In this document: positions 1 to 64,000 of the stretch, one piece after another | Numbering within the stretch: position 1 is the first letter of the stretch | How the letters are laid out: the number at the start of each line of letters is the position of its first letter | Assembly (NCBI GenBank): GCA_045535465.1 | Contig: JAZSLS010000100.1 | Coordinates: 559-64,558, forward strand | Length of the DNA: 64,000 nt | Direction: 5' to 3' | Source: Eubacteriales bacterium | GTDB taxonomy: Bacteria > Bacillota > Clostridia > Oscillospirales > CAG-382 | Notes under the pieces: model-generated | Databases searched by the model: none | Told to the model about the DNA's origin: nothing | What the model saw: the letters and a program-made list of their open reading frames with translations, nothing else | Translations under genes and position numbers: made by a program

Positions 1-669
1 AATACCGTCAAGCCAAAGCACCTGGGAGTAGCCCATTTCGGAAGCTTTTTGCTGTGCACGGAGAGAAGCAGCGTAGTTACCGCCGGTCTTTGCAAAGCCG
101 GTGCCGCCTTTAACGGCTCTAACGTACTCGTCTTCAACGTATATCTTAACAGGGTTAATGCCTTCTGCGTAGTATGCGCCAACGGGAGAAAGAATTATGC
201 AGAAAAGATAGGTTGCGGAGGGATGAACGCCAAGGAAGGGGTCGGTAGCGATGATGAAGGGACGAATGTAAAGGGATTTTCCTTCGCCATCGGGAATCCA
301 ATCCTCGTCAACCTTAACAAGGGTCTTTATAGCCTCAAGGGCAAAATCAGGGTCAACCTTGGGTATGCAAAGCCTTTCGTTGGTGTTGTTCATACGTTCA
401 ATGTTCTTCTGAGGGCGGAAAAGCATATGGCTGCCGTCGGCTGCCTTGTATGCCTTAAGGCCTTCAAACATTTCCTGCGCATAATGGAAAACAGCGCAAG
501 CGGGGGAAAGGGAGATGTCAGCAAAAGGAACTATGCGTGCATCGTGCCAGCCCTTTTCTGCGCTGTAGTCCATAAGGAACATATGGTCGGTAAAATACTT
601 ACCAAAGCCAAGCTTTTCCCAATCGGGCTTAGCCTTGGGGGCAGTAGTTTTTGTAATTGTTATGTTCAT
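1..669 (-). CDS. ilvE: branched-chain amino acid aminotransferase; N-terminal 223 aa, 3' part cut by the window edge
   Basis: Absent from the ORF track because it runs off the window. The reverse complement from the ATG (complement of 667-669) reads MNITITKTTAPKAKPDWEKLGFGKYFTDHMFLMDY...AVFHYAQEMFEGLKAY...LYIRPFIIATDP, typical of class IV aminotransferases. AGGAGG lies 9 nt upstream. The + ORF 49..729 is its antisense shadow. Confidence 0.9.
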   Translation of the reverse strand, partial: MNITITKTTAPKAKPDWEKLGFGKYFTDHMFLMDYSAEKGWHDARIVPFADISLSPACAVFHYAQEMFEGLKAYKAADGSHMLFRPQKNIERMNNTNERLCIPKVDPDFALEAIKTLVKVDEDWIPDGEGKSLYIRPFIIATDPFLGVHPSATYLFCIILSPVGAYYAEGINPVKIYVEDEYVRAVKGGTGFAKTGGNYAASLRAQQKASEMGYSQVLWLDGI

Positions 670-711
670 AAATCTATACCTCCTGCGGTTGTCAAAATTA
701 ACAATAAGGTT

Positions 712-740
712 ATTATAATACTTTTCTAAACGCCTTGCAA
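712..740 (-). promoter_or_regulatory. sigma-A type promoter for ilvE (TTGCAA-17-TATAAT on minus strand)
   Basis: The minus strand reads TTGCAA (735-740), a 17-nt spacer, then TATAAT (712-717), about 40 nt upstream of the ilvE ATG. Confidence 0.6.
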
Positions 741-904
741 CACTTTTTGCAAAAAAATAGGGCTTTTATGCCATTTTTTTGCTTTTTATTGCTTTGTTAT
801 GGGGACACCGTGTAAAAAAATACAAAAAGTTAGTACCATCATAACAAAATGTTCATTTTTTAGATGTAAACTGTTACCAAATTTTTTAATATGGAGATGT
901 TTTT

Positions 905-2026
905 TTGTTTGAAATAAAAAAGCCGTTACCGCAAAAGCGTTTTCTTGCTTTGTTGGCTGCGATTATTGTTGCGGTAACGGCGGTTACAGTTCCGTTTTTT
1001 ATGGCGGATGATAGTCAAAGTGCTGTGTTGTACGGCGCAGCGGCAGAAAATACTTTTATAAAAAACGGCTACGGCTTGTACGTGGACGGCGTTTTTATAG
1101 CCGCTGTGGAAGAGGAGAAAGCCGTAGACGGTGTGCTTTCAAAAGCGGCGGATGCGTTGGCGGCAGCTTACGGCACGCCAAAGGGCGCCAACAGCCTTTG
1201 TAACGACGTGCAGGTCGTTGAGGGCGCATATTTTAAAAACAGCTTTGCAAACGCAGAGGACGTGCTTTGCCTCCTCGGTTGCTTGGAAGGCGACGCAAGC
1301 TTTGCGGTATATACTGTCAGCGGCGAGCTTACAGACGTAGTGCTTAACGTAAGCACTACCGTAAACACAAAAAAAGAAGAAAGCCTTGAGGCGGGCTACG
1401 TTTTGGTGGGTACTGACCTTTTGGCAAACGGCGAGGAAATAGTTGCCAAGGAAAGCGTAGACGGCGTAAACCTTAACGAGTACAGCGTTACCTACGTTAA
1501 CGGTGTTAGAACGTCATCTTCGCTTATAGGCAGTACTGTTATAACAGCTCCCGTGCAAGGGGAGAAATGGTGTGGTACGGATAAGGGAGCTACCCTTATG
1601 TCGGCGGGTGACAGGTTTATGTTACCTTGCGCAGGCTGGGTTACCTCCTGGTACGGTTCAAGATATGTTTTCGGCGGTCTTGATAACCACAACGGTCTTG
1701 ACTTTTCGGGCGAAGGCGGCAGATACGGCGACCCTATTTTTGCGGCAGAGGACGGTATAGTCAGCTATGCGGATTGGCACGGTGCTTACGGTAAAAAAAT
1801 AACCGTTGACCATTCTAAGGAGATATCTACCATTTATGCCCATTGCAGTAATATAATAGTAAACGTAGGGGACGTTGTTCGTAAAGGTCAGATAATTGGC
1901 TACATAGGCGCTACCGGCAGAGTAACAGGCGCACATCTTCACTTTGAGGTGTGGAAAAACGGTGTAAGAACCAACCCCAAGCCCTATATAGACTGGTCTG
2001 CATATCAGTGGGACAAAGTAAAATAG
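905..2026 (+). CDS. membrane-anchored M23/LytM family peptidoglycan endopeptidase
   Basis: TTG start. N-terminal TM helix (FLALLAAIIVAVTAVTVPFF). C-terminal M23 motifs HNGLDF and TGAHLHFEV. Confidence 0.85.
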   Translation: MFEIKKPLPQKRFLALLAAIIVAVTAVTVPFFMADDSQSAVLYGAAAENTFIKNGYGLYVDGVFIAAVEEEKAVDGVLSKAADALAAAYGTPKGANSLCNDVQVVEGAYFKNSFANAEDVLCLLGCLEGDASFAVYTVSGELTDVVLNVSTTVNTKKEESLEAGYVLVGTDLLANGEEIVAKESVDGVNLNEYSVTYVNGVRTSSSLIGSTVITAPVQGEKWCGTDKGATLMSAGDRFMLPCAGWVTSWYGSRYVFGGLDNHNGLDFSGEGGRYGDPIFAAEDGIVSYADWHGAYGKKITVDHSKEISTIYAHCSNIIVNVGDVVRKGQIIGYIGATGRVTGAHLHFEVWKNGVRTNPKPYIDWSAYQWDKVK

Positions 2027-2062
2027 TCTACCAAATTAATTTTATATATGGAGGATACGTAA

Positions 2063-3409
<1,347 letters not shown>

Positions 3410-3469
3410 GATTGCGATTGGCAAAAAAGGCACAGACCGCAGAAAAATAATATAATAAGTTATAATGTA

Positions 3470-3503
3470 GGTAAGCGAAGCTTCGGCTTCGCTTACCTTA
3501 TTG
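3470..3503 (+). terminator. stem-loop terminator after gdhA
   Basis: GGTAAGCGAAGC-TTCG-GCTTCGCTTACC is a perfect 12-bp stem (3470-3497) followed by TTATTG. The T tract is weak. Confidence 0.6.
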
Positions 3504-3558
3504 ATATGATTTTAATTTTTACGCTTTGGACAAACCGAACAAAAGTTCGGTAGAGGGC

Positions 3559-3587
3559 TTGATTTTTGGAATATGCCGTGTTATAAT
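3559..3587 (+). promoter_or_regulatory. sigma-A type promoter of the cassette (TTGATT-17-TATAAT)
   Basis: TTGATT at 3559-3564, a 17-nt spacer, TATAAT at 3582-3587; about 80 nt upstream of the ATG at 3666. Confidence 0.65.
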
Positions 3588-3665
3588 AAAAGCGTAAGAG
3601 GGAATATGTTGCGTCACTGCACTTAAAATGCGGTGGCGCTTTTTCTATGCCAAAACGGAGGTAAA

Positions 3666-4934
3666 ATGAAGGAAATACTAATAAGCGTAAACAAAAAAAT
3701 AGCCACAGCGGCAGAAGGGCAGTTTATAGTAAACGGCAACAGCGACGTTGTGGCAAGGTTTGCTTTTGACAGCGAATGGGAAAACAGCGGAACCAAAACC
3801 GCTGTTTTTCTGCTTTCGGACGGCAGCGCCTACTACGAAATAATTAAGGACGGCGTTTGCCCCGTACCCGTTTTGTATAACACCGCCTACGTTAAAATCG
3901 GCGTAATAAGTGCATCCGTGTATACAAGCACTTCGGCAAAGGTTGTCTGCCGCCCTTGCATAACCGACGAAAACGCAGGTGATGCTCCCGTAACGGAGGA
4001 TAACTACGCCAAGCTTTGCACCTATATCGACGAAAAAGCTGCTTCCGTAGAAATAAGTAAAGCGGGCAATTGGCTTATAAACGGCAAGGATACGGGCGTA
4101 TCCGCCAAGGGAGAGAAAGGCGATCGTGGCATACAGGGTCAAAAGGGGGATAAAGGGGACAAGGGCGACAGCTACGTTTTAACGGCTTCCGATAAAGCCG
4201 AGATAGCAAAACAGGTGGAGCACGCAAATATAGTACAAGCGCCAAGGTTTGTAAACTCTATAAACGAAATGACGGACGTTAGCAAATCCTACGTCCTTGC
4301 CTCCACGGGCAGAATTTGGGCGCATTTGGACACAACTGCTATACAAACTGTAACGGAACAGATAGGCGACACGGCTAACCCATTCATAGATAACGCCCGT
4401 TTGGGCTCCGACGGCTCAACCGCCACCGGTTACGACGGATACGTTGCAACGCCGTACATCGACCTCCTTGCCTATCCCGTGCCGTTTACCTTGCATCTTG
4501 AAGGAGCGACCTTTATACCCACCGCAACCGACAGCTACACAAGAATATGCTCTTACACTGCCGGCAAAACAAAAATATCCCAAGGCAACCACACAAACAC
4601 CACCGTAGACAGTTCTCTTAACGTTGGCGACTCCGACGTTACAGTGAATGGCAATACCGCTACAATACTGTTTGACGAAACCCCGAAAACGAACAACGCA
4701 AACAACGACGGTGTGCTTCAGTTTATAAGGTTTTCGGGCAAGGGAAGTGCAGCTACTGCCAAAGCCTACGTTACTTATGAAGCCGAGGTAACGGGCGGCG
4801 GCTGGGTTGATACGGGCACAAGCTACGCACCTGCTTTGACCGAGAACGAGAAAACCGAAATAGCAGAAATGGCAGCAAACATTATAGATGCCGAGCTTCT
4901 TTCTCTTGTAGGCAACGGAGAGGTAACGGTATGA
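3666..4934 (+). CDS. phage tail-fibre-like protein with collagen-like Gly-X-Y repeat
   Basis: I place the start at ATG 3666 (GGAGG 5 nt upstream) rather than the GTG at 3633. GEKGDRGIQGQKGDKGDKGD lies at 4110-4169, preceded by WLINGKDTGVSAKG, a pattern I recognise from Firmicutes prophage fibre proteins. No signal peptide. Confidence 0.75.
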   Translation: MKEILISVNKKIATAAEGQFIVNGNSDVVARFAFDSEWENSGTKTAVFLLSDGSAYYEIIKDGVCPVPVLYNTAYVKIGVISASVYTSTSAKVVCRPCITDENAGDAPVTEDNYAKLCTYIDEKAASVEISKAGNWLINGKDTGVSAKGEKGDRGIQGQKGDKGDKGDSYVLTASDKAEIAKQVEHANIVQAPRFVNSINEMTDVSKSYVLASTGRIWAHLDTTAIQTVTEQIGDTANPFIDNARLGSDGSTATGYDGYVATPYIDLLAYPVPFTLHLEGATFIPTATDSYTRICSYTAGKTKISQGNHTNTTVDSSLNVGDSDVTVNGNTATILFDETPKTNNANNDGVLQFIRFSGKGSAATAKAYVTYEAEVTGGGWVDTGTSYAPALTENEKTEIAEMAANIIDAELLSLVGNGEVTV

Positions 4935-6100
4935 GGCTTGAAAGTGCAAACCTAATAAAAAAGCTTATCTCTGCAATAGATGCCAAAACGGGCTATAAGC
5001 ACTTAGACCTGACCTCTGCTGTGCAAAGCCTTTTTGACGGAGTGGCTATGCCTGTCGGTACGGTTGCGTTGCCCGCAGCAAGCTCATTTCAAAGCCCTCA
5101 AAGCATAAAAGCTCTGATAAACGCCGCAAATACCGTAACGGGCAAGGAGGACAAAACTCTTACCGATGCAGTGCAAAGCCTTTTTGATTTGTATGTGGGT
5201 GAAAAGCCAATCTACTCCTTCGGTGTACTGTCAGATCTGCACATACAGTACGCAACGGGTGTGGAGGATTTAAACAGAGCCTTTGCCTATCTTGAAAAAC
5301 GTGTTCCGTTTACTTGTATTTGCGGCGACCTTGTTGCGTGGGCAAGCGTGGAAAATATGGCGCAATACAAGAGCTTGGTGGTAGATACCCCTTGGGATAT
5401 GGAGATATACGAGGTAGCGGGCAACCACGAAAGCTACCCCGAAATGGGTGTAACAGGCAACGTTAACGAAGCCCTTTATACTCAAAGCACGGGCAACGGC
5501 TTGTATTATTCCTTTGAGAAAAACGGGGATGTATTTATAATGCTAAGTCTTAAGACGGACGTGCCAAGCGTTACTTTCCCAAGCGGAGCGCTGGCTTGGC
5601 TTGAAAACACTCTTAAAGCTAACAAAAACAAGCGTTGCTTTGTTTTTGAACACGTTCAAGATGCAAACGACCTTACGGCAGACCCTTCCCATAGGTACAG
5701 CAATATTCTCGCAGGCGTAGACGGTGACAAATTTTTAAGCCTTATGAGAGAGTATAAAAACGCCGTGTGGTTTCACGGTCATACTCATTTATCTGTCACT
5801 GCCGATAGAAAGGGCGCATATCCCGTAGGTCACGAGGCGGGCTACAAATCCGTTCACGTTCCATCCTTGGTAAGCCCAAGGTATTACAACGCCAATACAA
5901 ACGCCGTTGAGGATTATTACTGCAAAAACGGTGTAACGGTTTACGGCGGTGTACACGCCGAAGGCTACGTCTGCGACGTTTATAAACACAAAATAGTGCT
6001 TCGCTCCATAGATTTTGCAAAGCAATACTTCGACGCAAGCTGGAACGCCTACTACGAAGCGGAGCCGATGGACGAGCATATTTATGCTTTGATAACTTAG
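4931..6100 (+). CDS. calcineurin-like metallophosphoesterase with duplicated N-terminal module
   Basis: ATGA overlap with the upstream gene. Phosphoesterase motifs: DLH, GDLV, GNHE, GHTH. A 50-aa internal duplication (LTSAVQSLFDG / LTDAVQSLFDL). No signal peptide. Confidence 0.8.
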   Translation: MRLESANLIKKLISAIDAKTGYKHLDLTSAVQSLFDGVAMPVGTVALPAASSFQSPQSIKALINAANTVTGKEDKTLTDAVQSLFDLYVGEKPIYSFGVLSDLHIQYATGVEDLNRAFAYLEKRVPFTCICGDLVAWASVENMAQYKSLVVDTPWDMEIYEVAGNHESYPEMGVTGNVNEALYTQSTGNGLYYSFEKNGDVFIMLSLKTDVPSVTFPSGALAWLENTLKANKNKRCFVFEHVQDANDLTADPSHRYSNILAGVDGDKFLSLMREYKNAVWFHGHTHLSVTADRKGAYPVGHEAGYKSVHVPSLVSPRYYNANTNAVEDYYCKNGVTVYGGVHAEGYVCDVYKHKIVLRSIDFAKQYFDASWNAYYEAEPMDEHIYALIT

Positions 6101-6118
6101 AGAAAGGCAAGGAGGAAA

Positions 6119-6565
6119 ATGAAAATACAAACTGTAAAAATAGCAATTTCGGCAGTCTTTGCGGCAATAGCGGGCGTATACGGTAAGCTGGCTGTACCCT
6201 TTTTTGTGCTGTGTGGACTAATGCTTGCCGACTATGTAACCGGTATGACAAAAAGCTGGCAAAGGGGAACTCTTTGCTCTAAAACGGGGCTTATGGGGGT
6301 GGTTAAAAAGCTGTGCTACGGTCTTGGCGTGGTAGCTGCCGCAGGAGTAGACTATGCGGTATCCGCCATATCCCAAAGCCTTGGCTACGACGTGGGGCTT
6401 AAGCCCTTTTTTGCTATGCTTTGCGTTGTGTGGCTTATTATAAACGAGTGCATAAGCATAACGGAAAATCTTGTGCTGATAGGAGTACCAATGCCCGCTT
6501 TTCTTATAAAGGCGGCAAAAAGACTAAAAACAAGCGTGGAGGATATAGGCGATGACGAGGAATAA
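6119..6565 (+). CDS. phage holin (Phage_holin_4_1 / LL-H type)
   Basis: 148 aa with 3-4 TM segments. Motifs ADYVTG and INECISITEN, plus a charged C-terminal tail DIGDDEE. GGAGG RBS. Confidence 0.8.
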   Translation: MKIQTVKIAISAVFAAIAGVYGKLAVPFFVLCGLMLADYVTGMTKSWQRGTLCSKTGLMGVVKKLCYGLGVVAAAGVDYAVSAISQSLGYDVGLKPFFAMLCVVWLIINECISITENLVLIGVPMPAFLIKAAKRLKTSVEDIGDDEE

Positions 6566-7298
6566 GCCCATAAGGATATATATATCACCCGCCAACCATC
6601 CAAAGCCCTACGCAAACGGTAAAAACGAAAAAAGCGTTATGGAAAAGCTGGCGGCGTATCTTTTGGAATTTCTTTCGGAATACGAGGGAATAAAGCCCAT
6701 ATACACCACCGTTTTTAATAAGGACGGTCAATATACGGGCAGACCCGAGGAGGCAAGAAGCTTAGAGTGCGATTTGTACGTGGCGCTCCACAGTAATGCG
6801 GGCGGAGGTAAAGGAGCCTGCCTTTTTTATCACCCTTCTTTTCCATTGTCAAAGGCGTTGGCGTTGGGGATAGTGGGCGAGCTTAACCGTGTAAGTCCCA
6901 TAAAAAGCAACCGTGCCGTTCAGCCTGCCATATATTCGTGGGACAAGGGCGCTTTCAATTTCGGCGAGCTTAGAGTACCCGCATCCTATGGTATAGCTCC
7001 CGTACTTATCGAGCACGAGTTCCACGATACGCCTAAGGGGGCAGCGTGGCTTGCGGAAAATACGCAGGCAATAGCAAAAGCCGATGCCCGTGCCATAGCG
7101 TCAGTACTTGGCGTTTACAAAAAAGGCGACGTTACAGGCGACGGCAAAACCGATAATCTTGATGCTGCTCGTATACTTATGTACGATGCAGGCATTATAG
7201 AGCTTACCGAGGAGCAAAAACGCATAGCCGATATAAATTGCGACGGTGAAGCCGATAACCTTGACGTAAAACAGATATTAAAAATCGACTCAGAATAA
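6552..7298 (+). CDS. N-acetylmuramoyl-L-alanine amidase (Amidase_3) endolysin with C-terminal type-I dockerin
   Basis: Overlaps the holin by 14 nt. Amidase_3 motifs YVALHSNAGGG and LIEHEFHD. The C-terminus has two Ca-binding dockerin loops, GDVTGDGKTDNLDAARIL and ADINCDGEADNLDVKQIL. No signal peptide. Confidence 0.85.
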   Translation: MTRNKPIRIYISPANHPKPYANGKNEKSVMEKLAAYLLEFLSEYEGIKPIYTTVFNKDGQYTGRPEEARSLECDLYVALHSNAGGGKGACLFYHPSFPLSKALALGIVGELNRVSPIKSNRAVQPAIYSWDKGAFNFGELRVPASYGIAPVLIEHEFHDTPKGAAWLAENTQAIAKADARAIASVLGVYKKGDVTGDGKTDNLDAARILMYDAGIIELTEEQKRIADINCDGEADNLDVKQILKIDSE

Positions 7299-7300
7299 CA

Positions 7301-7335
7301 AAACGCCCCGTGGATTTTTCCACGGGGCGTTTTTG
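7301..7335 (+). terminator. rho-independent terminator after the endolysin
   Basis: CGCCCCGTGG-ATTTTT-CCACGGGGCG followed by TTTTTG. Confidence 0.85.
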
Positions 7336-7339
7336 CGCT

Positions 7340-7414
7340 TGGAGCTGGTGAGGGGATTTGAACCCCTGGCCTATTGATTACGAATCAATTGCGCTACCAC
7401 TGCGCCACACCAGC
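7340..7414 (-). tRNA. tRNA-Thr (anticodon CGU)
   Basis: The reverse complement GCTGGTGTGGCGCAGTGGTAGCGCAATTGATTCGTAATCAATAGGCCAGGGGTTCAAATCCCCTCACCAGCTCCA folds as a cloverleaf. Anticodon loop TTCGTAA; CCA is encoded. Confidence 0.95.
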
Positions 7415-7502
7415 AAGTGCCAAAGCTGCGCAAGACGAATTATACCACATAAAACTCCGTTTTGTCAAGCATTTAATTGCCTTTTACCTTTGGTTTTTCG
7501 AC

Positions 7503-7530
7503 ACCCAAAAACAAAAGCTTACATATTATA
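7503..7530 (+). promoter_or_regulatory. possible sigma-K type (mother-cell) promoter upstream of dpaA
   Basis: AC (7503-7504), a 17-nt spacer, CATATTATA (7522-7530), matching AC-N16-17-CATAnnnTA. No good sigma-A -35 element is present. Confidence 0.4.
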
Positions 7531-7557
7531 ATAGCATAAACAACAGGGAGGAACTTT

Positions 7558-8415
7558 ATGAGTGATATAAAAATTGCATTGATAGGCGGTGACCGCAGAC
7601 AGGCAATAGTTGCCTCGTCCCTTGCCTTGAGGGGAGTAGAATGCGCAGTGTTTGGTATTGACGGTGCGGATATAGGCAAAGCCACAAGATGTACAGACCT
7701 TGAGGGTGCACTAAGCTATGCTTCCGCAGTGGTATTGCCGCTACCGGTAACCAGAGACGGAAAACATCTTAACACGCCACTGTATGATGGAAAAATAAGC
7801 CTTAAGCAGTTGGATGACCTGTCACCGCCAAGAGCTTTGCTTTTGGGCGGTATGATAAAGCAGGAGGATTTTGAGGGCAGATGGGTAAGCGACTACTATG
7901 AAAAAGAGGAGCTTATGCTTTTAAATACAATTCCCACGGCGGAGGGAGCCATAGCCATAGCAATGGAAGAGCTACCTACCACCCTTCACGGAACAAAATG
8001 TCTTATAATGGGTTTGGGCAGAGTAGGAAAGACCCTAGCGCTTACGCTTCTTTCTTTAGGAGCAAAGCTAAGCGTTGCCACTCGTAACCCTTCCGAAAAG
8101 GCAGTATGTAAAATACTGGGAATAGAGGTAGTGGAATACAAGAATTTATCCGATGAAATTGGCGGCTTTGGACTTATATTCAACACAGTTCCCGCCACGC
8201 TTTTGACGGGCAGCCTTTTGCAAAGGGTAAAGGATACCACCCCCATAATAGACCTTGCCACTCACCCGGGTGGGGTAGATGCCGCAGCAAGTGCCACTAT
8301 GGGCAAGCGTATTATATGGGCGCTGGGGCTTCCCGGCAAGGTTGCGCCCCAAACGGCGGGTGAATATATAAGCCAAACGGTTATAGGTATACTTGAGGAG
8401 GAAAATATTATATGA
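7558..8415 (+). CDS. dpaA: dipicolinate synthase subunit A
   Basis: SpoVFA-like. Two Rossmann-type regions (IALIGGDRRQ, IMGLGRVGKTLA). 4-nt overlap with dpaB. Confidence 0.9.
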   Translation: MSDIKIALIGGDRRQAIVASSLALRGVECAVFGIDGADIGKATRCTDLEGALSYASAVVLPLPVTRDGKHLNTPLYDGKISLKQLDDLSPPRALLLGGMIKQEDFEGRWVSDYYEKEELMLLNTIPTAEGAIAIAMEELPTTLHGTKCLIMGLGRVGKTLALTLLSLGAKLSVATRNPSEKAVCKILGIEVVEYKNLSDEIGGFGLIFNTVPATLLTGSLLQRVKDTTPIIDLATHPGGVDAAASATMGKRIIWALGLPGKVAPQTAGEYISQTVIGILEEENII

Positions 8416-8975
8416 CGGCATTTGCATTTTGCGGTTCTTTTTGTAATCACAAAGAAGCTCTTACACAGCTTAAGAGGCTTGTAAACACGGGCGAAACAGT
8501 GCTTCCCATCTTTTCGGAAAAGGTGCAAAGCACCAACACTCGCTTTGGCACGGCCACGGACTTTGTTGCGGAAGCGGAGCTTATCTGCGGCAGAGAGGGC
8601 GTAAAAAACATAGTGGAAGCGGAAAAGGCGATGACCAATTCAGAGGTGGACTGCCTTGTTATAGCTCCCTGTACGGGTAATACCTTGGCAAGGCTTGCTC
8701 TAGGTATAAGCGACGGCGCAGTGACTATGGCGGCAAAAGCCCACCTTAGAAACAAAAAGCCTGTTCTTATTGCCTTCGCCTCCAACGACGCTCTAAGCGG
8801 AAGCCTTAAAAATATGGCAACGCTTCTTGAAAAGAAAAACATCTACTTTGTGCCGATGCGTCAGGACGCACCGGAGAAAAAGCCCACGTCGTTGGTTTGT
8901 GACTGGCAGTATCTGCTTCCTGCAATAGAGGCTGCAAAGGCAGGAAAACAGCTTCATCCCCTTATAGTGGTTTAA
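8412..8975 (+). CDS. dpaB: dipicolinate synthase subunit B (flavoprotein)
   Basis: SpoVFB-like flavoprotein fold: AFCGSFCN, APCTGNTLARLALGISD. Confidence 0.9.
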   Translation: MTAFAFCGSFCNHKEALTQLKRLVNTGETVLPIFSEKVQSTNTRFGTATDFVAEAELICGREGVKNIVEAEKAMTNSEVDCLVIAPCTGNTLARLALGISDGAVTMAAKAHLRNKKPVLIAFASNDALSGSLKNMATLLEKKNIYFVPMRQDAPEKKPTSLVCDWQYLLPAIEAAKAGKQLHPLIVV

Positions 8976-9017
8976 GCAGACAAAAGCCTGTGCATAATAA
9001 TATAAAGGAGGCATAAT

Positions 9018-9716
9018 ATGGCAGATATGGAGAAAAATCTTTGCTCGCCTACCTCGGAAGCCGAGGCAGCGGCTGCAAAGGCGGAGGACCTTGGCGGAAT
9101 AACTATGCACACGGGCAGGGGCGTGATACACGCTTTGATTATAGCGGGTCAGATAGAAGGACATCTGGAAGCACCCGTAACGGCAAAATCCACTAAGTAC
9201 GAGCAATGTATACCTACACTTGTGGCGGTAGAGGAAAGCAGCGAGGTGGAGGGGCTTTTGATTTTAATAAATACCATAGGCGGTGACGTGGAAGCCGGGC
9301 TTGCTATAGCAGAGCTTATATCCGGTATGAAAAAGCCAACGGTATCCTTGGTTTTAGGCGGCGGTCACTCCATAGGCGTTCCGTTGGCGGTGTCTGCGAA
9401 AAAGTCCTTTATAGTGCCCTCGGCAACTATGACCATACACCCCGTAAGGACAACCGGCTTGGTGATAGGCGTACCTCAAAGCTTTAGCTACTTTGAAAAG
9501 ATGCAGGACAGAATAACGGATTTTATAGTAAAAAACAGTCACATAGGCGCAAAGCGTATAAAAGAGCTTATGCTTAACACCAACGAAATGACCACGGATA
9601 TAGGTACCGTTCTTGACGGGGTGGAGGCGGTAAGGGAAGGGCTTATAGATGCGGTGGGAGGGCTTGGAGATGCCTTGGACGCTCTACACACTATGGCAAA
9701 GGAAGGAAAAGGTTAA
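9018..9716 (+). CDS. ClpP-fold protein, TepA (translocation-enhancing protein)-like
   Basis: ClpP/crotonase-like core LILINTIGGDVEAGLAIAELI...TMTIHPV. AGGAGG RBS. In B. subtilis tepA lies in the same region as spoVF. Confidence 0.75.
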   Translation: MADMEKNLCSPTSEAEAAAAKAEDLGGITMHTGRGVIHALIIAGQIEGHLEAPVTAKSTKYEQCIPTLVAVEESSEVEGLLILINTIGGDVEAGLAIAELISGMKKPTVSLVLGGGHSIGVPLAVSAKKSFIVPSATMTIHPVRTTGLVIGVPQSFSYFEKMQDRITDFIVKNSHIGAKRIKELMLNTNEMTTDIGTVLDGVEAVREGLIDAVGGLGDALDALHTMAKEGKG

Positions 9717-9753
9717 ACAAAAGGAAAAAAGGGATAAAAAAGCAAAAAAACTA

Positions 9754-9782
9754 TTGACACAGCGTCCTTTTTGTGGTAAACT
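9754..9782 (+). promoter_or_regulatory. sigma-A promoter of the rplU-prp-rpmA operon (TTGACA-17-TAAACT, TG-extended)
   Basis: TTGACA at 9754-9759, TGgTAAACT at 9774-9782. This leaves a ~85-nt leader before rplU, the position where an L21-leader regulatory RNA is known in Firmicutes. I could not verify the fold. Confidence 0.6.
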
Positions 9783-9871
9783 TCTTAGGCCGCATGTAAT
9801 GGGCTTTTTAAGTATGCCTTTTTGGCTACGCCCTCATACAGCGAGACATATAAGAAAGGTGGGTACTTTTC

Positions 9872-10177
9872 GTGTTTGCAATAGTTGAAACCGGCGGTAA
9901 GCAGTATAAGGTTAGCGAGGGTGATATCATCTTCGTTGAAAAGCTTGACGTTGCTGAGGGTGAAACCTATACTTTTGAAAAGGTATTGGCTGTTTCCGGC
10001 GCAGAAGGTTTTGTTGTAGGTACTCCTACAGTTAACTGCACAGTAACTGCTAACGTTGTAAAGAACGGCAAGGGCAAGAAGTTGCATATTATGCGCTACA
10101 AGTCCAAGAAGAACGAAAAGAAGCATATAGGCCACAGACAGCCTTATACAAAGCTTCAGATAGTTTCCATAGCTTAG
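9872..10177 (+). CDS. rplU: 50S ribosomal protein L21
   Basis: GTG start. [25 protein letters not shown]. Confidence 0.95.
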
Positions 10178-10181
10178 TTCT

Positions 10182-10493
10182 ATGGTTAAAGTGTCTTTTT
10201 CGGGGCACGGTGAAGCTTTAAACGGCTTCCTTGTGTGCGGTCATTCCGGTTACGCTGAGGCAGGGCAGGATATTGTTTGTGCCGCTGTCAGCTCGTTAAC
10301 TATGTACACCGCAAACCTTCTTACTGACGGGTTTGGTATCCCCTGTGATTTACAGGTGGATGAGGATAGTGTTACAATAGCGTTATCACTTAAGGCCAAA
10401 TCGGAAACGGGCAGTAGGATAATAGCTTCCTTTAAAAAGGAGCTTGTGGCTTTGTCGGAGGAATATCCGCAAAATATTCTTGTAAAGGAGTAG
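10182..10493 (+). CDS. prp: ribosomal-processing cysteine protease Prp
   Basis: Lies between rplU and rpmA. Contains [18 protein letters not shown] with the conserved His/Cys. Confidence 0.9.
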
Positions 10494-10498
10494 TAAAA

Positions 10499-10786
10499 AT
10501 GCTTAGAATATCCATCCAATTTTTTGCACATAAAAAAGGCGTTGGTTCTACCAAGAACGGTAGAGATTCCGAGTCTAAGCGTCTTGGTGCCAAGAGAGCA
10601 GACGGTCAGTTTGCAAAGGCTGGTAACATCATCGTTCGTCAGCGTGGCACAAAGATTCATCCCGGTAACAACGTAGGCAGAGGTAAGGATGATACTTTGT
10701 TTGCACTTGCTGACGGTATCGTTAAGTTTGAGCCTATGGTTGGCGGCAGAAAAAAGGTAAGCGTTTATACCGAAGCTGCAAAATAG
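10499..10786 (+). CDS. rpmA: 50S ribosomal protein L27 (with Prp-cleaved N-terminal extension)
   Basis: [30 protein letters not shown]. The Firmicutes-type propeptide ends in FFA. Confidence 0.95.
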
Positions 10787-10880
10787 CTTAATTTGTATTT
10801 AAAAGGGGTTTATCGGGCGTTTCATAGCGCCTGACTAAGCTCCTTTTGTTTTTTTATCCACGGGTCAAGGAGGTTACAGT

Positions 10881-12143
10881 ATGATAGATAAAGTGGCGAT
10901 AACCATAAAAGCAGGCAAGGGCGGCGACGGCGCCGTATCCTTCAGGCGTGAAAAATACGTTGCAAAGGGCGGTCCCGACGGCGGCGACGGCGGAAGAGGA
11001 GGCAACGTTATATTTGTGGTGGACGACGGCACAAACACCCTTCTTGACTTTAAAAACCGTCGTAAGTTTAAGGCGCAGGACGGTGACAACGGTGCGGGCA
11101 GAAAGTTTGCAGGCAAAAGCGGTGCAGACCTTCGCATACCCGTCCCTCGAGGAACCGTTATAAAGGATATGGAGGGTAGAGTTATCCACGATATGTCCGA
11201 CGGTGAGCCTTACGTTGCCGCAAAGGGCGGCAGAGGCGGCTGGGGCAACACCCATTTTGCCACCGCTACAAGGCAAGTGCCCCGTTTTGCAAAGAACGGC
11301 TACGAGGGCGAGTATAAGGAGATAGTGCTGGAGCTTAAGATGCTTGCAGACGTAGGTCTTGCAGGCTTCCCCAACGTGGGCAAGTCCACCCTTCTTTCTA
11401 AAATCTCCGCCGCTAACCCTAAGGTTGCCGACTATCATTTTACCACCCTTTCACCAAATCTTGGCGTGGTAAAGGTTTATGAAAAAGCCTTTGTTGTGGC
11501 GGATATCCCCGGCCTTATAGAGGGGGCCTCCGAGGGCTTAGGCTTGGGGCACGACTTTTTGCGTCACATAGACCGTTGCAGACTTATACTTCATATATTT
11601 GATATATCCGCATCGGAGAGGGAAGACCCACTGGACGATATAAAAAAGATAAATAAAGAGCTAAAAAAATACAGCCCCAATCTTGCAAGCAGGCCGCAGA
11701 TACTGGTTGCAAACAAGATAGATACGGGCTACGATAAGGAAACCTTGGCACGTATCAAGCGTTATGCGGCTCGCAAGGGGCAAAAGCTGTTCCTTATGTC
11801 GGGCCTTACGGGCGAGGGCGTTTCCGAGCTTATAAAATACACGGCAGAGCTGCTTGATACACTTCCTCCTCTGACCACCTACGACAGCGAGATAATAGAG
11901 GTAGCAGAGGTTGACTACACCGACCGCAGTGTTGAAATCAAGCAAGATGGCGACGTTTTCCACGTAGAAGGCGAATGGATTAAGCGTGTTTGCGGCGGTG
12001 TTAACTTTGACGATAGAGAATCACTTATGTTCTTCCAGCGTGTGCTTAAAAACAGCGGCGTTATTGCGGCGCTTGAAAAAGCAGGCGTTAAGGATGGGGA
12101 CACAGTTGAGATATACGGCATAGAATTTGACTTTGTTTTATAA
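10881..12143 (+). CDS. obg: GTPase Obg/CgtA
   Basis: Glycine-rich Obg fold ([14 protein letters not shown]), G1 motif [10 protein letters not shown]-terminal OCT domain. Confidence 0.95.
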
Positions 12144-12160
12144 TACAGGACGGTAAAGAT

Positions 12161-14419
12161 ATGAAACTTATTAACAATGCGTATTACTTTGGCGGCGCAG
12201 TTTACGAAAGCGCCGAGACGCTTAAGGCGGCAACGGGCGTTACTGTAACCGACGGTAGAAAAAACACTCTTTCCTACCGCATACTTCAAAACCATAACAC
12301 AGGCACAGAGGAAAAGCTAAGGCTTCGTTTTGACGCTATGGCTTCTCACGATATAACCTACGTTGGCATTATCCAAACCGCAAGAGCAGGCGGTCTTGAA
12401 AAGTTCCCCGTACCCTACGTGCTTACCAATTGTCACAACAGCCTTTGTGCCGTTGGCGGCACTATTAATGAGGATGACCACGTTTTCGGTCTTTCTGCTG
12501 CTAAAAAGTACGGCGGCATCTTTGTGCCTCCTCATATTGCGGTTATACATCAGTATATGAGGGAGTGTTTTGCCGCTCCCGGTAAGATGATATTAGGCTC
12601 TGACAGTCATACCCGTTACGGCGCTCTCGGTTGTATGGCAATAGGCGAAGGCGGCCCTGAGCTGGTTAAGCAGCTTCTTTGCCGCACTTATGATATAGAC
12701 AGCCCTGCTACCGTTTGCGTACACCTTACAGGCAAACCCTCCCACGGCGTAGGACCTCAGGACGTTGCCCTTGCTATTATAAAAGAGGTGTTTGACTGCG
12801 GCTTTGTAAAGAACAAGGTCATTGAGTTTGTTGGCGACGGTATAAAGAGCCTAAGCGTTGACTACCGTAACGGTATTGACGTAATGACTACCGAAACCAC
12901 CTGCCTTTCCACTGTTTGGGAAACGGACGATAAGGTAAAGGCTTACCTTGCCGCTCACGGCAGAGCAGATGAATACGCAGAAATGAAGATAGAAGCTCCC
13001 GCTTATTACGACGGCGTTATAGAGCTTGACCTTTCCGAAATAGAGCCTATGATAGCTCTTCCTTTCCATCCCGCCAACGTTTACAGCATTAAGGAATTAA
13101 ACGCAACCCCCACAGATATACTCAGAGAAGTGGAAAAGAGCGCTATAGACCTTTTCGGAGGCAGAGTAAACTACAGCCTTACCGACAAGCTTGTCTGCGG
13201 TAAGATACAGGTACAGCAGGGCGTTATAGCAGGCTGTGCAGGTGGTATCTATGAAAACCTTGCGGCAGCGGCGGCTATCCTTAAGGGCGGCAATACGGGC
13301 AGCGGTGCCTTCTCCCTTTCCGTATATCCCGCAAGCCAACCCGTATATCTTTCTACTATTTCAAACGGCATCCTCCGCACCCTTGCGGAAAGCGGCGCCG
13401 TTATCAAAACCGCCTTCTGCGGTCCTTGCTTCGGCGCAGGTGACGTACCTGCCAACGGCGCTCTCAGCATAAGACACAGCACTCGCAACTTCCCCAACCG
13501 TGAAGGCTCCAAGCCCGGCGAGGGACAGATATCCTCCGTTGCGCTTATGGACGCACGCTCCATAGCTGCAAGTGCCAAAAACGGCGGGGTGCTTACCTCC
13601 GCCGCTGACGTGGACTATGACGAAACCGTTCCCGCTTACGAGTACGACGCTACTGTTTACGAGAGTAGAGTGTACAGCGGCTACGGTAAGGCAGAAACCG
13701 AAAAAAGCCTTGTTTACGGCCCCAATATTGCAGACTGGCCTGAGATACAGCCTCTTTCCGAGGATATACTTTACAAGGTAGTTGCGTATATAACCGACCC
13801 TGTTACCACTACTGATGAGCTTATTCCCTCGGGTGAAACCTCTTCCTACCGTTCTAACCCCGAAAGGCTTTCTCAGTTTGCTCTTTCCCGCAAGGTGCCT
13901 GAATACGTAGGCAGAGCAAAAGAGGTAAGAGAAGCTGAAAGAGCCCGTGTAAGCGGTAAGTCCACTATAGAAGCACTGCCCGAGCTTGAAGCTGTTTATA
14001 AGGCTATTGAAGCAAACGGTATGACAATAGACAAGGCAAACACAGGCGTTTACAGCCTTGTTTACGCAAACAAGCCCGGTGACGGTTCTGCAAGAGAGCA
14101 GGCTGCCTCCTGTCAACGTGTTCTTGGCGGCGGTGCAAACATTGCAGAGGAATACGCAACCAAGCGTTACAGAAGCAATCTTATCAACTGGGGTATGGTA
14201 CCCTTTACCACCGGTGCAAAGGGTGACTTTAACTGTGGTGATTATATCTTTGTTAAGGGCATACGTACAGCCGTAGCAAATGCCGCTACCGAGATAGAGG
14301 CACTTGTTATAAGCGGCGACAAGGTAAAGACCACCGTTCTTACTATGCCCACCCTTACCGATGACGAAAAGCGTATTATAACCGAAGGCTGCCTTATAAA
14401 CTACTACCGTAAATATTAA
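12161..14419 (+). CDS. aconitase-family Fe-S hydratase (fused catalytic and swivel domains)
   Basis: 752 aa. Motifs GSDSHT and CGPCFG (cluster Cys ligands) and a C-terminal swivel-like domain. The substrate cannot be assigned by eye. Confidence 0.8.
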
Positions 14420-15348
14420 GCAAATATGCTTTCAACAAGCTTGGGGCATTCAGTGGGCGAATAACGCCAATAGTCAATATGCCCCTGCTTGATAAAATAA
14501 TTAAGGGGCAAGGGCTGTTCTTCAGCGGGATAGGTGTCAATAATTACAAGCTTTATCTTCATTTTGTCACGGATAATGCTTTTAATGTAAACGGCGGCGC
14601 TTTTTCCTACTTCAACGCCCTCCTTATATTCGGCAAGCCCCGCAAGGTTTGGCGTCAGCTCTACAAACACACCGTAGCTTTCTATACTGCGTATAATGCC
14701 TGCGGCGGTCTGACCGGGGCTGTAAAGAGCGGCGTTTTCCAGCCAAGTGCCCAAAAGCTCCCTGTGAGAAAGGCTAATGCGCCCGCTGCCCATAGAAGGC
14801 GTTTTAACCACTACGCTTATGTCCTGACCGGGATACAGTCTGTCCTTGGGGTGCGCAATGCGTGAAACGGAGAGGGTGTCGATGGGCAGTAGGGAAACAA
14901 CGCCGCAGCCTACGTCTACAAACACACCAAAGGCCTCCATATGGGTAACTCTTGCACTTATAACGTCCCCTGAACAAAGGTTATCTATGTAGGAGTTCAT
15001 ACATTCCCTTTGGGCGGCTTTTCGTGACAGCACAAGCTGTACTTCACCACCCACAGGCCGTAGCTGCTTTATCTTAAAGCAGACGGGCTTACCCACACGG
15101 CTTATTATGGCAATATCCTTGGGGCGTTCACCGTCACGAAGGTAAACGCACTCCTCGTGGGGTATAATACCCGTATACTGCCCAACACGTACGTGCAGGT
15201 TATGCTCGTTATCGCAAAGACTGCAAAGGCCCTCCAACACGGTACCATCGGCAAATGCCTTTTCCAAGGCTTCTATGGATGCGGTGGCGGATTTGTTGGC
15301 GGCAGTGTATATAAGCCGACCTTCGGGCAGGAATAAATTTTGTTTCAT
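14416..15348 (-). CDS. S1 RNA-binding domain protein (multi-S1)
   Basis: I place the start at ATG 15348 (GGAAAGGAAG upstream) rather than the TTG at 15354. Repeated S1 motifs: [10 protein letters not shown] and [14 protein letters not shown]. Confidence 0.8.
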
Positions 15349-15432
15349 TATCAAAGCTTCCTTTCCTTTTTTGTTCCATATTTATGTGAGAACGGGGGAG
15401 GGTAGAACAATAAATTATGCAAGGAGAGAATT

Positions 15433-16503
15433 ATGCTTACAAAGCTTGCGGAAATAGAGAAAAAATATGAAAAATTAGAGGAAAGCCTTTCCGACCCCGC
15501 AATAATCAGCAATATGGAAATCTATACTGCTACTATGAAGGAGTACAAGGCGCTGGAGGATGTAGTTGCCAAGTACAGAGAGTACAAAACGGCGGAACAG
15601 ACCTTTAAGGACGCCGAGGAGCTTATGCGTGAATCGGATGACCCCGAAATGAAGGAGCTTGCGGAAGAGGAATACGTAACGGCAAAAGAGGATATGGAAC
15701 GCTTTACCGAGGAGCTTCGTTTCCTTCTCCTTCCCAAGGACCCTAACGATGAAAAGAACGTTATTATAGAGATACGTCAGGGCGCAGGCGGCGAAGAAGC
15801 CGCATTGTTTGCCTCCGTGCTTTATCGTATGTACACTATGTATGCAGAAGCATCGGGCTTTAAGTGTGAGCTGGTTAACGTAAACGAAACCGAGCTTGGC
15901 GGATTTAAGGAAGTGTCCTTTATGATAGAAGGCAAGGGCGCATACAGCCGTTTTAAATTCGAAAGCGGCGTTCACCGTGTTCAGCGTGTACCCGAAACGG
16001 AAAGTCAGGGCAGAATTCATACCTCTACCGCAACCGTTGCAGTGCTTCCCGAAGCAGAGGACGTGGAATTTGAGCTTAATATGGATGAGCTTGAGATAAC
16101 CCGCCACCGCAGTACGGGTGCAGGCGGTCAGCACGTTAATAAAACGGAGTCTGCTATCCGTATCATCCATATCCCCACGGGTATAGTTGTTGACTGCCAG
16201 GACGAGCGCAGCCAGATAAAGAACAAGGACAAGGCGCTTAAGATAATGAAATCCCGTCTTTATGATATGGAACAGCGCAAAAAGGCGGAAAGCCTTTCCA
16301 GCGAAAGACAGTCGCAGATAGGTACCGGCGACAGAAGCGTACGTATTCGTACCTACAACTATCCTCAGGGCAGAGTAACCGACCATAGAATAGGTATGAC
16401 CCTTTACTCTCTTGAAAACTTCCTCAACGGCAAGATAGACGAGATGGTTGATGCACTCATCACCGCAGACCGTGCCGAAAGACTTAAGGCAGGCGAAGAA
16501 TAA
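15433..16503 (+). CDS. prfA: peptide chain release factor 1
   Basis: GGQ motif ([12 protein letters not shown]). RF1-type PxT motif ([14 protein letters not shown]). Confidence 0.95.
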
Positions 16504-16515
16504 GGAGGAAAACTT

Positions 16516-17643
16516 ATGTTAAAAAGAGCATTTAACAGCGACGTAATTGACAGCGCAGTACTCGGCGCAATAGAGGAAAGAGCCTTTCCCGGTGCGCAGA
16601 TAGCTATCGGCGACAAGGACGGCATAATTTACAGCGCAAGCTATGGCTACAAGCGTGTTTTTGATGATGACGCTCCTTGCTTTGACAAAGAGTCTGCCGT
16701 TCTCACGGGTGAAAAGCCTCCCGTTGATATGGATACCCTTTACGATATGGCATCCTGCACCAAAATAATGTCCACCACTATGGTTGCCCTTCGTATGATA
16801 GACGAAGGTAAGATAGCTCTTTACGACAGCATAAGCCGTTTTATAGACGTTCCCGAGGATAAAAAGGGCATAGAGCTTCGCCATCTTCTCACGCATACCA
16901 GCGGTATCAAGGCGCATTTCCTTCTTGAAAACGATGGCAGAGACGCAAGCGAAGCCGCAAAGATAGTCCTTGACCATCCGCTTTCCACGCCTACGGGTAC
17001 TAAGGTAGAGTATACCTGTATGGGCTATATCCTTTTGGGTAAGATACTTGAAAAGCTTGGCGATATGCCCCTTGATGAGCTGGCAACCAAAAAGGTATGG
17101 CAGCCCCTTGGTATGGATAACACCTGTTACCGTCCTCTTGATAAGGGCTATACCAATATTGCCGCTACCGAATACACCGAAGACTTGGGTGCATATAAGG
17201 TAGGCATCGTTCACGACGAAAACGCACGCTTTTTAGGCGGCGTAAGCGCAAACGCAGGCGTGTTCTCTAATGCTAGCGACGTTGCGGCGCTTGCAACAAT
17301 GCTTTCTGCAGGCGGCATCCATAAGGGCAAAATGTTCCTTTCTCCTTCTCTCATTAAGCTTGCACGTACCGATATGACGGCAGGTCTTGGAGAGGGCAGA
17401 GGTCTTGGCTTTGTTGTAAAGCAGGCAGGCACATTAAGCGCTATGGGCGACCTTTATCCGGGCGGCTCCTTCGGTCACAACGGCTATACGGGCACATCTC
17501 TTTATACTCACGGCGATAATGGCTTGTACGTTATCCTTTTGGCAAACAGAGTTCATTTTACCCGTAACAGTGACAGGATTTTCCGTTTCCGCCGTACCTT
17601 CCACAACCTTTGTACCGCAGAATACGAAAGAGCAACCATTTAG
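16516..17643 (+). CDS. serine hydrolase, class C beta-lactamase / DD-peptidase family
   Basis: SxxK motif in MASCTKIM; HLLTHTSG; 375 aa. AGGAGG RBS. Confidence 0.8.
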   Translation: MLKRAFNSDVIDSAVLGAIEERAFPGAQIAIGDKDGIIYSASYGYKRVFDDDAPCFDKESAVLTGEKPPVDMDTLYDMASCTKIMSTTMVALRMIDEGKIALYDSISRFIDVPEDKKGIELRHLLTHTSGIKAHFLLENDGRDASEAAKIVLDHPLSTPTGTKVEYTCMGYILLGKILEKLGDMPLDELATKKVWQPLGMDNTCYRPLDKGYTNIAATEYTEDLGAYKVGIVHDENARFLGGVSANAGVFSNASDVAALATMLSAGGIHKGKMFLSPSLIKLARTDMTAGLGEGRGLGFVVKQAGTLSAMGDLYPGGSFGHNGYTGTSLYTHGDNGLYVILLANRVHFTRNSDRIFRFRRTFHNLCTAEYERATI

Positions 17644-18533
17644 CTTGCGCTTCGGCTTTTGGGTATCCTCAGCCTTATCTCAATAAAATCACCTCCGTCG
17701 CTGTCCTCTCGTTCTACGTTAAAGCCTGCGGCAGAGGCAAGGCCTACTACCTTGTCAACGGAGTTTATAAAAAACTTAATATCACTAACGGTGCCCACAA
17801 GTCTTTGTGTGGCACCCTTCTTTTTGTTTTGCTTAGTCGGTTTTTGTATACCGGTAAGATAGCTTTCCACCAGCATCTCGCTTTCTTCGGCGTTATATCC
17901 GTTTTTAACGGAGGCATCCAGCAGCTTAAGCCTTGTGTCAATATTGGTTATACGCAAAAAGGCACGTGCTTGTCTTTCGGGCATACGGCTTTCTCTTATA
18001 ATGTGTCTTTCGTCTTCCGTGTATTTTAAAAGCCTAAGCTTGTTTGCAACGGTAGGCTGGCTAAGCCCCAGGCTTGCGGCAAGCTCTGCTTGAGTAAGAC
18101 CGCAAACAATCATAATGTTTTGCATAGCGGCGGCTTGCTCAAAAAAATCCAGGTCGTTGCGGAAAGCGTTTTCCGCCAGCGCCATCTGGGCGCTTTCTCC
18201 CGAGGTGGCGGTAATCAGCATACAGGGCACGGTTTCAAGCCCTGCCATCCTCGATGCACGCCAGCGCCGTTCTCCCGCAATTATTTCGTATACGGCTTTT
18301 GCTCTTACCGTTTGCCCGTTAAGGCTTATTTCAGGCGTGTTTTCTCGTCTTCGTACGCAAATAGGCTGAATAATTCCGTTTTGCTTTATACTTTCGGAAA
18401 GCTTTACAAGCTCTTCGTTGTCAAAAATGCGTCTTGGCTGAAGCGGATTTGGTACAAGACAGTCAAGAGGAATATGTATAAGGCACGGAACGTTGGATTT
18501 TTTTGTAAAGCTTAAAATATTTGAAAGCTTCAA
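17640..18533 (-). CDS. ParB/Spo0J/Noc-family DNA-binding protein (orphan, no parA nearby)
   Basis: ParB box GERRWRASRMAG and an HTH region QAELAASLGLSQPTVANKLRLL. I move the start to TTG 18533 (AAGGAGGTG 9 nt upstream). The track's ATG at 18578 lies inside the predicted -10 element. Confidence 0.8.
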   Translation of the reverse strand: MKLSNILSFTKKSNVPCLIHIPLDCLVPNPLQPRRIFDNEELVKLSESIKQNGIIQPICVRRRENTPEISLNGQTVRAKAVYEIIAGERRWRASRMAGLETVPCMLITATSGESAQMALAENAFRNDLDFFEQAAAMQNIMIVCGLTQAELAASLGLSQPTVANKLRLLKYTEDERHIIRESRMPERQARAFLRITNIDTRLKLLDASVKNGYNAEESEMLVESYLTGIQKPTKQNKKKGATQRLVGTVSDIKFFINSVDKVVGLASAAGFNVEREDSDGGDFIEIRLRIPKSRSAS

Positions 18534-18568
18534 TTTATAGCACCTCCTTGGTTTTGTCCCCGGCGGTA

Positions 18569-18577
18569 ATTGTAGCA
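18569..18577 (-). promoter_or_regulatory. extended -10 promoter element (TGcTACAAT) for the ParB-like gene
   Basis: The minus strand reads TGCTACAAT about 36 nt upstream of the TTG start. No good -35 element. Confidence 0.45.
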
Positions 18578-18649
18578 TACGCCCTTTGTCGAAAACGCAA
18601 AAAAACTGTCACCGTCAAGGTAACAGCTACTCTTTTTGTTGGTTTTGTC

Positions 18650-19138
18650 TATATGATAAAAAGCGGCAAAGCGCCGCTTTTCCTACTTAACAAAATAAAA
18701 TGTTGTTTTTTGCGTTGTGAATAGGTGCGTTTTATAAGAGCAAAACAAAAAGCGGAGGGTATGGAGAAGGGAAAATAGGCTCGAATGAACGAACTAAGGC
18801 GCAAACTGTACTAAGTACAGTAAGCCGAAAGTTCGTGCATAGCAAAAAACATATAAATCAGTCAAAAGGAAAAGCGGCAAAGCGCCGCTTTTCCTACTTA
18901 ACAAAATAAAATGTTGTTTTTTGCGTTGTGAATAGGTGCGTTTTATAAGAGCAAAACAAAAAGCGGAGGGTATGGAGAAGGAAAAATAGCATTGAATGTA
19001 CGAACCAAGGCGAAAGCTGTACTAAGTACTGCGAGCCGCAGGTTCGTGCATAGCAAAAAACATATAAATCAGTCAAAAGGAAAAGCGGCAAAGCGCCGCT
19101 TTTCCTACTTAACAAAATAAAATGTTGTTTTTTGCGTT
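18650..19138. repeat. 211-bp tandem direct repeat, 2.3 copies, each carrying a GC hairpin/T-tract and a variable hairpin
   Basis: Equivalent G residues lie at 18663, 18874 and 19085, giving an exact 211-bp period. Copies 1 and 2 are identical over ~140 nt but differ at 13 of 60 positions in 18771-18830 versus 18982-19041. Copy 3 is the first 59 nt only. Confidence 0.95.
19080..19105 (-). terminator. hpt terminator hairpin (also repeated at 18658-18683 and 18869-18894)
   Basis: AAGCGGC-AAAGC-GCCGCTT is flanked by an A run and a T run. On the minus strand it is followed by TTTTCCTTTT. Confidence 0.75.
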
Positions 19139-19149
19139 CGATGTTATTT

Positions 19150-19689
19150 TTACTCTCCATACTCGGCTATGTAGGGGAGGTTGCGGTAATACTCCCCGCA
19201 ATCCAACCCATACCCAATAACAAAATGGTCGGGAATGGTAAACAAAGCCTTATCTGCTTCAAAATCCACAACTCTGCGGCTGGGCTTATCAAGCAGGGTA
19301 ATAACCTTAAGGGACAAAGGACGTCTTGCCTTAAGAAGCTTAACAACCTCGCTTAAAGTTCTGCCTGTGTCAATAATATCCTCCACGATGATAACGTGGT
19401 AATTGCTTATATCCTGAGAAAGGTCCATAGTAATGGCAACGGTCCCCGTGGAAACAGTACCGTCAAAATAGCTTTTTGCACACATAAAGCCTATTTCGCA
19501 AGGAACTGTAATGGCACGGCAAAGGTCAGCCATAAAAACAAAAGCGCCCTTAAGTATGCTAACCAAAAGAATAGGTCTGCCGTCGTAGCTTTCACTTATC
19601 TCCTTGCCTGCTTTGGCAATAGCATCGTCAATCTCTTCCTTGGTTATAAGCACTCTTTTTATTTTTTTATCAAAAGCTTCTTTTGTCAT
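19150..19689 (-). CDS. hpt: hypoxanthine phosphoribosyltransferase
   Basis: PRPP-binding motif VIIVEDIIDTGRTL; 179 aa. Confidence 0.95.
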   Translation of the reverse strand: MTKEAFDKKIKRVLITKEEIDDAIAKAGKEISESYDGRPILLVSILKGAFVFMADLCRAITVPCEIGFMCAKSYFDGTVSTGTVAITMDLSQDISNYHVIIVEDIIDTGRTLSEVVKLLKARRPLSLKVITLLDKPSRRVVDFEADKALFTIPDHFVIGYGLDCGEYYRNLPYIAEYGE

Positions 19690-19779
19690 TTTTACTACCT
19701 CTCTGTTTTATGTTATAACCACTATACCATTTTTTTGCAGAATGTGCAATACTATTAGCGCAGCTTTGACAGAAAAATG

Positions 19780-19808
19780 TTGATTTTATGCGTTTAATGG
19801 TGTATAAT
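19780..19808 (+). promoter_or_regulatory. sigma-A promoter of the fnl operon (TTGATT-17-TATAAT)
   Basis: TTGATT at 19780-19785, TATAAT at 19803-19808. Confidence 0.55.
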
Positions 19809-19841
19809 TCAAGATAGATAAATTAAAGTGGGGTTTTATGG

Positions 19842-20879
19842 ATGTTTAAGAACAAAACGTTGTTACTTACCGGTGGCACAGGAAGCTTTGGTAATGCCGT
19901 GCTTAACCGTTTTTTGGATACCGATATAGGTGAGATACGCATTTTCTCTCGTGATGAAAAAAAACAGGACGATATGAGGCACGATTTTCAGGCGAGAATG
20001 CCTGAGGCTGCTTCTAAGATAAAGTTTTATATTGGTGACGTTCGTGATATAGCTTCCGTTCGTAACGCTATGCACGGCGTTGACTATATTTTCCACGCTG
20101 CAGCCCTTAAGCAGGTTCCTTCTTGCGAGTTTTTTCCTGTTGAAGCAGTAAAAACCAATGTTTTGGGTACAGATAACGTGCTTACAGCGGCAATAGATGC
20201 AGGCGTAAAAAGGGTTATATGCCTTTCCACCGACAAGGCGGCTTATCCCGTAAACGCTATGGGCACCTCCAAGGCTATGATGGAAAAGGTAGTGGTTGCA
20301 AAATCCCGCACCGTGCATCCTGATAAAACTACTATCTGTTGTACCCGTTACGGCAACGTTATGTGCAGCCGCGGCTCTGTTATCCCATTGTGGATAGAGC
20401 AGATAAAGGCAGGCAACCCCATCACTATAACCGAGCCCTCTATGACTCGTTTTATAATGTCCTTGGATGAGGCTGTTGACTTGGTGCTTTTTGCATTCAA
20501 AAACGGCATTTCGGGCGATATACTTGTTCAAAAGGCTCCTGCCTGCACCATAGAGACCTTAGCAAAGGCGGTTTGCTCCTTGTTTAACCCCAATACGGAG
20601 ATAAAGGTTATAGGCATACGCCACGGTGAAAAGATGTATGAAACCTTGCTTACCAACGAGGAATGTACCTCTGCTATGGATATGGGCAACTTTTACCGTG
20701 TACCCTGCGATAAGCGTGACCTTAACTATGATAAATTTTTCTCAAACGGTGACGTGGAACGTAACGTACTTACGGAGTTTAATTCCAACAACACCACAAT
20801 TTTGGGCGTTGAGGCAGTAAAGGAAAAGCTTCTCAGCCTAAAATATATAAGGGACGAGCTTGAGGCGATTAACCAATGA
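19842..20879 (+). CDS. fnlA: UDP-N-acetylglucosamine 4,6-dehydratase/5-epimerase (FnlA/CapE/WbjB type)
   Basis: LLLTGGTGSFGNAV, SRDEKKQ and STDKA motifs. 345 aa, typical of CapE/FnlA. Confidence 0.88.
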   Translation: MFKNKTLLLTGGTGSFGNAVLNRFLDTDIGEIRIFSRDEKKQDDMRHDFQARMPEAASKIKFYIGDVRDIASVRNAMHGVDYIFHAAALKQVPSCEFFPVEAVKTNVLGTDNVLTAAIDAGVKRVICLSTDKAAYPVNAMGTSKAMMEKVVVAKSRTVHPDKTTICCTRYGNVMCSRGSVIPLWIEQIKAGNPITITEPSMTRFIMSLDEAVDLVLFAFKNGISGDILVQKAPACTIETLAKAVCSLFNPNTEIKVIGIRHGEKMYETLLTNEECTSAMDMGNFYRVPCDKRDLNYDKFFSNGDVERNVLTEFNSNNTTILGVEAVKEKLLSLKYIRDELEAINQ

Positions 20880-22075
20880 GGATACTTGTAACAGGCGCCA
20901 ATGGCTTTGTAGGTAAAAACCTTACTGCCGCACTTAATAATATAAAAGACGGCAAGGACAAAACAAGGCAAGGCATAAAAATATCAAAAGTTTTTGAGTA
21001 CGATATAGATACTTCGGCTGAACTTCTCGACAAATACTGCGCAGAGGCGGATTTTGTTTTCAACCTTGCGGGTGTAAACCGTCCCGATGACCCTGCCCAG
21101 TTTATGCAAGGCAATTTCGGCTTTATTGATACGCTGCTTAAGTGCCTTAAAAAACACGGCAATACTTGTCCCCTTATGGTGTCATCTTCTATACAGGCAA
21201 CCTGTATAGGCCGGTATGATAACGACTACGGCAGAAGCAAAAAGGCAGGGGAAAAGCTTGTTTTTGCTTACGGTAAGGAAGCGGGAGCTAAAGTGTTGGT
21301 CTACCGTTTTCCCAATCTTTTCGGCAAGTGGTGTAAACCAAACTATAACAGCGCCGTGGCTACCTTCTGCCATAATAAGGCGCACGACCTGCCCATAACC
21401 GTAAGTGATCCCAACGTAACGCTGGAGCTTTTGTATATAGATGACCTTATAAACGAAATGCTTGATGCGCTTGAGGGCAAAGGGCATAGGTGCAAGTTTG
21501 AGGGCATAAATACCGTATTTACGGAAGAGGGCGCCTACTACGGCGCACCCGTTACCCATAAGGTAAGCTTGGGTGAGATTGTGCAGCTTCTTGATAGCTT
21601 CAAAGCGCAACCATCTACCTTGCTTATGCCTGAGATACCCAAGGACAGCTTTGCAAAAAAGCTGTATTCCACCTATCTTTCGTATCTGCCAAAGGAAAAG
21701 GTTTCGTTTCCCTTAAAGATGAATTCGGACCACAGAGGCAGCTTTACCGAGCTTTTAAAGACTGCGTCAAACGGTCAGTTCAGCGTTAATATTTCAAAAG
21801 CAGGCATAACTAAGGGCGAACACTGGCACCACAGCAAGTGGGAGCTTTTTATAGTAGTAAGCGGTAAAGCATTGATACAGCAGAGAAAAATAGGCACGAA
21901 CGAGGTTTTAAGCTTTTACGTAAGCGGTGACAGGATAGAGGCAGTTCATATGCTGCCGGGTTATACCCATAACATAATCAATCTTAGCGAAAGCGAGGAT
22001 TTGGTTACCCTTATGTGGGCAAACGAGCAGTTTGACCCCACACACCCCGATACGTTTTACGAGGTAGTAGAATGA
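20876..22075 (+). CDS. fnlB: UDP-2-acetamido-2,6-dideoxy-L-talose reductase (FnlB/CapF/WbjC type; SDR plus cupin)
   Basis: N-terminal VTGANGFVGKNL Rossmann fold and a C-terminal cupin-like domain (GEHWHHSKWELFIVVSG). 4-nt overlaps on both sides. Confidence 0.85.
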   Translation: MRILVTGANGFVGKNLTAALNNIKDGKDKTRQGIKISKVFEYDIDTSAELLDKYCAEADFVFNLAGVNRPDDPAQFMQGNFGFIDTLLKCLKKHGNTCPLMVSSSIQATCIGRYDNDYGRSKKAGEKLVFAYGKEAGAKVLVYRFPNLFGKWCKPNYNSAVATFCHNKAHDLPITVSDPNVTLELLYIDDLINEMLDALEGKGHRCKFEGINTVFTEEGAYYGAPVTHKVSLGEIVQLLDSFKAQPSTLLMPEIPKDSFAKKLYSTYLSYLPKEKVSFPLKMNSDHRGSFTELLKTASNGQFSVNISKAGITKGEHWHHSKWELFIVVSGKALIQQRKIGTNEVLSFYVSGDRIEAVHMLPGYTHNIINLSESEDLVTLMWANEQFDPTHPDTFYEVVE

Positions 22076-23259
22076 TGGAAAAAAATGATTACGCAAGCGT
22101 TAACTTTAAAAACAACGGCAAGCTTAAGCTGCTTATTATCGTGGGTACACGCCCCGAGATAATCCGCCTTGCCGCTGTAATAAATAAATGCCGCAAGTAT
22201 TTTGATTGTATTCTTGCCCATACGGGTCAAAACTACGACTATAACTTAAACGGCATATTTTTTAGGGATTTGCGTCTTGAGGCCCCCGAGGTTTATATGA
22301 ACGCCGTAGGGGCAGACCTTGGTGAAACCATAGGCAACATTGTTGCACAAAGCTATAAGCTGATGGCGGAGCTTAAGCCCGATGCACTTCTTATCCTTGG
22401 TGATACCAACTCCTGCCTTTCCGCCATAAGCGCAAAGCGTTTGCATATTCCTATCTTTCATATGGAAGCAGGCAACCGTTGTAAGGACGAGTGCTTACCT
22501 GAGGAAACTAACCGCAGGATAGTTGACATAATATCCGACGTTAACCTTGCATATTCCGAACACGCAAGGAAATACCTGCACGAATGCGGGCTTCCCAAGG
22601 AGCGTGTATACGTTACGGGCTCTCCTATGGCAGAGGTGCTTAGGGCAAACCTTGCCGATATCGAAAAAAGCAACGTTCTGGAGAGACTTGGGCTTACTGC
22701 TAAAAAATATATTCTTCTTTCTGCTCATAGGGAAGAAAATATTGATACCGAAAAGAATTTTGTAAGCCTTTTCAGCGCAATAAACGCCTTGGCGGAAAAG
22801 TATGATATGCCCATACTTTATTCCTGCCATCCCCGCAGCCGTAAAAAACTTGAGGAAAGCGGCTTTGTGCTGGATAACAGAGTTATCCGTAACGAGCCTT
22901 TAGGCTTTCACGATTACAACTGTTTGCAAATGAACGCTTTTGCGGTAGTGTCCGACAGCGGCACTTTGCCTGAGGAAAGCAGCTTTTTTACAAGCATAGG
23001 CAAACCCTTTCCTGCGGTGTGCATTCGCACCTCTACCGAGCGTCCGGAGGCGCTTGATAAGGCGTGCTTTGTTTTAGCGGGCATCGACCAAAAAAGCTTG
23101 CTTCAGGCAATAGCCACGGCGGTGGAGCTTAACAAAAACGGCGAATACGGAATTCCTGTTCCCGACTACACCGATGAAAACGTTTCCACAAAGGTGGTAA
23201 AGCTAATACAAAGCTACACAGGCGTAGTGGACAAGATGGTGTGGCGCAAGGAAAAGTAA
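22072..23259 (+). CDS. fnlC: UDP-N-acetylglucosamine 2-epimerase, non-hydrolysing (FnlC/CapG/WbjD type)
   Basis: VGTRPEIIRLA, HTGQNYD and GDTNS motifs of the WecB/epimerase_2 family. Confidence 0.88.
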   Translation: MMEKNDYASVNFKNNGKLKLLIIVGTRPEIIRLAAVINKCRKYFDCILAHTGQNYDYNLNGIFFRDLRLEAPEVYMNAVGADLGETIGNIVAQSYKLMAELKPDALLILGDTNSCLSAISAKRLHIPIFHMEAGNRCKDECLPEETNRRIVDIISDVNLAYSEHARKYLHECGLPKERVYVTGSPMAEVLRANLADIEKSNVLERLGLTAKKYILLSAHREENIDTEKNFVSLFSAINALAEKYDMPILYSCHPRSRKKLEESGFVLDNRVIRNEPLGFHDYNCLQMNAFAVVSDSGTLPEESSFFTSIGKPFPAVCIRTSTERPEALDKACFVLAGIDQKSLLQAIATAVELNKNGEYGIPVPDYTDENVSTKVVKLIQSYTGVVDKMVWRKEK

Positions 23260-23304
23260 AAATAGCCCCAAACACAAAAAACAGAATTTTAATTTTTTAA
23301 AGAC

Positions 23305-23337
23305 AAAAAAGTGACTTCGTAAAGAAGCCACTTTTTT
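23305..23337. terminator. bidirectional terminator hairpin between fnlC and the convergent small genes
   Basis: AAAAAAGTGACTTC-GTAAA-GAAGCCACTTTTTT has one mismatch and is flanked by an A run and a T run. Confidence 0.75.
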
Positions 23338-23451
23338 CGTTTATTAAATTTTATGCTTTTTGTTTGTCCATTCGGAACAATTTCCCCTATTTCCTTAAGG
23401 CTTTATCTAATCGGGGTATAAAACATAAAAGTCCATCGGCAGTAAAAGCAT

Positions 23452-23796
23452 TTATTTCCACATCATCATTTGGCAAAGCTCTGCGGCCACAAACAAAGAA
23501 ATTACAAAAACTGCTATCATATACACAATACGCCACAGTGTTTTAAGCACACCTTTAGAGGTGAAAAATGAGATAACCACGGTACACAAAGCGATAACCG
23601 ACCAAAAAATACGGGTAAAATCATTGGCGTTAAAATCGTTTGGTATTGCGTTTCCAAGCTCGTCGACCTTGGGGCATCCGCAGCCAAACCAATCTAAAAC
23701 AAAATGGCGGTTAAAATACGAGTAGGGAATAAGAAGCAGGATAAAAAGTAAAAACGGAGCCAATAACATAAATATTTTGCGTTTCACAAATACCAC
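23452..23796 (-). CDS. hypothetical small membrane protein (3 predicted TM helices)
   Basis: 114 aa with hydrophobic segments LLAPFLLFILLLIPY, IFWSVIALCTVVISFF and VYMIAVFVISLFVAA. GGAGG upstream. No family recognised. Confidence 0.6.
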   Translation of the reverse strand: MVFVKRKIFMLLAPFLLFILLLIPYSYFNRHFVLDWFGCGCPKVDELGNAIPNDFNANDFTRIFWSVIALCTVVISFFTSKGVLKTLWRIVYMIAVFVISLFVAAELCQMMMWK

Positions 23797-23864
23797 CTCC
23801 TACCTATATAGACGAATAAAAACCAAAAAACTCTCACCGGAGGGCAAATCCATTCAAAAAACAA

Positions 23865-24248
23865 TTATTTCTTAAAAATAAAAGCAATCAGTCTTTCCAA
23901 ACCGTAAAAAACTATACAGCCCACAGCGTAGCAAAGCAAGTCGGCAAAAGAAAAGGTTGTGCCCACAACGGTTGAAACCAACGTGTTGTTTTCAAAGCCT
24001 AAAAGCCTTACAATATTAATATATTGCAAAAGCTCCACAAAAGCGGCAAAAGCAAAAACGTACATAGGCAAAGCCGATACGCCTTTAGGGATAACCGTTC
24101 TGCACAAACAGCAAAGCAATATCGTTACAAGAACGTCACCGATATAGGGGCGAACAAACCCGTCGTGAACGAAAAGGGCTATAAACAGCTCTGCCAAAAA
24201 AAGAACTCCAAAAAGAACCCCGTAGGTTATGCGTAAGCGTTTTGTCAA
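23865..24248 (-). CDS. DUF2809-like membrane protein
   Basis: 127 aa with 4 TM segments. FVRPYIGDVLV resembles DUF2809 proteins as I recall them. 4-nt overlap with the upstream gene. Confidence 0.6.
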   Translation of the reverse strand: MTKRLRITYGVLFGVLFLAELFIALFVHDGFVRPYIGDVLVTILLCCLCRTVIPKGVSALPMYVFAFAAFVELLQYINIVRLLGFENNTLVSTVVGTTFSFADLLCYAVGCIVFYGLERLIAFIFKK

Positions 24249-24664
24249 AACCTTTCCGCCTTTCTGTCTACCTCTGCCCGTTCAAATTTGATCTTTACAG
24301 TATAGTCCTTGTAATTCTCCCAAAGATCTATTTCCAAAGTATAAAAATCGCCGTGGTCGACAAGCCTATCCGACATCCACCATACTGCTTCTCTGCCTTC
24401 TAAGGAGATGTTATTGCTCAAAATTTTATAATTAAAAAAGCGAATTTCCGTAACGGCACTATCGAACAATGCGCCTTCTGCATCGATTTTTAAGGTCAAA
24501 AGGTTGCGGTCGTATTTGCCCTTTTTGCCTGAAAACGTGGTGTAATCAAAAGGAAACTCTTTCGTTTCCGTCTGCAGAATACAAGCGTCGTGCAAACCGC
24601 TAACCCAATACCATTCGGGTAGATTATCGGGATGGTTGGAAAAGTATACTTTCCCTTTGCTCAT
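24245..24664 (-). CDS. hypothetical cytoplasmic protein, no recognised domain
   Basis: 139 aa. AAAGGAG RBS. No TM segment or signal peptide. The sequence looks beta-rich. Confidence 0.6.
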   Translation of the reverse strand: MSKGKVYFSNHPDNLPEWYWVSGLHDACILQTETKEFPFDYTTFSGKKGKYDRNLLTLKIDAEGALFDSAVTEIRFFNYKILSNNISLEGREAVWWMSDRLVDHGDFYTLEIDLWENYKDYTVKIKFERAEVDRKAERF

Positions 24665-24744
24665 AGCCGTTCTCCTTTCTCAGTAGGTATCTTCTGTGTA
24701 AAGTATAAAAAGATATTTTTTAGTTTTTTGTATGAATTTGAACT

Positions 24745-24926
24745 GTCGTGCATATCACGGCGAAGCCGTGTATATCATCAATACGAAGCATTGTATTTCA
24801 CCAACACGAAGTGTTGTATATCATCAAGCCGCAGGAAAATACACGCCGGTGCGTGATGATATACAGCCCCATAGGGGCTGATGATATGCACGACTGTGTC
24901 GTGATGATATGCCAAACTTGCGGCTT
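24745..24926. repeat. array of seven 12-bp motifs TGTATATCATCA (4 direct, 3 inverted) plus nested dyad symmetries
   Basis: Direct copies at 24749, 24769, 24792 and 24815. Inverted copies (TGATGATATRCA) at 24854, 24879 and 24902. Spacing is 20-25 bp. See findings. Confidence 0.85.
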
Positions 24927-24934
24927 GGATAAAC

Positions 24935-24970
24935 AAAAAGAACATTTGTCACCGACAAATGTTCTTTTTT
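24935..24970. terminator. bidirectional rho-independent terminator downstream of the tRNA pair
   Basis: AAAAAGAACATTTGTC-ACC-GACAAATGTTCTTTTTT has an 11-bp perfect stem with an A run on one side and a T run on the other. Confidence 0.85.
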
Positions 24971-24972
24971 AT

Positions 24973-25057
24973 TGGTGGGAGCGGGTGGATTCGAACCACC
25001 GAAGTCGTTGACAACAGATTTACAGTCTGCCCCCTTTGGCCACTCGGGAACACTCCC
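24973..25057 (-). tRNA. tRNA-Tyr (anticodon GUA), long variable arm
   Basis: The reverse complement is GGGAGTGTTCCCGAGTGGCCAAAGGGGGCAGACTGTAAATCTGTTGTCAACGACTTCGGTGGTTCGAATCCACCCGCTCCCACCA. Anticodon loop CTGTAAA; CCA is encoded. Confidence 0.95.
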
Positions 25058-25064
25058 CCATTAT

Positions 25065-25139
25065 TGGAGCTGGTGAAGGGAGTCGAACCCCCAACCTGCT
25101 GATTACAAATCAGCTGCTCTGCCATTGAGCTACACCAGC
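25065..25139 (-). tRNA. tRNA-Thr (anticodon UGU)
   Basis: The reverse complement is GCTGGTGTAGCTCAATGGCAGAGCAGCTGATTTGTAATCAGCAGGTTGGGGGTTCGACTCCCTTCACCAGCTCCA. Anticodon loop TTTGTAA; CCA is encoded. Confidence 0.92.
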
Positions 25140-25181
25140 ATCTATTTGTACCAGCAACCGTTATCACGGCCAGCGAAGGTA

Positions 25182-25210
25182 ATTATAGCATAGTGATGCC
25201 CCTTTGTCAA
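25182..25210 (-). promoter_or_regulatory. perfect consensus sigma-A promoter for the tRNA-Thr/tRNA-Tyr operon
   Basis: The minus strand reads TTGACA (25205-25210), a 17-nt spacer, TATAAT (25182-25187), about 40 nt upstream of the tRNA-Thr 5' end. Confidence 0.75.
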
Positions 25211-25247
25211 GACATTTTTTTGCATTTTACAAAAAAATTTTTACGCC

Positions 25248-25766
25248 CTATCTTCTCCTTGAAATTGCCTTTAAAATCGGAGTGGACAGGCTGTGAGCTG
25301 CCAGTAAAAGTAAAGCGTCCTTTAGTATATAAGGAAGGGAAGCGGTAATAAATGCGGTAAGCGCATTGCACCCCGTAACCAAACCAAACTGCACCGTTCC
25401 AAGCAAATGGCAAAGTATAAGCCCTAAAGCTCCCAAAATAAGAGAAAGTGCTTTCCCTTTGTCCTTGGCCAAGCCGCAAAGAACAGCCAAAAAGCAAAAA
25501 CCCCACACAAAACCGCCCGTAGGGCCAATAAGCGTTTCAATGCCGCCCTTGAAGGAGGAAAACACAGGCAAGCCTACAGCACCTATTCCTATATATAATA
25601 CGGTCGAAAATAAACCTATACGCCACCCTAAAACGTATCCGCCCAATGCCACGGCAAAGCACTGCAAGGTCAAAGGCACACCGGGAAAGGGAATAGCCAT
25701 CTGCGCAATAAGAGCATAAAGAGCGGAAAGCACAGCGGTAAGCGCAAGCTTTTTCATTTTGCTCAT
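25248..25766 (-). CDS. bioY: biotin transporter S-component BioY
   Basis: 172 aa, 5-6 TM segments. BioY-type sequence PFPGVPLTLQCFAVALGGYVLG...GPTGGFVWGF. 4-nt overlap with birA. Confidence 0.9.
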   Translation of the reverse strand: MSKMKKLALTAVLSALYALIAQMAIPFPGVPLTLQCFAVALGGYVLGWRIGLFSTVLYIGIGAVGLPVFSSFKGGIETLIGPTGGFVWGFCFLAVLCGLAKDKGKALSLILGALGLILCHLLGTVQFGLVTGCNALTAFITASLPYILKDALLLLAAHSLSTPILKAISRRR

Positions 25767-26572
25767 AGCTTTACACCCTTGGGACGTACCCGTACCTCTC
25801 CTGAGTTTAAGCTGTGCTTCACGCCGTCTGCGGCTTCCACTATCAAAGCGTATCTGTCATCAATGCCCAAAGCTAAGGCGCCGTAGCTTTCGTTGCCTCG
25901 ATAAACGTCTATCTCCTTACCTATAACAAAGCAACGCCTTTGGTATTCTCTAAGCCACTCTTTATTAAAAGGACTTTCGGTAAAAGCTGTTATTCCCTTA
26001 ACGATATCCGCAACAAGGGCATCCATAAGCCCGTCACGGGCATCCTCGGCTTTAAGCAAGAAAGTGGCTATATCCTTCAAATCCTCGGGGAATCCGCCTG
26101 CAGGCTCATAAACGTTAAGCCCTATACCAACTATTACAAACTCCGTTTTTAAAATTGCAGGGTTTATGTTGGCTTCGGTAAGTATACCGCAAACCTTTTT
26201 GCCGTCACAGTAAACGTCGTTTACCCATTTAATCAGTGCGTCCTTGCCTACGTTCTTTTGGATAGCCAAAGCCACAGCCAAAGCGGCAAGAGGAGTGATA
26301 AGCGCAGTATCTTCGGGACTAAGCGCAGGACGCAAAAGCAAGCTCATATACAAGCCGCCTTCTTTAGAGCAAAAGCTTCTGCCCATTCTGCCTTTTCCCA
26401 TAGTTTGGCTTTTTGCTATAAGCACCGTGCCGTTTTCTGCGCCGCTTACGGCTTTTTTCCAAAGCTCCGTATTGGTGGAGGACACACTGTCAAGCACCGT
26501 AACGGAATACCCGTCACCAAGCAAAAGAGCTATTCTGTTTTCACAAAGTCTGTCATCAATAGCCCTTTTCAT
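25763..26572 (-). CDS. birA: biotin-[acetyl-CoA-carboxylase] ligase, group I (no N-terminal HTH)
   Basis: I place the start at ATG 26572 (MKRAIDD...). Motifs LDSVSSTN and the biotin loop GKGRMGRSF. Only ~30 aa precede the catalytic core, so there is no wHTH domain. Confidence 0.85.
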   Translation of the reverse strand: MKRAIDDRLCENRIALLLGDGYSVTVLDSVSSTNTELWKKAVSGAENGTVLIAKSQTMGKGRMGRSFCSKEGGLYMSLLLRPALSPEDTALITPLAALAVALAIQKNVGKDALIKWVNDVYCDGKKVCGILTEANINPAILKTEFVIVGIGLNVYEPAGGFPEDLKDIATFLLKAEDARDGLMDALVADIVKGITAFTESPFNKEWLREYQRRCFVIGKEIDVYRGNESYGALALGIDDRYALIVEAADGVKHSLNSGEVRVRPKGVKL

Positions 26573-26594
26573 ACAAAAACCTCGCAAAATTTCA

Positions 26595-26623
26595 TTGACA
26601 TATAGTGATAATAAAAGTATAAT
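26595..26623 (+). promoter_or_regulatory. perfect consensus sigma-A promoter for the divergent PpiC-like gene
   Basis: TTGACA at 26595-26600, a 17-nt spacer, TATAAT at 26618-26623. It is interleaved with the birA promoter. Confidence 0.65.
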
Positions 26624-26625
26624 AA

Positions 26626-26654
26626 ATTGTAGCATAGCAAAGGGTGTTTGTCAA
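26626..26654 (-). promoter_or_regulatory. sigma-A promoter for birA-bioY (TTGACA-17-TACAAT, TG-extended)
   Basis: The minus strand reads TTGACA (26649-26654), a 17-nt spacer, TGcTACAAT (26626-26634). Confidence 0.65.
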
Positions 26655-26685
26655 CAAGGACACCGAATTGGGAAAGAGGATAAAA

Positions 26686-28395
26686 ATGGCAAATAAAAAA
26701 CAGCAGATAAAGCAGGAAAAGGATACTTACCGTAAAAGATATCGCAATATGAAGGAGCTGAGATGGTGGATAGCAGGCCTGCTTTTGGTATGCATCGTTA
26801 TAACGTCTTCTCTTTGGGTTGTACGCATAGGTAAGGTTGTAAATAGAATAGTTGAGCTGGAGAAAGCCGTTGAACAGGGCGACGTTGGTGCGACCGATGA
26901 GTTTAGGGGTTCTGTAATAAGCGGCGGCAAAACTAATGTAAGTCTTATGGCGCTTAGCTATTATTATTACGACGCTTTTTATACTATAAGGGAAGATGAT
27001 AATTTTAAATCCGATTACGAGGCATATGGACTTGACCCCGAAAAGCCTTTAAAGGAGTCGGAGTATACAGCCCTTCGTACTTGGTTTGACGAGCTTCTTA
27101 CCAAAACCTACGAGAGCGTGGATGACGTTGTCCGTTATGCGGAGCTTGCTCGCAAAGCGGGAACGACCTTGTCTGCCGAGGAAGAAAGAGCTGCAGAGGA
27201 TAAAATAAAGGCTTTAACCGAAAGAGCAGAAAAGGAAGGCACTACTCTTGTAGACTACATTGACAAAAGATATGCTCCCGGTATGACGGTGGAAGAGCTT
27301 CGCAGCGCTATTCGTCTTTATATGCTAGGCGAAAAGCAGTACGGCATAGAGGTAGACCGTATGCTTCAATGCACCGACGGGGAAATAGAAGCTTACTACG
27401 AAGCTAATGAATCCTCTCTTATTACTGCCGACTATGCCTTTTTTAAGTTTTACGGTCAGAAAAAGGAACAGCTTGCTTCTATGGAAAAAAGCTTTACCGA
27501 TTGTAAAACCAAGGAGGAGTTTTTAGGGAATATAGAAAAAAACCTTAAAAACCAAGGCTTAACCGACAAGCAGGTTTCGGATTATATTGAGCAAAGCGTA
27601 CGCCGTATAGATTACACCGAAAAGGACGCTATGAGCAAATGGGCGTTTGAAACCAACAAGGGCGTGGGCGACAGCTTTGTGGAATACGGCGAGGAGGACG
27701 GTAACGTTTACTGCGTGGTTTATCACCTTATCCGTCCCGGTGAAAAGGTGCTTAGGCCTTCCGCTAACGCACGCAGCATTATGATAAGCGGCGACGGCTT
27801 TACCACTCCTGAAGGTGCTAAAGCGCAGGCAGAGCAGATTTACAAGCTTGCGGTAGAGGACGGAACAGAGGAAAACTTTGCCACGCTTGCCAAACAACAC
27901 AGCTTTGACCTTGATGTTGCCCGTTACGGCGGCGAATATGCTGATATTGTGCCCGGTGACGTAGTGGCAGAGTACGAGGAATGGGTTTTTGAAGACGAAA
28001 GAAAATACGGTGATATAGGTATGGTAAAAAGCGGCGATGACTATCACATTATTTTCTTTATCAAAAGCGGCGACCCTTGTTGGAAGGTAACGGCAAAGAA
28101 CGCAATGGTAGATGAAAGGATGGAAAGGTTTTCCGAAACTTTAAAAACGGAAATTCCTCTTATAAAGGAGGAAAATATAGTTAACACAAAGCTTCCGGAT
28201 AATCTTGCAACCGACTATGAGCGTGATTACGTTGTAAAAGAGGAAGACGGCAAGCTGGTTTACAAAATCCGTTTTGAATTTAAGACCGTTGTTGCAGAGT
28301 TTATAATGTCCGTAGTAAGTGTTGTTGCTTTGGGCTTTACTGTATGGGCGTTTGTGTATACTGCAAGGCTTAAGAAAAAGTACGGCTACGAATAA
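26686..28395 (+). CDS. membrane-anchored parvulin (PpiC/PrsA/SurA-like) peptidyl-prolyl isomerase
   Basis: I place the start at ATG 26686 (GAAAGAGG RBS). N-terminal TM helix (WWIAGLLLVCIVITSSLWVV). Parvulin-like segment SIMISGDG...FATLAKQHSFD...GGEYADIVPGDVVAEYEEWVF...GDIGMVKSGDDYHIIFF. C-terminal TM helix. Confidence 0.7.
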   Translation: MANKKQQIKQEKDTYRKRYRNMKELRWWIAGLLLVCIVITSSLWVVRIGKVVNRIVELEKAVEQGDVGATDEFRGSVISGGKTNVSLMALSYYYYDAFYTIREDDNFKSDYEAYGLDPEKPLKESEYTALRTWFDELLTKTYESVDDVVRYAELARKAGTTLSAEEERAAEDKIKALTERAEKEGTTLVDYIDKRYAPGMTVEELRSAIRLYMLGEKQYGIEVDRMLQCTDGEIEAYYEANESSLITADYAFFKFYGQKKEQLASMEKSFTDCKTKEEFLGNIEKNLKNQGLTDKQVSDYIEQSVRRIDYTEKDAMSKWAFETNKGVGDSFVEYGEEDGNVYCVVYHLIRPGEKVLRPSANARSIMISGDGFTTPEGAKAQAEQIYKLAVEDGTEENFATLAKQHSFDLDVARYGGEYADIVPGDVVAEYEEWVFEDERKYGDIGMVKSGDDYHIIFFIKSGDPCWKVTAKNAMVDERMERFSETLKTEIPLIKEENIVNTKLPDNLATDYERDYVVKEEDGKLVYKIRFEFKTVVAEFIMSVVSVVALGFTVWAFVYTARLKKKYGYE

Positions 28396-28410
28396 ATAAA
28401 TTGCACGTTC

Positions 28411-28443
28411 AAAAGAGCTTTCTTTAAGAAGGCTCTTTTTTTT
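28411..28443 (+). terminator. rho-independent terminator
   Basis: AGAGCTTTC-TTTAA-GAAGGCTCT followed by TTTTTTTT. Confidence 0.8.
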
Positions 28444-28514
28444 CGTCGTCAAAAAGATGTAAAAAATTTAAGTTACATAATGCAAAAAAACTTGTGTAAA
28501 ATGCAAAAAAACTA

Positions 28515-28543
28515 TTGCATTTTTTAAAACTGTAATATATAAT
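28515..28543 (+). promoter_or_regulatory. dcw cluster promoter (TTGCAT-17-TATAAT)
   Basis: TTGCAT at 28515-28520, TATAAT at 28538-28543. Confidence 0.65.
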
Positions 28544-28552
28544 GGGTTTATA

Positions 28553-28580
28553 AAGTGGAACTAAATGGAATAATGTGGTG
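28553..28580 (+). promoter_or_regulatory. MraZ operator: three direct repeats at exact 10-bp spacing
   Basis: AAGTGGA (28553), AAATGGA (28563) and AATGTGGT (28572). The (G/A)TGG cores start at 28555, 28565 and 28575, just downstream of the -10 element. Confidence 0.6.
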
Positions 28581-28673
28581 CAAAAGACCTAAATTTTTCC
28601 TATTTTTCCCTAAAACGTCCTGTTTTTTCCAAAAAGCAGAAAAAACCAAAATTTTTGAAAGGAGGGGAACTGC

Positions 28674-29096
28674 TTGTTTATTGGTGAATATCGACACACT
28701 TTGGATTCCAAGGGCAGGCTGTCCTTTCCTGTAAAGCTTAGGGAAAAATTAGGGGCGGAGTTTGTAATGTGTCGCAGCTATGAGCGTTGCGTTATGATAT
28801 ACCCTAAGGATGCGTGGGAGGACTTTGCCGCTAAGTTTGAAAACCTTCACGTGGTTGAGGATAGGCAAATTCCCCGTTATTTCTTCTCCAGCGGCGAGTG
28901 GGCAAGCTTGGACTCTCAGGGCAGGGTGGTTATACCTCAGCGTTTTCGTACCTTTGCGGGTATCGAAAAAAACGTGGTTATCATAGGTAACAACAAGCAT
29001 TTGGAGCTTTGGGATGAGGCCGCTTGGGATGCAGAGCTGGAAAACGGTATGCAAAGCGAGGACATAATGTCTCGTATGATAAAGCTTGGGTTCTGA
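28674..29096 (+). CDS. mraZ: transcriptional regulator MraZ
   Basis: TTG start with an AGGAGGGG RBS. Duplicated SpoVT-AbrB halves carry LDSKGRLSFP and LDSQGRVVIP. Confidence 0.95.
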   Translation: MFIGEYRHTLDSKGRLSFPVKLREKLGAEFVMCRSYERCVMIYPKDAWEDFAAKFENLHVVEDRQIPRYFFSSGEWASLDSQGRVVIPQRFRTFAGIEKNVVIIGNNKHLELWDEAAWDAELENGMQSEDIMSRMIKLGF

Positions 29097-29097
29097 T

Positions 29098-30021
29098 ATG
29101 GAATTTAAACACTATACCGTTCTCAGGGAAGAGGCTGTTGAGCTTCTCGACCTGAAAAAGGACGGCGTTTACGTAGACTGCACTCTTGGCGGTGCAGGCC
29201 ATACAAAGTTAATACTTGAAAAGCTGGAGGGCGGCAGAGTAATAGGCATAGACCGTGATGCGGATGCAATAGAAAACGCTCGCCTTACCGTAAGGGATAG
29301 CCGCTTTACCGCAGTTAAAAGCAACTTCACCGAGATAGATACGGTGCTTATGGAGCTTGGAATAGACAAGGTGGACGGCGTGCTTATGGACCTTGGCGTT
29401 TCATCCTATCAGCTTGATACGGTGGAGAGGGGCTTTTCCTACAGTGTGGATGCACCCCTTGATATGCGTATGGACGTAAGCGGCGGAGAGGATGCGGCTT
29501 TTATACTTAACAACTATTCCGAGGAGGAGCTTGCCCGTATTATATGGGAATACGGTGAGGAACGCTACAGCCGTCGTATAGCTTCTGCCATAGCAAGGGA
29601 TAGAGAAAATGCACCCTATTTTACCACAAAACAGCTTTATGATACGGTGTTTGCTACTGTACACGGCAGTAAAACGGACAAGCTTTCTTCCGTAAAGCGT
29701 GTTTTTCAAGCTATAAGAATTCAAGTAAACGGTGAGCTTTCTGCCGTAAGCGAAACCTTGGAAAAATCAGCACGCCTTTTGAAAAAAGGCGGCAGACTTG
29801 CAGTAATAAGCTTTCATTCCTTGGAGGACAGGATAGTGAAAAAGGCGTTTACCGCCTTATCAAGCGGTTGTATCTGCCCCAAGGACCTTCCCGTTTGCGT
29901 GTGCGGCAAAACACCTGAGTTTAAGATAATAACACGCAAGCCTCTTCTTCCTACCGATAGGGAGCTGGAGGAAAACACTCGTTCTCACAGCGCAAAGCTT
30001 CGTGCTGCCGAAAAGCTTTAA
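29098..30021 (+). CDS. rsmH: 16S rRNA (cytosine1402-N4)-methyltransferase RsmH
   Basis: I place the start at ATG 29098, directly after the mraZ stop. SAM-binding motif DCTLGGAGH; SFHSLEDRIVK. Confidence 0.93.
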   Translation: MEFKHYTVLREEAVELLDLKKDGVYVDCTLGGAGHTKLILEKLEGGRVIGIDRDADAIENARLTVRDSRFTAVKSNFTEIDTVLMELGIDKVDGVLMDLGVSSYQLDTVERGFSYSVDAPLDMRMDVSGGEDAAFILNNYSEEELARIIWEYGEERYSRRIASAIARDRENAPYFTTKQLYDTVFATVHGSKTDKLSSVKRVFQAIRIQVNGELSAVSETLEKSARLLKKGGRLAVISFHSLEDRIVKKAFTALSSGCICPKDLPVCVCGKTPEFKIITRKPLLPTDRELEENTRSHSAKLRAAEKL

Positions 30022-30072
30022 AAATCAAGAAAGGAAAACAGCCGTTGGGTAAAAGCCTGCGGTGGTGACGAA

Positions 30073-30657
30073 ATGGAAGATAATAAGGTAAAAGCTACCT
30101 CCCAAAATAAAGCACCTGTAAAAAAATCCGCAAGGCCTGCGCAAAAGCCTGTGGTAAAGAAGAGCGTAAGCGATGCTAAAAAGGCAGCCTTGGCAAAAAG
30201 AGGTTCTGCCCACCCTACGGCACGCCGTTCCGCTTCAGAGGTAACAAGCTTTAAGATAGTTACCGAAAAAGGAAAGGAAAAAAAGCCGTTTCCTTGGACT
30301 ACTGTTCTTGCGTCCGTATGCTTTACCGTTATGTTTTTGTTCCTTATGCTTAACTATACTTCTCTTGATAAGCTTAAGGACGAGGTAATAAGACAGGATA
30401 AGGTTATAACCGAGCTTTCCGATAAAAAAGAAAAGCTTGAGGAGCAGGTTGCCAAAAAGGATACCCTTGACGAAATAACCCAGTATGCCGAAGAGCTTGG
30501 TATGGTTAGAAAAGAAGAAATAGAGGGTCAGTATTACATAGACCTTAACACCGACGACGAAGTTAATATCACCGAGTATAAGGACGAGAACGAAAACGGC
30601 ATAGGCGTTTTGCTTACTGGTGTCGGAAACGTTATAAAAGACTTTTTTGGCGGTTGA
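30073..30657 (+). CDS. ftsL: cell division protein FtsL-like (bitopic, coiled coil)
   Basis: Basic N-terminal region, a single TM helix (VLASVCFTVMFLFLMLNY), then a coiled coil (LKDEVIRQDKVITELSDKKEKLEEQ). The position in the dcw cluster supports the call. Confidence 0.7.
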   Translation: MEDNKVKATSQNKAPVKKSARPAQKPVVKKSVSDAKKAALAKRGSAHPTARRSASEVTSFKIVTEKGKEKKPFPWTTVLASVCFTVMFLFLMLNYTSLDKLKDEVIRQDKVITELSDKKEKLEEQVAKKDTLDEITQYAEELGMVRKEEIEGQYYIDLNTDDEVNITEYKDENENGIGVLLTGVGNVIKDFFGG

Positions 30658-30787
30658 TTTTTCTTCGGTAATCATATAAATTGTTATATAGTAATATAAA
30701 TTTAGGGTAAAAGCGCACAAAATGCGCTTTACCCTTCTTTGACTATATAAAGGAATGTGTTTTTTCTGTAACGAGGCGTGATTTTCT

Positions 30788-33115
30788 ATGAACAACAATT
30801 CAAAAACTATCCAAAAAGGGGTAATAAGCCGAACAATGGTGGCTCTTATAGCTCTTGTGGTGATTTTTGCCATAATAGCCGGCAGGCTTGCATACCTTCA
30901 GCTTTTTAATTACAGCGAGCTTCGCAATCAGGTTTTACAGCAGTACTCTTCTACGATAGTTCTTCCTGCCAGCCGAGGTACTATCTATGACCGCAATATG
31001 GAAGTGTTGGCTATGAGCGAAACCGTGGAAACAGTTTTTATCTCTCCAAAGGGCATAAAGGATGCTATTGCAAAGCAGGATAAGTCTGAAAGCTTAAAGC
31101 CCTCCGAAAAAATAGACTACAAAAATCTTATAGCGGATAATCTTTCCACCCTGCTTGAAGTGGATAAAACTATGATACTTCAGCGTATGGAAAAAACAAA
31201 CAGCCAATACGAGATAATCAAAAAAGAGGTAGACGAGGAAACCGCTAACAAGGTAAGGGAATTTATTATAGACAACAATTTGTCTACAATGGTAAATTTG
31301 GAGGAAGCCAGCAAAAGGCATTATCAGTACGGCAGCCTTGCTTCCCACGTTTTAGGCTTTAACGGCACAGACGGCGGTCTTATGGGGCTTGAAAAATATT
31401 ACGACGAACAGCTTTCGGGTACGGACGGAAGAATAGTAAAAGCCAAGAATGCCGGTGGCTACGATATGCCCTACAAGTATGAAACCTACGTCGAAGCCCA
31501 AAACGGCGCCAACCTTGTAACTACCATAGACGTAAAGGTTCAAAGCATAGTAGAAAAATATCTTGAAAAGGTTTATAACGACCAGCAGGCAAAAAATCGT
31601 GTTGCAGCAGTGGTAATGGACGTTAATACAGGGGAAATATTGGGCTCTGCCGTTTATCCCGATTTTGACCTTAACGACCCCTACACTCTCACGGGTGAAA
31701 CACTTTTGGAATACGAGGCGTTTTTAGAGGCGGGCGTTGTGGAAAAGAAAGATTCCGCAACGGGCGAGGTTTCCACGGTTCCCATTACCGAGGAAGATAA
31801 AACGGCCAAGAAAAGCGAGCTTTTGTACAAGCTTTGGAACAACAAGGTCGTAAGCGATATATACGAACCGGGCTCTACCTTTAAGATAGTTACCACCGCT
31901 ATGGCTATGGAAGAGGGAATATCGGGTATCGGTGACAGATACACCTGCACAGGCACAGTCTCGGTAGGCGGCGTAGACATTAATTGCCATAAGGCAGGCG
32001 GCCACGGTGACCAAAGCTTTGCAGAAACCCTTCAAAACTCCTGCAACCCCGCTTTCGTTTCTTTGGGGCTTCGTGTAGGCAAGGAATCGTTTATGCGTTA
32101 CTTTGAGGAGTTTGGCTACCTTGACCTTACGGGCAGCGATATGGTTGGTGAAAGCAAAACCTACTATTACGGAACCAGCAACACTCAGTTTGGTAAAGTA
32201 GAGCTTGCAACCTACTCCTTTGGTCAGGCATTTAAAACCAGCATTCTCCAGCAGCTTCGTGCAACCAGCGTTGTTGCCAACGGCGGCTATTTGGTAACTC
32301 CTCATTTGGCAAAATATCTTACCGACGATAACGGAAATATAACCTACACCTTTGACTACGATAACAATCGTCAGGTTATAAGCACCGAGGTATCCGACAC
32401 CATAGTTGACATACTCTACGGCGGCATAAACACGGGTTCTACAAAAAACGCTGCCGTTGAGGGCTATTCAATAGCAGCAAAAACTGGCACCTCTCAGAAG
32501 CTTGATATACTTGACAGAGAAGTTTACGTTAGCTCCTGTGTTGCCTTTGCACCTGCGGAAGACCCTCAGGTTGCCGTTATCGTAGTGGTTGACGAACCTT
32601 CCGTGCACGATTTTTACGGCGGCCTTGTAGCGGCTCCCGTTGTATCCAGCATCCTTTCCGAGGTTCTTCCTCACCTTGATATTCCCAGAAACGGCGAAGT
32701 GGAGCATAAGTCCATCACCGTTACCAAGATGATAGATAAAACCGTAGAAGATGCAAAAAAGGCTGTGGAAGATTTGGGCCTTGAATATCGCATAATAGGC
32801 AACGGCGACAAAATAGTTGACCAAATGCCTCGCTCCGGCACTGTTCTTACCGAAGGCGGCACGGTTATCCTTTATACCGAGCATACCAACGAATACGAGA
32901 TGATAAAGGTGCCCGACCTTAAGGGGTATCGTGCTCAGGACGCACTGACTATTCTTAAAAATAAGGGGCTTAACGTCCGTGTAACGGGTGCATACAGCTC
33001 CAGCATAACGGGTACTCCCTTAGTTGCGTTGCAGGATATAACAGCAGGCACCGAGGTAAGGGAAGGTACGGTTGTGACCCTTGAATTCCGTTACAACGAA
33101 AACGTATACGGTTAA
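30788..33115 (+). CDS. class B penicillin-binding protein (FtsI/PBP2B/SpoVD type) with C-terminal PASTA domains
   Basis: N-terminal TM helix; transpeptidase SxxK motif (GSTFKIV); KTGT motif (AAKTGTSQ); two PASTA-like repeats at the C-terminus. Confidence 0.9.
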
Positions 33116-33134
33116 TACCAAAAGAGAGATAAAT

Positions 33135-34493
33135 ATGAACTATACTCTAAAAGAAATAGCCCTAAAATGCGGCGGCATCCTTTGTGAAGGCAGCGACGAA
33201 AACAGAGCTTTTACTACCGTAAATTCCGACAGCCGTGCCATAAAAAGCAAAAGCACGCTTTTTGCCGCATTTTGCGGTGACAATTTTGACGGCCATCGTT
33301 TTGCGGCAGAGCTTTGTAAAGAGGGCGGTGCGATAATAGATAACCCGGCATACGCTTGCCCCAATGCTATATTGGTAAAGGACGTAAAAAGCGCCCTTTA
33401 CACCATAGCAAAACAGCATAGAGAGGAAAAGCTGCCCCATCTTAAGGTGCTTGCCATAACGGGCAGTGTCGGCAAAACCACCACCAAAAATATGGCGGCG
33501 CTGGTTATGGCATCCCATTACAAGGTATATAAAAGCGCAGGCAACCGTAACAGCCTTACGGGGCTTCCTATGGAGATACTTAACGTGCCCGAGGATACAG
33601 AGTGGGCGGTGCTTGAGGCGGGTATGAGCGACCCCGGCGAGATAAGTAAAATATCAAAGCTTATAAAGCCCAAGGCGGCAATCATCACCAATATAGGTCA
33701 CTCACACATCCTTGCCTTTGGTAGCAGAGAGGGTATATGCAAGGAAAAGCTGTCTATAACTGCGGCTATGGAAAAGCCTATACTTGTTATGCCGGATGAG
33801 CCTCTTCTTCTTTCTGCTTGCAAGGGTGCGGAGGGTTCGCTGTTCTGCTCCGTTACCGAAAACGGCTACGATGCATACGTTGAAAACGTTACCCAAACAG
33901 AGCATTCAACAAGCTTTACCGTGTGCTGCGAGGGAGTTGAAACAAAGGTAACCATACCTGTTTTGGGTATACATAACGTACACAACGCTCTTCTTTGCTT
34001 CGTTTGCGGCATTAGGTTGGGCGTACCTGCAGATAAAGCGGCAAAAGCACTTGAAGGCTTTGCCGTAGAGGGCTTCCGTCAGAACATACGCAAAAGCGGA
34101 GGCGTTACCGTAATAGCCGACTGCTACAACGCCTCTCCCGAGTCAATGAAAGCAGCGCTTTCCGTCTTGGGTAAGGGAACGGGCACAAGAATAGCTGTCC
34201 TTGGTGATATGCTGGAGCTGGGAGAGCATTCCGCTTCGCTTCACCGTTTTGTGGGCGAGGCTGCTGCAGATAATACCGATACCCTTATTTGCGTAGGCGA
34301 CTTTGCTTGCCATATAGCAGAAGGCGCCTGTGCCAAGTGCTTTCCTGCAGAAAACATACGTCTTTACAAAAACGACGAATATATGGAGGCGGCAGAGCTT
34401 TTAAAGTCCATTGTCAAAGAGGGCGACACGGTGCTGTTTAAAGCCAGTAACCGTACAAATATACGAAAAGTATTGGAGTTGAGCGGTATATGA
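33135..34493 (+). CDS. murF: UDP-N-acetylmuramoyl-tripeptide--D-alanyl-D-alanine ligase
   Basis: I place the start at ATG 33135 (MNYTLKEIA...). Mur ligase P-loop [11 protein letters not shown]. 4-nt overlap with mraY. Confidence 0.9.
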
Positions 34494-35506
34494 AACCGGT
34501 TTTGTTTGCGCTGATTATATCCTTTGCCGTAAGCTTTGCTTTATATAAAATATTCATCCCGGTTTTACGTAAGGTAAAGCTGGGGCAAAAGATACTTGAA
34601 ATAGGCCCAAGCTGGCATAAATGCAAGGAAGGCACTCCCACTATGGGCGGCTTGTTCTTCATAATAGGTATGCTTGCCGCAGTATTTATCTGCGGTTGGA
34701 AATATATATCCGCCCCGCCTACGGTCGCTAACGTGCTGGGCGAAAGGGTAAAGGACTACCGTCTTATTATACATCTTGCCTTTGCTACGCTTACAGGGGC
34801 AATAGGCTTTATCGACGATTACGTAAAGCTTTTCAAAAAGCAAAACAAGGGGCTTAGTGCTTTTCAAAAGATGGTGCTTCTTTCTGCGGCATCCGTAGCC
34901 TATCTTTTGGTAATGAGGCATTTTGGCTATATTGATACCAGCGTAAATCTTCCGTTTATAAAAGGCCAAGTGGAGTTTGGTATCTTCTACTACGTTTTTG
35001 CCGTACTTCTTATTGTCTATATGATAAACTGTGCTAACCTTACAGATGGTATAGACGGTCTTGCGGGAAGTATAGCAAGCATAATAATGACTATGTTCTT
35101 TATCTTCTCTTCTTTCTTGGGCAAGGATGATATGAGCATATTTACAGCGGCAGTAATAGGCGGCCTTATTGCTTTTCTTATATTCAATTTTAACCCCGCA
35201 AGTATATTTATGGGAGATACGGGCTCACTTTTTTTAGGCTGCACCACGGTGCTTATGGCTTTTTGGACCAATGCGTCGGTGCTTATAGTATTAATCGGGC
35301 TTGTATATTTTATCGAGGGCATATCCGTTATGCTTCAGGTATTCTACTATAAACGAACAAAAAAACGTCTATTCAAAATGGCGCCTATCCACCACCACTT
35401 TGAAATGAGCGGTTGGTCGGAGTGGAAGATAGTTTCCGTGTTCAGTGCGGTAACGGTTGTGTGCTGCGCTGCCGCATATCTGTTGTTAGCTTTGTATATT
35501 AACTAA
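34490..35506 (+). CDS. mraY: phospho-N-acetylmuramoyl-pentapeptide transferase
   Basis: Polytopic membrane protein. Motifs [10 protein letters not shown] and APIHHHFE. Confidence 0.95.
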
Positions 35507-35534
35507 TCCGATAACGCCAAGGAGGGAGCAATTT

Positions 35535-36779
35535 ATGACAACTAAAATAAAAACAAAACGCCCTTCTAAGGCGCCTGAACAAAAGGAAGAAAAATCACTT
35601 CAAGCCGTAAAGCAAGCCGGCGCAGTACAACGTAAGGCCCCGCCAAAGCCGCGTGAAAGAAAGCTTACCCGTCTTAGAGGTCAGGTTGACCGCCCCTTTA
35701 TGATACTTGTAATCATACTGGTTTGTATAGGCTCTGTAATGGTTTTCAGCACCAGCTACACCTACGCCGAGCTTAAGGGGCAGGATAGCTTTTATTATGC
35801 CAGAAGACAGGGCGCATACGTGCTTATGGGCATAGTGGCAATGGCAATCGTTTCAAGACTGGCAGACTACCGTTGGCTTAAGCGCTTTACTTTTGCTATA
35901 TTTATATTCGCTCTTGCCATAAACGTAGCAACGGCAATTCCCGGCATAGGCCTTGAAAAAAACGGTGCTCGCCGTTGGCTTAATATAGGTATAGACTTTC
36001 AGCCCTCAGAGGTTTTGAAGTTTGCCCTTATTCTTATGTGTGCCAAGCAGGCAAGCGACACGGCGGGAGAAATGAAAAAATTCCGTAAGGGCATTATTCC
36101 CTTTGTAGTAATTCTTGGTATGTGCGCCGTCCCCGTTATCCTGCAAAAGCATTTGTCCTGTACCATAATAATAACGACCATCACCTTTGCAATGATGTGG
36201 ATGGGCGGTTCTCACGCAGGCTGGCTTATAGGCTCAGCCGTAGCAGGCGCAGGCGCATTGTGGGGCGTGCTTTCCAGCGAAAAAATGTCACACTCCATCG
36301 CAAGAATAAAGGTATGGCGTGACCCCTTTGCGGCTCTTTCCACGGGCGGTTGGCAGCCTGCACAGTCCTTGTATGCCATATCAGCGGGAGGCTTTTGGGG
36401 GCTGGGGCTTGGTCAAAGCAACCAAAAGCACGGCTATCTGCCGGAGCCACATAACGACTACATTTTTGCAATTCTTTGTGAGGAGCTTGGTTATTTCGGA
36501 GCGCTGGTGGTAATTATCCTTTTCATAGCTCTTATATGGCGCGGTATGGTAATTGCAAAAAGAGCGCTTAACGTATATTCCGCACTGGTTGTTTCGGGCA
36601 TTATGTGCTCCTTGGCTATTCACGTTTTGCTAAACATAGCGGTTGTAACCAATACCATCCCCAGTACAGGTATAGGCTTGCCCTTCTTCAGCTACGGCGG
36701 CACGTCCCTTTGTATATGGCTTGCAGAAATGGGCGTGGTGCTTTCCGTTTCCCGTTACTCATATCTTAAAGAGGAGTAA
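35535..36779 (+). CDS. ftsW: SEDS-family peptidoglycan glycosyltransferase FtsW/SpoVE
   Basis: 10-TM SEDS protein. Contains QPSEVLKFALIL and PEPHNDYIFA. Basic N-terminal extension. Confidence 0.9.
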   Translation: MTTKIKTKRPSKAPEQKEEKSLQAVKQAGAVQRKAPPKPRERKLTRLRGQVDRPFMILVIILVCIGSVMVFSTSYTYAELKGQDSFYYARRQGAYVLMGIVAMAIVSRLADYRWLKRFTFAIFIFALAINVATAIPGIGLEKNGARRWLNIGIDFQPSEVLKFALILMCAKQASDTAGEMKKFRKGIIPFVVILGMCAVPVILQKHLSCTIIITTITFAMMWMGGSHAGWLIGSAVAGAGALWGVLSSEKMSHSIARIKVWRDPFAALSTGGWQPAQSLYAISAGGFWGLGLGQSNQKHGYLPEPHNDYIFAILCEELGYFGALVVIILFIALIWRGMVIAKRALNVYSALVVSGIMCSLAIHVLLNIAVVTNTIPSTGIGLPFFSYGGTSLCIWLAEMGVVLSVSRYSYLKEE

Positions 36780-36785
36780 TATAAT

Positions 36786-37898
36786 ATGAAAGTTTTGTTT
36801 TCCTGCGGCGGCACGGGTGGACACATAAACCCCGCCATAGCCATAGCAGATACCTTAAAACAAAGAGATAATTCCACAGGCGTTTTGTTCGTAGGCACAG
36901 AAAGGGGTATGGAGGGTACTCTTGTTCCCAAAAGCGGCTACGATATAAAGTTTGTTAAGGTGCGCGGCTTTAAGCGCAAGCTTTCTCTTTCCAATATAGA
37001 TGCGGCTATAAAGGCAATAACCTCGGTACATACCGCAAAAAAGATAATAAAGCAGTTTTCACCCGACGTTGTGGTTGGTACGGGCGGCTATGCAAGCTGG
37101 GCGGCAGTAAAGGCGGCGGCAAAGCTTGGTATACCCACCGTCATCCACGAGCAAAACGCTTTTCCGGGCGTTACCACCAGGCGTCTTTCAAAGTTTGCAT
37201 CTAAGGTTTGCATAAGCTTTGAGGAAAGCAAAAAGTATTTTGACAGCGCCTATAACGATAAGATGATACTTACGGGCAATCCCGTAAAGCCCGAGATAAA
37301 CCTAACGGATAGGGAAACCGCTCGCAAGGAGTTGGGGCTTGGCAACGAGGTATACGTAGTGTCCTTTGGCGGTAGTCTTGGTGCGGAAAAGGTAAACCGG
37401 TACGTTTTTGAAATGCTTCAGGGCTACGTTAAGGGTAATACTTCCATTCGTGCTTTACACGCAACGGGCAAGGGCGGTAACGAAAAATACGGTGCGCTTG
37501 CGGCGTCAACGGGTCTAAACAAAGCACCCAATATAAAAATAAGAGAATACATATACGATATGCACCGTCAGCTTGCGGCGGCGGATATAGTTATATGCCG
37601 TGCAGGTGCAATAACCATAGCGGAAAACTGCTGTATGGGCAAGGCGTGTATACTTATCCCTTCCCCCAACGTAACCGACGACCACCAATACAAAAACGCA
37701 AAGGTGTTGGCAGATGCAGGAGCTGCGCTTTTGCTTAAGGAGTCCGAAACCGACGGCAACGTGCTTATAAATGCGGTAAAAGCTTTGGTAGAGGATGAAA
37801 GCAAGCGTGCTAAGATGGGCAAAGCGGCAAGGACAATGGCAAAGCCCAACGCAACGGATACCATAGCGGATATAGTTATCAAGCAGGCAGGCAAATAA
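36786..37898 (+). CDS. murG: undecaprenyldiphospho-muramoylpentapeptide beta-N-acetylglucosaminyltransferase
   Basis: N-terminal GGTGGHINPA motif; GT28 family length and context. Confidence 0.95.
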   Translation: MKVLFSCGGTGGHINPAIAIADTLKQRDNSTGVLFVGTERGMEGTLVPKSGYDIKFVKVRGFKRKLSLSNIDAAIKAITSVHTAKKIIKQFSPDVVVGTGGYASWAAVKAAAKLGIPTVIHEQNAFPGVTTRRLSKFASKVCISFEESKKYFDSAYNDKMILTGNPVKPEINLTDRETARKELGLGNEVYVVSFGGSLGAEKVNRYVFEMLQGYVKGNTSIRALHATGKGGNEKYGALAASTGLNKAPNIKIREYIYDMHRQLAAADIVICRAGAITIAENCCMGKACILIPSPNVTDDHQYKNAKVLADAGAALLLKESETDGNVLINAVKALVEDESKRAKMGKAARTMAKPNATDTIADIVIKQAGK

Positions 37899-37914
37899 AA
37901 CAAAGGAGAAGGAA

Positions 37915-38727
37915 ATGCAGGAGCAGAAAAGTCGTTTTAAACGAAGAGCCATAAACATAGACCAGCTCAAGCAAAGGCAGCAATCAAAAATAATGCGTCG
38001 CCGTGCTTTTTACGTAGGTCTGTTTTTGGCGTTAAGCCTTATATTTACTGCTGTCTGCTTTCTTGTTTTTTTGAAAATAGAAACCGTTAAGATAGACGGC
38101 AAAACCTCCTACACCGAGGAGCAAATACTTGCGGCATTTGGAGTAGAGAAGGGCAAAAACCTTTATTCCTTTGCAGCGTCGGATTTGGAAAAGAAAATGG
38201 TGGAGGAGCTTCCGTATCTTAACGAGGTGGTAATAGAGCGCGATTTGCCCTCTACGGTGGTTATACGTATAAAGGAAAAAGAACCCAATATGTACGTTGA
38301 GATAAAGGGCGACCGTTATCTTCTTACGGACAATATGCAAATTCTTGAATACACAAACGACAGCTCTAAGCTGTACGGACTTTTAAGGGTAGATATGAAC
38401 CCGGAAACCGTTTCACGCTGCATAGTAGGGGAAAAGCTTTCTTTTTCCGACGGCAGAACCGGTGATATCATAGCCAAAGCCTTTGCTGATATACGTGAAT
38501 CGGGACTTGACGGCAGAGTGGATTATCTGGACGCCAATAACCGTTTTGGTATTTATTTAGGCGTGGACGGTAAATACAATATTTATATGGGGGATATAGA
38601 GGAATTTGACACAAAGCTTGCCTTCGCCATAGGTATAATGGAAAAGCTAAGCACTATTCCCGGTGACACTGCAGACGGAACAATAGACGTTTCCGAGATA
38701 AACAAGGGTGTTTTCAGCCCCTCGTAA
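37915..38727 (+). CDS. ftsQ: cell division protein FtsQ/DivIB (POTRA domain)
   Basis: Single TM helix (FYVGLFLALSLIFTAVCFLVFL) followed by a POTRA-like segment (IETVKIDGKTSYTEEQIL). Lies immediately upstream of ftsZ. Confidence 0.8.
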   Translation: MQEQKSRFKRRAINIDQLKQRQQSKIMRRRAFYVGLFLALSLIFTAVCFLVFLKIETVKIDGKTSYTEEQILAAFGVEKGKNLYSFAASDLEKKMVEELPYLNEVVIERDLPSTVVIRIKEKEPNMYVEIKGDRYLLTDNMQILEYTNDSSKLYGLLRVDMNPETVSRCIVGEKLSFSDGRTGDIIAKAFADIRESGLDGRVDYLDANNRFGIYLGVDGKYNIYMGDIEEFDTKLAFAIGIMEKLSTIPGDTADGTIDVSEINKGVFSPS

Positions 38728-38770
38728 GGCAAAAAAATTGAAAAAAGCTCTAAAAAAATAAAAAAAACAC

Positions 38771-38799
38771 TTGAAATTTATAAAAATTAATATTATAAT
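38771..38799 (+). promoter_or_regulatory. ftsZ-proximal sigma-A promoter (TTGAAA-17-TATAAT)
   Basis: TTGAAA at 38771-38776, TATAAT at 38794-38799. The track's ORF start at 38771 is this -35 box. Confidence 0.65.
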
Positions 38800-38851
38800 A
38801 TATAAGAATTATAATCGTCAAAATATACACGTACGCTTGGGAGGTACAAAA

Positions 38852-39946
38852 ATGGCTAAAGATTTAGGCGCACCCGTTGTTAAAATAAAGGTTGTCGGCG
38901 TTGGCGGCGGCGGCGGTAACGCTGTTAACCGTATGATCACCGTTGGCTGTAAGGATATTGAGTTTATAAATGTTAATACAGATATTTCCGCTTTGGAACG
39001 TTCCGCTACCCCTAATATCATCGCTATCGGTGATAGAATTACCAAGGGCCGCGGCGCAGGCGCAAATCCTGACGTAGGTGAAAAGGCTGCTGAGGAAACT
39101 CTTGAACAAATTACCGATTCTATAAAGGATGCTGATATGGTATTTGTAACCGCAGGTATGGGCGGCGGTACAGGTACAGGCGCAGCTCCTATCGTTGCTA
39201 AGGCTGCAAAGCAGCTTGGCATTCTTACCGTTGCAGTTGTTACCAAGCCTTTCGCATTTGAAGGCGCTAAGAGAATGGCACAGGCTGAAGCGGGCATCGA
39301 AAAGCTTAAGGACAATGTTGACTCTCTTATTGTTATCCCCAATGAAAGACTTAAGCTCCTTACCGATAAGAAAATTACCTTCCTTAATGCATTCCAGGAA
39401 GCAGACGAGGTTCTTAGAAAAGGCGTACAGAGCATATCTGACCTTATCACTATGGACGGTCTTATTAACCTTGACTTTGCTGACGTTAGCACCGTAATGA
39501 GCAATGCAGGTCTTGCGCATATGGGCGTTGGTCACGCAAAGGGTAAGGAAAAGGCAGAGCAGGCAGCTAAGATGGCTATGTCCAGTCCTCTTCTTGAAAC
39601 CAACATCAGCGGCGCTAAGGGTATTGTTGTTAACATCACAGCTTCCCTTGATATCGCTCTTGATGAGGTTAACGATGCTGTTGCATTGATTACCAACGAA
39701 GCACATCCCGACGCTAACATCATCTTCGGTGCTGCTTTCGACCAGAGCCTTGAAGACGAAATGATAGTTACTCTTGTTGCTACCGGCTTTGACAGCGAAA
39801 AACGTGGTGACTATCGCAGTAAGCCTATGCCTGCGGCTGAACCTGCAGCAAAGGCAGAAGCTCCTGCAGCTGAAAACGATGATATTGATGATATCATCAG
39901 TATGCTTAACAACAGCCGTAAGAGCAACAGCGGAGACAGATATTAA
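38852..39946 (+). CDS. ftsZ: cell division protein FtsZ
   Basis: I place the start at ATG 38852 (GGGAGG RBS). [13 protein letters not shown] and the tubulin signature [12 protein letters not shown]. Acidic C-terminal tail [11 protein letters not shown]. Confidence 0.97.
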
Positions 39947-39957
39947 TAAGTAAATTT

Positions 39958-40021
39958 AAAGGGTGTTGCACGCAACACCCTTTAATAGCGCTCTGTGATC
40001 TACACAGGGCGTTTTGTTTTT
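39958..40021 (+). terminator. tandem terminator hairpins after ftsZ
   Basis: GGGTGTTG-CACG-CAACACCC at 39961-39980. Then CGCTCTGTG-ATCTA-CACAGGGCG followed by TTTTGTTTTTT. Confidence 0.8.
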
Positions 40022-40040
40022 TCTTGTAAACTTATTTTTG

Positions 40041-40069
40041 TTGACAAATAGAAGGAATTGTGAGATAAT
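40041..40069 (+). promoter_or_regulatory. sigma-A promoter (TTGACA-17-GATAAT, TG-extended) for the LRR lipoprotein genes
   Basis: TTGACA at 40041-40046, TGaGATAAT at 40061-40069. Confidence 0.6.
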
Positions 40070-40124
40070 ATAACTTGAGTAAGAATTTAAAGCCCTATTT
40101 GTGTTTATTGAAAGGACAGTAAGG

Positions 40125-41810
40125 ATGCTTATAAATCAACGTTTAAGCCATATATTTAAACTCACCGTCGCAGCTTTTTTGCTTGGCAGTATATTACTTT
40201 TTGCTACTGCCTGCGGTGACGTAAAAGAGATGATTGATATTTTGGAGGGCGGAGAAGACTCCCACACGGTGCCCGAATCATCAGATGAGGCTTCTAAGGA
40301 AACAGAGGATGTTCCCACCGAACGGCCTTATACCGACGCAAGCTTTTTTGAAACCGCTCCTTACGGTGACGGTCTTGGCATAAAGAATTATACGGGCACA
40401 GATTCCTTTGTTAAAATCCCACCTATCATTGACGAAAAACCTGTTTTGCTGATAAACGCAGGCGCAATAAAGGACGTAAAGGGTGAGGACGGAAACCAAA
40501 CGGTTACAATTACCGATGTAGTAGTTCCCAATACTGTGGAACAGATAAGCTTTTCCGCTTTTTCCGAGTGTAAAAGCCTGCAAGCGCTCTCTTTGCCCTT
40601 TGCCGGCGGCAAGGCGGATAACTATAAATACATTGGTTATATCTTTGGTGCGTATTCTACCGCCGCAAACGCTAAGGTGGTTCCCGAAACCTTGACAAGC
40701 GTACAGATAAACGGGGGCGAAATAGGGGACGAAGCCTTTTTGGGTTGTGAAACTCTTACAGAGGTTAAAATGTCGGGCGTTACTGCAGTAGGTAAAAAGG
40801 CGTTTAGCGGTTGCACTGTGCTTGATACCTTGATTATCCCCGATACCGTTACCTCTATCGGAGACGGCGCTTTCGACGGTTGTGACTCTTTAAGGGTTAT
40901 AAGTCTGCCTTTTCTCGGCAACGGCAGTGATAAGCTGTTCTTAGGTGCAACCTTTGGTGCGGAAAATTACGAGGGCAATTTGGAGTATGTTCCTTCCTCT
41001 CTTCGTTCCGTTACCGTCACTTGCCCCGAAAATATTCCCGAAGGTGCTTTTTACGAGTGCAATAAAATAACTGCTCTTACTATCAAAGCCAATTTAAAAA
41101 CTGTTGGCGAAAAGGCCTTTTATCGTTGTAAAAAGCTTAAAACCCTTACCGTCAATGCTGATGATTACAGCGGCATAAATACCCTTTCCCCTTATGCCTT
41201 TGCCTATTGCTCGGCTCTTGGGGAAATAAAGCTGGACGGCAGCATTACTCTCCTTCCCGAAGGCGTATTTTACGGTTGCACTGCTTTGCGTACCGTGCGC
41301 TTTGGCGAAACCGAAAACATTATGCCCTCCACCGTAACAAGCGTTGAAAAAAGCGCTTTTGCGTATTGCGAAAACCTTTTAAATATGGAGCTTTCCACCT
41401 CGCTCGTTGTTGTTGAGGAGCAGGTTTTTTACGGTTGCTCGTACCTTCGCACCGTAAGCATTCCCGCAGGCGTTACCGAGATTAAAAAGGACGCCTTTAA
41501 GGGCTGCGGCACTCTTAAGACCCTTACCGTGGGGGACGGTCTTACTACAATAGGCAGCGGCGCTTTTTCCTACTGTTCGTCGCTTAACGGCGTGGTTTTG
41601 CCTGCCGGTGTTTCCGTTTTGGGCGACTATGCCTTTGCTTACTGCAGCTCTCTTGCGGATTTAAGCATTAAATGTAACGATGCTACCATAGGCACAGGCG
41701 TGTTTAACGGCTGTACCTCCATCGTTGTTAGTGTAAAGCAGGATAGTGGCACCTATTCCGCACTTATAGAAGCAGGGCTTGGCAACAGCAATCTTAAAGC
41801 TCCCGAATAA
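40125..41810 (+). CDS. BspA-type leucine-rich-repeat (LRR_5) surface lipoprotein
   Basis: I place the start at ATG 40125. Lipobox LLFATAC|G. Many ~23-aa repeats of the form I/VxxIGxxAFxxCxxLxxVxIP. Confidence 0.8.
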   Translation: MLINQRLSHIFKLTVAAFLLGSILLFATACGDVKEMIDILEGGEDSHTVPESSDEASKETEDVPTERPYTDASFFETAPYGDGLGIKNYTGTDSFVKIPPIIDEKPVLLINAGAIKDVKGEDGNQTVTITDVVVPNTVEQISFSAFSECKSLQALSLPFAGGKADNYKYIGYIFGAYSTAANAKVVPETLTSVQINGGEIGDEAFLGCETLTEVKMSGVTAVGKKAFSGCTVLDTLIIPDTVTSIGDGAFDGCDSLRVISLPFLGNGSDKLFLGATFGAENYEGNLEYVPSSLRSVTVTCPENIPEGAFYECNKITALTIKANLKTVGEKAFYRCKKLKTLTVNADDYSGINTLSPYAFAYCSALGEIKLDGSITLLPEGVFYGCTALRTVRFGETENIMPSTVTSVEKSAFAYCENLLNMELSTSLVVVEEQVFYGCSYLRTVSIPAGVTEIKKDAFKGCGTLKTLTVGDGLTTIGSGAFSYCSSLNGVVLPAGVSVLGDYAFAYCSSLADLSIKCNDATIGTGVFNGCTSIVVSVKQDSGTYSALIEAGLGNSNLKAPE

Positions 41811-41821
41811 AGGAAAACCAT

Positions 41822-42865
41822 ATGAAAAAAACCTTATGCTTTATAATAGTTTTAGCGCTTATCGTTTTGTCGGCCTGCGGCGGCTCTAATCAAAAGCCTA
41901 CAGAAGACGAAAGCAAGGCGGAAAGTAACGTTCAAAGCGGCCGGGTGGACGAAAGCCTTGATGCTTCTGTGAACGATTACAGCGATTTTGATGAGGAAAG
42001 CGCCTTCCTGAGCGTTGATGAAAGCTCAGAAGAAAAGCTTGAAGTAATAACCAGCGGTGACTACGGCTATGTTTTGGTTAACACCGTTGCAATGATTTGC
42101 GCCTACAGCGGCACCGAAGCAGAGCTTGAATTGCCTTCCGAGCTGGACGGCTACACCGTTACGGCGATTATGGACGATGCTTTTTCGGGCAACGGCTCTC
42201 TTAAAAGGCTTAGTCTTTCCGACACGGTGGTAAACGTTAGCGAAGGTGCTTTTGCAGAGTGTACCGCTCTTGAGTACGTTTACGTAGGCAGCAGTGTTGC
42301 GGTTATGGACTCTGCGGCATTTGCAGGGTGCGTTTCTCTGAAGGAGATAGAGGTCTCTGCTTCCAATAAAAGCTTTTCTTCGGCAGAGGGCGTGCTGTAT
42401 AATGGGGACAAGAGCGAGCTTATTCGTTGCCCTCAAGCTACCGAAGTGGAGGAGCTTGAAATAGCCGACACTGTACTTCTTATAAAAGCAAACGCCTTTG
42501 CCTCCTGCAAGGGGCTTAAGAAGGTGGTGCTTCCCGTCGGTTGTCAGCTTGAGGAAAAAGCCTTTTTTCACTGTATGGACCTTAGCGAGATAGAATTTGG
42601 CGAAGGCCTTGAGGCGATACCCGCAAAAAGCTTTTTCGGTTGTGTTATGTTGGAGGAAATAAACGTTCCTATGGGCGTAAAAATTATAGGCGACTACGCA
42701 TTTTTCGGCTGCATCAGCGTTAAAAGTGCGGCTTTGCCCGAAACTGTTGAGGAGATAGGAGAGCACGTTTTTAAATCCTGCTCGGCGCTTAAGGAGATAA
42801 AAGCCGAAGGCGAATACTGTAAAAGCTGGTACGCTGACCACGGCAAGAACTATATTAACACTTGA
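41822..42865 (+). CDS. BspA-type leucine-rich-repeat (LRR_5) surface lipoprotein, paralog
   Basis: Lipobox LIVLSAC|G. Acidic linker, then the same AFxxCxxL repeat pattern. Confidence 0.8.
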   Translation: MKKTLCFIIVLALIVLSACGGSNQKPTEDESKAESNVQSGRVDESLDASVNDYSDFDEESAFLSVDESSEEKLEVITSGDYGYVLVNTVAMICAYSGTEAELELPSELDGYTVTAIMDDAFSGNGSLKRLSLSDTVVNVSEGAFAECTALEYVYVGSSVAVMDSAAFAGCVSLKEIEVSASNKSFSSAEGVLYNGDKSELIRCPQATEVEELEIADTVLLIKANAFASCKGLKKVVLPVGCQLEEKAFFHCMDLSEIEFGEGLEAIPAKSFFGCVMLEEINVPMGVKIIGDYAFFGCISVKSAALPETVEEIGEHVFKSCSALKEIKAEGEYCKSWYADHGKNYINT

Positions 42866-42890
42866 TTTTAAGACCTTTTTGTGTTACAAT
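42862..42890 (+). promoter_or_regulatory. sigma-A promoter for thyX (TTGATT-17-TACAAT)
   Basis: TTGATT at 42862-42867 overlaps the upstream stop codon. TACAAT at 42885-42890. Confidence 0.55.
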
Positions 42891-42927
42891 AAACTATTAA
42901 GAACAGCAAAGAAAAGAGGGAATACTT

Positions 42928-43686
42928 ATGAAGGTTGAGATAATTGCACATACTCCCGACTGTGAAAAAATAATTGCATCTGCGGCAAAGCTATGCTATT
43001 CCCAAACGGGCATAGACGGAATAATGGAGGGCTTGACCGAAGAAAAGACCGAAAGCTTTATTAATATGCTGGTTTCCTTGGGTCACGAAAGCCCCTTTGA
43101 GCACGTTAGCTTTACCTTCGGTATAGAGGGCGTTTCCCGTGCTGTTCTTGCCCAGATAACCAGGCATCGTATCGCTTCCTTCAGCGTTCAAAGCCAGCGC
43201 TACGTTAATAAGGAAAGCTTTACTTACATAATGCCTCCCGAGATAGAGGCTCTTCCCGAAGCCAAGGAGGTTTTCCTTCAGGCTATGGAAGAGGATAGGG
43301 CGCATTATATTCGCCTTGCGGCGCTTCTTAAGGAAAAACATACAAAGGCTCTTGTTGAAGGCGGTATGGAGCCGATGGCGGCAGCAAAGGCGGCGGAAAA
43401 AATGGCTTTTGAGGACGCCAGAAGCGTTCTTCCCAACGCTTGCGATACAAAGATAGTTATGACTATGAACGTGCGCTCTCTTTACAATTTCTTTAATCTG
43501 CGCTGCTGCACCCGTGCTCAGTGGGAGATAAGAGCGTTGGCGGAGGAAATGCTTCGCAAGGTTAAGCAGGTTGCTCCTACCTTGTTCAAAAAGGCAGGCC
43601 CTCCTTGCGTTTCCGGCCCTTGTCCCGAAGGCAAGATGAGCTGCGGCAAGGCGCTTGAAATGCGTGAAAAGTATCAAAATATGTAA
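42928..43686 (+). CDS. thyX: FAD-dependent thymidylate synthase ThyX
   Basis: ThyX signature RHRIASFSVQSQRY. Confidence 0.95.
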   Translation: MKVEIIAHTPDCEKIIASAAKLCYSQTGIDGIMEGLTEEKTESFINMLVSLGHESPFEHVSFTFGIEGVSRAVLAQITRHRIASFSVQSQRYVNKESFTYIMPPEIEALPEAKEVFLQAMEEDRAHYIRLAALLKEKHTKALVEGGMEPMAAAKAAEKMAFEDARSVLPNACDTKIVMTMNVRSLYNFFNLRCCTRAQWEIRALAEEMLRKVKQVAPTLFKKAGPPCVSGPCPEGKMSCGKALEMREKYQNM

Positions 43687-43704
43687 TTTTGAGGTGTGTA
43701 AACT

Positions 43705-44382
43705 ATGGCAAAGGGCATACTTATAGCCGTAGACGGTCTTGACGGCTCGGGTAAGGAAACTCAAAGCAAGCTTCTTTGTGCTTTTTTGGATAGCAAGGGC
43801 ATAAAAAACAGGCTTATTTCCTTTCCCACTTATAAAGAGGACAGCAGTGCGCTTATAAATATGTATCTTAAGGGTCAGTTTGGTAAAGACCCCAAGGCGG
43901 TAAACGCCTTTGCCGCTTCCTCCTTCTACGCTATGGACAGATATTGCTCCTATATGCTGGATTGGAAAAAGGACTATGCTGAAGACACGGTTATAATAGC
44001 TAACCGTTATACTACGGCAAACCTTGTGCATCAAATGTCAAAGCTGCCCGAGGAGGAATGGGATAGCTTTGGCAAGTGGCTTTACGAGTACGAATTTTCT
44101 CTTTTAGGCCTGCCTGCACCTACCGAGGTTATTTACCTTTGTTTGCCTCCTTCGGTTTCCGCTTCCCTTGTGCAAAAGCGTTGCGACAGTACAGGTGCGG
44201 TTAAGGATATTCACGAAAACGACAAAAAGCATTTAGAGGACAGCTACAAGGCGGCTCTTTATGCATCCGATAAATACGCTTGGCATAGGATAGACTGTGT
44301 CAAGGATGGCGTTTTACGCAGTATAGAAGACATACACATCGAAGTGTGTGCCGCTATCGGTTCTCTTATAAAGCAGAGCTGA
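43705..44382 (+). CDS. tmk: thymidylate kinase family protein
   Basis: P-loop VDGLDGSGKETQS; 225 aa; adjacent to thyX. Confidence 0.8.
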   Translation: MAKGILIAVDGLDGSGKETQSKLLCAFLDSKGIKNRLISFPTYKEDSSALINMYLKGQFGKDPKAVNAFAASSFYAMDRYCSYMLDWKKDYAEDTVIIANRYTTANLVHQMSKLPEEEWDSFGKWLYEYEFSLLGLPAPTEVIYLCLPPSVSASLVQKRCDSTGAVKDIHENDKKHLEDSYKAALYASDKYAWHRIDCVKDGVLRSIEDIHIEVCAAIGSLIKQS

Positions 44383-44401
44383 GCGGGAAAGGAGATTTTA
44401 G

Positions 44402-44947
44402 ATGAAAGCTGTAATTTTACTTGCAAACGGCTTTGAGGAGTGCGAGGCGCTTACTCCTGCCGATGTACTTAGACGTGCAGGTGCAAACGTTGTGCTTGCT
44501 TCTATTGAGGACGACCTGATTGTTACGGGTGCTCACGGCATAAAGGTAGTGGCAGACGTTCACGTTAGTGATATCTCGGAGGAAATTCCTTTGGTGCTTA
44601 TCCTTCCCGGTGGACTTAAGGGCACCGAGGCCTTGGGCAGCTCCTATCATACCACCGAGCTTATTAATGCCACCGTTTCTGCAGGCAACTACGTTGCGGC
44701 AATTTGTGCGGCGCCTTCTGTTTTAGGCAAGCTTGGCTATTTGGAAGACAGAAATATTGCGTGCTATCCGGGGTTTGAAACCGCAATGCCCGATGCCAAC
44801 CGTACAGGGGAAAAGGTAGAGGTGGATGATATTTTCATTACCGCCGAGGGTATGGGCGTTTCCCTTGAGTTTGCGCTTAAGATAACCGAGCTTCTTTACG
44901 GTGCAGACGTAGCCGACAGAATAGCTGAACAAATAAGGATGGCGTAG
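44402..44947 (+). CDS. DJ-1/PfpI/ThiJ family protein
   Basis: 181 aa. Nucleophile elbow AAICAAPSVL. Confidence 0.85.
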   Translation: MKAVILLANGFEECEALTPADVLRRAGANVVLASIEDDLIVTGAHGIKVVADVHVSDISEEIPLVLILPGGLKGTEALGSSYHTTELINATVSAGNYVAAICAAPSVLGKLGYLEDRNIACYPGFETAMPDANRTGEKVEVDDIFITAEGMGVSLEFALKITELLYGADVADRIAEQIRMA

Positions 44948-44962
44948 CCTAAAGGCGGCATT

Positions 44963-45859
44963 ATGCTTAAGTTTTTAAAATCTGCACCCTTCAGCGTACC
45001 TATGCTGACAGCGGTGATATACGTGTTGCTTTCGCTGTGCGGCAGATACGTTACCGTGTCTACCGTAGGTGATGACAGCATATTTTTGGTAATAATAATA
45101 GTACAGGTTATAGTTTTTGCCGTACCTGCGTTTTTGTACTACGGGCTTAAGGGCGGCAAGCTTAACTATCCAATGCTTTCGGAAAAGGTAAGCGGCAACG
45201 CTGTTTTGTATACCGTGGGCGCTTTTGGCGTAATGGTTTGCGGCAGTCTGCTTATACAGCTTTTGTTTTACAGCGGCGGCAACAATATGACCTTTGACAA
45301 GGGGTATATGGACTCGTTGTTTACGGGTGAAAAGAACGGCATAGGGCTGTTTTTGGCATATTGCCTTATTCCTGCCGTTAGCGAGGAGCTGTTTTTTCGA
45401 GGAATAGTTATAGGCGAGTATAAGAAATACGGCAGCTTTAATGCTGTACTTATAAGCACCTTGTATTTTACCTTGGTTCATTTTTCCGCAGAAGGCTTTA
45501 TAATGTATCTGTTTGCGGGCTTGGTTCTAAGCGTAAGTACGGTGGTGTGCAGGTCTGTGTATCCGTCTATGGCTTTGCACCTTGCCTTTAACGTGTACGG
45601 CTTGTACGGCAATGCGGCGTTTATAAGCAAAACCGCTTATAACACCAGCACGCTTTTTGTGGGCTTTGTGCTTTTTGTGGCTTTGCTTTTGTGTCTTGCC
45701 TTTGCGTTTTCAAGGGTGGAGAATATGTACGCCGCTTATTCCGATGCATCCGAGGGTGAAACCGTACCCGAAAAAAGCATAAACAATCTTTTTATTTATA
45801 TAACACCGGCACTTATAGTGCCTATTGCAGTATTTATTATTATCAACGCCTTGCTGTAA
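44963..45859 (+). CDS. CPBP-family intramembrane glutamic endopeptidase (CAAX protease-like)
   Basis: Polytopic membrane protein. Motifs SEELFFRG and FTLVHF. Confidence 0.8.
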   Translation: MLKFLKSAPFSVPMLTAVIYVLLSLCGRYVTVSTVGDDSIFLVIIIVQVIVFAVPAFLYYGLKGGKLNYPMLSEKVSGNAVLYTVGAFGVMVCGSLLIQLLFYSGGNNMTFDKGYMDSLFTGEKNGIGLFLAYCLIPAVSEELFFRGIVIGEYKKYGSFNAVLISTLYFTLVHFSAEGFIMYLFAGLVLSVSTVVCRSVYPSMALHLAFNVYGLYGNAAFISKTAYNTSTLFVGFVLFVALLLCLAFAFSRVENMYAAYSDASEGETVPEKSINNLFIYITPALIVPIAVFIIINALL

Positions 45860-45885
45860 AACGGCAAACGGAGGTATTTTAGATA

Positions 45886-47625
45886 GTGGATAACAGAAAA
45901 AGCGTTAAAGAAAATTCCGACGAACTGCTTGAAATGCTTGACCGCCTGACTGGTAAGGAAGGCCAAGAGGAAAGCACATCTTCGGAAAATAGCGAAACGG
46001 CTTCGGCAGAACCTGCTTCCGAACAGGAAAACGTAGGCTCTACCGTGGTGTTCCCTCCCGTGGGGACTGAGCCTATCGAAGAAGAAACACCCGTTGTGAC
46101 GGAGGAAGAGGACACTTCCGCTCATTACAGCGACGATTTGGGCGACGATATGGTACGCCCGGCTCCCGAGGAAGGCCATCTTACCGATGATAAGGGCAAC
46201 AGCGTGGAGGTAAAAGAGGACGCCAATACCGACGCTGTGGCAGACGTGCATTTTTCAGGCAACGAAGCGGCAAAAGCAAAAGCCCGCAGGGCTTATGCTA
46301 AGGCAAAACGCCGCAATGCCAAAAAACGTGCCAGAGGCAGCGTTGCCATTGGTATAGCCAAGGCGCTGATATACACCTTTGCGGTATGCGCCCTGTCCTT
46401 TTTCGTGGTTTTTGGCTTCTTTGATTTTTGGCCCGGAATTATTCCTATGGCAAACGACGTATTTGCCTTTACCAAAAGCGGAACAGAGGTTACGGTTGCC
46501 ATAGAAGACGGAATGACCACCGAGCAGGTAGCTGAAAAGCTTCACGAAGAAGGTATAATAGAAGAAGAAAAGGTATTTAAGTTTTACGTAAAATATAAGT
46601 ACGACGAGGGCGTAGAGCTTGATAAGGAGGATCTTGCAGGTTCGCTTTTTCACCTAGGTAAGGAATTTGTAAAGACTATGTTCTTTGGCGGCGATATAGA
46701 CCCTAAGTACGAGCTTAAGTATCTTTCGGGCAACCATACTCTCTCTGCGGATATGAACTACGACCAGATAATTTCCACCCTAACCACCACAGCGTATCTA
46801 AGGGAGGAGGTTACCGTGACTATACCCGAAGGCTATACCGTAGACCAGATAATTAATCTTTTGGTAGACAGCGGCGTAGGCACAAAGGAAGAGTACGTGT
46901 ATGCCATAAACGAGTATCCATATAAGCACGAGTTTGTTCAGCTTCTTAACGAAAGCGGCTTTGCGGAAGGCCGCAATTACAGGCTTGAAGGGTATTTGTA
47001 CCCCGACACCTATATATTTTATAAGGACACAAGCGAGGTAGAGGTAATCAATAAGATGCTTAACGGCTTCTACTCCCGTGTGTGGGTTGAGTATTATACT
47101 ACGTATAAACCCGCTTGTGATAAGATGGGCTTTACCTTTGACGAGATGGTGACCTTTGCTTCCATAGTACAGGCAGAGGGTAAAAGCTTTACGGATTTTG
47201 AAAACGTTTCTCAGGTGTTCCATAACCGTTTTACGTCCACCACCTTTGATAAGCTTGAATCCTGTGCTACCATTCAGTACGCTATGGACTGTGACAACGT
47301 AAGGAACGGTCTTCCCGTGGTTCGTAAGCCTATTCTCAGCGACGAGGATACCAAGTACGAAACACCCTACAACACCTATTTGTATCAGGGGCTTCCTCCC
47401 GGAGCTATATGCAACCCCGGTCTGGACGCTATTGAAGCGGCACTTTATCCCGATATGTCTGACGATATAAAGCAAAGCTTTGGTATTACCACCGCCTACT
47501 ATTTCAATTCCGATATGGCAGGTAATATGTATTACGCTCAAACTCCTTACCAGCACAGCATTAATAAGCAAACGGCGGCAAAGGTTAACGAGCAAATAGA
47601 AAACGGTACCTATACAGGTAATTAA
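45886..47625 (+). CDS. mltG: endolytic murein transglycosylase MltG (YceG-like) with long acidic N-terminal extension
   Basis: GTG start. A ~150-aa acidic low-complexity N-terminus, a TM helix, then the YceG domain (FASIVQAEG, YNTYLYQGLPPGAICNPG). Confidence 0.85.
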   Translation: MDNRKSVKENSDELLEMLDRLTGKEGQEESTSSENSETASAEPASEQENVGSTVVFPPVGTEPIEEETPVVTEEEDTSAHYSDDLGDDMVRPAPEEGHLTDDKGNSVEVKEDANTDAVADVHFSGNEAAKAKARRAYAKAKRRNAKKRARGSVAIGIAKALIYTFAVCALSFFVVFGFFDFWPGIIPMANDVFAFTKSGTEVTVAIEDGMTTEQVAEKLHEEGIIEEEKVFKFYVKYKYDEGVELDKEDLAGSLFHLGKEFVKTMFFGGDIDPKYELKYLSGNHTLSADMNYDQIISTLTTTAYLREEVTVTIPEGYTVDQIINLLVDSGVGTKEEYVYAINEYPYKHEFVQLLNESGFAEGRNYRLEGYLYPDTYIFYKDTSEVEVINKMLNGFYSRVWVEYYTTYKPACDKMGFTFDEMVTFASIVQAEGKSFTDFENVSQVFHNRFTSTTFDKLESCATIQYAMDCDNVRNGLPVVRKPILSDEDTKYETPYNTYLYQGLPPGAICNPGLDAIEAALYPDMSDDIKQSFGITTAYYFNSDMAGNMYYAQTPYQHSINKQTAAKVNEQIENGTYTGN

Positions 47626-47628
47626 ACG

Positions 47629-48861
47629 ATGAAAAAATGTGAAATTCTTTCCCCTGCGGGGGATTTGGAAAAGCTTCAGTTTGCGGTGGCATACGGTGCC
47701 GATGCGGTCTATATGGCTATGAATCGTTTCGGTATGCGTGCCTCTGCGGGCAACTTTGATATGGAAAGCCTTGAGATGGGTCTGGATTTTGCTCACTCTC
47801 ACGGCGCAAAGGTTTACTGCACCCTTAACACTATGCCCCGAGACGTGGAGTTTGAAGGGTTGGAGAAGCTGCTTGACGACTTTGGCTCGGTAGTTCCCGA
47901 CGCTTTTATAGTAAGTGACCCGGGTGTAATAAGCACCGTAAGGGAAAAGCTTCCTTATGCGGAGCTTCATCTTTCCACTCAATGCTCTACGGTCAACAGC
48001 AGGTCCTGCCGCTTTTGGTATGACGCTTTTGGTATAAAGCGTATAGTGCTGGCAAGAGAGCTGACTCTGGAGGAGATAAAAAGAATAAGACAAAGCATTC
48101 CTGCGGATATGGAGATAGAATGCTTTGTACACGGCGCTATGTGTGTTTCCTATTCCGGCAGATGCTTGCTTTCCAACTATGCAACGGGGCGTGATGCAAA
48201 CCGAGGTATGTGCGCTCAGCCCTGCCGTTGGCAGTACAATATGGCAGACGTGAGGGACGGTCTTCCTCTATACAGCGCAGAGCAGACAGAGGAAGGTACC
48301 TATGCCTTTTCATCCAAGGACCTTTGTATGGTGGAGCACGTACCTGCTTTAGTTGAAGCGGGTATAAACAGCTTCAAAATAGAAGGCAGAATGAAAAGCG
48401 CCTACTACACGGCGGCGGTTACCAACGCCTACCGTATGGCGTATGACAGCTATATAAAAGACCCTGCCGGCTTTGTTACCGACCCAATGTGGAAAAAGGA
48501 AACGGAAAGCGTAAGCCACAGGGAATACGATACGGGTTTTTATTTTACACCGCCTCATTTGGCGGCGCAGGTGTGCAGTGCAAACGTGTACATTAACGAT
48601 AGGGCGTATCTTGCTACCGTCAGCGACTATGACGAGGAAACGGGTCTTGCCAAGTGTATCCAGCGGAATAAGTTTTACGTTGGGGACAAGGTGCAGGTGT
48701 TAAGCCCCGGTACTTACGGCAGAGATGCGGTCATTGAAAAGATGTACGACGAAAATATGCAAGAGATAGAAAGCGTTCCACACCCTAAGCAGGTATTTTA
48801 CGTACCGCTTAAGGGCGCTAAGAAGTGGGACATAATAAGATGCGGTGATACAGATGTTTAA
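47629..48861 (+). CDS. peptidase U32 family protein
   Basis: U32 signature region ECFVHGAMCVSYSGRCLLS; 410 aa. Confidence 0.85.
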   Translation: MKKCEILSPAGDLEKLQFAVAYGADAVYMAMNRFGMRASAGNFDMESLEMGLDFAHSHGAKVYCTLNTMPRDVEFEGLEKLLDDFGSVVPDAFIVSDPGVISTVREKLPYAELHLSTQCSTVNSRSCRFWYDAFGIKRIVLARELTLEEIKRIRQSIPADMEIECFVHGAMCVSYSGRCLLSNYATGRDANRGMCAQPCRWQYNMADVRDGLPLYSAEQTEEGTYAFSSKDLCMVEHVPALVEAGINSFKIEGRMKSAYYTAAVTNAYRMAYDSYIKDPAGFVTDPMWKKETESVSHREYDTGFYFTPPHLAAQVCSANVYINDRAYLATVSDYDEETGLAKCIQRNKFYVGDKVQVLSPGTYGRDAVIEKMYDENMQEIESVPHPKQVFYVPLKGAKKWDIIRCGDTDV

Positions 48862-49510
48862 TAAGCTGACAAACAGAATATGCGTTATCTGCGGTCACTA
48901 CGGCTCGGGTAAGACCAACGTGGCGGTTAACTTAGCTAAAGCGGCGGCAAAGGCAGGCAAAAAGGTCTGCATAGCGGATTTTGATGTGGTAAACCCCTAT
49001 TTTCGCACTGCTGATAATAAGGCGGAGCTGTCTGCTTTGGGTATCCGCACCATTATCCCTCAGTACGCTAACACCAACGTGGATATACCGTCCATACCGG
49101 CGGAATTTCAATCGGTTTTTGTAAGCGATGAATTTTGTATTATAGACGTAGGCGGCGACGATGGGGCAATTGCCTTGTCTACCTACCGTGAAAGGTTTGA
49201 AGGCTGTGGCTACGATATGATATACGTTTACAACAAAAGCCGTCCTTTAATAGCTGAAACCGAGGATGCGGTGGAGTCTGTCGAGTATATAAAGGCCGTT
49301 TCGGGTATGCGTATAAACGCTATTATCAACAACACCAATTTAGGTGACGAAACTACGGCGGCAACGGTAGAGGAAGGATACCTTGCCTGTGCCGAGCTGG
49401 CAAAACGCACGTCCTTGCCTATTTTGGCAACCACCGTCTTTAAGGGCGTGGAGGGGGTAAACGTTCCCGACGTGTTTTATATTGAAAACGCTACAAAGCA
49501 GTTGTTTTAA
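48854..49510 (+). CDS. MinD/ParA/CooC-like P-loop NTPase of unknown role
   Basis: Walker A CGHYGSGKTNVAVNLA and Walker B-like CIIDVGGDD. The start is ambiguous (GTG 48845 or ATG 48854); both overlap the end of the U32 gene. Confidence 0.7.
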   Translation: MFNKLTNRICVICGHYGSGKTNVAVNLAKAAAKAGKKVCIADFDVVNPYFRTADNKAELSALGIRTIIPQYANTNVDIPSIPAEFQSVFVSDEFCIIDVGGDDGAIALSTYRERFEGCGYDMIYVYNKSRPLIAETEDAVESVEYIKAVSGMRINAIINNTNLGDETTAATVEEGYLACAELAKRTSLPILATTVFKGVEGVNVPDVFYIENATKQLF

Positions 49511-49546
49511 ATAAAAAATTTTTTAAATAAAGAAAGGAAGCTTAAG

Positions 49547-49765
49547 ATGAACAGGGTAAGCTTTAACACAGACCTTTGTAAGGGCTGCGGCCTTTGCGTA
49601 GGCGCCTGCCCCAGGCATATAGTTGCGCTTAATACCGCAGTTCTTAATGCTAAGGGCTATCATCCTGCACACGTAACCGATATGGCACAGTGTATTGCTT
49701 GTGCTATGTGCGCTACTATGTGTCCGGACGTTGTAATTACAGTAGAGAAAGGAAGTGAGAAATAA
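49547..49765 (+). CDS. 2-oxoacid:ferredoxin oxidoreductase delta subunit (2x[4Fe-4S] ferredoxin)
   Basis: Two cluster motifs, CKGCGLCVGACP and CIACAMCATMCP. Confidence 0.85.
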   Translation: MNRVSFNTDLCKGCGLCVGACPRHIVALNTAVLNAKGYHPAHVTDMAQCIACAMCATMCPDVVITVEKGSEK

Positions 49766-50829
49766 TGGCAGAAAAAATGCTTATGAAGGGCAACGAGGTT
49801 ATCGGTGAAGCCGCTATTCGTGCAGGTTGCCGTTATTTCTTCGGTTATCCCATAACTCCCCAGACCGAGCTTTCCGAATACCTTGCAAAAAAAATGCCCA
49901 AGGTTGGCGGTCTTTGCCTTCAGGCAGAAAGTGAAGTTTCTGCAATCAATATGGTGCTTGGCTGTACCGCTTCCGGCGAACGTGCCTTCACCTCCTCCTC
50001 CTCTCCCGGGGTTAGCCTTAAGAGCGAGGGCGTTTCCTACATAATCGGCTCCGACCTTCCTTGCGTTATCGTTAACGTACAGCGTGGCGGTCCCGGTCTT
50101 GGCGGTATTCAGCCTGCTCAGTCCGACTACCTTCAGGCAACCAAGGCTTTAGGTCACGGCGATATGCACTTTGTTGTTCTTGCACCTGCATACGTTCAGG
50201 AAATTGCAACCCTTATGGGCGAAGCCTTTGATATAGCCGATATCTACCGTACTCCCGTTATGCTTCTTGCAGACGGCGCTCTCGGTCAGATGATGGAGCC
50301 CGTTGACTTTGAGGCAAAGAGAGAAAGAGCTCTTCCCGAAAAGACTTGGGCGGCTTGCGGTCACGGCAATCAGCGCAAGCACAACATAGTAAACTCCCTT
50401 TATATCGACCCCGAAACTCTTGAGAACACCGTTCTCGCCCGTTACGAGAGATATAAGGCAATAGAAGAAAACGAGGTTCAGTACGACGAGTATATGACCG
50501 AGGATGCAGAGATTTGCGTAGTGGCCTACGGCATCACTGCAAGAATAGTTAAAACAGCAGTTAAGGCAGCAAGAGAAATGGGTATAAAGGTTGGTCTTTT
50601 CCGCCCCATTACTTTGTGGCCTTATCCTAAGAAGCAGCTTGCAGAGCTTGCCGATAAGACCGACAAGTTCCTTGTTGTAGAAATGAATATGGGTCAGATG
50701 GTAGATGACGTTAAGGTTGCTACCGGCTGCAAACGCCCCGTAGAGTTCTTTGGCAGAACCGGCGGCGTTATCCCCACACCCGACGAAATCCTTGCTAAGA
50801 TAGTAGAAATGAACGGAGGTGCTAAATAA
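49765..50829 (+). CDS. 2-oxoacid:ferredoxin oxidoreductase alpha subunit (Kor/Vor type)
   Basis: KorA-like N-terminus MKGNEVIGEAAIRAGCRYFFGYPITPQTE. Start overlaps the delta stop codon. Confidence 0.9.
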   Translation: MAEKMLMKGNEVIGEAAIRAGCRYFFGYPITPQTELSEYLAKKMPKVGGLCLQAESEVSAINMVLGCTASGERAFTSSSSPGVSLKSEGVSYIIGSDLPCVIVNVQRGGPGLGGIQPAQSDYLQATKALGHGDMHFVVLAPAYVQEIATLMGEAFDIADIYRTPVMLLADGALGQMMEPVDFEAKRERALPEKTWAACGHGNQRKHNIVNSLYIDPETLENTVLARYERYKAIEENEVQYDEYMTEDAEICVVAYGITARIVKTAVKAAREMGIKVGLFRPITLWPYPKKQLAELADKTDKFLVVEMNMGQMVDDVKVATGCKRPVEFFGRTGGVIPTPDEILAKIVEMNGGAK

Positions 50830-51584
50830 TGGTAGTTTTCGAAAAGCCTAAGGCACTTACAGACGTACCCTTCCACTATTGTCCGGGCTGTACCCACGGT
50901 ATAGTTCACAGACTTGTGGCAGAGGTTCTTGACGAAATGGGCATAGAGGGCGAAACCGTAGGTATCGCTTCCGTTGGCTGTTCCGTTTTCTCCTACAACT
51001 ACTTTGGTTGTGATATGATACAGGCACCTCACGGCAGAGCTCCTGCTGTTGCAACAGGTGTTAAGAGAAGCCATCCCGACAACTTTGTGTTTACCTATCA
51101 GGGCGATGGCGACCTTGCGGCAATCGGTACGGCAGAGACCGTTCACGTTGGTGCAAGAGGTGAAAACATCACCATCATCTTCATCAATAACGCAATTTAC
51201 GGTATGACCGGCGGTCAGATGGCACCTACCACCCTTCTTGGTCAGGTAACCACCACCTCTCCCTACGGCAGAAAGAAGGAAATTCAGGGTAATCCCATCC
51301 GTGTTGCAGAGATGATATCCACTCTTGACGGCGCCGCTTACGTTGAGCGTGTAGCAGTTGACTGTGTTAAGAACGTACGCAATGCAAAGAAGGCTATAAG
51401 AAAGGCGTTTGAAACTCAAAAGAGCAAGAAGGGCCTTAGCCTTATCGAAGTGCTTTCCACCTGTCCCACCAACTGGGGTATGTCTCCCGAAAAGTCTCTT
51501 GAATGGCTTCGTGAGAATATGATGGAGCATTATCCTCTCGGCGTTTATAAGGATATAACAGAGGAGGGCAATAATAATGAGTAA
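50829..51584 (+). CDS. 2-oxoacid:ferredoxin oxidoreductase beta subunit (TPP-binding)
   Basis: CPGCTHG and the TPP motif YQGDGDLAAIG...NNAIYGMTGGQ. Confidence 0.9.
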   Translation: MVVFEKPKALTDVPFHYCPGCTHGIVHRLVAEVLDEMGIEGETVGIASVGCSVFSYNYFGCDMIQAPHGRAPAVATGVKRSHPDNFVFTYQGDGDLAAIGTAETVHVGARGENITIIFINNAIYGMTGGQMAPTTLLGQVTTTSPYGRKKEIQGNPIRVAEMISTLDGAAYVERVAVDCVKNVRNAKKAIRKAFETQKSKKGLSLIEVLSTCPTNWGMSPEKSLEWLRENMMEHYPLGVYKDITEEGNNNE

Positions 51585-52110
51585 CATTTTACTTGCAGGC
51601 TTTGGCGGTCAGGGTATACTTTTTGCAGGTAAGCAGATAGTTCTTGCGGGTATGCGTAACGGTAAATACGTTAGCTGGTTGCCTTCCTACGGTCCCGTAA
51701 TGCGCGGCGGCACCTGTAACTGCAGCGTTATCGTAGAAGATGAGCCCATAGGCAGTCCTCTCGTAACCAAGCCCGACATTCTTTTAGCTTTCAATACTCC
51801 TTCCTTTGACAAGTTTGAAAGTAAGGTAGTAAAGGGCGGTATGATTTTTGTTGACAGCTCTCTTGTAAGCAAAAAGTCTGAAAGAGACGATATTCAGGCC
51901 TTTTACATTCCTGCAACGGAGCTTGCTAACGAAAATGGCCTTACAGGTATGGCTAACGTAATTATGCTTGGTTATATTATTAAAAAGTCAGGGCTTTTCA
52001 CCGAGGATTTCTTTAAGGATTCTCTTACCTCGGGTATCCCTGCATCCAAGGCTCACCTTGCAGAGGTTAACAGCAAGGCACTTGCAATAGGCTTTGGATA
52101 TGAAGGCTGA
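51577..52110 (+). CDS. 2-oxoacid:ferredoxin oxidoreductase gamma subunit
   Basis: LAGFGGQGILFAGK motif; 177 aa. Confidence 0.9.
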   Translation: MSNILLAGFGGQGILFAGKQIVLAGMRNGKYVSWLPSYGPVMRGGTCNCSVIVEDEPIGSPLVTKPDILLAFNTPSFDKFESKVVKGGMIFVDSSLVSKKSERDDIQAFYIPATELANENGLTGMANVIMLGYIIKKSGLFTEDFFKDSLTSGIPASKAHLAEVNSKALAIGFGYEG

Positions 52111-52798
52111 TAAACCGTTTATAACCGCAGTAATAGTGGGTGCCGGAAACGGCACCCGTATGGGCGGTGTTAATAAAGCTCTTATTAAAATAGGCGATAA
52201 AACTGCTTTTCGTATGGTATTGGATGCCTTTGGCGAGGCAGAAAGCATAAGCGAGATAGTGGTTGTTTGCCGTGATGCGGCAGAAATGGAAAAGGCAAGC
52301 GAAGGCTTTAGCGCAAAGCCTTTGCGTTTTACCCTTGGTGGTAAAACCCGTACACAGTCCGTGTTCAACGGTGTTGGGGCTGCAAGCAGAAAATGCGCCT
52401 TTTACTGTATTCACGACTGTGCCCGTCCTTTGGTAACGGCTGAGATAATTGATACCGTGACGGCAGCAGCTATCAAAACGGGCGCTGCCACCGCTTGTAC
52501 ACCCGTAACCGACACTATCAAGTACGTGGACACCGAAAAGGGTACGGTTTATACGCCTACTCGTGCCAATCTTCTTGCCTTGCAAACTCCGCAGGTGTTT
52601 GAAGCAAAGCTTTACACCCTTGCGGCGGCACTTGCCAAGAAGGACGGTTTTATGGCTACCGACGATACCGCAATAGTGGAGCACGCAGGCTTTAAGGTGG
52701 AGTACGTGCAAACGGATAAAAGCAACCTTAAGCTTACCTGCACCGAGGACGTGCTTATAGCACGTTACATCGAACAAAAGCGGAGAAAGGAAAGCTGA
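52100..52798 (+). CDS. ispD: 2-C-methyl-D-erythritol 4-phosphate cytidylyltransferase
   Basis: [10 protein letters not shown] motif. I prefer ATG 52100 over TTG 52094; either overlaps the end of the gamma subunit gene. Confidence 0.9.
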
Positions 52799-53271
52799 TG
52801 AGAATAGGTCACGGTTATGACGTTCACGCTCTTACGGAGGGCAGGCTTTTAATAATAGGCGGCGTAGAGATACCCTATGAAAAGGGGCTTTTGGGTCATT
52901 CCGATGCGGATGTGCTTACCCACGCTGTGTGTGACTCTCTTCTCGGTGCAGCCGCTTTGGGGGATATAGGCAAGCATTTTCCCGACAGTGACCCTGCTTA
53001 CAAGGGTATTTCCAGCATAAAGCTCCTTGCTCACGTCGGCTGCCTTCTTAAAGACCACGGCTATACCGTTGTTAACGTTGACAGTACGGTTATAGCTCAG
53101 GCGCCAAAGCTTGCGCCTTATATAAATACTATGCGCCTTAATATGGCAAAAGCTTTATCTGTGGATGTCTCAGCGATAAGCGTAAAGGCAACCACGGAGG
53201 AGCACCTTGGCTTTACCGGCAGGGGAGAGGGAATATCTGCCCACGCCGTATGCCTTATAGAAAAGTTGTAA
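52798..53271 (+). CDS. ispF: 2-C-methyl-D-erythritol 2,4-cyclodiphosphate synthase
   Basis: [10 protein letters not shown] and [11 protein letters not shown] motifs. Confidence 0.95.
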
Positions 53272-53281
53272 AGGAAATAAA

Positions 53282-54559
53282 ATGCTACTACAAAACCGCA
53301 TAATATGTGAAGGTGTAAACCTTACGGTAATACCTACCGACAAATTTAAATCCAACCTTATGATAGTGGAGCTGCGCTGTCCCCTAAGGGCAGAAACCGC
53401 TACCCACTACTCTCTGCTTACCAACGTGCTTAGCCGTTGCTGCAGGGAATATCCAAGCCTTCGCAGCTTTAATATTGCACTTGAGGAAATGTATGCGGCA
53501 GATGTGGATGCTTATGTTTCCAAATCCGGGGAGGTACAGCGCATACGCTTTAAGCTCTCCTGTATAGAAAACGCATATACCTACGATAAGTCGGACGTGC
53601 TTGCAGGCGCTATGCATTTGCTTGGCGCTATGATTTTTGACCCTTTACTTGACGAAAACGGTGCGTTCCCCGACTACGTGGTAGAGTCCGAGAAAAAGAA
53701 TTTAAAAGAAGAAATACAGTCCATAATCGATGACAAGGCTCGATTTGCCATAAGCCGCTTAGTGCGTAATATGTGTAGTGACGAGCCCTATTCCGTTGCC
53801 GTAGCAGGGGATGAGCAGGTGCTGGAGAGTATAGACGGAGCTTCTCTTAAGAAAAGCTACGACTACGTTTTGGCAAACGCTCCCGTGGATATCTATTTTG
53901 TTGGTAATACTCCTGCGGATACGGTTAAAGAATATATAAAAAAGCATCTTCCTTTCACGCCCAGACCTTCTGCCGTGTATCTTACGGACGTAAGAGAGCA
54001 AACAGGTGAGCTTAAGCACGTTAGCGAGAAGGCCGATGCGGTTCAAAGCAGGCTTTGTATGGGCTACCGCACAGGAATAAGCATTCGTGATGAGGATTAT
54101 CCTGCTCTTTTACTTGCCTGTGACGTTTTAGGCTCTCCTTCCGGTAAGCTTTTTATTAACGTAAGAGAAAAGCTTGGGCTTTGCTACTATTGCAGTCCCT
54201 TGCTTGACGGTGTTAAGGGGCTTCTCATAATTTCTGCAGGTATAGATGCCGCAGACCGCAGCAAGGCGGAGGAGGCAATAGCAAAGCAGGTGGAGGAGCT
54301 TAAAAAGGGCAACATAAGCGAAAGCGAGCTTACAGCCGCAAAGGTTTCAGCCGCTACCGCTTATAAGGAGATATACGATAGCCCCGGGGCTATGATTAAT
54401 TGGTTTGCCACCCGTATAGGTATGGGTATTTCCATAACTCCCGAAGAAATGGCGGAAAAGGTTGCCGCCACCACTGCGGAGGATATTGCCGCCGCTGCAA
54501 GCCGTTTAACGGCAGATACTTTCTTTATGCTTGAGGGAGAGGGCGGTGACGAGCTGTGA
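53282..54559 (+). CDS. M16-family peptidase-like protein lacking the HxxEH zinc motif (probable non-catalytic partner)
   Basis: Insulinase-like size and layout, paired with the next gene. No HxxEH in the N-terminal region. Confidence 0.75.
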   Translation: MLLQNRIICEGVNLTVIPTDKFKSNLMIVELRCPLRAETATHYSLLTNVLSRCCREYPSLRSFNIALEEMYAADVDAYVSKSGEVQRIRFKLSCIENAYTYDKSDVLAGAMHLLGAMIFDPLLDENGAFPDYVVESEKKNLKEEIQSIIDDKARFAISRLVRNMCSDEPYSVAVAGDEQVLESIDGASLKKSYDYVLANAPVDIYFVGNTPADTVKEYIKKHLPFTPRPSAVYLTDVREQTGELKHVSEKADAVQSRLCMGYRTGISIRDEDYPALLLACDVLGSPSGKLFINVREKLGLCYYCSPLLDGVKGLLIISAGIDAADRSKAEEAIAKQVEELKKGNISESELTAAKVSAATAYKEIYDSPGAMINWFATRIGMGISITPEEMAEKVAATTAEDIAAAASRLTADTFFMLEGEGGDEL

Positions 54560-55839
54560 GTTATACGGTAAAGATAAATAATGAGATAGGGGAGCAGTAT
54601 ACAAAGTTTAACGTTTGCGGTTTGGATATTTACGTTATCCCCAAAAAGCTGTCTACCACCTATGCGGTTTTGGGCGTAGATTTCGGCTCTGCGGATACCG
54701 AGTTTGAGGTGGACGGAGCTAAGCTGGACGTTCCTGCGGGCATTGCACACTTTCTGGAGCATAAAATGTTTGAAAACGAGGACGGTACCGATGCTTTTGA
54801 GCAGTTTTCCGTTCTTGGTGCCAATGCAAACGCTTTTACAGCCGCCTCCAAAACCTGCTATATGTTTTCCTGTACGGAAAATTTTAAGCAGTCGCTTGCG
54901 CTCCTTCTAAAGGTAGTGACCTGTCCTCATTTTACGGATAGCTCCGTAGAAAAGGAAAGGGCGATAATAAACAAAGAAATAAGAATGTATATGGACGACC
55001 CGTACTGGAAGATGTATTTCGGTCTGTTGGACGCTATGTATCATAACGCCACCATCCGCACCGACCCTGCAGGTACGGAGGAGTCTATTGCAGATATAAC
55101 TCCCGAGCTGCTTTATAAGTGCCATCGTGCCTTTTATAAAGGGGATAATATGGCGCTTTGCGTTTGCGGCGACGTAGATGCGGATACGGTAAGGGAAGTG
55201 GCGGAGTCTGCTTTATCGGAGCTTCCCATAGGTGTACCCGAGCGTGTTCAGGAAAACGAACCCGCAGAGATACGAGCAGACAGGGCAGAGGCGCAAATGG
55301 ATATAGCAGTGCCGTTGTTTTCCATAGGCATAAAGTGCCCTAACCTTGAAACGGGTACAGAGCGTATCCTTGCAGGGGCTGAGCACGAGATAATACTGCA
55401 AATGATATTTGGCAAAAGCGGCAGGTTTTATAACGAGTGCTATGAAAACGGCACTCTCGGCGACCGTTTTTCCGCAGGCTTCAGCTCGGAAAGAGGTACC
55501 TCCTTCGTTATGCTGTGCGGTTCCTCCCTAAGCCCTAACGAGGTTTACGACCGTGCAGTCAAGGAGATAGAGCTATGCCGTAAGGAGTTTTGCTCCAAGG
55601 CGGAGTTTGAACGTGCCAAAAGAGTGTGCTACTCCACTGCTCTTGACGTTTACAACAGCACCGAGGAGATAGCAAACGCCTTTCTTGGCTTTGTGTTTGA
55701 CGGCTGCGACCTGCTTGATTATACGGATATGCTCAGAAACGCTGATTACGAAAGCGTGAAGAGACGTTTTATGAGTGAATATTTAACGGAGCGCACTGCG
55801 TTTTCCGTAGTTTGCCCAAAGGAGGATAAAAATGTCTGA
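54556..55839 (+). CDS. M16-family zinc peptidase (insulinase-like)
   Basis: GTG start overlapping the upstream stop codon. Inverted zinc motif HFLEH in GIAHFLEHKMF. Confidence 0.85.
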   Translation: MSYTVKINNEIGEQYTKFNVCGLDIYVIPKKLSTTYAVLGVDFGSADTEFEVDGAKLDVPAGIAHFLEHKMFENEDGTDAFEQFSVLGANANAFTAASKTCYMFSCTENFKQSLALLLKVVTCPHFTDSSVEKERAIINKEIRMYMDDPYWKMYFGLLDAMYHNATIRTDPAGTEESIADITPELLYKCHRAFYKGDNMALCVCGDVDADTVREVAESALSELPIGVPERVQENEPAEIRADRAEAQMDIAVPLFSIGIKCPNLETGTERILAGAEHEIILQMIFGKSGRFYNECYENGTLGDRFSAGFSSERGTSFVMLCGSSLSPNEVYDRAVKEIELCRKEFCSKAEFERAKRVCYSTALDVYNSTEEIANAFLGFVFDGCDLLDYTDMLRNADYESVKRRFMSEYLTERTAFSVVCPKEDKNV

Positions 55840-56806
55840 CGGTATTTTTGTTTCCTTCCCCGGCTTGGGGATAGATGAATTTAAAATTAAATCGGTTGCC
55901 GTAGAAAACCTTTTTGGCGTGGATGCTTTGGATATCCGTTGGTACGCCATTATTATCTGCACAGGCATCATCCTTGCTTTTTTGTACTTTTTTAACCGTG
56001 CAAAGCGTACGGAATTGCTTGTAGAAGATGACGTGCTTAACGCCACCCTTATTGCCGTTCCCTTGGGGATAGTAGGCGCAAGGTTTTTGTACGTAATTAC
56101 CAATCTTGATGACTACGACACTTTTCTTGAGATGATAAACATTCGTGAGGGCGGAATAGCCATTTACGGCGGTATTATCTTTGGAGCCTTGGCTCTTTGG
56201 GGCTACACTAAGTTTAAAAAGCTAAAAACCCTTAAGTTTTTTGATGCCATTTGCCCCGGTGTAATGATAGGTCAGCTTATAGGCAGATGGGGCAACTTTA
56301 CCAACGGCGAAGCCTACGGTATAGGCTACGGCGTGGAAAAGCTTCCTTGGCGTATGACTGTTCAGCATTGGAATATGGTTGGAGATGAAATTGTACCAAA
56401 GGCGCAAAAGTATATCACTCACCCTACCTTCTTGTACGAATCTCTTTGGAATCTTTTGGGCTTTGTAATAGCAAACGTTCTTTACAAAAAGAAAAAGTTT
56501 GACGGTCAGATATTCCTTTTCTACGTAGCGTGGTACGGCTTGGGCAGAGGCTTTATTGAATTTCTCAGAGAAGACAGCCTTCTTGTTTTCGGTCAAAAGC
56601 TTATGGTTTACCTGGGCTTTATCACCTGTGCGGCGGCAATAATCGTTTACGTTTTGCTTCTTCGCCGCAGTAAGACGGAAAAAGAAAGTGTCGAAGAGTT
56701 TTTAAAGGCAAAGGGCGTGGTGACCGAAACAGGTGATGCATCCACCGGTGATGACGCTATCGAAAAAACAGAAAGCTCTGCGGAGGTTGAAAATGACAAT
56801 ACTTGA
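55832..56806 (+). CDS. lgt: prolipoprotein diacylglyceryl transferase
   Basis: Polytopic membrane protein. Lgt signature GRWGNFTNGEAYG. Acidic C-terminal tail. Confidence 0.9.
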   Translation: MSDGIFVSFPGLGIDEFKIKSVAVENLFGVDALDIRWYAIIICTGIILAFLYFFNRAKRTELLVEDDVLNATLIAVPLGIVGARFLYVITNLDDYDTFLEMINIREGGIAIYGGIIFGALALWGYTKFKKLKTLKFFDAICPGVMIGQLIGRWGNFTNGEAYGIGYGVEKLPWRMTVQHWNMVGDEIVPKAQKYITHPTFLYESLWNLLGFVIANVLYKKKKFDGQIFLFYVAWYGLGRGFIEFLREDSLLVFGQKLMVYLGFITCAAAIIVYVLLLRRSKTEKESVEEFLKAKGVVTETGDASTGDDAIEKTESSAEVENDNT

Positions 56807-57638
56807 CGGGAAAGCTTTAGCAGCAAAAATAAGAAGTGAAGTAGCGGTAAAAACCGCTTCCTTTGCGGCGGAGGGCAAAAGGCAGCCCTGCCTTGCGGTT
56901 ATACTTGTAGGCGCAGACCCTGCATCCCAAATATACGTACGCAACAAGCATAACGACTGTATTACCACCGGCATAAAAAGCCTTATGCATACCCTGCCTG
57001 CGGAAACTACCGAGGAGGAGCTTCTTTCCTTGATAGACGGTCTTAACGAGGACGACAGCGTAGACGGAATATTGGTACAGCTTCCGCTTCCTCGTCATCT
57101 TAACGAAACCAAGGTTACCGAGCGTATTCGTGCCGATAAGGACGTGGATGCCTTCAGTGCATACAACGTGGGCAAGATAACGCTTGGCAGAGATGCGTTT
57201 AAACCCTGTACACCTTCGGGCGTTATGCGTATCCTTGAGGAATACGGCATAGAGATAAGCGGCAAGGAGTGTGTTGTGGTTGGCAGAAGCAATATTGTAG
57301 GCAAGCCTATGGCGCTGCTTTTGCTTGCGGCAGGCGGCACTGTTACCGTTTGCCATACCAAAACCGCCGACCTTGCTTTTCACACCCGCCGTGCCGATAT
57401 AATAGTTGCCGCCGCAGGTAAAGCAAAGCTTATAACGGGCGATATGATAAAAGAGGGTGCAGTTGTAATTGATGTGGGTATGAACCGTTGTGACGGTGTT
57501 TTGTGCGGCGACGTGGATTACGAGCCCTGTGCTGCAAAGGCGTCCTACATAACTCCCGTACCCGGCGGTGTAGGCCCTATGACAAGAGCAATGCTTTTGG
57601 AAAACACTCTTACCGCATACGAAAATCACACTAAATAA
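56793..57638 (+). CDS. folD: bifunctional methylenetetrahydrofolate dehydrogenase/methenyltetrahydrofolate cyclohydrolase
   Basis: I place the start at ATG 56793 (GGAGG RBS): MTILDGKALAAKIR. Motifs VVGRSNIVGKP and PVPGGVGPMT. Overlaps the lgt 3' end by 14 nt. Confidence 0.93.
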   Translation: MTILDGKALAAKIRSEVAVKTASFAAEGKRQPCLAVILVGADPASQIYVRNKHNDCITTGIKSLMHTLPAETTEEELLSLIDGLNEDDSVDGILVQLPLPRHLNETKVTERIRADKDVDAFSAYNVGKITLGRDAFKPCTPSGVMRILEEYGIEISGKECVVVGRSNIVGKPMALLLLAAGGTVTVCHTKTADLAFHTRRADIIVAAAGKAKLITGDMIKEGAVVIDVGMNRCDGVLCGDVDYEPCAAKASYITPVPGGVGPMTRAMLLENTLTAYENHTK

Positions 57639-57642
57639 GGCA

Positions 57643-57679
57643 GATTCCGCAAAGTGATAAGACTTTGCGGAATTTTTTT
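57643..57679 (+). terminator. rho-independent terminator after folD
   Basis: ATTCCGCAAAG-TGATAAGA-CTTTGCGGAAT followed by TTTTTTT. Confidence 0.85.
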
Positions 57680-57814
57680 GTCCTTTGTTTACCAAAAAAA
57701 GCAAAAAATCTATTGCAATATTATGATAATTGTGATAACTTATATAGTAGGAAAAAATAGCGGGCACACGCCGCTAAAAAACGAGTATTTAATTACACGA
57801 AAGGACTGATATTT

Positions 57815-58942
57815 ATGGGATACGTAACCTATTCAGCAGAACATCTTGACAAATTTTGTATGGAGGCTTTTTGTAAGTTCGGCTTCACCGAGGAACAAAG
57901 CCGCATTATAAGCGACGTGCTTATGCTTTCCGACCTTTACGGTATCGAAAGCCACGGTATGCAGCGTCTTGTAAGATACCACAAGGGTATCGAAAAGGGC
58001 ACTATTAAGATTGATGCTGAACCTGAGGTTGTTTTCGAAACCCCCATTTCAGCAGTTATTGACGCACACGACGGTATGGGTCAGCTCGTTGGTCACGACG
58101 CTATGGCTCTTGCTATCAAAAAGGCAGAAACAGCAGGCGTTGGTATCGTTTCCGTTAGAAACTCCAATCACTTTGGTATTGCAGGCTACTATGCAAAAAT
58201 GGCTTGCGACAAGGGTCTTGTAGGCTTTGCTTGCACCAACTCCGAGGCTATAATGGTTCCTACCTTCGGTCGTCTTGCTATGATTGGCTCTAACCCTATT
58301 GCTATGGCAGCTCCTGCTGAGCCTTATCCTTTCTTCTTTGATGCTTCCACTACCGTTGTTACCCGCGGTAAGCTTGAAATGTATAACAAAATGGGCAAGC
58401 CCCTTCCCGAAGGCTGGGCACTTGATAAGGACGGTCATCCTTCCTCTGACGCAGCAGACGTTCTTAAGAACATCGTTGCAAAGAACGGCGGCGGCATAAT
58501 GCCTCTCGGCGGCTCTGCAGAAAAGCTTGGCAGCCACAAGGGCTACGGCTGGGGTATGGTATGTGAATTCTTTGCTTCCATCCTTTCTCAGGGCGTTACC
58601 TCCAACGGCTGTATGAAGAACGGCAAGAGCGGTATCTGCCACGGCTTTATGGCAATCAACCCCTCCTTTTTCGGCAATGCAGAGGATATCAAGGCTCACT
58701 TCAGCACTTATCTTGAAGAACTTCGTCAAAGCCCCAAGGCTGAAGGCGCAGAACGCATCTACACCCACGGCGAAAAGGAAATTGCTGCTCTTGCCGACAG
58801 AAAGGCAAACGGCATAGCTGTTAACGAAAACACCGTAAGAGAAATGATAGATATGGCTAACTACCTTGGTATGGACGTTAAGGCATACTTTGGTGACTTT
58901 GCCGCAGGTGATAACAGCGGTATGTTCTCCGGCAACTATTAA
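57815..58942 (+). CDS. Ldh_2 family (malate/L-lactate/sulfolactate-type) NAD(P)H oxidoreductase
   Basis: 375 aa. Contains SHGMQRL and NSNHFGIAGYY, typical of type-2 malate/lactate dehydrogenases (AllD/ComC family). Confidence 0.85.
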   Translation: MGYVTYSAEHLDKFCMEAFCKFGFTEEQSRIISDVLMLSDLYGIESHGMQRLVRYHKGIEKGTIKIDAEPEVVFETPISAVIDAHDGMGQLVGHDAMALAIKKAETAGVGIVSVRNSNHFGIAGYYAKMACDKGLVGFACTNSEAIMVPTFGRLAMIGSNPIAMAAPAEPYPFFFDASTTVVTRGKLEMYNKMGKPLPEGWALDKDGHPSSDAADVLKNIVAKNGGGIMPLGGSAEKLGSHKGYGWGMVCEFFASILSQGVTSNGCMKNGKSGICHGFMAINPSFFGNAEDIKAHFSTYLEELRQSPKAEGAERIYTHGEKEIAALADRKANGIAVNENTVREMIDMANYLGMDVKAYFGDFAAGDNSGMFSGNY

Positions 58943-58968
58943 TTAATTAAATATAAGGAGCTATTAAA

Positions 58969-60144
58969 ATGACTAACGCAGAAAAGAGTTTGGCACTTCA
59001 CTATGAAAAAAGAGGTAAGATAGAGGTTATCACTACCGTTCCCTGCAAGACCAAGGAAGACCTTGCCCTTGCTTATACTCCCGGTGTTGCTACTCCCTGT
59101 CTTGAAATACAGAAGGACGTTAATAAGTCCTACGAGCTTACAAGAAGATGGAATATGTGTCTTGTTGTTACCGACGGTACTGCAGTTCTCGGTCTTGGCG
59201 ATATAGGCCCAGAGGCAGGTATGCCCGTTATGGAAGGCAAGTGCGCCCTCTTTAAGGCATTTGGCGACGTTGATGCGTTCCCTATGTGCATTAAGTCCAA
59301 GGACGTTGACGATATAGTTAAGACCGTTCAGCTCATCAGCGGCAGCTTTGGCGGCGTTAACCTTGAAGATATATCTGCACCCCGTTGCTTTGAAATAGAA
59401 AAGAGACTTAAGGAAGTTTGCGATATTCCGATTTTCCACGATGACCAGCACGGTACCGCTATCGTTACACTCGCAGGTCTTACCAATGCTTTAAAGGTTG
59501 TTGGTAAGGACAAGGCAGACGTTAAGATAGTTATCAACGGCGCAGGCGCTGCTGCTATCTCCATTTGCCGTCTCCTTCTTTCCGCAGGCTGCAAGAACGT
59601 AACCCTCTGTGACAGAAACGGCGCTATCTACGCAGGCAGAGAAAAGGGTATGAACCCTATCAAGGACGAAATGGCTCTTGTTACCAACCTTGAAAAGAAG
59701 GCAGGTAGCCTTGCTGATATGCTCGTTGGCGCTGACGTATTTATAGGCGTTTCCGCTCCTAATATGGTTACCACCGATATGGTTAAGACTATGGCTAAGG
59801 ATGCTATCGTATTCGCTTGCGCTAACCCCACTCCCGAAATTCTTCCTGATGACGCTAAGGCAGGCGGCGCAGCAGTTATCGCTACCGGCAGAAGCGACTT
59901 CCCCAACCAGATAAACAACGTTCTTGCATTCCCCGGCATTTTCCGTGGTGCATTCGACGTAAGAGCTTCCGATATAAACGAAGAAATGAAGCTTGCTGCT
60001 GCAAACGCTATTGCAGGCCTTATTACCGACGAGGAGCTTAGCCCCGAATACATTATGCCCGCTGCTTTCGATGAAAGAGTAGGTAAGTCTGTTGCAGAAG
60101 CAGTTGCTAAGGCAGCTCGTGAAACAGGCGTAGCAAGAATATAA
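58969..60144 (+). CDS. NAD(P)-dependent malic enzyme (short form, oxaloacetate-decarboxylating)
   Basis: VVTDGTAVLGLGDIGPEAGMPVMEGK, FHDDQHGTAIV and the Rossmann motif INGAGAAAISI. Confidence 0.9.
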   Translation: MTNAEKSLALHYEKRGKIEVITTVPCKTKEDLALAYTPGVATPCLEIQKDVNKSYELTRRWNMCLVVTDGTAVLGLGDIGPEAGMPVMEGKCALFKAFGDVDAFPMCIKSKDVDDIVKTVQLISGSFGGVNLEDISAPRCFEIEKRLKEVCDIPIFHDDQHGTAIVTLAGLTNALKVVGKDKADVKIVINGAGAAAISICRLLLSAGCKNVTLCDRNGAIYAGREKGMNPIKDEMALVTNLEKKAGSLADMLVGADVFIGVSAPNMVTTDMVKTMAKDAIVFACANPTPEILPDDAKAGGAAVIATGRSDFPNQINNVLAFPGIFRGAFDVRASDINEEMKLAAANAIAGLITDEELSPEYIMPAAFDERVGKSVAEAVAKAARETGVARI

Positions 60145-60147
60145 GCT

Positions 60148-61425
60148 ATGGCAAGCTTTAGTTTACCTTATTATAAAGAGAAGCTTTCCTTAACCGTTGA
60201 GGACAGCCGTCTTGCAGGGGTGCTTACAAGCCGTTCGGAGGATTTTGTTCCTGCAAAGTCCCAAACCGAGCTTGTGCGTGATGCCCTTGCAAATCCCATA
60301 AATGCTACTCCTCTTTCGGAGCTTGCTAAGGATAAAAAGCATATTGTTATTATTTCCAGTGACCACACCCGTCCCGTACCCAGCAAGGTTACTATGCCCG
60401 TGCTCCTTGAGGAGATACGCAGCACTAACAGCTCTTGCCGTATTACCATACTCGTTGCAACGGGTATGCACCGTCCTACCACCAAGGAGGAGCTGGTTGA
60501 CAAATACGGTGCAGAGATAGCGGAGAGGGAAGAGATAGTTGTTCACAACGCCTATGCCGATGAGGAAATGACCTTTAAGGGCATCCTTCCTTCCGGTGGT
60601 GAGCTTTGGATTAATAAGCTGGTTGACGAATGTGACCTTCTTATTTCCGAAGGCTTTATCGAGCCTCACTTTTTTGCAGGCTTCTCCGGCGGCCGTAAAT
60701 CCGTTCTTCCGGGCATAGCTTCCAAAAAAACAGTGCTTTGGAACCATAACGCACTTTTCCTTGCAGACGGTCGTGCCCGTACAGGTAACTTGGCAGGTAA
60801 CCCCGTTCACGAGGATATGCTTTACGCTGCAAAGCAGGCAGGCCTTTGCTTTATTCTCAATGTTGTTATCAATAGCGAGAAAGAGGTTATTGCCGCTTTC
60901 GCAGGGGACTTGACCGAGGCGCACGCCAAGGGCTGTGAGTTTGTAGCATCTCTTGCCCGTGTTAAGCCTATTCCTACTGATATCGTGGTTACAACTAACG
61001 GTGGTTATCCTTTGGACCAAAACATTTATCAGACCGTTAAGGGTATGACAGCAGGCGAAGCTTGCGTTCGTGAAGGCGGCGTTATAATAATAGCCTCCTC
61101 TTGTATGGACGGCCACGGTGGCGAGTTTTTCTATAAGCTGCTTGCTGATAAGCCTTCTGCAAAGGCAGCGTTTGACGCTATCAACGGTGTTAAGCCTCAG
61201 GATACTCAGTTTGACCAGTGGGAGGCGCAGATACTTGCCCGTGTTCTTTGTCGTGCAACGGTTATATTGGTAAGCAAGCATTGTGACCCCGATATGATAA
61301 AGGCTATGCATATGGAGCACGCCTTTACCTTGGATGAAGCTATGGAAAAGGCTGAAGCTATAGTAGGCAAGGCTTCAAAAATTACAGTTATTCCGGATGG
61401 TATAGCAGTAATAGTAAAAGAATAG
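60148..61425 (+). CDS. LarA-family nickel-pincer-dependent 2-hydroxyacid racemase/epimerase
   Basis: The DUF2088/LarA motifs SSDHTRP and EPHFFAGFSGGRKS (cofactor-tethering Lys region) are present. 425 aa. Confidence 0.85.
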   Translation: MASFSLPYYKEKLSLTVEDSRLAGVLTSRSEDFVPAKSQTELVRDALANPINATPLSELAKDKKHIVIISSDHTRPVPSKVTMPVLLEEIRSTNSSCRITILVATGMHRPTTKEELVDKYGAEIAEREEIVVHNAYADEEMTFKGILPSGGELWINKLVDECDLLISEGFIEPHFFAGFSGGRKSVLPGIASKKTVLWNHNALFLADGRARTGNLAGNPVHEDMLYAAKQAGLCFILNVVINSEKEVIAAFAGDLTEAHAKGCEFVASLARVKPIPTDIVVTTNGGYPLDQNIYQTVKGMTAGEACVREGGVIIIASSCMDGHGGEFFYKLLADKPSAKAAFDAINGVKPQDTQFDQWEAQILARVLCRATVILVSKHCDPDMIKAMHMEHAFTLDEAMEKAEAIVGKASKITVIPDGIAVIVKE

Positions 61426-61433
61426 TTTTTTAG

Positions 61434-61464
61434 CAGGTTGCCCAAAAAGGCAACCTGTTTTTTT
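61434..61464 (+). terminator. rho-independent terminator after the LarA-family gene
   Basis: CAGGTTGCC-CAAAAA-GGCAACCTG followed by TTTTTTT. Confidence 0.85.
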
Positions 61465-61487
61465 ACTTCCAAAACGCATATAATAGG

Positions 61488-61516
61488 TTGACAAACAAGA
61501 ACGCTTGATGTATAAT
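61488..61516 (+). promoter_or_regulatory. perfect consensus sigma-A promoter (TTGACA-17-TATAAT)
   Basis: TTGACA at 61488-61493, TATAAT at 61511-61516. Confidence 0.7.
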
Positions 61517-61519
61517 GTA

Positions 61520-61536
61520 CACTGTATAATACAGTG
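61520..61536 (+). promoter_or_regulatory. perfect 7-bp inverted repeat at the predicted transcription start (candidate operator)
   Basis: CACTGTA-TAA-TACAGTG lies immediately downstream of the -10 box. Confidence 0.5.
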
Positions 61537-61646
61537 AATAATTGTCTACGTGTCTGCCTTTTTAGGCAAAATGATGGCAAAACATACAAAAACGATAGTT
61601 AAACATAGTATTTATGTAAGTTTTTTAAAGAGGGAAGTGTGTTCTT

Positions 61647-63077
61647 TTGGTAGCGGAAATAAAGCAAAAACTCCAAAATAATGAATCGGTGGACAGACTA
61701 ACCGTTTTTTCTGCCATACCCGAGGAAGTACGTGCTTACTCTTTGCGTGTTGGTTATAATGCGTGGCTTCTTTATAAAAAGGCTTTGGAGAAAAAGCTTT
61801 ATCACGCAGATAACGGCTTGAAAGCCAAAAACGCTTACTTGGTATATGATGCCGTTCGTTTTTTTGATATAGGTTATATAACCGAGGATATGGAAATTGA
61901 CAAGGCAGGCAAGCACGCTCTTGTGGGTGCTGATATCATTTCCGGTGGCGACGGCGCAAAGACAAAGGAGCTTTCCGCTTCCGAAAAGGTGCTTAGAGCA
62001 ATGGCAAGGGATGCAGCGCTTTGTCACCACGAAAAGTGGAACGGCAGCGGTATGCCTGGCAGACTTTCCGGTGAGGATATTCCGATAATTGCAAGAATAT
62101 GCCGTATCTGTAACGTTTTTGACGTACATACTTCAAGTCGTAATAATGTTCCCGCTCTTTCCAAGGACGATGCGTTTGTAAGGATGAAGGAAAAGGTTGG
62201 CACCAACTTTGACCCTCTTTTGTATGAGGCTTTTCTTGAATGTGTAGATAACTTGGTGGTTGAAGGCGATACCTTCCCGACGATAGAGGAGATAAGCGCA
62301 GAAAACAGCAAGCACGAAAAGGTTGTAGCCAACACTACCGATGCATATAAAAAGCTTAACGAGAGTGTAAGACCTATTGAGGTTTGGTATTATCCCGTTT
62401 CGGATATTGACGCAAAAAACGCTTCTTACTACGAAACGCAGTTTTGTATTAACGACCGCTACTACGGCGTTATTAATACCGAGCTTTTGCTTACCGTTGC
62501 GGAAAGCACCGGCAAGATATGCGATATTACCGATATTGTTCTTGAACAGGTTTTTGAGATGATGGTTATCGGCAAACAGCGCTATTTTGATACTAAGCGT
62601 GTGGCTGTTAGGATAAGCGAAAAGTATTTTAAAAAGCGCAACGTTATAACCAAGCTTAAAAAGCTTTCCGAGACCTACGGTATTTCCCTTAAATCTCTTA
62701 TAGTTGAGGTTAAGGAATCGGCAATAGCATCAGCAGATGCGGCTCTTATAAATACTTTAAACGAGCTTCGCAGTCTTGGCATAAAAATATCGGTTTATAA
62801 CTTTGGCATGGAATATTCCGCCCTTTCAAGGATAGATAAGCTAAGCTTTGATATCCTTAAGATAGACAAGAGCTTTGTCAGCCAGATAGATGACAGTCAG
62901 CGTGTTAAAGGTCTTGTAAAGGGCATTATAGAAATGGCAAAGACTCTTCACGTAGAGGTTGTTGCCGAAAACGTTGAAACGGACGCGCAAAGGGCAGCGC
63001 TTCGCACGCTTGAGTGTGATAAGATAAGCGGTTCGCTTATCGGTCAGCCTATAACCCTTAGCGAGATTATCGGTTAA
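61647..63077 (+). CDS. HD-GYP-like plus EAL-like two-domain protein; both domains degenerate
   Basis: TTG start. The HD-GYP core HHEKWNGSGMPGRLSGEDIPIIARI is present, but the HD dyad reads FD (RFFDIGY). The EAL domain reads YYPV...ETQFC, YNFG and ENVET in place of YQPI...EALxR, DDFG and EGVE. Confidence 0.8.
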   Translation: MVAEIKQKLQNNESVDRLTVFSAIPEEVRAYSLRVGYNAWLLYKKALEKKLYHADNGLKAKNAYLVYDAVRFFDIGYITEDMEIDKAGKHALVGADIISGGDGAKTKELSASEKVLRAMARDAALCHHEKWNGSGMPGRLSGEDIPIIARICRICNVFDVHTSSRNNVPALSKDDAFVRMKEKVGTNFDPLLYEAFLECVDNLVVEGDTFPTIEEISAENSKHEKVVANTTDAYKKLNESVRPIEVWYYPVSDIDAKNASYYETQFCINDRYYGVINTELLLTVAESTGKICDITDIVLEQVFEMMVIGKQRYFDTKRVAVRISEKYFKKRNVITKLKKLSETYGISLKSLIVEVKESAIASADAALINTLNELRSLGIKISVYNFGMEYSALSRIDKLSFDILKIDKSFVSQIDDSQRVKGLVKGIIEMAKTLHVEVVAENVETDAQRAALRTLECDKISGSLIGQPITLSEIIG

Positions 63078-63106
63078 CCCCGAAGCTTTAAGGAGGTGAT
63101 GGGGAA

Positions 63107-63847
63107 TTGGGTAATTCGGTAAATCCTAACAACGCAAACCAAATGAAAATGTTTAATACCCGTGTAACGGCTAAAGGTGTTCACCGCAGAAAAGTGATGC
63201 TTAGGGTAGTAGGCATAGTGGTGCTTATATGTATCCTTCTCTTGCTTTTATCCTTCTGTATGGCAAACTTTATGGATAAAGCCGGCAACTTTACCGTAAA
63301 CGTTCCCGAAGGACTCAGCGCACGCAGCATCTCCGTCAGCGAAACGGCCGATTTTGAAAACCCTACCACGTTTCTTGCGGCAGACCCCGTTGACAAGATG
63401 GACAACATAACGGAAGCGTGGCTGCCGGCGGATATAGCTGAGGTAGACGGTTCCCATAACGGTGACAACTACATAGCATATACCTTTTATCTTAGAAATA
63501 ATGACGACGAACCTATAGATTACGTGGCGGATATCGATATTAATTCCGTGTATTTAGATACCGACCACGCAGTTCGTGTAAAAGTGTACCGCAACGGTGA
63601 GCCTACTGTTTACGCAAAGGCGCAAAAGGCAGACGGCAAGCCCGAACCTAACACAACGCCATTCTTCTCAAATACCAAGGTTATGAGCCAAACCTATGAG
63701 GGGATAGAGGCAGGCGGTATAGATAAGTATACCATTGTAATATGGCTCGAAGGTAACGATCCTGAATGTGTTGATGATATTTTAGGCGGGGAGATGAAAA
63801 TGGCAATGCAATTTCACGTTTTAGAAACTGAAGAGGTTAAAGCGTAA
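63107..63847 (+). CDS. hypothetical membrane-anchored protein with extracytoplasmic beta-rich domain
   Basis: TTG start 10 nt after AAGGAGGTG. TM helix VVGIVVLICILLLLLSFCMA. No family recognised with confidence. Confidence 0.6.
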   Translation: MGNSVNPNNANQMKMFNTRVTAKGVHRRKVMLRVVGIVVLICILLLLLSFCMANFMDKAGNFTVNVPEGLSARSISVSETADFENPTTFLAADPVDKMDNITEAWLPADIAEVDGSHNGDNYIAYTFYLRNNDDEPIDYVADIDINSVYLDTDHAVRVKVYRNGEPTVYAKAQKADGKPEPNTTPFFSNTKVMSQTYEGIEAGGIDKYTIVIWLEGNDPECVDDILGGEMKMAMQFHVLETEEVKA

Positions 63848-63956
63848 CTTTTTCAGTTTCATAAAAATTGTATTGGCTATATTCTCACCACCTGAAAATC
63901 CCATCAACACATACAAGATAAATAAACAAAAATATTAAAAAATGGAGGCAAAAAAA

Positions 63957-64000
63957 TGACATTCAAAAAGAAAGCATTACTCCCCGCAATCGCAATGGTA
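63957..64000 (+). CDS. 5' end of a secreted-protein gene (signal-peptide-like N-terminus), cut by the window edge
   Basis: GGAGG RBS 7 nt upstream. MTFKKKALLPAIAMV... Only 14 codons are visible. Confidence 0.45.

Follow-up and report, generated by a model that had tools for sequence, protein, structure and literature searches.

A phage-derived fibre, phosphodiesterase, holin and amidase cassette kept beside tRNA-Thr(CGU) and dpaAB in uncultured Clostridia, with a possible role in cargo release

Is a stand-alone cassette of four phage-type genes, found in a 64-kb stretch of clostridial DNA (the whole stretch analysed, hereafter the window), a prophage remnant or a module kept by its host? The cassette is encoded on the plus strand. 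ORF1 (3666-4934, 422 aa; ATG start at 3666, ribosome-binding site GGAGG at 3657-3661) encodes a tail-fibre-like cargo protein and shares an ATGA overlap (4931-4934), indicative of translational coupling, with ORF2 (4931-6100, 389 aa), which encodes a metallophosphodiesterase (PF00149). The holin gene, ORF3 (6119-6565, 148 aa), follows after 18 nt and overlaps by 14 nt with ORF4 (6552-7298, 248 aa), which encodes an N-acetylmuramoyl-L-alanine amidase with a C-terminal type I dockerin. A hairpin with a perfect 15-bp stem (7300-7333), common to the cassette and the convergent tRNA gene, can terminate transcription both ways, since its 15 pairs are preceded by an A-run and followed by a T-run. The conserved right-hand neighbour, tRNA-Thr(CGU) (7340-7414), has its 3′ end at 7340 because it is encoded on the minus strand; dpaA and dpaB come next. 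The ORF coordinates, junctions, promoter, terminator and tRNA 3′ end given in an earlier note on this DNA were all recovered. The same was true of gdhA to the left of the cassette, identified by 96% identity to an orthologue with ELFV_dehydrog domains, and of the hairpin after it, read in the sequence at approximately 3466-3500.

A Pfam scan of 41 larger ORFs across the window detected no phage genes besides the cassette, in agreement with the earlier note, and housekeeping functions only. Among the matches were an M23/G5 peptidase, Obg, aconitase, RF, ParB, polysaccharide synthesis genes, BioY/BirA, the dcw cluster through ftsZ, PFOR, and LarA; dpaAB, a Clp protease, and L21/Prp/L27 were named according to the Pfam labels of their orthologues. 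The GC content of the cassette was the same as that of its flanks.

The product of ORF1 comprises an N-terminal beta-sandwich anchor (residues 1 to about 100), seven collagen GXY triplets, and a C-terminal beta-sandwich (residues 190-390). Its Pfam matches were weak and all fell on the collagen run, so the "tail fibre" label rests on synteny and fold. The best PDB matches of the structural model were chains of 4v96, a 1.8-MDa phage genome-injection device, and the baseplate of phage NF5; the N-terminal fold matched chains of 4v96 that we take to be BppU in the TP901-1 baseplate. Moreover, 71 viral matches were found in BFVD, and phage tail modules contain full-length homologues downstream of the tape-measure, Dit, and Tal genes. 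Judging from its predicted fold, ORF1 is a tail fibre resembling BppU that includes a collagen run. The N-terminal domain of the cargo was kept in every lineage (60% identity in L018, 63% in L008, and 44% in L015), with a distal domain that was swapped between lineages and 7, 16 or 0 collagen triplets, the run being absent from the L008 fibre.

ORF2 matched Metallophos in Pfam (E 5.9e-11). Its DxH, GD, GNHE, H, and GHxH motifs were invariant in 57 homologues, its active site is intact, and the best PDB matches of its model (pLDDT 92) were the glycerophosphodiesterase GpdQ and Rv0805, which identifies it, at the level of the model, as a GpdQ/Rv0805-like metallophosphodiesterase. Phages and L015 have the enzyme either paired with the fibre or fused to it, and in L015 the two form a single 762-aa protein; such fusions also occurred among the viral proteins of BFVD, and the ATGA coupling of the two genes was preserved in phages. 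This gene arrangement indicates that fibre and phosphodiesterase act as one unit. Virion-borne enzymes that degrade teichoic acid are known, for example phi29 gp12 and the Ld17 baseplate enzyme (works cited in PMC6116005). A bacteriocin label is weak, since there is no immunity gene and hydrolysis of a surface polymer by a phosphodiesterase would not obviously be toxic. Neither the fibre nor the phosphodiesterase carries a signal peptide, as judged by eye from the translations.

The lysis proteins were assigned directly, ORF3 to Phage_holin_4_1 (PF05105, E 2.7e-27) and ORF4 to Amidase_3 (E 9e-12) and Dockerin_1 (E 5e-7). The amidase residues H16, E26, H80, and the E154-H158 block showed little or no variation across 36 family members, and the amidase-dockerin architecture was common to about 70 clusters.

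The phage origin of the cassette is clear, as complete tail modules of uncultured prophages end in the same gene order. The prophage L011/L012 carries a tape measure, Dit, Prophage_tail, BppU_N, a fibre homologue (55% identity), Metallophos, XhlA, a holin, and Amidase_3, and in the tail modules L013 and L014 the partner coupled to a full-length homologue of the fibre is Y_phosphatase3 or Metallophos. Fibre, Metallophos, holin, and amidase thus form the terminal block of prophage and phage tail modules, as the phage ancestry previously proposed would have it, and we regard this origin as nearly certain. The abutment on the tRNA gene, which had been linked to integration, proved to be conserved, but an integration scar could not be demonstrated: no att repeat was found, and it is the lysis genes that face the tRNA, not an integrase. 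No integrase was present among the 41 larger ORFs of the window.

To the right of the cassette, the order cassette, tRNA-Thr, dpaAB was the same in L001, L006, L015/L016, and L018/L019, with housekeeping flanks, and the dpaA/dpaB linkage was kept in every lineage, even with a different left flank. The earlier note had argued for retention under selection and had proposed comparing the gdhA to tRNA-Thr interval across relatives and estimating dN/dS. In a comparison of four or five lineages, all represented by metagenome assemblies, at least three besides that of the window had the cassette fixed at this locus with no prophage. All four ORFs were intact in every lineage; cargo content differed between lineages. 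The dN/dS values were 0.115 for ORF1, 0.139 for ORF2, 0.115 for ORF3, and 0.083-0.095 for ORF4 (0.08-0.14 overall), beside 0.098 for dpaA and 0.070 for dpaB, and dS in the cassette (0.63-1.06) matched that of dpaAB (0.80-1.05). Holin and amidase identities tracked DpaA identity, down to 56%: relative to the window, amidase, holin, and DpaA identities were 0.88, 0.79, and 0.84 in L001, 0.72, 0.70, and 0.75 in L015, and 0.62, 0.52, and 0.56 in L018. The same holin_4_1 and amidase-dockerin pair also ends prophage L017, with 62% (amidase) and 63% (holin) identity to the window, as close as in L018; lysis genes may therefore have been exchanged with phages at this deepest comparison, as opposed to strict vertical descent. 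Taken together, these data make it highly probable that the cassette was domesticated and selectively retained.

The control region, too, was conserved in lineages with saturated synonymous sites. The palindrome CGAACAAAAGTTCG (3536-3549), 9 bp upstream of the -35 element, is an exact match to the perfect Firmicutes LexA-type box (Cheo box; consensus GAACN4GTTC, PMC4234289). It was the only match in the window at ≤1 mismatch, with about 0.06 exact matches expected in 64 kb. The box core and its 9-bp spacing to the -35 were the same in the window, L001, L008 (with GTTCT in the right half-site), and L015, where the box is part of a longer palindrome that may also serve to terminate gdhA; the box was absent from the L018 control region. 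At approximately -58 to -45, the box lies upstream of the -35 element and does not cover it. The sigma-A-type promoter, TTGATT-17-(TG)TTATAAT (3559-3587, plus strand), matches at 10 of 12 positions and carries a TG extension. Such a match is not significant alone (9 promoter-like sites observed in the region versus 5.1 expected); what makes it significant is that the -35, the TG-TATAATAAA element, and the next motif are all conserved among five diverged lineages, with -35 TTGA and TGnTATAATAAA invariant throughout. That next motif, GTAAGAGGGAATA (3594-3606, plus strand), lies at the predicted transcript start. GTAAGAGGG was identical in all five (window, L001, L008, L015, and L018), occurred as one exact copy in the window versus 0.08 matches expected at ≤1 mismatch, and matched no Rfam family.

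An intrinsic-terminator-like attenuator (3611-3646, plus strand) follows the promoter and precedes the ribosome-binding site; it consists of an 11-pair hairpin (3611-3639) followed by TTTTTC, with a fold of -21.5 to -23 kcal/mol (z = -3.6). Its structure was conserved and its sequence was not: the stem was preserved in L001 and L008 despite altered bases, and the unrelated L015 leader again forms a hairpin followed by U7, while the spacing of the control elements is fixed. The hairpin was not found in L018. Neither the palindrome nor the leader hairpin had appeared in the earlier note. The promoter described there as housekeeping-type was present in sequence, but the LexA-type operator, and the leader terminator in four of the five lineages, do not fit a simply housekeeping role. 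The conserved control region suggests DNA damage as the switch, and LexA/SOS control of the cassette appears somewhat more probable than its absence. Such gating would not be universal, as L018 keeps a consensus promoter without box or hairpin; expression of holin and amidase is evidently tolerated there, which fits a non-lytic or differently controlled role.

With a little under an even chance of being correct, our preferred reading is that the cassette is a domesticated holin/amidase module, probably gated by the SOS response, through which a fibre-phosphodiesterase cargo is released. An ancient prophage fragment, the final genes of a siphophage late operon (baseplate-anchored fibre, partner phosphodiesterase, holin, and endolysin), would have been captured under its own promoter and inherited vertically, under purifying selection, beside tRNA-Thr(CGU)-dpaAB in one clade of Clostridia, uncultured spore formers of gut and rumen. 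As long as cells are undamaged, a LexA-type repressor would occupy the CGAAC-N4-GTTCG box just upstream of the strong sigma-A promoter, and most escaped transcripts would be halted at the leader terminator. DNA damage would lift repression, allowing expression of the four translationally coupled genes; the holin would then open the membrane and the amidase-dockerin would cut the producer's own cell wall, probably in only part of the population. The fibre-phosphodiesterase complex, devoid of signal peptides, would thereby be set free to bind and hydrolyse a phosphodiester-linked surface glycopolymer, of the teichoic-acid type, on other cells. Subpopulation lysis through a phage lysis cassette provides a precedent for release (PMC10847048, PMC12485765). 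We consider lysis-mediated cargo release as the function somewhat less likely than not.

The cargo might instead leave living cells by non-lytic, type 10-like secretion, an option raised in the earlier note, the holin passing the amidase to the wall for local opening of peptidoglycan. The cargo proteins lack signal peptides and their genes share a transcript with those of a holin and a wall hydrolase, and PF05105 was also matched by a TcdE sequence. TcdE-dependent toxin release without bulk lysis (PMC12150058) offers a parallel, the unguarded promoter of L018 argues against expression being automatically lethal, and the dockerin could hold exported amidase on a surface cohesin. However, both lysis proteins are full length and of ordinary phage type, with their catalytic residues intact, and the L017 prophage ends in the same pair; an operator and terminator around the operon in four of five lineages are expected if expression is dangerous; and recent work on TcdE and the Yersinia T10SS finds subpopulation lysis (PMC12485765, PMC10847048). 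We consider secretion unlikely, if still a serious candidate.

Slightly less probable is a dispersed fibre and lysis locus of a domesticated phage-like particle (tailocin, PBSX-like, or gene transfer agent) with its other genes elsewhere in the genome, or an alternative fibre supplied in trans to resident prophages. The fibre and lysis loci of RcGTA are separate. A constant N-terminal domain, the baseplate end in phages, combined with a swapped distal domain is the pattern of a receptor-binding protein docking on a conserved partner, in keeping with the 4v96 match, and SOS-type control with holin/endolysin release is typical of tailocins and PBSX. Nevertheless, no tail, baseplate or capsid gene was found in the 64-kb window or in the L015 and L018 flanks, and the N-terminal domain could be a mere trimerisation module.

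A sporulation role, with mother-cell lysis by holin and amidase and a collagen-bearing fibre acting as a BclA-like spore-surface protein, would account for the constant dpaA/dpaB linkage, the variable number of collagen repeats, and the lack of a cargo signal peptide, and the dpaA promoter appears sigma-K-like by eye. This role is very unlikely, as the cassette promoter is of near-consensus sigma-A type with an extended -10 rather than one for sigma-E or sigma-K, the cassette is set apart from dpaA by a tRNA gene and a bidirectional terminator, the L008 fibre has no collagen run, and the fibre homologues are phage tail proteins. An anti-phage trap seems more improbable still: the antiterminator or late activator of an infecting phage would cause read-through of the leader stop behind a constitutive promoter and premature lysis (abortive infection). 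A strong promoter, the conserved TANNNT element (3605-3610), a terminator, and late-type genes do follow one another, a layout that recalls, as no more than a lead, lambdoid PR'-tR'; but no PADLOC model matched any of the four proteins, selection on fibre and phosphodiesterase would be left unexplained, L018 lacks the terminator, and we know of no antiterminator partner. Finally, a plain remnant in neutral decay, awaiting deletion, would fit the phage ancestry, the adjoining tRNA gene, and the differing cargo, and is contradicted by the intact ORFs, low dN/dS at dS of 0.6-1.1 and beyond, conserved non-coding control region, host-matched GC content, and absence of integrase and att repeat in the searches above, so that it hardly merits retention.

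For these Clostridia, the cassette thus looks like a phage part now used by bacteria rather than junk.

The four plus-strand genes of the cassette, with gdhA as left neighbour, form a compact operon that ends beside tRNA-Thr(CGT) (7340-7414, minus strand). A TTGATT-17-TATAAT promoter with a TG extension (3559-3587) precedes the fibre gene (3666-4934, starting at ATG 3666; 422 aa), whose end overlaps the start of the phosphodiesterase gene (4931-6100; 389 aa) as ATGA. Next, across 18 nt that hold an AGGAGG ribosome-binding site, comes the holin gene (6119-6565; 148 aa), which shares 14 nt with the amidase gene (6552-7298; 248 aa). A terminator hairpin (7300-7333), with a perfect 15-bp stem between an A-run and a T-run, closes the unit. 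Every feature of the cassette described in the earlier note was present in the sequence at the place given there. As 9 promoter-like sites were found versus 5.1 expected, a single match is not above chance, and the promoter is given weight because it is conserved among lineages and not because of the match alone.

In the Pfam analysis, the second to fourth proteins matched Metallophos, Phage_holin_4_1 and Amidase_3 plus Dockerin_1, respectively, while the fibre gave only weak matches, all on its collagen run. The 41 larger ORFs across the window had housekeeping functions only, including an M23/G5 peptidase, Obg, aconitase, RF, ParB, polysaccharide synthesis genes, BioY/BirA, the dcw cluster through ftsZ, PFOR and LarA; dpaAB, Clp protease and L21/Prp/L27 were named through the Pfam labels of their orthologues. 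No other phage gene and no integrase were found among these 41 ORFs, so that the adjacent PF05105 holin and Amidase_3 genes lie outside any functional prophage within 64 kb. No immunity gene was found in the cassette, where 3666-7298 leaves no spare ORF or intergenic room.

Long antisense ORFs were common in the window. One of them, of 450 aa, lies opposite gdhA (2081-3433, minus strand) and is longer than gdhA itself; because an antisense ORF can exceed the real gene, a gene choice based on ORF length alone lands on the wrong strand. Directly after ftsZ lie two neighbouring BspA-type LRR_5 lipoproteins (569 and 347 aa; 40101-42865). In the phage-like loci L005 and L017, fibre genes are likewise followed by LRR_5 proteins, but with unrelated N-termini, and the N-terminal repeat of the phosphodiesterase was not shared by the LRR_5 proteins of the window. 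The tRNA-Thr(CGU) promoter (7439-7468, minus strand) is a perfect 12/12 TTGACA-18-TATAAT with a TG extension, equally perfect in the related loci L015 and L018. Upstream of dpaA, AC-17-CATATTATA (7503-7530) resembles, by eye, a promoter of the sigma-K type, such as a spoVF-like operon would have.

The phosphodiesterase contains all the metal-binding motifs of the calcineurin-like superfamily (DxH, GD, GNH(E/D), H and GHxH), invariant among 57 homologues, with D102, H104, D133, N165, H166, H241, H282 and H284 invariant or nearly so. PDB sequence searches for the cassette proteins gave nothing useful, and fold comparison was therefore used. The nearest solved folds to the phosphodiesterase model (pLDDT 92), as found by Foldseek, were 2zo9, 3d03 and Rv0805 (E 1e-11 to 1e-9), with the GpdQ glycerophosphodiesterase and the Rv0805 phosphodiesterase as closest enzymes, and the enzyme is predicted from motifs and model to be a Class III/GpdQ-like metallophosphodiesterase. 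Its first ~90 residues form two helical repeats, and some of its homologues also carry dockerins (P0096-P0102). No known toxin fold was found, the cargo enzyme being GpdQ-like by prediction.

The fibre model was characterized by two confident beta-sandwiches, one N-terminal (residues 1-98) and one C-terminal (residues 190-390), with a disordered collagen stretch in the middle. Its best PDB fold match was to chains of 4v96, a 1.8-MDa phage genome-injection device (E 2e-4, with low TM scores), which we take to be the TP901-1 baseplate, the matched chains presumably being BppU. The phage NF5 baseplate came next, and CBM/ConA-like matches to the distal domain were weak. In a viral structure library the fibre gave 71 matches, mostly from uncultured gut siphoviruses, several of them fused to GDSL lipase or calcineurin-like phosphoesterase domains. 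Pfam BppU_N did not match the fibre, and no sequence similarity was found between its N-terminal domain and the separate BppU_N protein of prophage L011. The viral fold matches, together with the synteny of the siphophage tail modules L013 and L014, are in line with a BppU-like anchored receptor-binding fibre. No N-terminal hydrophobic signal was seen on the fibre or the phosphodiesterase, as judged by eye from the translations.

The holin belongs to PF05105; C. difficile TcdE, in what we take to be its sequence, also falls in this family and aligned locally with the cassette holin. The amidase retains its conserved histidines and glutamates, and its C-terminus is a bona fide type I dockerin with two repeats in place of the usual wall-binding domain. 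Exactly this architecture is shared by about 70 clusters (P0223-P0292) of ~250-aa Amidase_3 endolysin-like proteins, a large endolysin family, documented by this locus, with a dockerin where a cell-wall-binding domain is usual. No amidase relatives were found in IMG/VR (single protein and profile) or in the JGI metagenomes (profile), a weak negative from a short-exact-pattern search. With tblastn against GenBank phages, no match was obtained for the fibre or the phosphodiesterase, and one weak match (27% identity) for the amidase.

Counterparts of the block, whole or in part, were found in uncultured phages and prophages. In prophage L011/L012, the order is tape measure, Dit, Prophage_tail, GH25, BppU_N, a fibre homologue (55% identity across the C-terminal 65%), Metallophos, XhlA, holin, Amidase_3 and then host genes. 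In L013 and L014, the tail-tip genes are succeeded by a fibre homologue that spans the full length, with the N-domain, and that is coupled to Y_phosphatase3 or Metallophos. The phosphodiesterase follows a collagen-like fibre in the ~41-kb phage-like contigs L002-L005, and the prophage-like block L017 ends in the same pair of holin_4_1 and amidase-dockerin. Beside the fibre genes, two of the 41-kb contigs (L002/L003) carry genes for a 2808-aa ART-PolyVal protein and for a GDSL lipase.

Since fibre and phosphodiesterase homologues lie side by side in phages, the cassette has the gene order with which late operons of Firmicutes siphophages end; the position that the earlier note had assigned to fibre, holin and amidase is borne out by the synteny of L011/L012, L013, L014 and L017. 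Fibre and phosphodiesterase are fused in a 762-aa protein of L015 and in viral proteins, and many homologues of the fibre C-domain carry a fused Y_phosphatase3 domain; judging by these arrangements, fibre and phosphatase appear to be a functional pair that is always coupled. The siphophages of uncultured Clostridia (L011, L013, L014 and L017) share gene order, translational coupling and protein families with the cassette, with identities of 55-59% for the fibre C-domain and 50-56% for the phosphodiesterase. Unlike their terminal block, the cassette lacks upstream tail genes and is inherited with the chromosome.

The same cassette was observed in related hosts. L001 (GCA_045630105.1) contains all four genes, then tRNA-Thr, dpaA, dpaB, Clp protease and L21. 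In L006, which comes from a MAG of goat caecum, and in L015/L016, which belongs to that lineage and is a 92-kb contig, the order is G5/M23, gdhA, cargo, holin, amidase, tRNA-Thr and dpaAB; comparison of the gdhA-to-tRNA-Thr interval, which the earlier note had called for, thus places the cassette at the same site among housekeeping genes. In L018/L019, on 19 contigs, the left flank differs, and cargo, holin, amidase, tRNA-Thr and dpaAB again follow one another. In L008 (GCA_045537905.1), the four genes lie on a contig of 7 kb that ends in repeats. A genome-contig search with DpaA as query gave two loci, one of which (L006) breaks off inside the holin; an exact look-up of the window phosphodiesterase among indexed contigs gave none, and contexts were taken from homologues.

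Between the window and L001, dN/dS was 0.115 for the fibre (dS 0.63), 0.139 for the phosphodiesterase (dS 0.78), 0.115 for the holin (dS 1.06) and 0.083 for the amidase (dS 0.90), compared with 0.098 for dpaA (dS 1.05) and 0.070 for dpaB (dS 0.80). Selection on all four cassette genes is thus as strong as on the neighbouring sporulation genes, which fits the retention under selection that the earlier note had suggested. The identity of the lysis proteins to those of the window declines in step with that of DpaA (amidase, holin and DpaA, respectively: 0.88, 0.79 and 0.84 in L001; 0.72, 0.70 and 0.75 in L015; 0.62, 0.52 and 0.56 in L018). The ORFs are intact in all lineages, and the GC content of the cassette equals that of its flanks, with no anomaly. 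This pattern is what a single ancient capture with subsequent vertical descent under purifying selection would leave, and it is very probable that the cassette is domesticated. The lysis genes of prophage L017 are as close to those of the window as are those of L018, and some exchange of lysis genes with phages is possible at this depth.

No copy of the tRNA 3' end flanks the cassette, and an att scar cannot be shown. Of the two origins offered in the earlier note, deletion remnant or domesticated module, the phage source stands; the decaying remnant does not, given the low dN/dS, the intact ORFs and the presence of the same locus elsewhere. A decaying (cryptic) prophage was accordingly rejected: phage synteny is present, but dN/dS is 0.08-0.14, the ORFs are intact, no att-like repeat was found and no integrase occurs among the larger ORFs of the window.

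The cargo has turned over between lineages. All lineages retain the N-terminal ~125 residues of the first protein (identity of 91% in L001, 63% in L008, 60% in L018 and 44% in L015), and beyond them everything changes among lineages. Window and L001 cargo consists of collagen repeats, a CBM-like domain and a separate phosphodiesterase; in L015, a different middle domain is fused to a divergent Metallophos, and in L018 the cargo is a 265-aa protein plus an unrelated 191-aa protein. The collagen-like GXY run (4107-4127) counts 7 triplets in the window and 16 in L001, whereas the L008 fibre has none, and because of this variation we regard it as a dispensable spacer of variable length. The distal fibre domain and phosphodiesterase of the window are 50-59% identical to phage versions versus 29-42% to sister-cassette cargo. 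Such turnover looks like the way in which receptor-binding proteins evolve.

The control elements were deduced from aligned upstream regions of the five lineages (window, L001, L008, L015 and L018); the palindrome, motif and leader hairpin of this region were absent from the description in the earlier note. The LexA-type palindrome CGAACAAAAGTTCG (3536-3549), the sole GAACN4GTTC-type match in the window, matches perfectly the Firmicutes LexA operator consensus GAACN4GTTC (PMC4234289). It varies to CGAACTTTTGTTCG in L015 and in its right half-site, GTTCT, in L008, and its spacing to the -35 is exactly 9 bp in four lineages. After the palindrome come, in order, the 9-bp spacer, the -35, a 17-bp spacer, TGnTATAATAAA, GTAAGAGGG(A/T)AAT, a hairpin with U-tract and the ribosome-binding site. 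SOS control of the cassette appears moderately probable on this basis. Neither the window nor the short related loci contain a core SOS gene such as recA, lexA or uvrB.

An origin of the palindrome as a copy of a 48-bp REP-like element was rejected, as the core of that element is missing and the distance to the -35 is fixed. The element itself, a palindrome of ~48 bp (ACGAACC..GGC..GTACTAAGTAC..GCC..GGTTCGT), recurs in the window (19000-19047), in L001 (77-125 and 274-322) and in L008 (51-99 and 7030-7076). The L008 contig begins and ends in inverted copies of one sequence of about 110 bp that holds the element, and these repeats probably explain the assembly break. In L001, the closest relative, a tandem duplication of ~190 bp affects the surroundings of the gdhA terminator (within 1-1370), and a minus-strand HTH_3 regulator gene and the gene of a 201-aa lipoprotein are inserted between the duplication and the cassette promoter, an insertion that the window lacks.

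The sequence GTAAGAGGG(A/T)AAT (3594-3606) is invariant in all five lineages, including L018, which has a consensus TTGACA-17-TGgTATAAT promoter and the motif without palindrome or hairpin. The GTAAGAGGG motif is SD-like (GAGG), lies at the predicted mRNA 5' end and may serve to stabilise the 5' end or to bind a regulator; Rfam gave no family for it or in the leader. A sigma-H reading of GGGAATA was dropped, with no -35 AGGA found and GGGAATA itself not kept in L018. The leader motif with the -10 element attached, TATAATAAAANNGTAAGAGGGAATA, was absent from IMG/VR and JGI contigs, and no such promoter, operator or leader was seen before the fibre genes of the prophage loci inspected. It therefore seems that the control region is a property of the host cassette rather than of the phages.

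The leader hairpin is GC-rich and has a U-tract behind it; it was scored as an intrinsic terminator, and its folding clearly exceeded that of shuffled sequences. It was found in four of the five lineages with differing stem sequences: the stem of L008 has changed bases, and in L015 an unrelated sequence again forms a hairpin plus U7. Structure thus appears to be the conserved property of the leader, which is a predicted intrinsic-terminator attenuator between transcription start and ribosome-binding site. The window, L001 and L008 share a -10-like TANNNT site (3605-3610; TATGTT, TACGTT or TAGGCT), which lies about 12-17 nt past the predicted transcription start, directly ahead of the leader terminator; it recalls the sigma-dependent pause sites of lambdoid late promoters.

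The mechanism we propose starts from an operon of phage origin, fixed and under purifying selection, whose catalytic sites are intact and whose operator-like box, promoter, leader terminator and coupling are conserved. LexA-type repression and attenuation would keep this dangerous operon silent, and DNA damage would induce it; holin and amidase would open the producing cell, and the fibre-phosphodiesterase complex, which has no signal peptide, would be released and act on a phosphodiester-linked surface polymer of other cells. Lytic release of the cargo is put forward tentatively, as a proposal that could well be wrong. Precedents for the enzyme are the phage-borne teichoic-acid hydrolases phi29 gp12 and the Ld17 baseplate glycerophosphodiesterase (both among the references of PMC6116005). 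The freeing of large cargo by subpopulation lysis through a phage cassette is documented in Yersinia entomophaga (PMC10847048), and release by subpopulation lysis has been proposed for TcdE (PMC12485765).

Non-lytic secretion resembling type 10 systems (T10SS), the idea of the earlier note, would use the same genes without lysing the cell; the promoter is unguarded in L018, which favours it, and is preceded by the palindrome at constant spacing in four lineages. The cassette could also be the dispersed fibre-plus-lysis locus of a particle encoded elsewhere, as the conserved anchor domain would suggest; tail tube, tape-measure, baseplate and capsid genes were found neither in the window nor in the flanks of L015 and L018, and within these sequences the cassette does not qualify as a tailocin, PBSX-like particle or gene transfer agent. 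A role in sporulation has the linkage to dpaAB as its sole point in favour, and as regards an anti-phage trap, PADLOC found no defence-system model. Neutral decay is contradicted by the selection on all four genes.

A further reading, which we consider unlikely, is a tail-less "fibre-ocin" or receptor-stripping device, for which a clade of gut Clostridia would have kept only the phage's receptor-binding fibre, receptor-cleaving phosphodiesterase and lysis pair. An SOS burst in damaged or infected cells would free the complex, which would bind and cleave a teichoic-acid-type polymer on neighbours.

Among known systems, the C. difficile PaLoc (tcdE holin, tcdL endolysin remnant and toxin cargo) is, as is the cassette, a Firmicutes locus of phage origin, with a PF05105 holin, an adjacent wall-hydrolase gene and signal-peptide-less cargo genes; its toxins are released via a subpopulation (PMC12485765, PMC12150058, PMC4885068). 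In contrast to PaLoc, the cassette has a full-length, dockerin-bearing endolysin with intact catalytic residues, its cargo is the phage's own fibre and phosphodiesterase instead of a toxin, and its four genes form one translationally coupled operon, with no TcdR-type sigma factor gene and control apparently by a LexA-type box and leader terminator. Type 10 secretion systems of Gram-negative bacteria (Serratia ChiWXYZ, the Tc toxin lysis cassette of Y. entomophaga, released by lysis of specialised cells (PMC10847048), and Salmonella TtsA) likewise place a stand-alone holin and peptidoglycan hydrolase beside signal-peptide-less cargo. The cassette differs in its monoderm host, with no spanin or outer membrane, in its hydrolase, an Amidase_3 with dockerin, and in its cargo of phage-tail origin, whose secretion would be a prediction.

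SOS bacteriocin operons with a lysis gene, such as those of colicins and of the UV-inducible BCN5 of C. perfringens (uviAB-bcn), have a LexA-type operator and combine cargo and release in one transcription unit, in which a terminator limits the lethal part and the cargo has a cell-surface-recognising domain. The cassette is alike in its LexA-type operator and single unit and, by prediction, in an expression-limiting terminator and a surface-recognising cargo domain. It differs from a colicin-type operon in having no immunity gene and no recognisable toxin domain, in using phage holin and endolysin rather than a lysis lipoprotein, and in a terminator placed ahead of all genes and not just upstream of the lysis gene. 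Lysis modules of defective prophages, E. coli DLP12 (essD-ybcS-rzpD) and B. subtilis PBSX (xhlAB-xlyA), are used by their hosts, e.g., for vesicle formation under stress (PMC7918800, PMC7755613). They too are phage holin/endolysin genes retained in the chromosome; however, they sit within larger defective prophages, whereas the cassette consists of four genes with their own promoter and a fibre-enzyme pair, conserved at one locus among lineages with DpaA down to 56% identical.

By analogy, the cassette would work like the PaLoc/T10SS class and the SOS bacteriocin operons. We do not file it as a proven member of either, because it has no immunity gene or toxin domain and LexA binding and cargo release are predictions. 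What is new here is a minimal, vertically inherited phage fibre-enzyme and lysis operon with its own conserved control region, in Clostridia whose cassette carriers are all uncultured.

The reuse of phage holins and endolysins by bacteria for protein release, as in type 10 secretion and C. difficile TcdE, is an active topic; to our knowledge, Gram-positive examples are few, with origins inferred from badly eroded loci. The cassette is an unusually clean and complete case, with its phage source block still recognisable: distal cargo was exchanged while the anchor domain and lysis genes stayed, and this cargo is the phage's own fibre-enzyme pair. It bears on how phage lysis cassettes turn into host release systems in Gram-positives, and its control region (LexA-type box, extended -10, GTAAGAGGG motif and leader terminator) yields testable predictions on when it fires. 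If the fibre-ocin proposal were true, the released complex would harm competitors or strip the phage receptor from kin, a community-level protection, and the swapping of distal cargo between lineages would mirror an arms race over surface glycopolymers.

Follow-up and report, generated by a model that had tools for sequence, protein, structure and literature searches.

A predicted holin-linked amidase with a C-terminal dockerin in a putatively phage-derived cassette of herbivore-gut Clostridia

Closest described systems

The targeting modules of endolysins are thought to recognise wall polymers. Endolysins of the type of PlyPSA (Listeria phage PSA) and CD27L (a C. difficile phage) combine an N-terminal catalytic domain with a C-terminal targeting module, carry no signal peptide and have a holin encoded next to them. 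Bacillus subtilis CwlC, an amidase of sporulation mother-cell lysis, is about 250 aa long, with N-terminal Amidase_3, C-terminal wall-binding repeats, a sigma-K promoter, no signal peptide and no known holin partner. Type 10 secretion uses domesticated holin/endolysin pairs, as in Serratia ChiWXYZ, C. difficile TcdE/TcdL and Salmonella TtsA. Peptidoglycan hydrolases borne on dockerins or scaffoldins have also been described (PMC6403190, PMC6487960, PMC6780208). The R. champanellensis scaffoldin ScaK carries a GH25 lysozyme, according to Morais 2016 as cited in PMC6780208 and PMC6403190; a rumen metagenome yielded a dockerin-bearing lysozyme and DD-carboxypeptidase (PMC6487960), and the idea of a 'lyticome' has been proposed (PMC6403190).

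We analysed a window of 64,000 nucleotides, meaning the whole stretch of DNA under study, in which one ORF encodes a predicted amidase ending in a dockerin beside a holin gene. The window enzyme has the same catalytic fold as PlyPSA and CD27L (1xov, 3qay) and resembles endolysins of that type in module order, in the lack of a signal peptide and in the adjacent holin; those endolysins have a carbohydrate- or peptidoglycan-binding C-terminus and belong to phages, whereas the window enzyme ends in a dockerin and lies in a chromosomal remnant. It is like CwlC in its length of about 250 aa, in joining Amidase_3 to a small C-terminal module, in lacking a signal peptide and in being chromosomal in a spore-former, but differs in its dockerin, sigma-A-type promoter, phage ancestry and holin partner. 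As in type 10 systems, phage lysis genes have been kept in the chromosome under selection while the rest of the phage is gone; those systems serve secretion and are not known to involve a dockerin, whereas the window cassette has one. The cellulosome-tied hydrolases (ScaK GH25, the rumen lysozyme and DD-carboxypeptidase) likewise couple a wall hydrolase to the cohesin-dockerin system. Their catalytic types are GH25 and DD-carboxypeptidase, in contrast to Amidase_3 here, and neither a holin link nor a phage origin is described for them in the papers checked, whereas the window enzyme has both. As far as the citing papers describe it, ScaK is linked to the cellulosome as a scaffoldin, whereas the window enzyme itself carries the dockerin.

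Full-text searches of the literature turned up no account of a dockerin amidase or endolysin that is linked to a holin and derived from a phage, and the R. bromii papers and supplements list holin and amidase genes as accessory with no link to a dockerin. The first-pass annotation had taken the architecture to be uncharacterised. This roughly holds for the holin-linked dockerin endolysin, which appears to be new, but is too broad for cell-wall hydrolases tied to cellulosomes, which were already known.

Architecture of the amidase-dockerin protein

The ORF at 6552..7298 on the forward strand encodes 248 aa, annotated as an N-acetylmuramoyl-L-alanine amidase with a C-terminal dockerin. Pfam placed Amidase_3 (PF01520) at aa 21-183 (nt 6612-7100) with 45.8 bits against a curated cut-off of 27, and Dockerin_1 (PF00404) at aa 191-241 (nt 7122-7274) with 30.2 bits against 22.9 (E 5e-7). 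The first-pass annotation had described an Amidase_3 domain followed by a C-terminal dockerin of about 56 aa at 7125-7292, and had proposed a Dockerin_1 HMM scan as a check. That span corresponds to aa 192-247, the dockerin, the translation contains both segments quoted for it (GDVTGDGKTDNLDAARILMY and ADINCDGEADNLDVKQILKI), and the description was borne out, both domains passing their cut-offs with both Ca-loops intact. Amidase residues H16, E26, H80 and E154 were invariant in 26 aligned homologues (50-88% identity), and from their spacing we infer that they are the zinc ligands (His/Glu/His) and the catalytic Glu. The AlphaFold2 model (mean pLDDT 89.5) showed an Amidase_3 fold followed by three helices. 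Its top Foldseek matches were all Amidase_3 enzymes, namely AmiC2 (5emi), Rv3717, CwlD (7rag), CwlV (1jwq), PlyPSA and CD27L, each with a probability of 1.0. These results identify the ORF as a predicted peptidoglycan amidase joined to a Dockerin_1 module.

The N-terminus is free of hydrophobic stretches, and the AlphaFold2 model already places residues 7-13 in the catalytic domain, as its first strand, so the protein has no signal peptide. It therefore lacks the combination of a Sec signal peptide and a dockerin that marks cellulosome and amylosome components. Dockerin proteins are normally Sec-exported and this one is not, an observation that speaks against cohesin docking.

Both Ca-loops of the dockerin (aa 193-204 and 227-238) are intact, and their residues D193, D197, G198, D204, D227, D231, G232 and D238 were invariant across the 26 aligned homologues. 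Helices were predicted at 202-212, 220-226 and 236-247, the block having a pLDDT of 82-94 (AlphaFold2). A profile of the family dockerins matched solved dockerins from C. thermocellum, A. cellulolyticus, R. flavefaciens and R. bromii, including C. thermocellum Xyn10B (1ohz_B, E 1.5e-8), a GH9 dockerin (4fl4, 7.6e-10), 2ccl_B, and R. bromii Amy16 (3e-7) and Amy12. Between the window and its closest orthologue, locus L034, the dockerin codons gave a dN/dS of 0.058. The invariant Ca-loops, the profile matches, the predicted helices and this ratio together argue that the Dockerin_1 match did not arise by chance. The window dockerin is somewhat atypical, with T replacing N at Ca position 3 of the first repeat and T/A replacing V/I at position 8; it is the most divergent of the family, its Pfam score (30 bits) lying below the 46-54 bits of its relatives, and this divergence also speaks against docking. 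The best PDB matches were dockerins of type I and those of R. bromii amylases, and an X-module was absent; 'Type I', the label used in the first-pass annotation, is here only the name of a Pfam family that covers all types, the type of a dockerin being defined by its partner cohesin.

Relatives of the enzyme vary at the C-terminus. In protein P0049 the amidase is the same (70% identity) but ends in a different module of about 65 aa, present twice, in place of the dockerin, P0057 and P0058 carry the dockerin and one such module, P0055 carries the dockerin and a different extra module, and P0071-73 consist of the amidase alone. Judged from these comparisons, the dockerin occupies the slot of the C-terminal wall-binding module in a phage-type amidase, as the first-pass annotation had proposed, and this slot appears interchangeable with other C-terminal modules across the amidase family.

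Cassette, family and prophage relatives

The ORF is the last of four genes in a 3.7-kb cassette on the forward strand. The first, a collagen-like, tail-fibre-like gene (3666..4934), was called as a mechanical ORF from GTG 3633, with ATG 3666 as the likely start after a GGAGG ribosome-binding site; it gave weak PHROG tail-fibre matches (about 1e-5), and its L034 orthologue matched Pfam Collagen (1.4e-8). The second, at 4931..6100, encodes a metallophosphoesterase with a repeated N-terminal motif (Pfam Metallophos, 5.9e-11; phrog_1649) and is probably a phage tail-associated enzyme. The third, at 6119..6565, encodes a holin (Phage_holin_4_1, Pfam 2.7e-27; phrog_199 holin), and its 3' end overlaps the start of the amidase-dockerin gene by 14 nt, an arrangement from which the latter is predicted to be translationally coupled to the holin. 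The pair thus shows the canonical holin-endolysin layout, an adjacent holin and a hydrolase without a signal peptide. The same gene order was found in loci L013, L010 and L034.

Host genes flank the cassette on both sides. Host gdh (glutamate dehydrogenase) lies 224 bp upstream, with a G5-M23 peptidase further upstream. On the right, a hairpin at 7300..7333 with a perfect 15-bp stem and flanking A- and T-runs forms a predicted bidirectional terminator between the amidase gene and tRNA-Thr(CGT). This tRNA gene (7340..7414, reverse strand) points its 3' end towards the amidase gene, serves related temperate phages as attachment site and is followed by dpaA, dpaB, a ClpP-like protease, L21/Prp/L27, and Obg and aconitase homologues. 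PHROG and Pfam scans found no integrase, capsid, terminase or tail-tube genes around the cassette, and the window held no second copy of the tRNA-Thr 3' end that would represent an att duplicate. Since integrase, capsid, terminase and tail-tube genes and an att duplicate are absent and host genes lie on both sides, the window contains a cassette and not a prophage. A full prophage was separately considered and ruled out, the PHROG and Pfam scans identifying the upstream ORFs as host gdh and the G5-M23 peptidase.

A search of 5.8 billion proteins returned 74 clusters, about 70 of which had roughly 250 aa and both domains. All the genomes are MAGs of uncultured bacteria that carry the labels Clostridia, Eubacteriales or Oscillospiraceae bacterium; goat caecum, sheep rectum and rabbit are among the sampled sources, and several of the genomes hold 2-4 copies. 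By these assignments, the roughly 70 amidase-dockerin proteins are restricted to uncultured Clostridia of herbivore guts. All evidence on the cassette is MAG sequence.

One MAG, RGIG1823, carries two copies 38 kb apart on a single contig (L017 and L026). After its resident copy, L017, the tRNA-Thr 3' end is repeated exactly over 23 nt (L017:10802-10824), and genes for an integrase, a CI-like repressor and replication initiation come next. Upstream of the other copy, L026, lie genes for a tape measure, tail, baseplate wedge, Tail_P2_I, tail fibre and holin, and an intact tRNA-Thr follows it, making the amidase-dockerin gene the last of the prophage. This gene order identifies the RGIG1823 homologue as the predicted endolysin of a prophage that is intact and sits in tRNA-Thr(CGT). 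L009 is another prophage context and comprises a 3,294-aa giant tail protein, BppU_N, LRR_5, a holin and the amidase-dockerin. Homologues L026 and L009 are thus encoded in prophages, whereas the window copy is not. The first-pass annotation had called the protein an endolysin; its phage-lysis pedigree stands, given the overlapping holin and the RGIG1823 prophage homologue, but the window copy itself lies outside any prophage, in a 3.7-kb remnant.

Resident cassettes occur in the window and at L034, L007/L012, L001/L016, L015, L019, L022, L027, L028, L014, L018 and L038. In these, either a ClpP-like gene or gdh lies to the left of the holin-amidase pair and, in most cases, tRNA-Thr-dpaAB to its right, with at most one or two tail-fibre-like genes beside it; the same chromosomal neighbourhood was found in at least 10 species-level genomes (MAGs). 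At L038, the pair adjoins an H+-PPase gene and not dpaAB. In neighbour-joining trees of both proteins, the prophage clade stood apart from the resident clades, and the window grouped with L034, L007/L012 and L013.

Searches of phage databases gave no direct counterpart. A tblastn search of INPHARED phages found no full-length amidase-dockerin relative, and scans of IMG/VR with the family alignment and with P0028 found none either, so the phage link rests on the prophages in MAGs. Four INPHARED faecal contigs labelled 'UNVERIFIED Bacteriophage sp.' do contain dockerins, in three of them on CHAP-SH3, CotH-like and LRR proteins with signal-peptide-like N-termini; these contigs are probably bacterial DNA and were discounted as evidence. 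The only IMG/VR match, L036, encodes a 255-aa protein with a different N-domain and a Dockerin_1 of 53.6 bits directly upstream of a phrog_297 holin, suggesting that candidate lysins with a dockerin may include more than one catalytic type. The N-terminus of the window's tail-fibre-like gene is also shared with a protein of this viral contig (L036:1077-1760).

Possible partners of the dockerin

Dockerin proteins of the host clade were found near the family loci. These were non-CAZyme proteins, comprising an S8 protease (subtilase)-Doc, a Doc-Big_3-SH3_3, a GBS_Bsp-like-Doc and a 296-aa Doc protein. The closest dockerin outside the family, at 59% identity, lies on P0074, a CBM9-like protein from a metagenome contig with a signal-peptide-like N-terminus; in a homologue search with the dockerin profile, the best 120 of 999 matches were all short dockerin-only fragments. 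Positions 9-11 are among the classical cohesin-specificity positions of dockerins. At L038 the lysin dockerin reads (V/I)SPLDAS, the same as the adjacent host dockerin protein, and at L019/L022 the lysin dockerins read VNSLDAA, compared with NSLDSS and VDSLDAA in host dockerin proteins, while those of the window clade read TDNLDAA/ADNLDV. This descriptive comparison of a few genomes (L038, L019, L022) points to co-variation within genomes and suggests that the lysin dockerin and the dockerin proteins of the host may be adapted to shared partners.

We favour, with a probability of about 55%, a phage-derived, holin-dependent amidase in which a dockerin has replaced the wall-binding module and docks to host cohesins, the chromosomal copy having been domesticated. 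The enzyme would accumulate in the cytoplasm and be released by the holin; its dockerin would fold on meeting extracellular calcium and plug into cohesin modules of wall-anchored host proteins. Docking, which the first-pass annotation had likewise proposed, would hold the amidase on the producer's own envelope, providing host-specific targeting and retention on debris, and would thereby do the job normally done by a wall-binding module. The chromosomal copy, on this reading, would not be decaying but would have been domesticated as a lysis module, controlled by the host or by the leader terminator.

Dockerin-like modules are widespread outside cellulosomes, and Peer et al. (2009) reportedly found them in organisms without cohesins. 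In line with this background, the dockerin might bind no cohesin and instead be a Ca-dependent module for a wall polymer or another protein, or a calcium-gated folding switch that would keep the enzyme inert in the low-calcium cytoplasm; we consider this unlikely, though it accommodates several results. Cellulosomal components typically have a signal peptide, which this protein does not, and the second C-terminal module of P0057, P0058 and P0055 would be superfluous beside a dockerin that sufficed for anchoring. A phmmer search with the CipA cohesins Coh2 and Coh7, both checked against PDB, gave no cohesin among 2,899 ORFs in 490 kb (the window and 39 loci; best E 0.07), which also fits such a module but is a weak test, because ruminococcal-type cohesins are very divergent and evade sequence searches (PMC13463774). 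Against it, the repeats keep the full two-fold symmetric dockerin signature, beyond mere EF-hand loops, and the same subtype occurs on secreted host surface proteins, with specificity positions that co-vary within the genome.

If the favoured docking to host cohesins is correct, a dockerin-cohesin protein plug would represent a different targeting logic for endolysins, with strain-level specificity set by the scaffoldin repertoire of the host. Such targeting would be readily re-engineered, since cohesin-dockerin pairs are already designer parts, and the cohesin-dockerin system, besides its part in polysaccharide degradation, would also serve phage lysis and autolysis in gut Clostridia.

Control and selection of the chromosomal copy

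A promoter scan identified a sigma-A-type promoter with an extended -10 (TTGATT-17 nt-TG-n-TATAAT) and a box, GTAAGAGGGAAT, at 3559..3602 on the forward strand, an element predicted to mark the start of the cassette operon. A single copy of the promoter with its box, GTAAGAGGG(T/A)AAT, preceded the first cassette gene in each of the 12 distinct resident loci where the motif search matched (18 with duplicate contigs); the element was absent from the prophage loci L009, L024, L026 and L029. L038 had the same promoter-and-hairpin layout with a degenerate box (GATAGATAAGG). Between the promoter and the first gene, at 3611..3644 on the forward strand, lies a terminator-like hairpin with a T-run, whose stem varies in sequence and keeps its pairing in L013, L007, L014, L018 and L038. 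This leader hairpin, which comes after the box in the window's clade, is a candidate attenuator or antitermination target.

To the window and L034, whose amidase-dockerin proteins are 88% identical, we applied codon comparisons. The dN/dS was 0.115 for the tail-fibre-like gene, 0.139 for the metallophosphoesterase, 0.115 for the holin and 0.083 for the amidase-dockerin gene (0.083 for the amidase part, 0.058 for the dockerin part). The dS of the cassette ranged from 0.6 to 1.06, compared with 1.05 for dpaA, 0.80 for dpaB and 0.59 for ClpP in the flanks. Between L015 and L019, the holin gave a dN/dS of 0.10 and the amidase-dockerin one of 0.11, dS resembling that of the flanks, and all complete copies of the cassette genes were intact ORFs. 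These ratios indicate purifying selection on the cassette (dN/dS about 0.1) and divergence in step with its flanks; part of the purifying signal could stem from recombination between the resident copy and homologous cassettes that incoming phages bring to the same att site. Many species have kept the remnant at this locus under purifying selection, so the window copy behaves as a host gene. The resident cassette is probably a retained and domesticated lysis module, and the simplest reading of these comparisons is a vertically inherited, selected operon of phage origin.

One locus across species, purifying selection, and a conserved promoter and leader terminator of its own would suit a cassette re-purposed for spore mother-cell lysis as an analogue of CwlC, for type-10-secretion-like release, or for abortive lysis, in which case the antiterminator of an infecting relative would be the trigger. 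We regard this as distinctly unlikely. Spore lysis would agree with the position next to dpaA/dpaB and with the form of CwlC, which shares the Amidase_3 domain, a length of about 250 aa and the lack of a signal peptide. The adjacency to dpaAB, however, follows from the role of tRNA-Thr as the att site, the L038 pair does not adjoin dpaAB, and 75 dpaA loci of more distant spore-formers, with dpaA relatives of at most 46% identity, lack the cassette. The conserved promoter is near-consensus sigma-A-type, not the sigma-K or sigma-E type of a CwlC-like sporulation gene. Inert prophage debris without present function, as the right end of a prophage-like gene order beside a tRNA att site with the remaining phage missing might suggest, is highly improbable, since all four genes are intact, the promoter is conserved and dN/dS is 0.08-0.14 (similar in other species pairs) at a dS of 0.6-1.0 that would have destroyed neutral ORFs.

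Read as a selected chromosomal copy, the cassette offers a fresh case of domestication of a phage lysis module, with apparent leader-terminator control. A bolder proposal, which we advance tentatively and consider rather doubtful, is that a whole spore-forming lineage of herbivore-gut Clostridia has fixed a phage-derived operon as a host-controlled, dockerin-positioned device for lysis or release, and that related phages use theirs likewise. Such a device would amount to a natural 'lyticome' or a dockerin-guided, type-10-like secretion system, and the endolysins of related temperate phages would stay on the surface scaffold of the host just killed. In a further pair of resident loci, L001 and L022, the protein divergence (76%) tracked that of dpaA/dpaB (78%).

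Resident cassette and prophage copies at the tRNA-Thr locus

Window positions 900-9700 were compared with the related loci L001, L016 and L026. The block comprising the cassette, tRNA-Thr, dpaA and dpaB was inverted relative to its flanks (gdh/M23 on one side, ClpP-like/L21 on the other) between the window lineage and the L001/L026 lineage, indicating that the cassette is older than this rearrangement. In MAG RGIG1823 (JAFQHL010000045.1), a prophage of ~38 kb lay between two exact 23-nt copies of the tRNA-Thr(CGT) 3' end (L017:10802-10824 and L026:11060-11134). The holin and amidase-dockerin of this prophage shared just 56% and 70% identity, respectively, with their counterparts in the resident pair directly to the left.

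Promoter and leader of the resident cassettes

Upstream of every resident cassette lay a sigma-A promoter close to consensus, with its -10 extended, and then the conserved box GTAAGAGGG(T/A)AAT. In the window, this promoter, box and leader were at 3559-3644, with counterparts in related loci at L034:1425, L007:7162, L013:3209, L014:7921, L018:8475, L001:9400, L015:8129, L017:8123, L019:8117, L022:4943, L027:9453 and L038:9350-9440. Some clades had a terminator-like hairpin 3' of the box, its stem showing compensatory changes. The leader hairpin looks like a candidate attenuator or antitermination target; no Rfam match at the gathering threshold was found in the window. In the minimal resident cassettes, which have two genes, the consensus promoter and the holin were separated by a 41-aa ORF (L001:9440-9560, also L002:2631-2756). 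The closest relative, L034, carried a 1.1-kb insertion just 5' of the cassette promoter (L034:281-1378), which was absent from the window at ~3536; it contained an HTH_3 gene and a 201-aa ORF, with short repeats at its flanks.

Tail-fibre-like gene and metallophosphoesterase

The mechanical ORF start of the first, tail-fibre-like cassette gene in the window was GTG 3633, within the leader hairpin. The true start is likely ATG 3666, 3' of GGAGG (MKEILISVNKKIATAAEGQFIVNGNSDVVARFAFDSEWE). The N-terminal domain was also present in a protein of a viral contig (L036:1077-1760), and the first genes of other resident cassettes encode it as MKTITITVKEKIA.... The metallophosphoesterase (window 4931-6100), which may be associated with the tail and act on wall polymers with phosphodiester links, carried an N-terminal motif in two copies (IKKLISAIDAKTG...TSAVQSLFDG and IKALINAANTVTG...TDAVQSLFDL). 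It was placed between the tail-fibre-like gene and the holin in the window, L013, L010 and L034, and in L007 the two genes were apparently fused, encoding one 762-aa protein.

Dockerins and alternative modules in related proteins

The same amidase carried varied C-terminal arrangements in family members P0049, P0055, P0057 and P0058: either two copies of a beta-rich ~65-aa module replaced the dockerin, or the dockerin was accompanied by one extra module. The ~65-aa module had no Pfam match and, judged by eye only, looks SH3-like.

A candidate second type of dockerin-tagged lysin was found in a viral contig (L036:1806-3261; IMGVR_UViG_3300031998_000677), where a 255-aa protein combining a Cys/His-containing N-domain with a strong Dockerin_1 match (53.6 bits) was encoded directly 5' of a phrog_297 holin and 3' of a 130-aa membrane protein. 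Three human faecal contigs that INPHARED lists as 'UNVERIFIED Bacteriophage sp.', L031 (MT835815.1), L032 (MT839470.1) and L033 (MT836339.1), encoded dockerin proteins with signal-peptide-like N-termini (CHAP-SH3_3-Doc, CotH-like-Doc and LRR-Doc); their DNA looks bacterial rather than phage-derived.

In related genomes, dockerins were also present on an S8 subtilase, a Doc-Big_3-SH3_3 protein, a GBS_Bsp-like repeat protein and several small proteins (L019:14817-17123(-), L019:4340-5299(-), L014:10888-13812, L038:14466-15356 and L022:9677-11309(-)). The Doc-Big_3-SH3_3 protein had an N-terminal dockerin and, in five genomes, kept its position between ClpP and L21. Serpin genes adjoined the cassette in L001 and L018. 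Together, these genes point to a putative cohesin-dockerin surface system of a non-cellulolytic kind in this clade.

Follow-up and report, generated by a model that had tools for sequence, protein, structure and literature searches.

We asked whether the tandem repeat between hpt and a ParB-like gene in an uncultured Clostridia bacterium (CAG-382) is inert spacer or, as the original prediction proposed, a pair of tandem small-RNA genes. The window, i.e. the whole stretch of DNA that we analysed, comprises 64,000 nt (forward-strand positions 559-64,558 of contig JAZSLS010000100.1, assembly GCA_045535465.1). Between the two genes TRF found an array with a period of 211 and 2.3 copies (95% matches, 0 indels, score 869), and a repeat search of the window recovered two full copies with 94% identity and three identical 58-nt copies (positions in the table). 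Both methods therefore bore out the predicted repeat, which as assembled is confirmed as a real tandem duplication between two housekeeping genes. It is the sole large-period repeat, no other tandem repeat with a period >23 bp being present in the 64-kb window. The other elements that had been described from the letters (the GC hairpin, TTGACT, the pyrimidine block, TTGCGT-17-TATAAG and the mini-ORFs) were all found again on re-reading. The GC hairpin of the unit has the sequence AAAAGCGGCAAAGCGCCGCTTTTCC, and CCTTCTCCATACCCTCCGC occurs at 18752-18769 and at 18963-18980.

Features of the array and its flanks (positions are those of the window)
Feature	Position	Strand	Evidence and remarks
Whole tandem array, 2.3 copies, 211-bp period	18659-19138	.	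TRF, repeat search, nhmmer
Unit 1	18659-18869		
Unit 2	18870-19080		
Partial unit 3	19081-19138		
Segment a, copy 1: third identical terminator module, closes the array on the parB side	18659-18716	-	Repeat and inverted-repeat search
Segment a, copy 2: duplicate hpt terminator module, 100% identical to copy 3	18870-18927	-	Stem arms 18867-18878 / 18884-18895
Segment a, copy 3, 58 nt: native hpt 3' UTR and terminator 1	19081-19138	-	Stem arms 19078-19089 / 19095-19106; inverted repeat
Variable zone, unit 1 (unit columns 40-99)	18771-18830	.	Alignment; unit 2 equivalent 18982-19041
Pyrimidine-rich block, unit 1 (…CUAUUUUCCCUUCUCCAUACCCUCCGCUUUUUGUUUUG)	18741-18785	-	Sister-species comparison; unit 2 equivalent 18952-18996
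Three-helix hairpin, unit 1	18785-18840	.	Folds, inverted repeat, pair counts
Internal hairpin, unit 2, architecture as in unit 1	18996-19051	.	Folds and pair comparison
Weak promoter-like site, unit 1: TTGACT-N18-TATGCA, TGc just upstream	18836-18865	-	Read from sequence; unit 2 19047-19076
Weak promoter-like site, unit 1: TTGCGT-N17-TATAAG	18710-18738	+	Read from sequence; unit 2 18921-18949
Mini-ORF MEKGK, 5 codons, unit 1	18761-18778	+	Read from sequence; unit 2 18972-18989, MEKEK
Terminator 2, minus-strand-only intrinsic, between array and parB promoter	18604-18628	-	Terminator scan; U-tail score 5.02
hpt (hypoxanthine phosphoribosyltransferase), flanking gene and source of the terminator in the repeat	19150-19689	-	TIGR01203, 196.7 bits
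Noc-like ParB-family gene, 297 aa, TTG start; flank, outside the element	17640-18533	-	Pfam and NCBIfam
parB-like gene: extended -10 (TGcTACAAT) in its own promoter	18569-18577	-	Read from sequence

Each unit consists of 58 nt that duplicate the 3' end of hpt and its terminator (segment a) and of a body of ~153 nt. The partial third copy had been predicted to serve as the hpt terminator, and this was upheld by alignment with the hpt 3' end and terminator of the relative L002 (77% over 124 nt). The stem of terminator 1 (-18.8 kcal/mol, loop GCUUU) is symmetric, with tail scores of 3.4-4.2 across both directions (copy 1, 4.16; copy 2, minus strand 3.86 and plus strand 3.44). A simple terminator scan missed terminator 1, probably because it counted the U-tract as part of the stem. 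Terminator 2 is common to the aligned loci L001, L026, L020 and L021. Both terminators have orthologues among the functional hpt terminators of relatives, so that the locus is otherwise an ordinary one, and together they supply an intrinsic terminator at the 3' end of the candidate sRNA.

Next to this constant part, the variable part of the unit is sharply confined. All 13 differences between the full copies (13/13) fall within the 60 nt of columns 40-99, numbered on the minus strand; the remaining 151 nt are free of them (simulated P~2e-6 for the clustering), in agreement with the 'variable hairpin' of the original prediction. In unit 1 the hairpin is built of three helices: the outer stem has 7-11 bp, the middle one pairs GGC with GCC, and the inner one (ACUGUAC/GUACAGU) closes a loop of 3 nt (UUA). 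Its fold has a z of -4.0 when read as the minus strand and of -4.4 when read as the plus strand. Compared to unit 1, the hairpin of unit 2 has two compensated pairs (U-A to C-G and A-U to G-C, one of them in the outer stem) and one broken pair. Thus four of the nine hairpin substitutions make two compensated pairs and one breaks a pair, while ~4.8 broken pairs were expected (P~0.001; direct simulation, which we used in place of a shuffle control that had no power on two sequences, 119/500). The pairing of the hairpin is preserved between the two copies.

Could such a pattern arise in DNA without an RNA function? It is possible, though on balance doubtful, that the array is a structural by-product of a recombination-prone gap, in which a second terminator and filler accumulated and 211 bp were duplicated by slippage or unequal crossover. 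The compensatory-like changes would then result from template-switch mutation in a quasi-palindrome, and the identity elsewhere from gene conversion or from the duplication being recent. Templated mutations, which alter the two arms jointly, are known to concentrate in quasi-palindromes (PMC7202029). However, template switching increases the complementarity of the arms and leaves three helices with one broken pair unexplained, and a neutral recent duplication fails to explain why substitutions cluster in the 60-nt zone and spare the rest of the unit.

The pyrimidine-rich block provides a second line of evidence. Compared to the sister species (locus L001) it carries 3 substitutions and 1 indel in 45 nt (~92% identity; the comparison covers two copies here and, for one sister species, the 3' part of a single copy), whereas the fourfold-degenerate sites of both flanking genes are 66% identical (n=290). 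The block is therefore conserved well above these silent sites (binomial P~1e-4, Fisher P=4e-4), a difference that a neutral old duplication fails to explain. This conservation and the hairpin pairing kept through nine substitutions argue, in agreement with the original prediction, that the array is not inert spacer. If the array were nevertheless a by-product, the block would owe its conservation to recent exchange between the sister species; in line with this, the terminator-promoter region next to it is conserved to a degree that is not significantly different (Fisher P=0.32).

We then considered which strand would be read, a point on which the evidence conflicts. Accessibility and the layout in the sister species favour the minus strand: the block is unpaired with a probability of 0.93-0.98 in minus-strand models, compared to 0.55-0.64 for the purine block of the plus strand, and in L001 and L026 the block is followed 27 nt later by the minus-strand-only terminator 2, while the sister species lacks, in its parB-proximal copy, the promoter-like stretch of the plus strand. 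This layout fits a compact minus-strand RNA composed of hairpin, seed and terminator. One G·U pair favours the plus strand. It results from the column-82 substitution in unit 2, which creates a G·U pair on the plus strand only; on the minus strand the same position is a C·A mismatch. Owing to this pair the plus-strand hairpin of unit 2 has an uninterrupted 11-bp outer stem (z -5.0) and a stability of -27.9 kcal/mol versus -19.9 kcal/mol on the minus strand.

A functional RNA read on the plus strand, with each unit a self-contained transcription unit, is in our view rather unlikely. Such a unit would consist of the promoter TTGCGT-17-TATAAG, a purine-rich 5' region (GGAGGG, GGAGAAGG; three GGA motifs), a vestigial or decoy mini-ORF, the full hairpin, an A-rich linker and terminator 1 in the plus direction. 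Every structural element would thus lie between promoter-like site and terminator, the whole hairpin would be transcribed, and the plus-strand tail of the symmetric terminator 1 scores close to the minus-strand value. Such an RNA could be a regulatory sRNA or a decoy that captures ribosomes or a GGA-binding protein; in the case of read-through it could be an antisense transcript against the 3' end of hpt. However, the promoter-like stretch is deleted in the sister copy in which the block is so well conserved, the purine block is the less accessible of the two, and there is no gene downstream on the plus strand, where the next feature is the hpt 3' end in antisense.

There is no good sigma-A promoter on either strand, and this also fits a by-product. 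On the minus strand the predicted TTGACT -35-like box is present, but the -10 paired with it (TATGCA) is without the conserved final T; the start that the site predicts, at ~column 41, lies within the 5' arm of the outer stem. The predicted plus-strand TTGCGT-17-TATAAG is likewise present, but its -10 ends in G instead of the conserved T and its -35 matches 3/6. Neither TTGACT-18-TATGCA nor TTGCGT-17-TATAAG was listed by the consensus promoter scan, and the sole promoter that it did list (TTCACA-18-TATTTT) lies just upstream of terminator 1.

The mini-ORF bears on the plus strand as well. It reads MGKEK in the sister species, and its start and stop are retained in 4/4 sequences, which speaks for a plus-strand unit. 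The peptide itself varies (MEKGK, MEKEK, MGKEK), and the GGAGG core ends 2 nt before the AUG. A 2-nt distance between Shine-Dalgarno sequence and AUG is too close for efficient initiation, so translation of the mini-ORF is unlikely. A leader-peptide attenuator was rejected for the same spacing, the varying peptide and the missing downstream gene. The two units have no conserved ORF in common, whichever strand is read: the ORFs of the array (51, 88 and 42 aa) differ by unit and frame, and with a period of 211 the frame moves by one from unit to unit. The 88-aa pseudo-ORF that spans unit 2 had no homologue in protein databases, and the matches of the 51-aa ORF to two repeat proteins were dismissed as artefacts of repeat and hairpin translation. 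The Ibs/Sib and Ldr/Rdl loci consist of tandem units, each a few hundred bp long, that lie between genes and may be transcribed from both strands. Unlike them, the units here share no small hydrophobic ORF, and a type I toxin-antitoxin system was rejected because no such ORF is conserved in each unit.

To place the element in its lineage, we compared the locus among relatives. Apart from this array, the ~153-nt body turned up solely at the corresponding locus of one sister species; relatives further away share the gene order but carry just a plain terminator. Relatives at <=81% ParB identity are without the element, which is therefore dispensable for the lineage. This absence would also be expected of a by-product, as would the plasticity of the hpt-parB gap, where at least five unrelated hpt terminators occur among relatives and L021 has a whole 228-aa gene, and the position of hpt beside a glycan-gene locus that differs in every relative. 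In the sister species two independent assemblies break inside the unit, and only the 3' part of one copy was recovered there. An Hpt-based search for the far side of the contig break failed, as Hpt is too conserved to single out the sister species; in L027 and L028 the sequence stops shortly after hpt, and the 3' UTRs are unrelated.

The contig breaks raise the question of whether the array was created by faulty assembly of a metagenome-assembled genome, either because two strain variants of a single a-body-a locus were joined in tandem or because a longer array collapsed to 2.3 copies. The window comes from a 65.6-kb NCBI contig, its relatives are metagenome-assembled genomes, and the copies differ exactly where strain variants would. 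We nevertheless regard an artefact as very unlikely. The longest exact repeats within the array are 112 and 97 nt, so that assemblers with k >112, or read pairs, can resolve it uniquely; the body-a-body junction in the contig needs reads that span the 58-nt segment a; and breaks in the sister-species contigs are what a real repeat would cause.

The array could also act at the level of DNA, either as a centromere-like or operator array to which the neighbouring Noc-like ParB binds, by analogy with the tandem repeats beside plasmid parB/sopB genes, or as a copy of a dispersed extragenic repeat or MITE. It does lie directly upstream of a ParB-family gene, whose product has ParB_N and HTH_ParB domains and is closest to Noc, and each unit contains palindromes (GTAC-TTA-GTAC and CACGAAC…GTTCGTG). 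However, the window contained no match to parS (up to 3 mismatches) or to the NBS/Noc-binding consensus (up to 2), the orthologous ParB-like genes of five related lineages (L002, L008, L019, L020 and L022) have no such repeats upstream, and the palindrome arms differ between the two copies. A ParB/Noc binding-site array was accordingly rejected, as were a MITE, because no terminal inverted repeats were seen on reading the sequence, and an inverton, because the variable zones are co-linear and not inverted. Further copies of the unit were found neither in the 64-kb window nor in 28 fetched loci. Exact and degenerate DNA patterns gave 0 matches in viral contigs, 0 and then 3 chance matches in 185,579 species-representative genomes and 2 chance matches in JGI metagenomes, and BLAST showed that the genome and metagenome matches cover only 21-28 nt around the search pattern. 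No match was obtained by blastn in plasmid and phage collections, which argues against an origin from a mobile element. The generic dispersed repeat that the original prediction had named as a refutation was thus absent from the window, the 28 loci and the public collections, and a function at the DNA level appears extremely improbable.

Nor did the Rfam search suggested at the outset match the array to a family. With Rfam 15 at gathering thresholds only three tRNAs passed in the whole window, and for 18400-19400 at E up to 10 the best matches (MIR5229, BSnc115) reached 28 bits against thresholds of 80-115, reflecting the terminator palindrome. The lack of an Rfam match also speaks for a by-product.

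We tentatively favour, at somewhat below even probability, a young, lineage-restricted and selected non-coding locus, most likely two tandem paralogous sRNA genes on the minus strand, in the same direction as hpt and parB. A lineage-restricted, duplicated sRNA candidate is plausible. As judged from the alignments, the ~153-nt body would have arisen or been inserted between the hpt terminator and the second terminator in the common ancestor with the sister species. The 211-bp module of hpt terminator and body would then have been duplicated by unequal recombination, and the copies homogenised since, except for the 60-nt zone around the hairpin. We infer that each RNA would begin with the structured hairpin, continue with a single-stranded CU-rich stretch (UUUUCCCUUCUCCAUACCCUCC) and end at an intrinsic terminator. 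By analogy with C-rich sRNAs of other Firmicutes, the CU-rich stretch may pair with purine-rich sequences of the Shine-Dalgarno type in target mRNAs and block translation; the translation starts of such targets would be complementary to CCUUCUCCAUACCCUCC. When we looked for targets of the proposed C-rich seed, a duplex scan of the whole 64-kb window for pairing sites of the C-rich and G-rich blocks gave no translation-initiation site, and the top non-self matches (201-250 and 9601-9660) lie inside ORFs.

There is also a slim chance that the units are riboregulators made of a constant scaffold and a variable module, each with its own specificity or protein partner, or that the plus strand encodes the first GGA-rich decoy RNA for the ribosome or a CsrA-type protein in Clostridia. 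With a scaffold of this kind, gene conversion would keep the terminator, the CU block and the flanks identical, while hairpin and linker would diverge, freely or driven, with the fold kept.

Finally, we compared the putative sRNA pair with known systems. OmrA/OmrB and PrrF1/PrrF2 are tandem pairs with near-identical ends and a divergent central segment; they are proteobacterial and Hfq-dependent and have mapped promoters and targets, and the conserved 5' end of OmrA/B is the seed. The array resembles them in showing the pattern expected of duplicated riboregulators under concerted evolution. Among Firmicutes, lhrC1-4 of Listeria monocytogenes adjoin one another. Like the LhrC1-5 sRNAs, which exist as several near-identical copies, the array has two full tandem copies that are nearly identical, and both have a hairpin, a single-stranded CU-rich stretch and an intrinsic terminator in this order; the CU-rich motif of LhrC pairs with the Shine-Dalgarno region of its targets (PMC4132741). 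LhrC, however, carries UCCC three times, redundantly, in loop A, in the linker and in the loop of the terminator, whereas here the CU-rich tract occurs once per unit, in the linker only (UCCC in unit 1, UCCU in unit 2). The units here are also about twice as long, part of each being a copied gene terminator, and we found no similarity to LhrC in sequence or by covariance model and no LhrC/rli22-type Rfam match at E up to 10. With RsaE/RoxS and other C-rich sRNAs of Firmicutes (PMC4409812, PMC6158497) the array shares an accessible C-rich sequence complementary to G-rich ribosome-binding sites and a terminator-ended architecture of the Hfq-independent type. RsaE is a conserved sRNA throughout the Bacillales and is covered by an Rfam model of its own, which the array did not match even at E up to 10, and it carries repeated CCC(C) motifs in loops, while the array has one long CU block and is restricted to two sister species.

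If the units are transcribed, they would represent a very young sRNA family soon after its birth, confined to two sister species of uncultured gut-type Clostridia, partly built from a recycled gene terminator, already duplicated and diverging within one structured module. Such a family would be a small but clean example of how riboregulators arise and diversify, and would add an sRNA candidate to a clade with almost none known; nothing in the array bears on a long-standing open question. If they are not transcribed, the array would be a structural variant in a recombination-prone intergenic gap. As for the flank, the ParB-like protein is identical to the database protein P0243 except for the TTG start codon, and the extended -10 of its gene is kept in all relatives compared. 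The string TATTTTTCCTTCCCCATACCCTCCG could serve as a k-mer for the sister-species locus.

The original prediction described a 211-bp repeat of 2.3 copies between hpt and a ParB-like gene, and Tandem Repeats Finder and a repeat search both matched it exactly; every motif listed for it was also found at its predicted coordinates. On the minus strand, the hpt stop codon is followed by a 58-nt piece 'a' (3' UTR plus terminator 1), body 2 (153 nt), 'a', body 1 (153 nt), 'a', 30 nt, terminator 2, the parB promoter and parB. The ParB-like protein scored below the Noc cut-off. No other tandem repeat in the 64-kb window has a period >23 bp; one with a 23-bp period (24761-24827; 79% matches across 2.9 copies) is separated by ∼150 bp from two tRNA genes (24976-25139). 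That the array is an artefact of assembly is very improbable; exact repeats within it reach no more than 112 and 97 nt, which large-k or paired-read assembly can resolve.

Features of the hpt–parB intergenic region and its repeat unit
Feature	Position	Strand	Description
parB-like gene	17640-18533	minus	TTG start; ParB_N + HTH_ParB, nearest Noc
parB promoter		minus	extended -10 TGcTACAAT, 5' of parB
Terminator 2	18628-18604	minus	between array and parB promoter
Single array	18659-19138		period 211, 2.3 copies, 95% matches, 0 indels (Tandem Repeats Finder)
Unit 1	18659-18869		94% identical to unit 2 (repeat search)
Unit 2	18870-19080
Piece 'a', 58 nt	starts 18659, 18870, 19081		three identical copies (repeat search)
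Body		minus	weak promoter-like TTGACT-18-TATGCA, three-helix hairpin, short variable linker, long pyrimidine-rich tract CUAUUUUCCCUUCUCCAUACCCUCCGCUUUUUGUUUUG
Unit, reverse reading		plus	TTGCGT-17-TATAAG, GGAGGG-U-AUG with 5-codon ORF, hairpin, terminator 1 reversed
hpt	19150-19689	minus	TIGR01203

Terminator 1 is a symmetric A-tract/GC-stem/U-tract hairpin (-18.8 kcal/mol), with similar U-tail scores both ways (minus 3.9-4.2, plus 3.4). A simple scan for terminators missed it, presumably because the scan takes the U-tract as stem. Terminator 2 has G·U pairs and a long U-tract on the minus strand and therefore works on that strand only. Terminator 1, together with the 35 nt ahead of it, can be aligned to the 3' UTR and terminator of hpt in one relative (L002), and terminator 2 to the hpt terminator in two others (L020 and L021). 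Thus, the locus has two terminators of ancestral type with new material in between. A perfect 11-nt inverted match (18594-18604 and 18706-18716, AACGCAAAAAA / TTTTTTGCGTT) brings the repeat-unit boundary sequence back, inverted, in the tail of terminator 2, and may record how the locus was put together. In a representative library, the predicted 485-aa protein P0245 has seven ∼66-aa repeats, each with LLSRKAGSAPLLI, which resembles a translated AAAGCGG…CCGCTTT terminator hairpin; P0245 may be a spurious ORF across a ∼198-bp tandem array with a terminator per unit in another organism.

Units 1 and 2 differ by 13 substitutions, every one of them within a 60-nt zone of hairpin and linker (minus-strand columns 40-99), and the remaining 151 nt are the same (P∼2e-6 for this clustering, by simulation). 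Nine lay inside the 56-nt hairpin: four of them account for two compensated pairs (U-A to C-G, A-U to G-C), three sat in loops, one broke a pair, and one changed a mismatch to G·U, exclusively on the plus strand. Random placement would be expected to break ∼4.8 pairs; at least two compensated pairs with at most one broken had a simulated P∼0.001. Both units share one hairpin fold on either strand (z-scores -2.8 to -5.0). However, template-switch mutation in quasi-palindromes can alter both arms jointly without selection (PMC7202029), and could give such paired changes here.

We located relatives via the ParB-like protein, and one of them, L019, via its Hpt protein. In lineages at 81%, 80%, 75% and 74% ParB identity, and in L019, the order hpt, parB, beta-lactamase-fold gene, prfA was retained, with one terminator in a 130-180-nt hpt–parB gap and no trace of the body; L021 was the exception in gap content. 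There, a 228-aa gene with a faint LRR_4 match sits between hpt and parB (L021:626-1312; compare L020:127-290). An identical ParB protein occurs in another sample without this gene in the gap, marking the gap as a hot spot of insertion and recombination within the lineage. Upstream of the Noc-like parB, all relatives keep TTTTTCGAC-N12/13-TGTGnTAnAAT (window 18569-18600; L002:2810-2850; L008:4935-4970; L019, L020, L022); as a standard -35, TTTTTCGAC would be too near the -10, and it may instead be an operator or be recognized by a different sigma factor.

The sole other carrier was a sister species (91% ParB identity), known from two strains that share 99% identity, L001 (GCA_045630105.1) and L026 (Logan run SRR27608099). 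Both contigs start within a unit, just 3' of the variable zone (L001:1-45, L026:1-37), and read TTCGAGCCTATTTTTCCTTCCCCATACCCTCCG…GGTTTTG, 14 nt, terminator 2 and the parB promoter. The same break point in two independent assemblies suggests a repeat or strain-variable segment there. Logan uses k = 31, and L026 first differs from the window's internal-copy sequence at precisely base 31, the pattern expected from, but not proof of, a graph branch between internal and terminal copies. Although their genes are 99% identical, a substitution and an indel separate the strains in the T-run that follows the C-rich block. No Rfam family matched, plasmid and phage collections gave no match to the unit, and invariant-block patterns were absent from viral contigs and gave only pattern-length chance matches in 185,579 species-representative genomes and JGI metagenomes. 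The window and the fetched loci contained no further copies, and a dispersed repeat or MITE is very improbable; within these sequences and collections, the generic dispersed repeat that the original prediction had weighed against itself did not turn up.

Between the window and the sister species, identity at fourfold-degenerate sites was 66% in each flanking gene (n=113 and n=177), whereas the 45-nt pyrimidine block differed by only 3 substitutions and 1 indel (P∼1e-4 at the neutral rate; Fisher P=4e-4 against fourfold sites). The adjoining terminator 2/promoter DNA, itself functional, was 84% identical, and the block was not significantly better conserved (P=0.32). Block conservation and the preserved hairpin argue against inert spacer, in line with the original prediction, with the template-switch caveat on the hairpin, and we regard a structural duplication without function as rather unlikely. 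The most likely reading, which we favor with some reserve, is a young, lineage-restricted, duplicated small-RNA locus on either strand.

We consider the minus strand somewhat likelier than the plus strand, and propose only tentatively that the young duplicated locus is read from it. An RNA read on the plus strand is distinctly unlikely, even though that strand offers a complete hairpin between promoter-like site and terminator, and a unit 2 hairpin of -27.9 kcal/mol against -19.9 on the minus strand, because one substitution that is C·A on the minus strand pairs as G·U on the plus strand. The sister species has lost the plus-strand promoter-like stretch, and its block lies 27 nt before terminator 2, active on the minus strand only. 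The purine block on the plus strand is less accessible (55-64% unpaired) than the pyrimidine block in minus-strand transcript models (93-98%). Both candidate promoters are missing the final T of the -10 hexamer, and the promoter scan listed neither of them; the minus-strand candidate start of transcription falls within the outer stem. Translation of the mini-ORF is unlikely, because only 2 nt separate GGAGG from AUG and the peptide varies (MEKGK, MEKEK or MGKEK).

A coding locus was rejected: the period of 211 shifts the frame, so no ORF is common to both units, and pseudo-ORF searches gave nothing real. Rejected too was an array of ParB or Noc sites, with no parS or NBS consensus in the window and orthologous parB-like genes elsewhere lacking the repeat. 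In a window scan for targets of the pyrimidine block, the best non-self duplexes fell within ORFs. The prediction of a duplicated regulatory RNA is partly supported, by the repeat, preserved hairpin and conserved block, whereas the candidate promoters on both strands are weak, no Rfam family matched and the best duplexes fell within ORFs.

Adjacent paralogous sRNA pairs such as OmrA/B and PrrF1/2 are nearest to the array in genomic layout. Judged by function, its nearest known counterparts are C-rich Firmicutes sRNAs that mask Shine-Dalgarno sequences, among them the multicopy LhrC1-5 (PMC4132741) and RsaE/RoxS (PMC4409812, PMC6158497). The array is not a member of any of these families, since no model matched and each unit has a single CU tract in contrast to three UCCC motifs in loops. 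What looks distinctive is that the unit is partly a recycled gene terminator and that divergence is limited to one structured module. Beyond hpt, the polysaccharide-biosynthesis genes differ in each relative (window 19842-22075; upstream of hpt in L002, L008, L019 and L022), with an FnlA/CapE-like epimerase in the window, a 623-aa CapD-like protein in L002, and DegT, Bac_transf and glycosyltransferases in L008 and L022, which places hpt at the edge of a variable glycan locus.

Follow-up and report, generated by a model that had tools for sequence, protein, structure and literature searches.

Tandem units built around a conserved imperfect hairpin, next to a Noc-like parB gene, are candidate sibling genes for a small structured RNA in gut Clostridia

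In E. coli, the small RNAs OmrA and OmrB are encoded in tandem and have nearly identical ends and a divergent middle, and further sibling small RNAs, among them PrrF1/PrrF2 and AbcR1/AbcR2, have been reviewed (PMC4211561). By analogy, tandem siblings of this kind are the known arrangement closest to the locus described here, which lies in a 64-kb window (the whole stretch of DNA that was analysed, 64,000 nucleotides) of an uncultured gut bacterium of Clostridia or Oscillospiraceae-like affinity and which, like them, has two adjacent homologous units, each with an intrinsic terminator. Unlike what would be expected of a relative of these RNAs, the units show no sequence or structural homology to OmrA/OmrB and the other siblings in Rfam scans, and the middle part in which they diverge is not single-stranded but base-paired, as a hairpin of constant fold.

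In plasmid copy-control antisense or kissing-loop hairpins, and in the type I antitoxin small RNAs Sib, Rdl and OrzO, the repeated units are distinguished by a few hairpin nucleotides that set the specificity for the partner. Such specificity hairpins are the mechanism nearest to the initial annotation of this DNA, in which a specificity-determining RNA hairpin was one of the readings proposed; unlike in these systems, no toxin ORF overlaps or adjoins the locus, and there is no replicon. The element also resembles REP/BIME and ERIC sequences in being an intergenic imperfect palindrome of ~50-60 nt that adjoins terminators, can have either orientation and is distributed patchily over relatives. 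Unlike REP and ERIC, it is neither dispersed nor high-copy, with a single locus in 64 kb and one in each related locus; it keeps a constant intergenic location, carries a strand-specific tail and a terminator, and has no RAYT or transposase in view.

The searches of described families and replicons gave no counterpart. At gathering score, Rfam 15 reports only three tRNAs in the whole window, and when E-values up to 10 are admitted for positions 18400-19300, the best match reaches 28 bits against thresholds of 80-115, all of the matches being implausible. Rfam returns no match on the related loci L005, L026 and L033, and none near threshold in the region of L003. A blastn comparison of the unit with 72,556 plasmids and 50,697 phages gives no match, and neither does a pattern scan of viral contigs for the unit.

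Positions 18659-19138 form one tandem array with the layout [T58][X153][T58][X153'][T58], a period of 211 nt, 2.27 copies and 95% matches, as established by TRF, a repeat search and base-by-base comparison, and this array is the sole long-period (>25 nt) tandem repeat within the window. Compared base by base, 18659-18869 and 18870-19080 have exactly 13 differences (94% identity), and the 58 nt with which the unit starts recur, unchanged, a third time at 19081-19138. The differing positions, numbered in the first copy, are 18771, 18779, 18780, 18782, 18788, 18795, 18802, 18805, 18819, 18821, 18822, 18828 and 18830, all of them contained in the block 18771-18830 of the + strand, whose partner in the second copy is 18982-19041. 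The flanks of this block are invariant over 112 nt on the 5' side and 39 nt on the 3' side (151/211 nt at 100%); the variable core of the two copies differs by 22% and the flanks by 0. Such clustering of 13 random differences within 60 of 211 nt has p ~2.7e-6 and was reached in 0 of 200,000 simulations. The initial description of two copies that are identical outside this block and differ at 13 of 60 positions within it is therefore borne out by the base-by-base comparison. The substitutions between the copies are of all types and not adenine-specific, and no reverse transcriptase lies nearby, for which reasons a diversity-generating retroelement was rejected.

The array is located between two genes of the - strand. 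A Noc-like gene of the ParB/Spo0J family occupies 17640-18533 and encodes 297 aa, with a TTG start codon at 18533 that was taken from comparison with P0001; among the NCBIfam models, it scores 122.8 bits with TIGR00180 (cut-off 58.45) and 229.7 bits with TIGR04285 (noc), the latter below its cut-off of 315. On the other side, hpt (hypoxanthine phosphoribosyltransferase, 19150-19689, - strand; NCBIfam TIGR01203, 196.7 bits, cut-off 150), for whose own protein in the window no exact-protein record was found, converges on the last T58 terminator.

The first T58 copy lies at 18659-18716 and its identical copies at 18870-18927 and 19081-19138. Each is composed of a bidirectional intrinsic terminator hairpin, AAAAGCGGCAAAGCGCCGCTTTT (18659-18681 in the first copy), and a 35-nt tail. 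The last of them belongs natively to hpt, as its terminator and 3' region. By eye, T58 is collinear with the corresponding hpt region of L001/L035, the closest complete relative, where the terminator is single; the units therefore reuse copies of hpt's own terminator. Within X153, the 56-nt hairpin is preceded by a purine-rich leader (GCGGAGGGUAUGGAGAAGGGAAAAUAGG) and followed by an A-rich linker (AGCAAAAAACAUAUAAAUCAGUCAAAAGG), which leads into the next T58. In the alignments, this single-stranded linker between hairpin and terminator (18841-18869 in unit 1 and 19052-19080 in unit 2, + strand) begins with 10 nt, AGCAAAAAAC, that match a conserved tail in L005 (AACGAAAAAA) and in L003 (AGCGAAAAAU). 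An intrinsic terminator with the stem AAAAGCGGC...GCCGCUUUU, 29 nt past the hairpin, ends each unit on the + strand, and equivalent terminators are also present downstream of the hairpin in L005 and L003. The unit terminators were unlisted in the consensus scan because only 4 U directly follow the stem.

Upstream of the hairpin, sequence inspection suggests a putative sigma-70-type promoter of moderate match for unit 1 (TTGCGT, 17 nt, TATAAG; 18710-18738, + strand), which is repeated for unit 2 at 18921-18949. The consensus scan missed it because of the G at the last -10 base, and the candidate is not conserved in L034, L005 or L003. A separate intrinsic terminator, hairpinP, was detected by the terminator scan at 18604-18628 on the - strand, just upstream of the parB promoter region, and it is also found in L034, with the unit leader directly after it. 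In the adjoining segment, 18629-18658, the repeat search and a comparison with L034 by eye recognise what is left of the unit's 5' leader, in inverted orientation; the reverse complement of this segment resembles CAAAACCAAAAAACGGAGGG of L034, which suggests that the remnant may be an older, rearranged third unit. A coding region was rejected as an explanation of the unit: the + strand offers a 5-codon ORF after GGAGGG and 9-codon ORFs, none of which combines a proper ribosome-binding site with conservation. On the - strand, 37-aa ORFs at 18732-18845 and 18943-19056 begin with TTG and lack a Shine-Dalgarno sequence, and their frame is not kept in L005 owing to indels. A type I toxin-antitoxin system was rejected as well, since these 37-aa ORFs have no ribosome-binding site and are not conserved.

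The core of each unit folds into a long imperfect hairpin of 56 nt. In unit 1 (18785-18840, + strand; RNAfold -22.0 kcal/mol, z -5.6), this hairpin is made of a 4-bp extension, the stem ACGAACU/AGUUCGU, the GGC/GCC helix, the internal loop GCAA/AA and the inner stem-loop ACUGUAC-UAA-GUACAGU, while in unit 2 (18996-19051, + strand; -26.9 kcal/mol, z -5.5) the corresponding parts are ACGAACC/GGUUCGU, GGC/GCC, GAAA/GA and GCUGUAC-UAA-GUACUGC, the last with a U-U mismatch. The two score 96 and 100 bits, respectively, with the covariance model R1, values that are high by construction because both window copies are among the three inputs of the model. Neither copy was equalled by any of 200 shuffled controls (0/200), and in a 160-nt context the hairpin and the terminator remain the dominant structures (z -6.4). 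The same long hairpin had been recognised in both copies by the initial annotation (ACGAACY/RGUUCGU, GGC/GCC, RCUGUAC-UAA-GUACWGY), and RNAfold supports it with z ~-5.5; the two compensatory double changes reported with it, from T18795:A18830 to C19006:G19041 and from A18805:T18821 to G19016:C19032, are real. The pair T18807:A18819 was said to have become a T:T mismatch in copy 2: the mismatch itself is real, but its direction has to be reversed, since U-U is the older state in the outgroup L005 and the pair was thus repaired in copy 1, not broken in copy 2. The stem is moreover 4 bp longer than first described (18785-18788 pairing with 18837-18840), and within this extension the change of A18788 to T converts an A-G mismatch into a U-G pair. 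By location, 6 of the 13 differences are at paired positions, 3 are in internal loops or bulges and 4 are in the 5' flank. The notion of a hypervariable hairpin whose unpaired nucleotides diversify is not supported, as it was drawn from two copies only and nearly half of the differences affect paired positions.

Our set of relatives comprised 25 species-level loci encoding ParB relatives and 44 loci obtained through 11 exact-protein look-ups (hpt/ParB relatives). Full homologous hairpins were found in two other Clostridia MAGs, L005 and L003, upstream of a Noc-like parB paralog, and a Noc-like parB adjoins the array or hairpin in every carrier genome. In L005, with a ParB identity of 57%, blastn aligns the hairpin alone; in L003, with 60%, the hairpin was matched at 40 bits (E ~1e-7 in a search of 342 kb) by R1, a model whose inputs were the two window copies and L005. 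Being the only segment that can be aligned between genomes, the hairpin is the slowest-evolving part of the unit, and the word hypervariable is misleading for what is its most conserved part between genomes. Among the 44 looked-up loci, only L034 (GCA_045630105.1; ParB 91%) has part of the unit, namely its start; the contig ends inside the unit where the hairpin begins, which fits an assembly break at diverging repeat copies.

The conservation of the fold was evaluated in two alignments. With three sequences, 95% of the cells are paired and 6 pairs are changed on both sides, compared with a mean of 2.3 both-side changes in shuffled alignments, of which 4 of 500 reach 6; sliding the partner column by 1-3 makes pairing fall to 17-40%, and RNAalifold, unguided, gives the same structure. 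With the four full hairpins (window copies 1 and 2, L005 and L003), aligned manually by structure, 84 of 87 cells form pairs, and two or more standard pair types occur at 10 pair positions; at this depth, covariation statistics are weak. Outer pair 7, for example, is U-A, C-G, C-G and A-U across the four hairpins, and inner pair 3 is U-A, U-U, U-U and C-G. In L003, a 10-bp helix ending in CCC/GGG replaces the 3-bp GGC/GCC helix. All four hairpins have in common the ACGAAC/GUUCGU base, the GUAC/GUAC stem top, a loop of 3-4 nt and an asymmetric 4x2 internal loop, 5'-GNNA-3'/5'-RA-3', which reads GCAA/AA, GAAA/GA, GAGA/GA and GUUA/GA; the 3' tail ARCRAAAAA is also kept in all four and is followed by a terminator within 20-30 nt. 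Six stem base pairs are invariant and so give no information on structure, a DNA-level motif being equally possible for them. The element is real, non-random and structurally conserved, and the earlier proposal that its structure is under selection gains support from L005 and L003, in which the fold is kept by way of further compensatory changes. The asymmetries that are retained (4x2 loop, bulge, 3/4-nt loop) argue for selection on a folded single strand, and their persistence argues against both a mere template-switched quasipalindrome and a duplex operator of fixed spacing. A kink-turn, with its 3-nt bulge and tandem sheared G-A/A-G pairs, was considered for the internal loop and rejected, because the bulged strand of the GNNA/RA loop does not have the NNN-GA arrangement.

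The explanation that we prefer, with a probability of about 0.5, is that the array represents tandem sibling genes, on the + strand, for an undescribed candidate small structured RNA in which the hairpin would serve as the recognition module. Most likely, this would be a new small-RNA family that occurs in a few gut Clostridia and is duplicated in this genome. Each unit would give rise to a transcript of ~150 nt composed of the purine-rich leader, the 56-nt imperfect hairpin, the A-rich tail (ARCRAAAAA...) and the intrinsic terminator; the terminator of the unit would be a copy of the bidirectional hpt terminator, on which the small RNA and hpt would converge. The hairpin would be the functional core of the putative RNA, with its ACGAAC/GUUCGU base, GUAC/GUAC top and GNNA/RA loop resembling a surface that a protein or another RNA could recognise, and its variable nucleotides are possible specificity determinants. 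We infer that the units are transcribed, that they have a promoter and that the RNA has a ligand, and the two copies may differ in specificity. The element keeps its place directly upstream of parB although the gene on its other side varies (hpt in the window, a histidine kinase in L003 and L005). In L003, its orientation with respect to parB is reversed, as would suit an independent transcription unit and not a leader of parB. Duplexes predicted between the putative RNA and the 5' region of parB did not agree among the window, L005 and L003.

Among the competing explanations, the one that survives best, which we nevertheless regard as unlikely, is a DNA-level palindrome: a low-copy REP-/MITE-like mobile sequence or an excisable cassette near terminators, gained and lost horizontally, the fold of which would be relevant as single-stranded DNA or not at all. 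Mobility would suit the patchy distribution of the unit, which is absent from ~45 other orthologous parB loci, including those of relatives with ParB identities of 81-88%. The unit is absent from L001 and from the P0002, P0004, P0007, P0008 and P0121 sets (ParB 67-81%, same hpt-parB synteny), and L002, L004, L006, the P0027 and P0036 sets and L077 are also without it; these loci have an intergenic region of 125-177 nt, with a single terminator in every one that was read. As it is missing from most orthologous loci, the element is dispensable, a point that also counts against the preferred small-RNA reading. Mobility would also suit the flipped orientation in L003 and the conflict between the hairpin tree and the ParB tree, since the hairpin of L005 is nearer to that of the window (83%) than to that of L003, whereas its ParB is nearer to that of L003 (75% vs 57%). 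At the level of the junctions, the 248-nt insert of L005 lies between precise direct repeats, 26 nt long, of the host terminator, and both of its junctions are identical to the empty site in L006, and in the window T58 copies flank each unit.

Several observations stand against a mobile sequence. The termini of the element are not conserved between the window and L005, the ends of the insert sharing no sequence between genomes and the alignment covering only the hairpin and a short tail. Searches of the 64-kb window and of ~340 kb from related loci turned up no copy beyond the syntenic ones, and the element is therefore no high-copy repeat; the three independent occurrences are all in the same intergenic region. 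A tail and a terminator that are specific to one strand accompany the hairpin, and neither a transposase nor a RAYT or an integrase is seen adjoining it. Finally, the T-X-T-X-T layout can be explained by ordinary tandem duplication together with the rearranged first unit at 18629-18658. A combined form, in which an excisable RNA-gene cassette would move horizontally among gut Oscillospiraceae-like Clostridia, insert at terminators while duplicating the host terminator (26 nt in L005, 58 nt in the window), preferentially upstream of a Noc-like parB, and carry hairpin alleles as specificity determinants, with selection for the two-allele tandem, appears to us quite improbable. Were it true, it would constitute a new miniature mobile element with a structured RNA as its only cargo. 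The terminator duplications around the unit in two genomes hint, in any case, at an unexplained route of insertion or loss.

The tandem sibling genes of the preferred reading are assigned to the + strand on the following grounds. The + strand of the window, or its equivalent, folds better than the complement in all four homologs, the sense/antisense minimum free energies being -22.0/-21.4, -26.9/-19.4, -26.8/-19.7 and -34.9/-29.1 kcal/mol. All three G-U pairs are on the sense strand, and the fold of the minus strand is weaker because they become A-C mismatches there. In L003, a stem with a U-run exists in the sense direction only. Because the terminators are bidirectional in the window and in L005, the choice of strand depends on L003 and on the fold asymmetry produced by a few G-U pairs. 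On this basis we favour an RNA of ~150 nt that would be read from the + strand.

An RNA of the opposite strand, which is that of hpt and parB, either 3'-UTR-derived or resulting from hpt read-through, and carrying the hairpin, a C/U-rich stretch with the anti-Shine-Dalgarno motif CCCUCC and a terminator, is in our view improbable. It could draw on the stem and U-run (the reverse complement of T58) that also follow every unit on that strand, on hairpinP, a good terminator placed directly after the unit in L034, on CCUUCUCCAUACCCUCC, which the window and L034 share past the hairpin on this strand, and on a TTGACT-18-TATGCA match just upstream of the hairpin. Against it stand several results: the fold is weaker by up to 7.5 kcal/mol in the four homologs, no U-run follows the stem in the minus-equivalent direction of L003, neither L005 nor L003 conserves the C/U-rich motif, and a TTGACT/TATGCA promoter would start transcription inside the 5' arm of the hairpin.

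Template switching in inverted repeats generates clustered, complementary changes and can create or maintain RNA hairpins (PMC7202029; 10.1101/2021.04.15.439925). The array might have no selected function, having arisen by recent tandem duplication of intergenic DNA and subsequent quasipalindrome template switching, in which a change in one arm would be copied to the other and a seemingly compensatory pair produced at one stroke, or by a 60-nt recombination patch from another strain; we consider this a little less probable than an RNA of the minus strand. The opposition of 100% identical flanks to a 22% different core is patch-like, and the leader of L034 is mixed, with the copy-2 state at 18771 and the copy-1 state at 18779-18782. 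However, template switching perfects quasipalindromes, while here four copies from three genomes have kept their asymmetries, namely an internal loop of 4 nt against 2 nt, a bulge on the 3' side and, in three, a U-U mismatch. That the hairpin is the sole alignable segment at a ParB identity of 57% indicates purifying selection. Template switching may explain the origin of the paired changes, not the retention of the element.

As for the history of the two copies, they differ from each other at 8 of 48 hairpin positions, which is equal to the difference between copy 2 and L005, whose ParB is 57% identical. When L005 is taken as outgroup, the ancestral state is found in copy 2 at most sites, and more of the change has taken place in copy 1. 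The identity of the flanks over 151/211 nt extends to promoter-side and spacer DNA, from which it follows that recent duplication or gene conversion was involved. The simplest reading is that two old core alleles are contained in recently duplicated or homogenised flanks, and the pattern could have originated by gene conversion that spared the core or by a recombination patch from another strain.

A DNA site for the adjacent Noc-like ParB (parS-/NBS-like or a cruciform), also suggested at the outset, is the least credible explanation and has very little chance of being correct: ParB proteins bind palindromes, and the hairpin is directly upstream of a parB paralog in all carriers, in either orientation, as a DNA site would tolerate, but this association may be due in part to ascertainment bias, since the loci were fetched through the ParB protein, and the idea fails mainly because most orthologs (~45 parB loci, no CM hits) are without such a sequence nearby, to which are added the half-sites ACGAAC and GTTCGT being 36-50 bp apart, the variation in spacing, loop (3/4 nt) and lower stem (3/10 bp) that a hairpin tolerates and a dimeric operator does not, and the conserved strand-specific tail and terminator that travel with the hairpin. 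Two further DNA sites were rejected. A LexA (Cheo) box does not fit because the CGAAC/GTTCG half-sites are 36-50 nt apart, not 4, and an integron attC site (RYYYAAC...GTTRRRY) does not fit because the arms (A)ACGAAC and GTTCGTG break the R/Y pattern and the repeat boundaries are at the terminator copies, not in the hairpin.

If the tandem units are transcribed, they would add a new small-RNA family from uncultured ruminant-gut Clostridia, in which almost no regulatory RNAs are known, and the window would offer a compact natural case of duplicated RNA genes that are distinct at their core and identical in their flanks. The clear architecture of the element (stem base, GNNA/RA loop, GUAC-capped stem and A-rich tail) lends itself readily to searches and to tests. 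It does not overturn current understanding, and we see it as a solid lead, not a surprise. Units of two metagenome loci, L026 and L033, were tried as further homologues and rejected, as R1 gives them 15-16 bits, no better than random coding-DNA pattern hits; they contain the same core, GGCG..GCUGUAC-loop-GUACUGC-AA-GCC within a longer hairpin, together with a terminator and tandem copies.

In L005, one of the relatives with a full homologous hairpin, the region around the hairpin-carrying insert (3610-3886) was compared with the corresponding stretches (about 3850-3900) of L006, a related locus without the unit, and L004. The insert measures 248 nt and is bounded on both sides by a precise 26-nt direct repeat, which is the terminator of the host histidine kinase (AAACGAAGTCGTTTTACGACTTCGTT), and both of its junctions are identical to the empty site of L006, where this terminator is present as a single copy.

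Two contigs belonging to close relatives of the carriers are interrupted within the unit: at L034 1-20, where the contig ends at the start of the hairpin, and at L076 1-12, where it begins within the terminator that follows a hairpin of the type found in L003. These breaks suggest that the element is also repeated or polymorphic in these relatives and that short-read assemblies systematically miss it.

In an unrelated organism from the metagenome Ga0310690 (L026 3054-3296, L026 5384-5690, and L033 13040-13285), a unit of roughly 220 nt occurs at least three times, and two of its copies form a tandem pair with a period of 219. Each consists of a hairpin of about 110 nt and a terminator, and the apex of this hairpin has the same core as that of the window (GGCG-NNN-GCUGUAC-loop-GUACUGC-AA-GCC), with both the 4x2 internal loop and the U-U mismatch forming part of the shared core. 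The outermost stem carries compensatory changes between copies. The units of L026 and L033 found no match in Rfam. Scored with model R1, the covariance model built from the two window copies and L005, they performed no better than random pattern hits, and any kinship with the window hairpin is therefore conjectural.

A GTCGAAAA motif (window 18587-18593, TGTCGAA; TTCGACA on the parB strand) lies about 55 nt upstream of the start of the Noc-like parB paralog. It occupies the same position in all relatives whose intergenic sequence was read (L001-L006, L034, L035, L042, L049, L054, L056, and L076). The match to the Spo0A "0A box", TGTCGAA, is exact, except for one mismatch in L042, L049, L054, and L056. 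This suggests that expression of the paralog is governed by Spo0A or tied to sporulation.

Of the 25 loci encoding ParB relatives, only L023 (CAVIFG010000081.1) is not labelled as a Firmicutes MAG; named "Escherichia coli isolate ... cleanbin", it encodes a ParB relative with 41% identity to the query and is probably a mis-binned contig. Elsewhere in the window, two tRNA genes (24976-25139) are closely preceded by a tandem repeat with a 23-nt unit (24761-24827; 79% matches over 2.9 copies) and, next to it, an inverted repeat (24815-24865).
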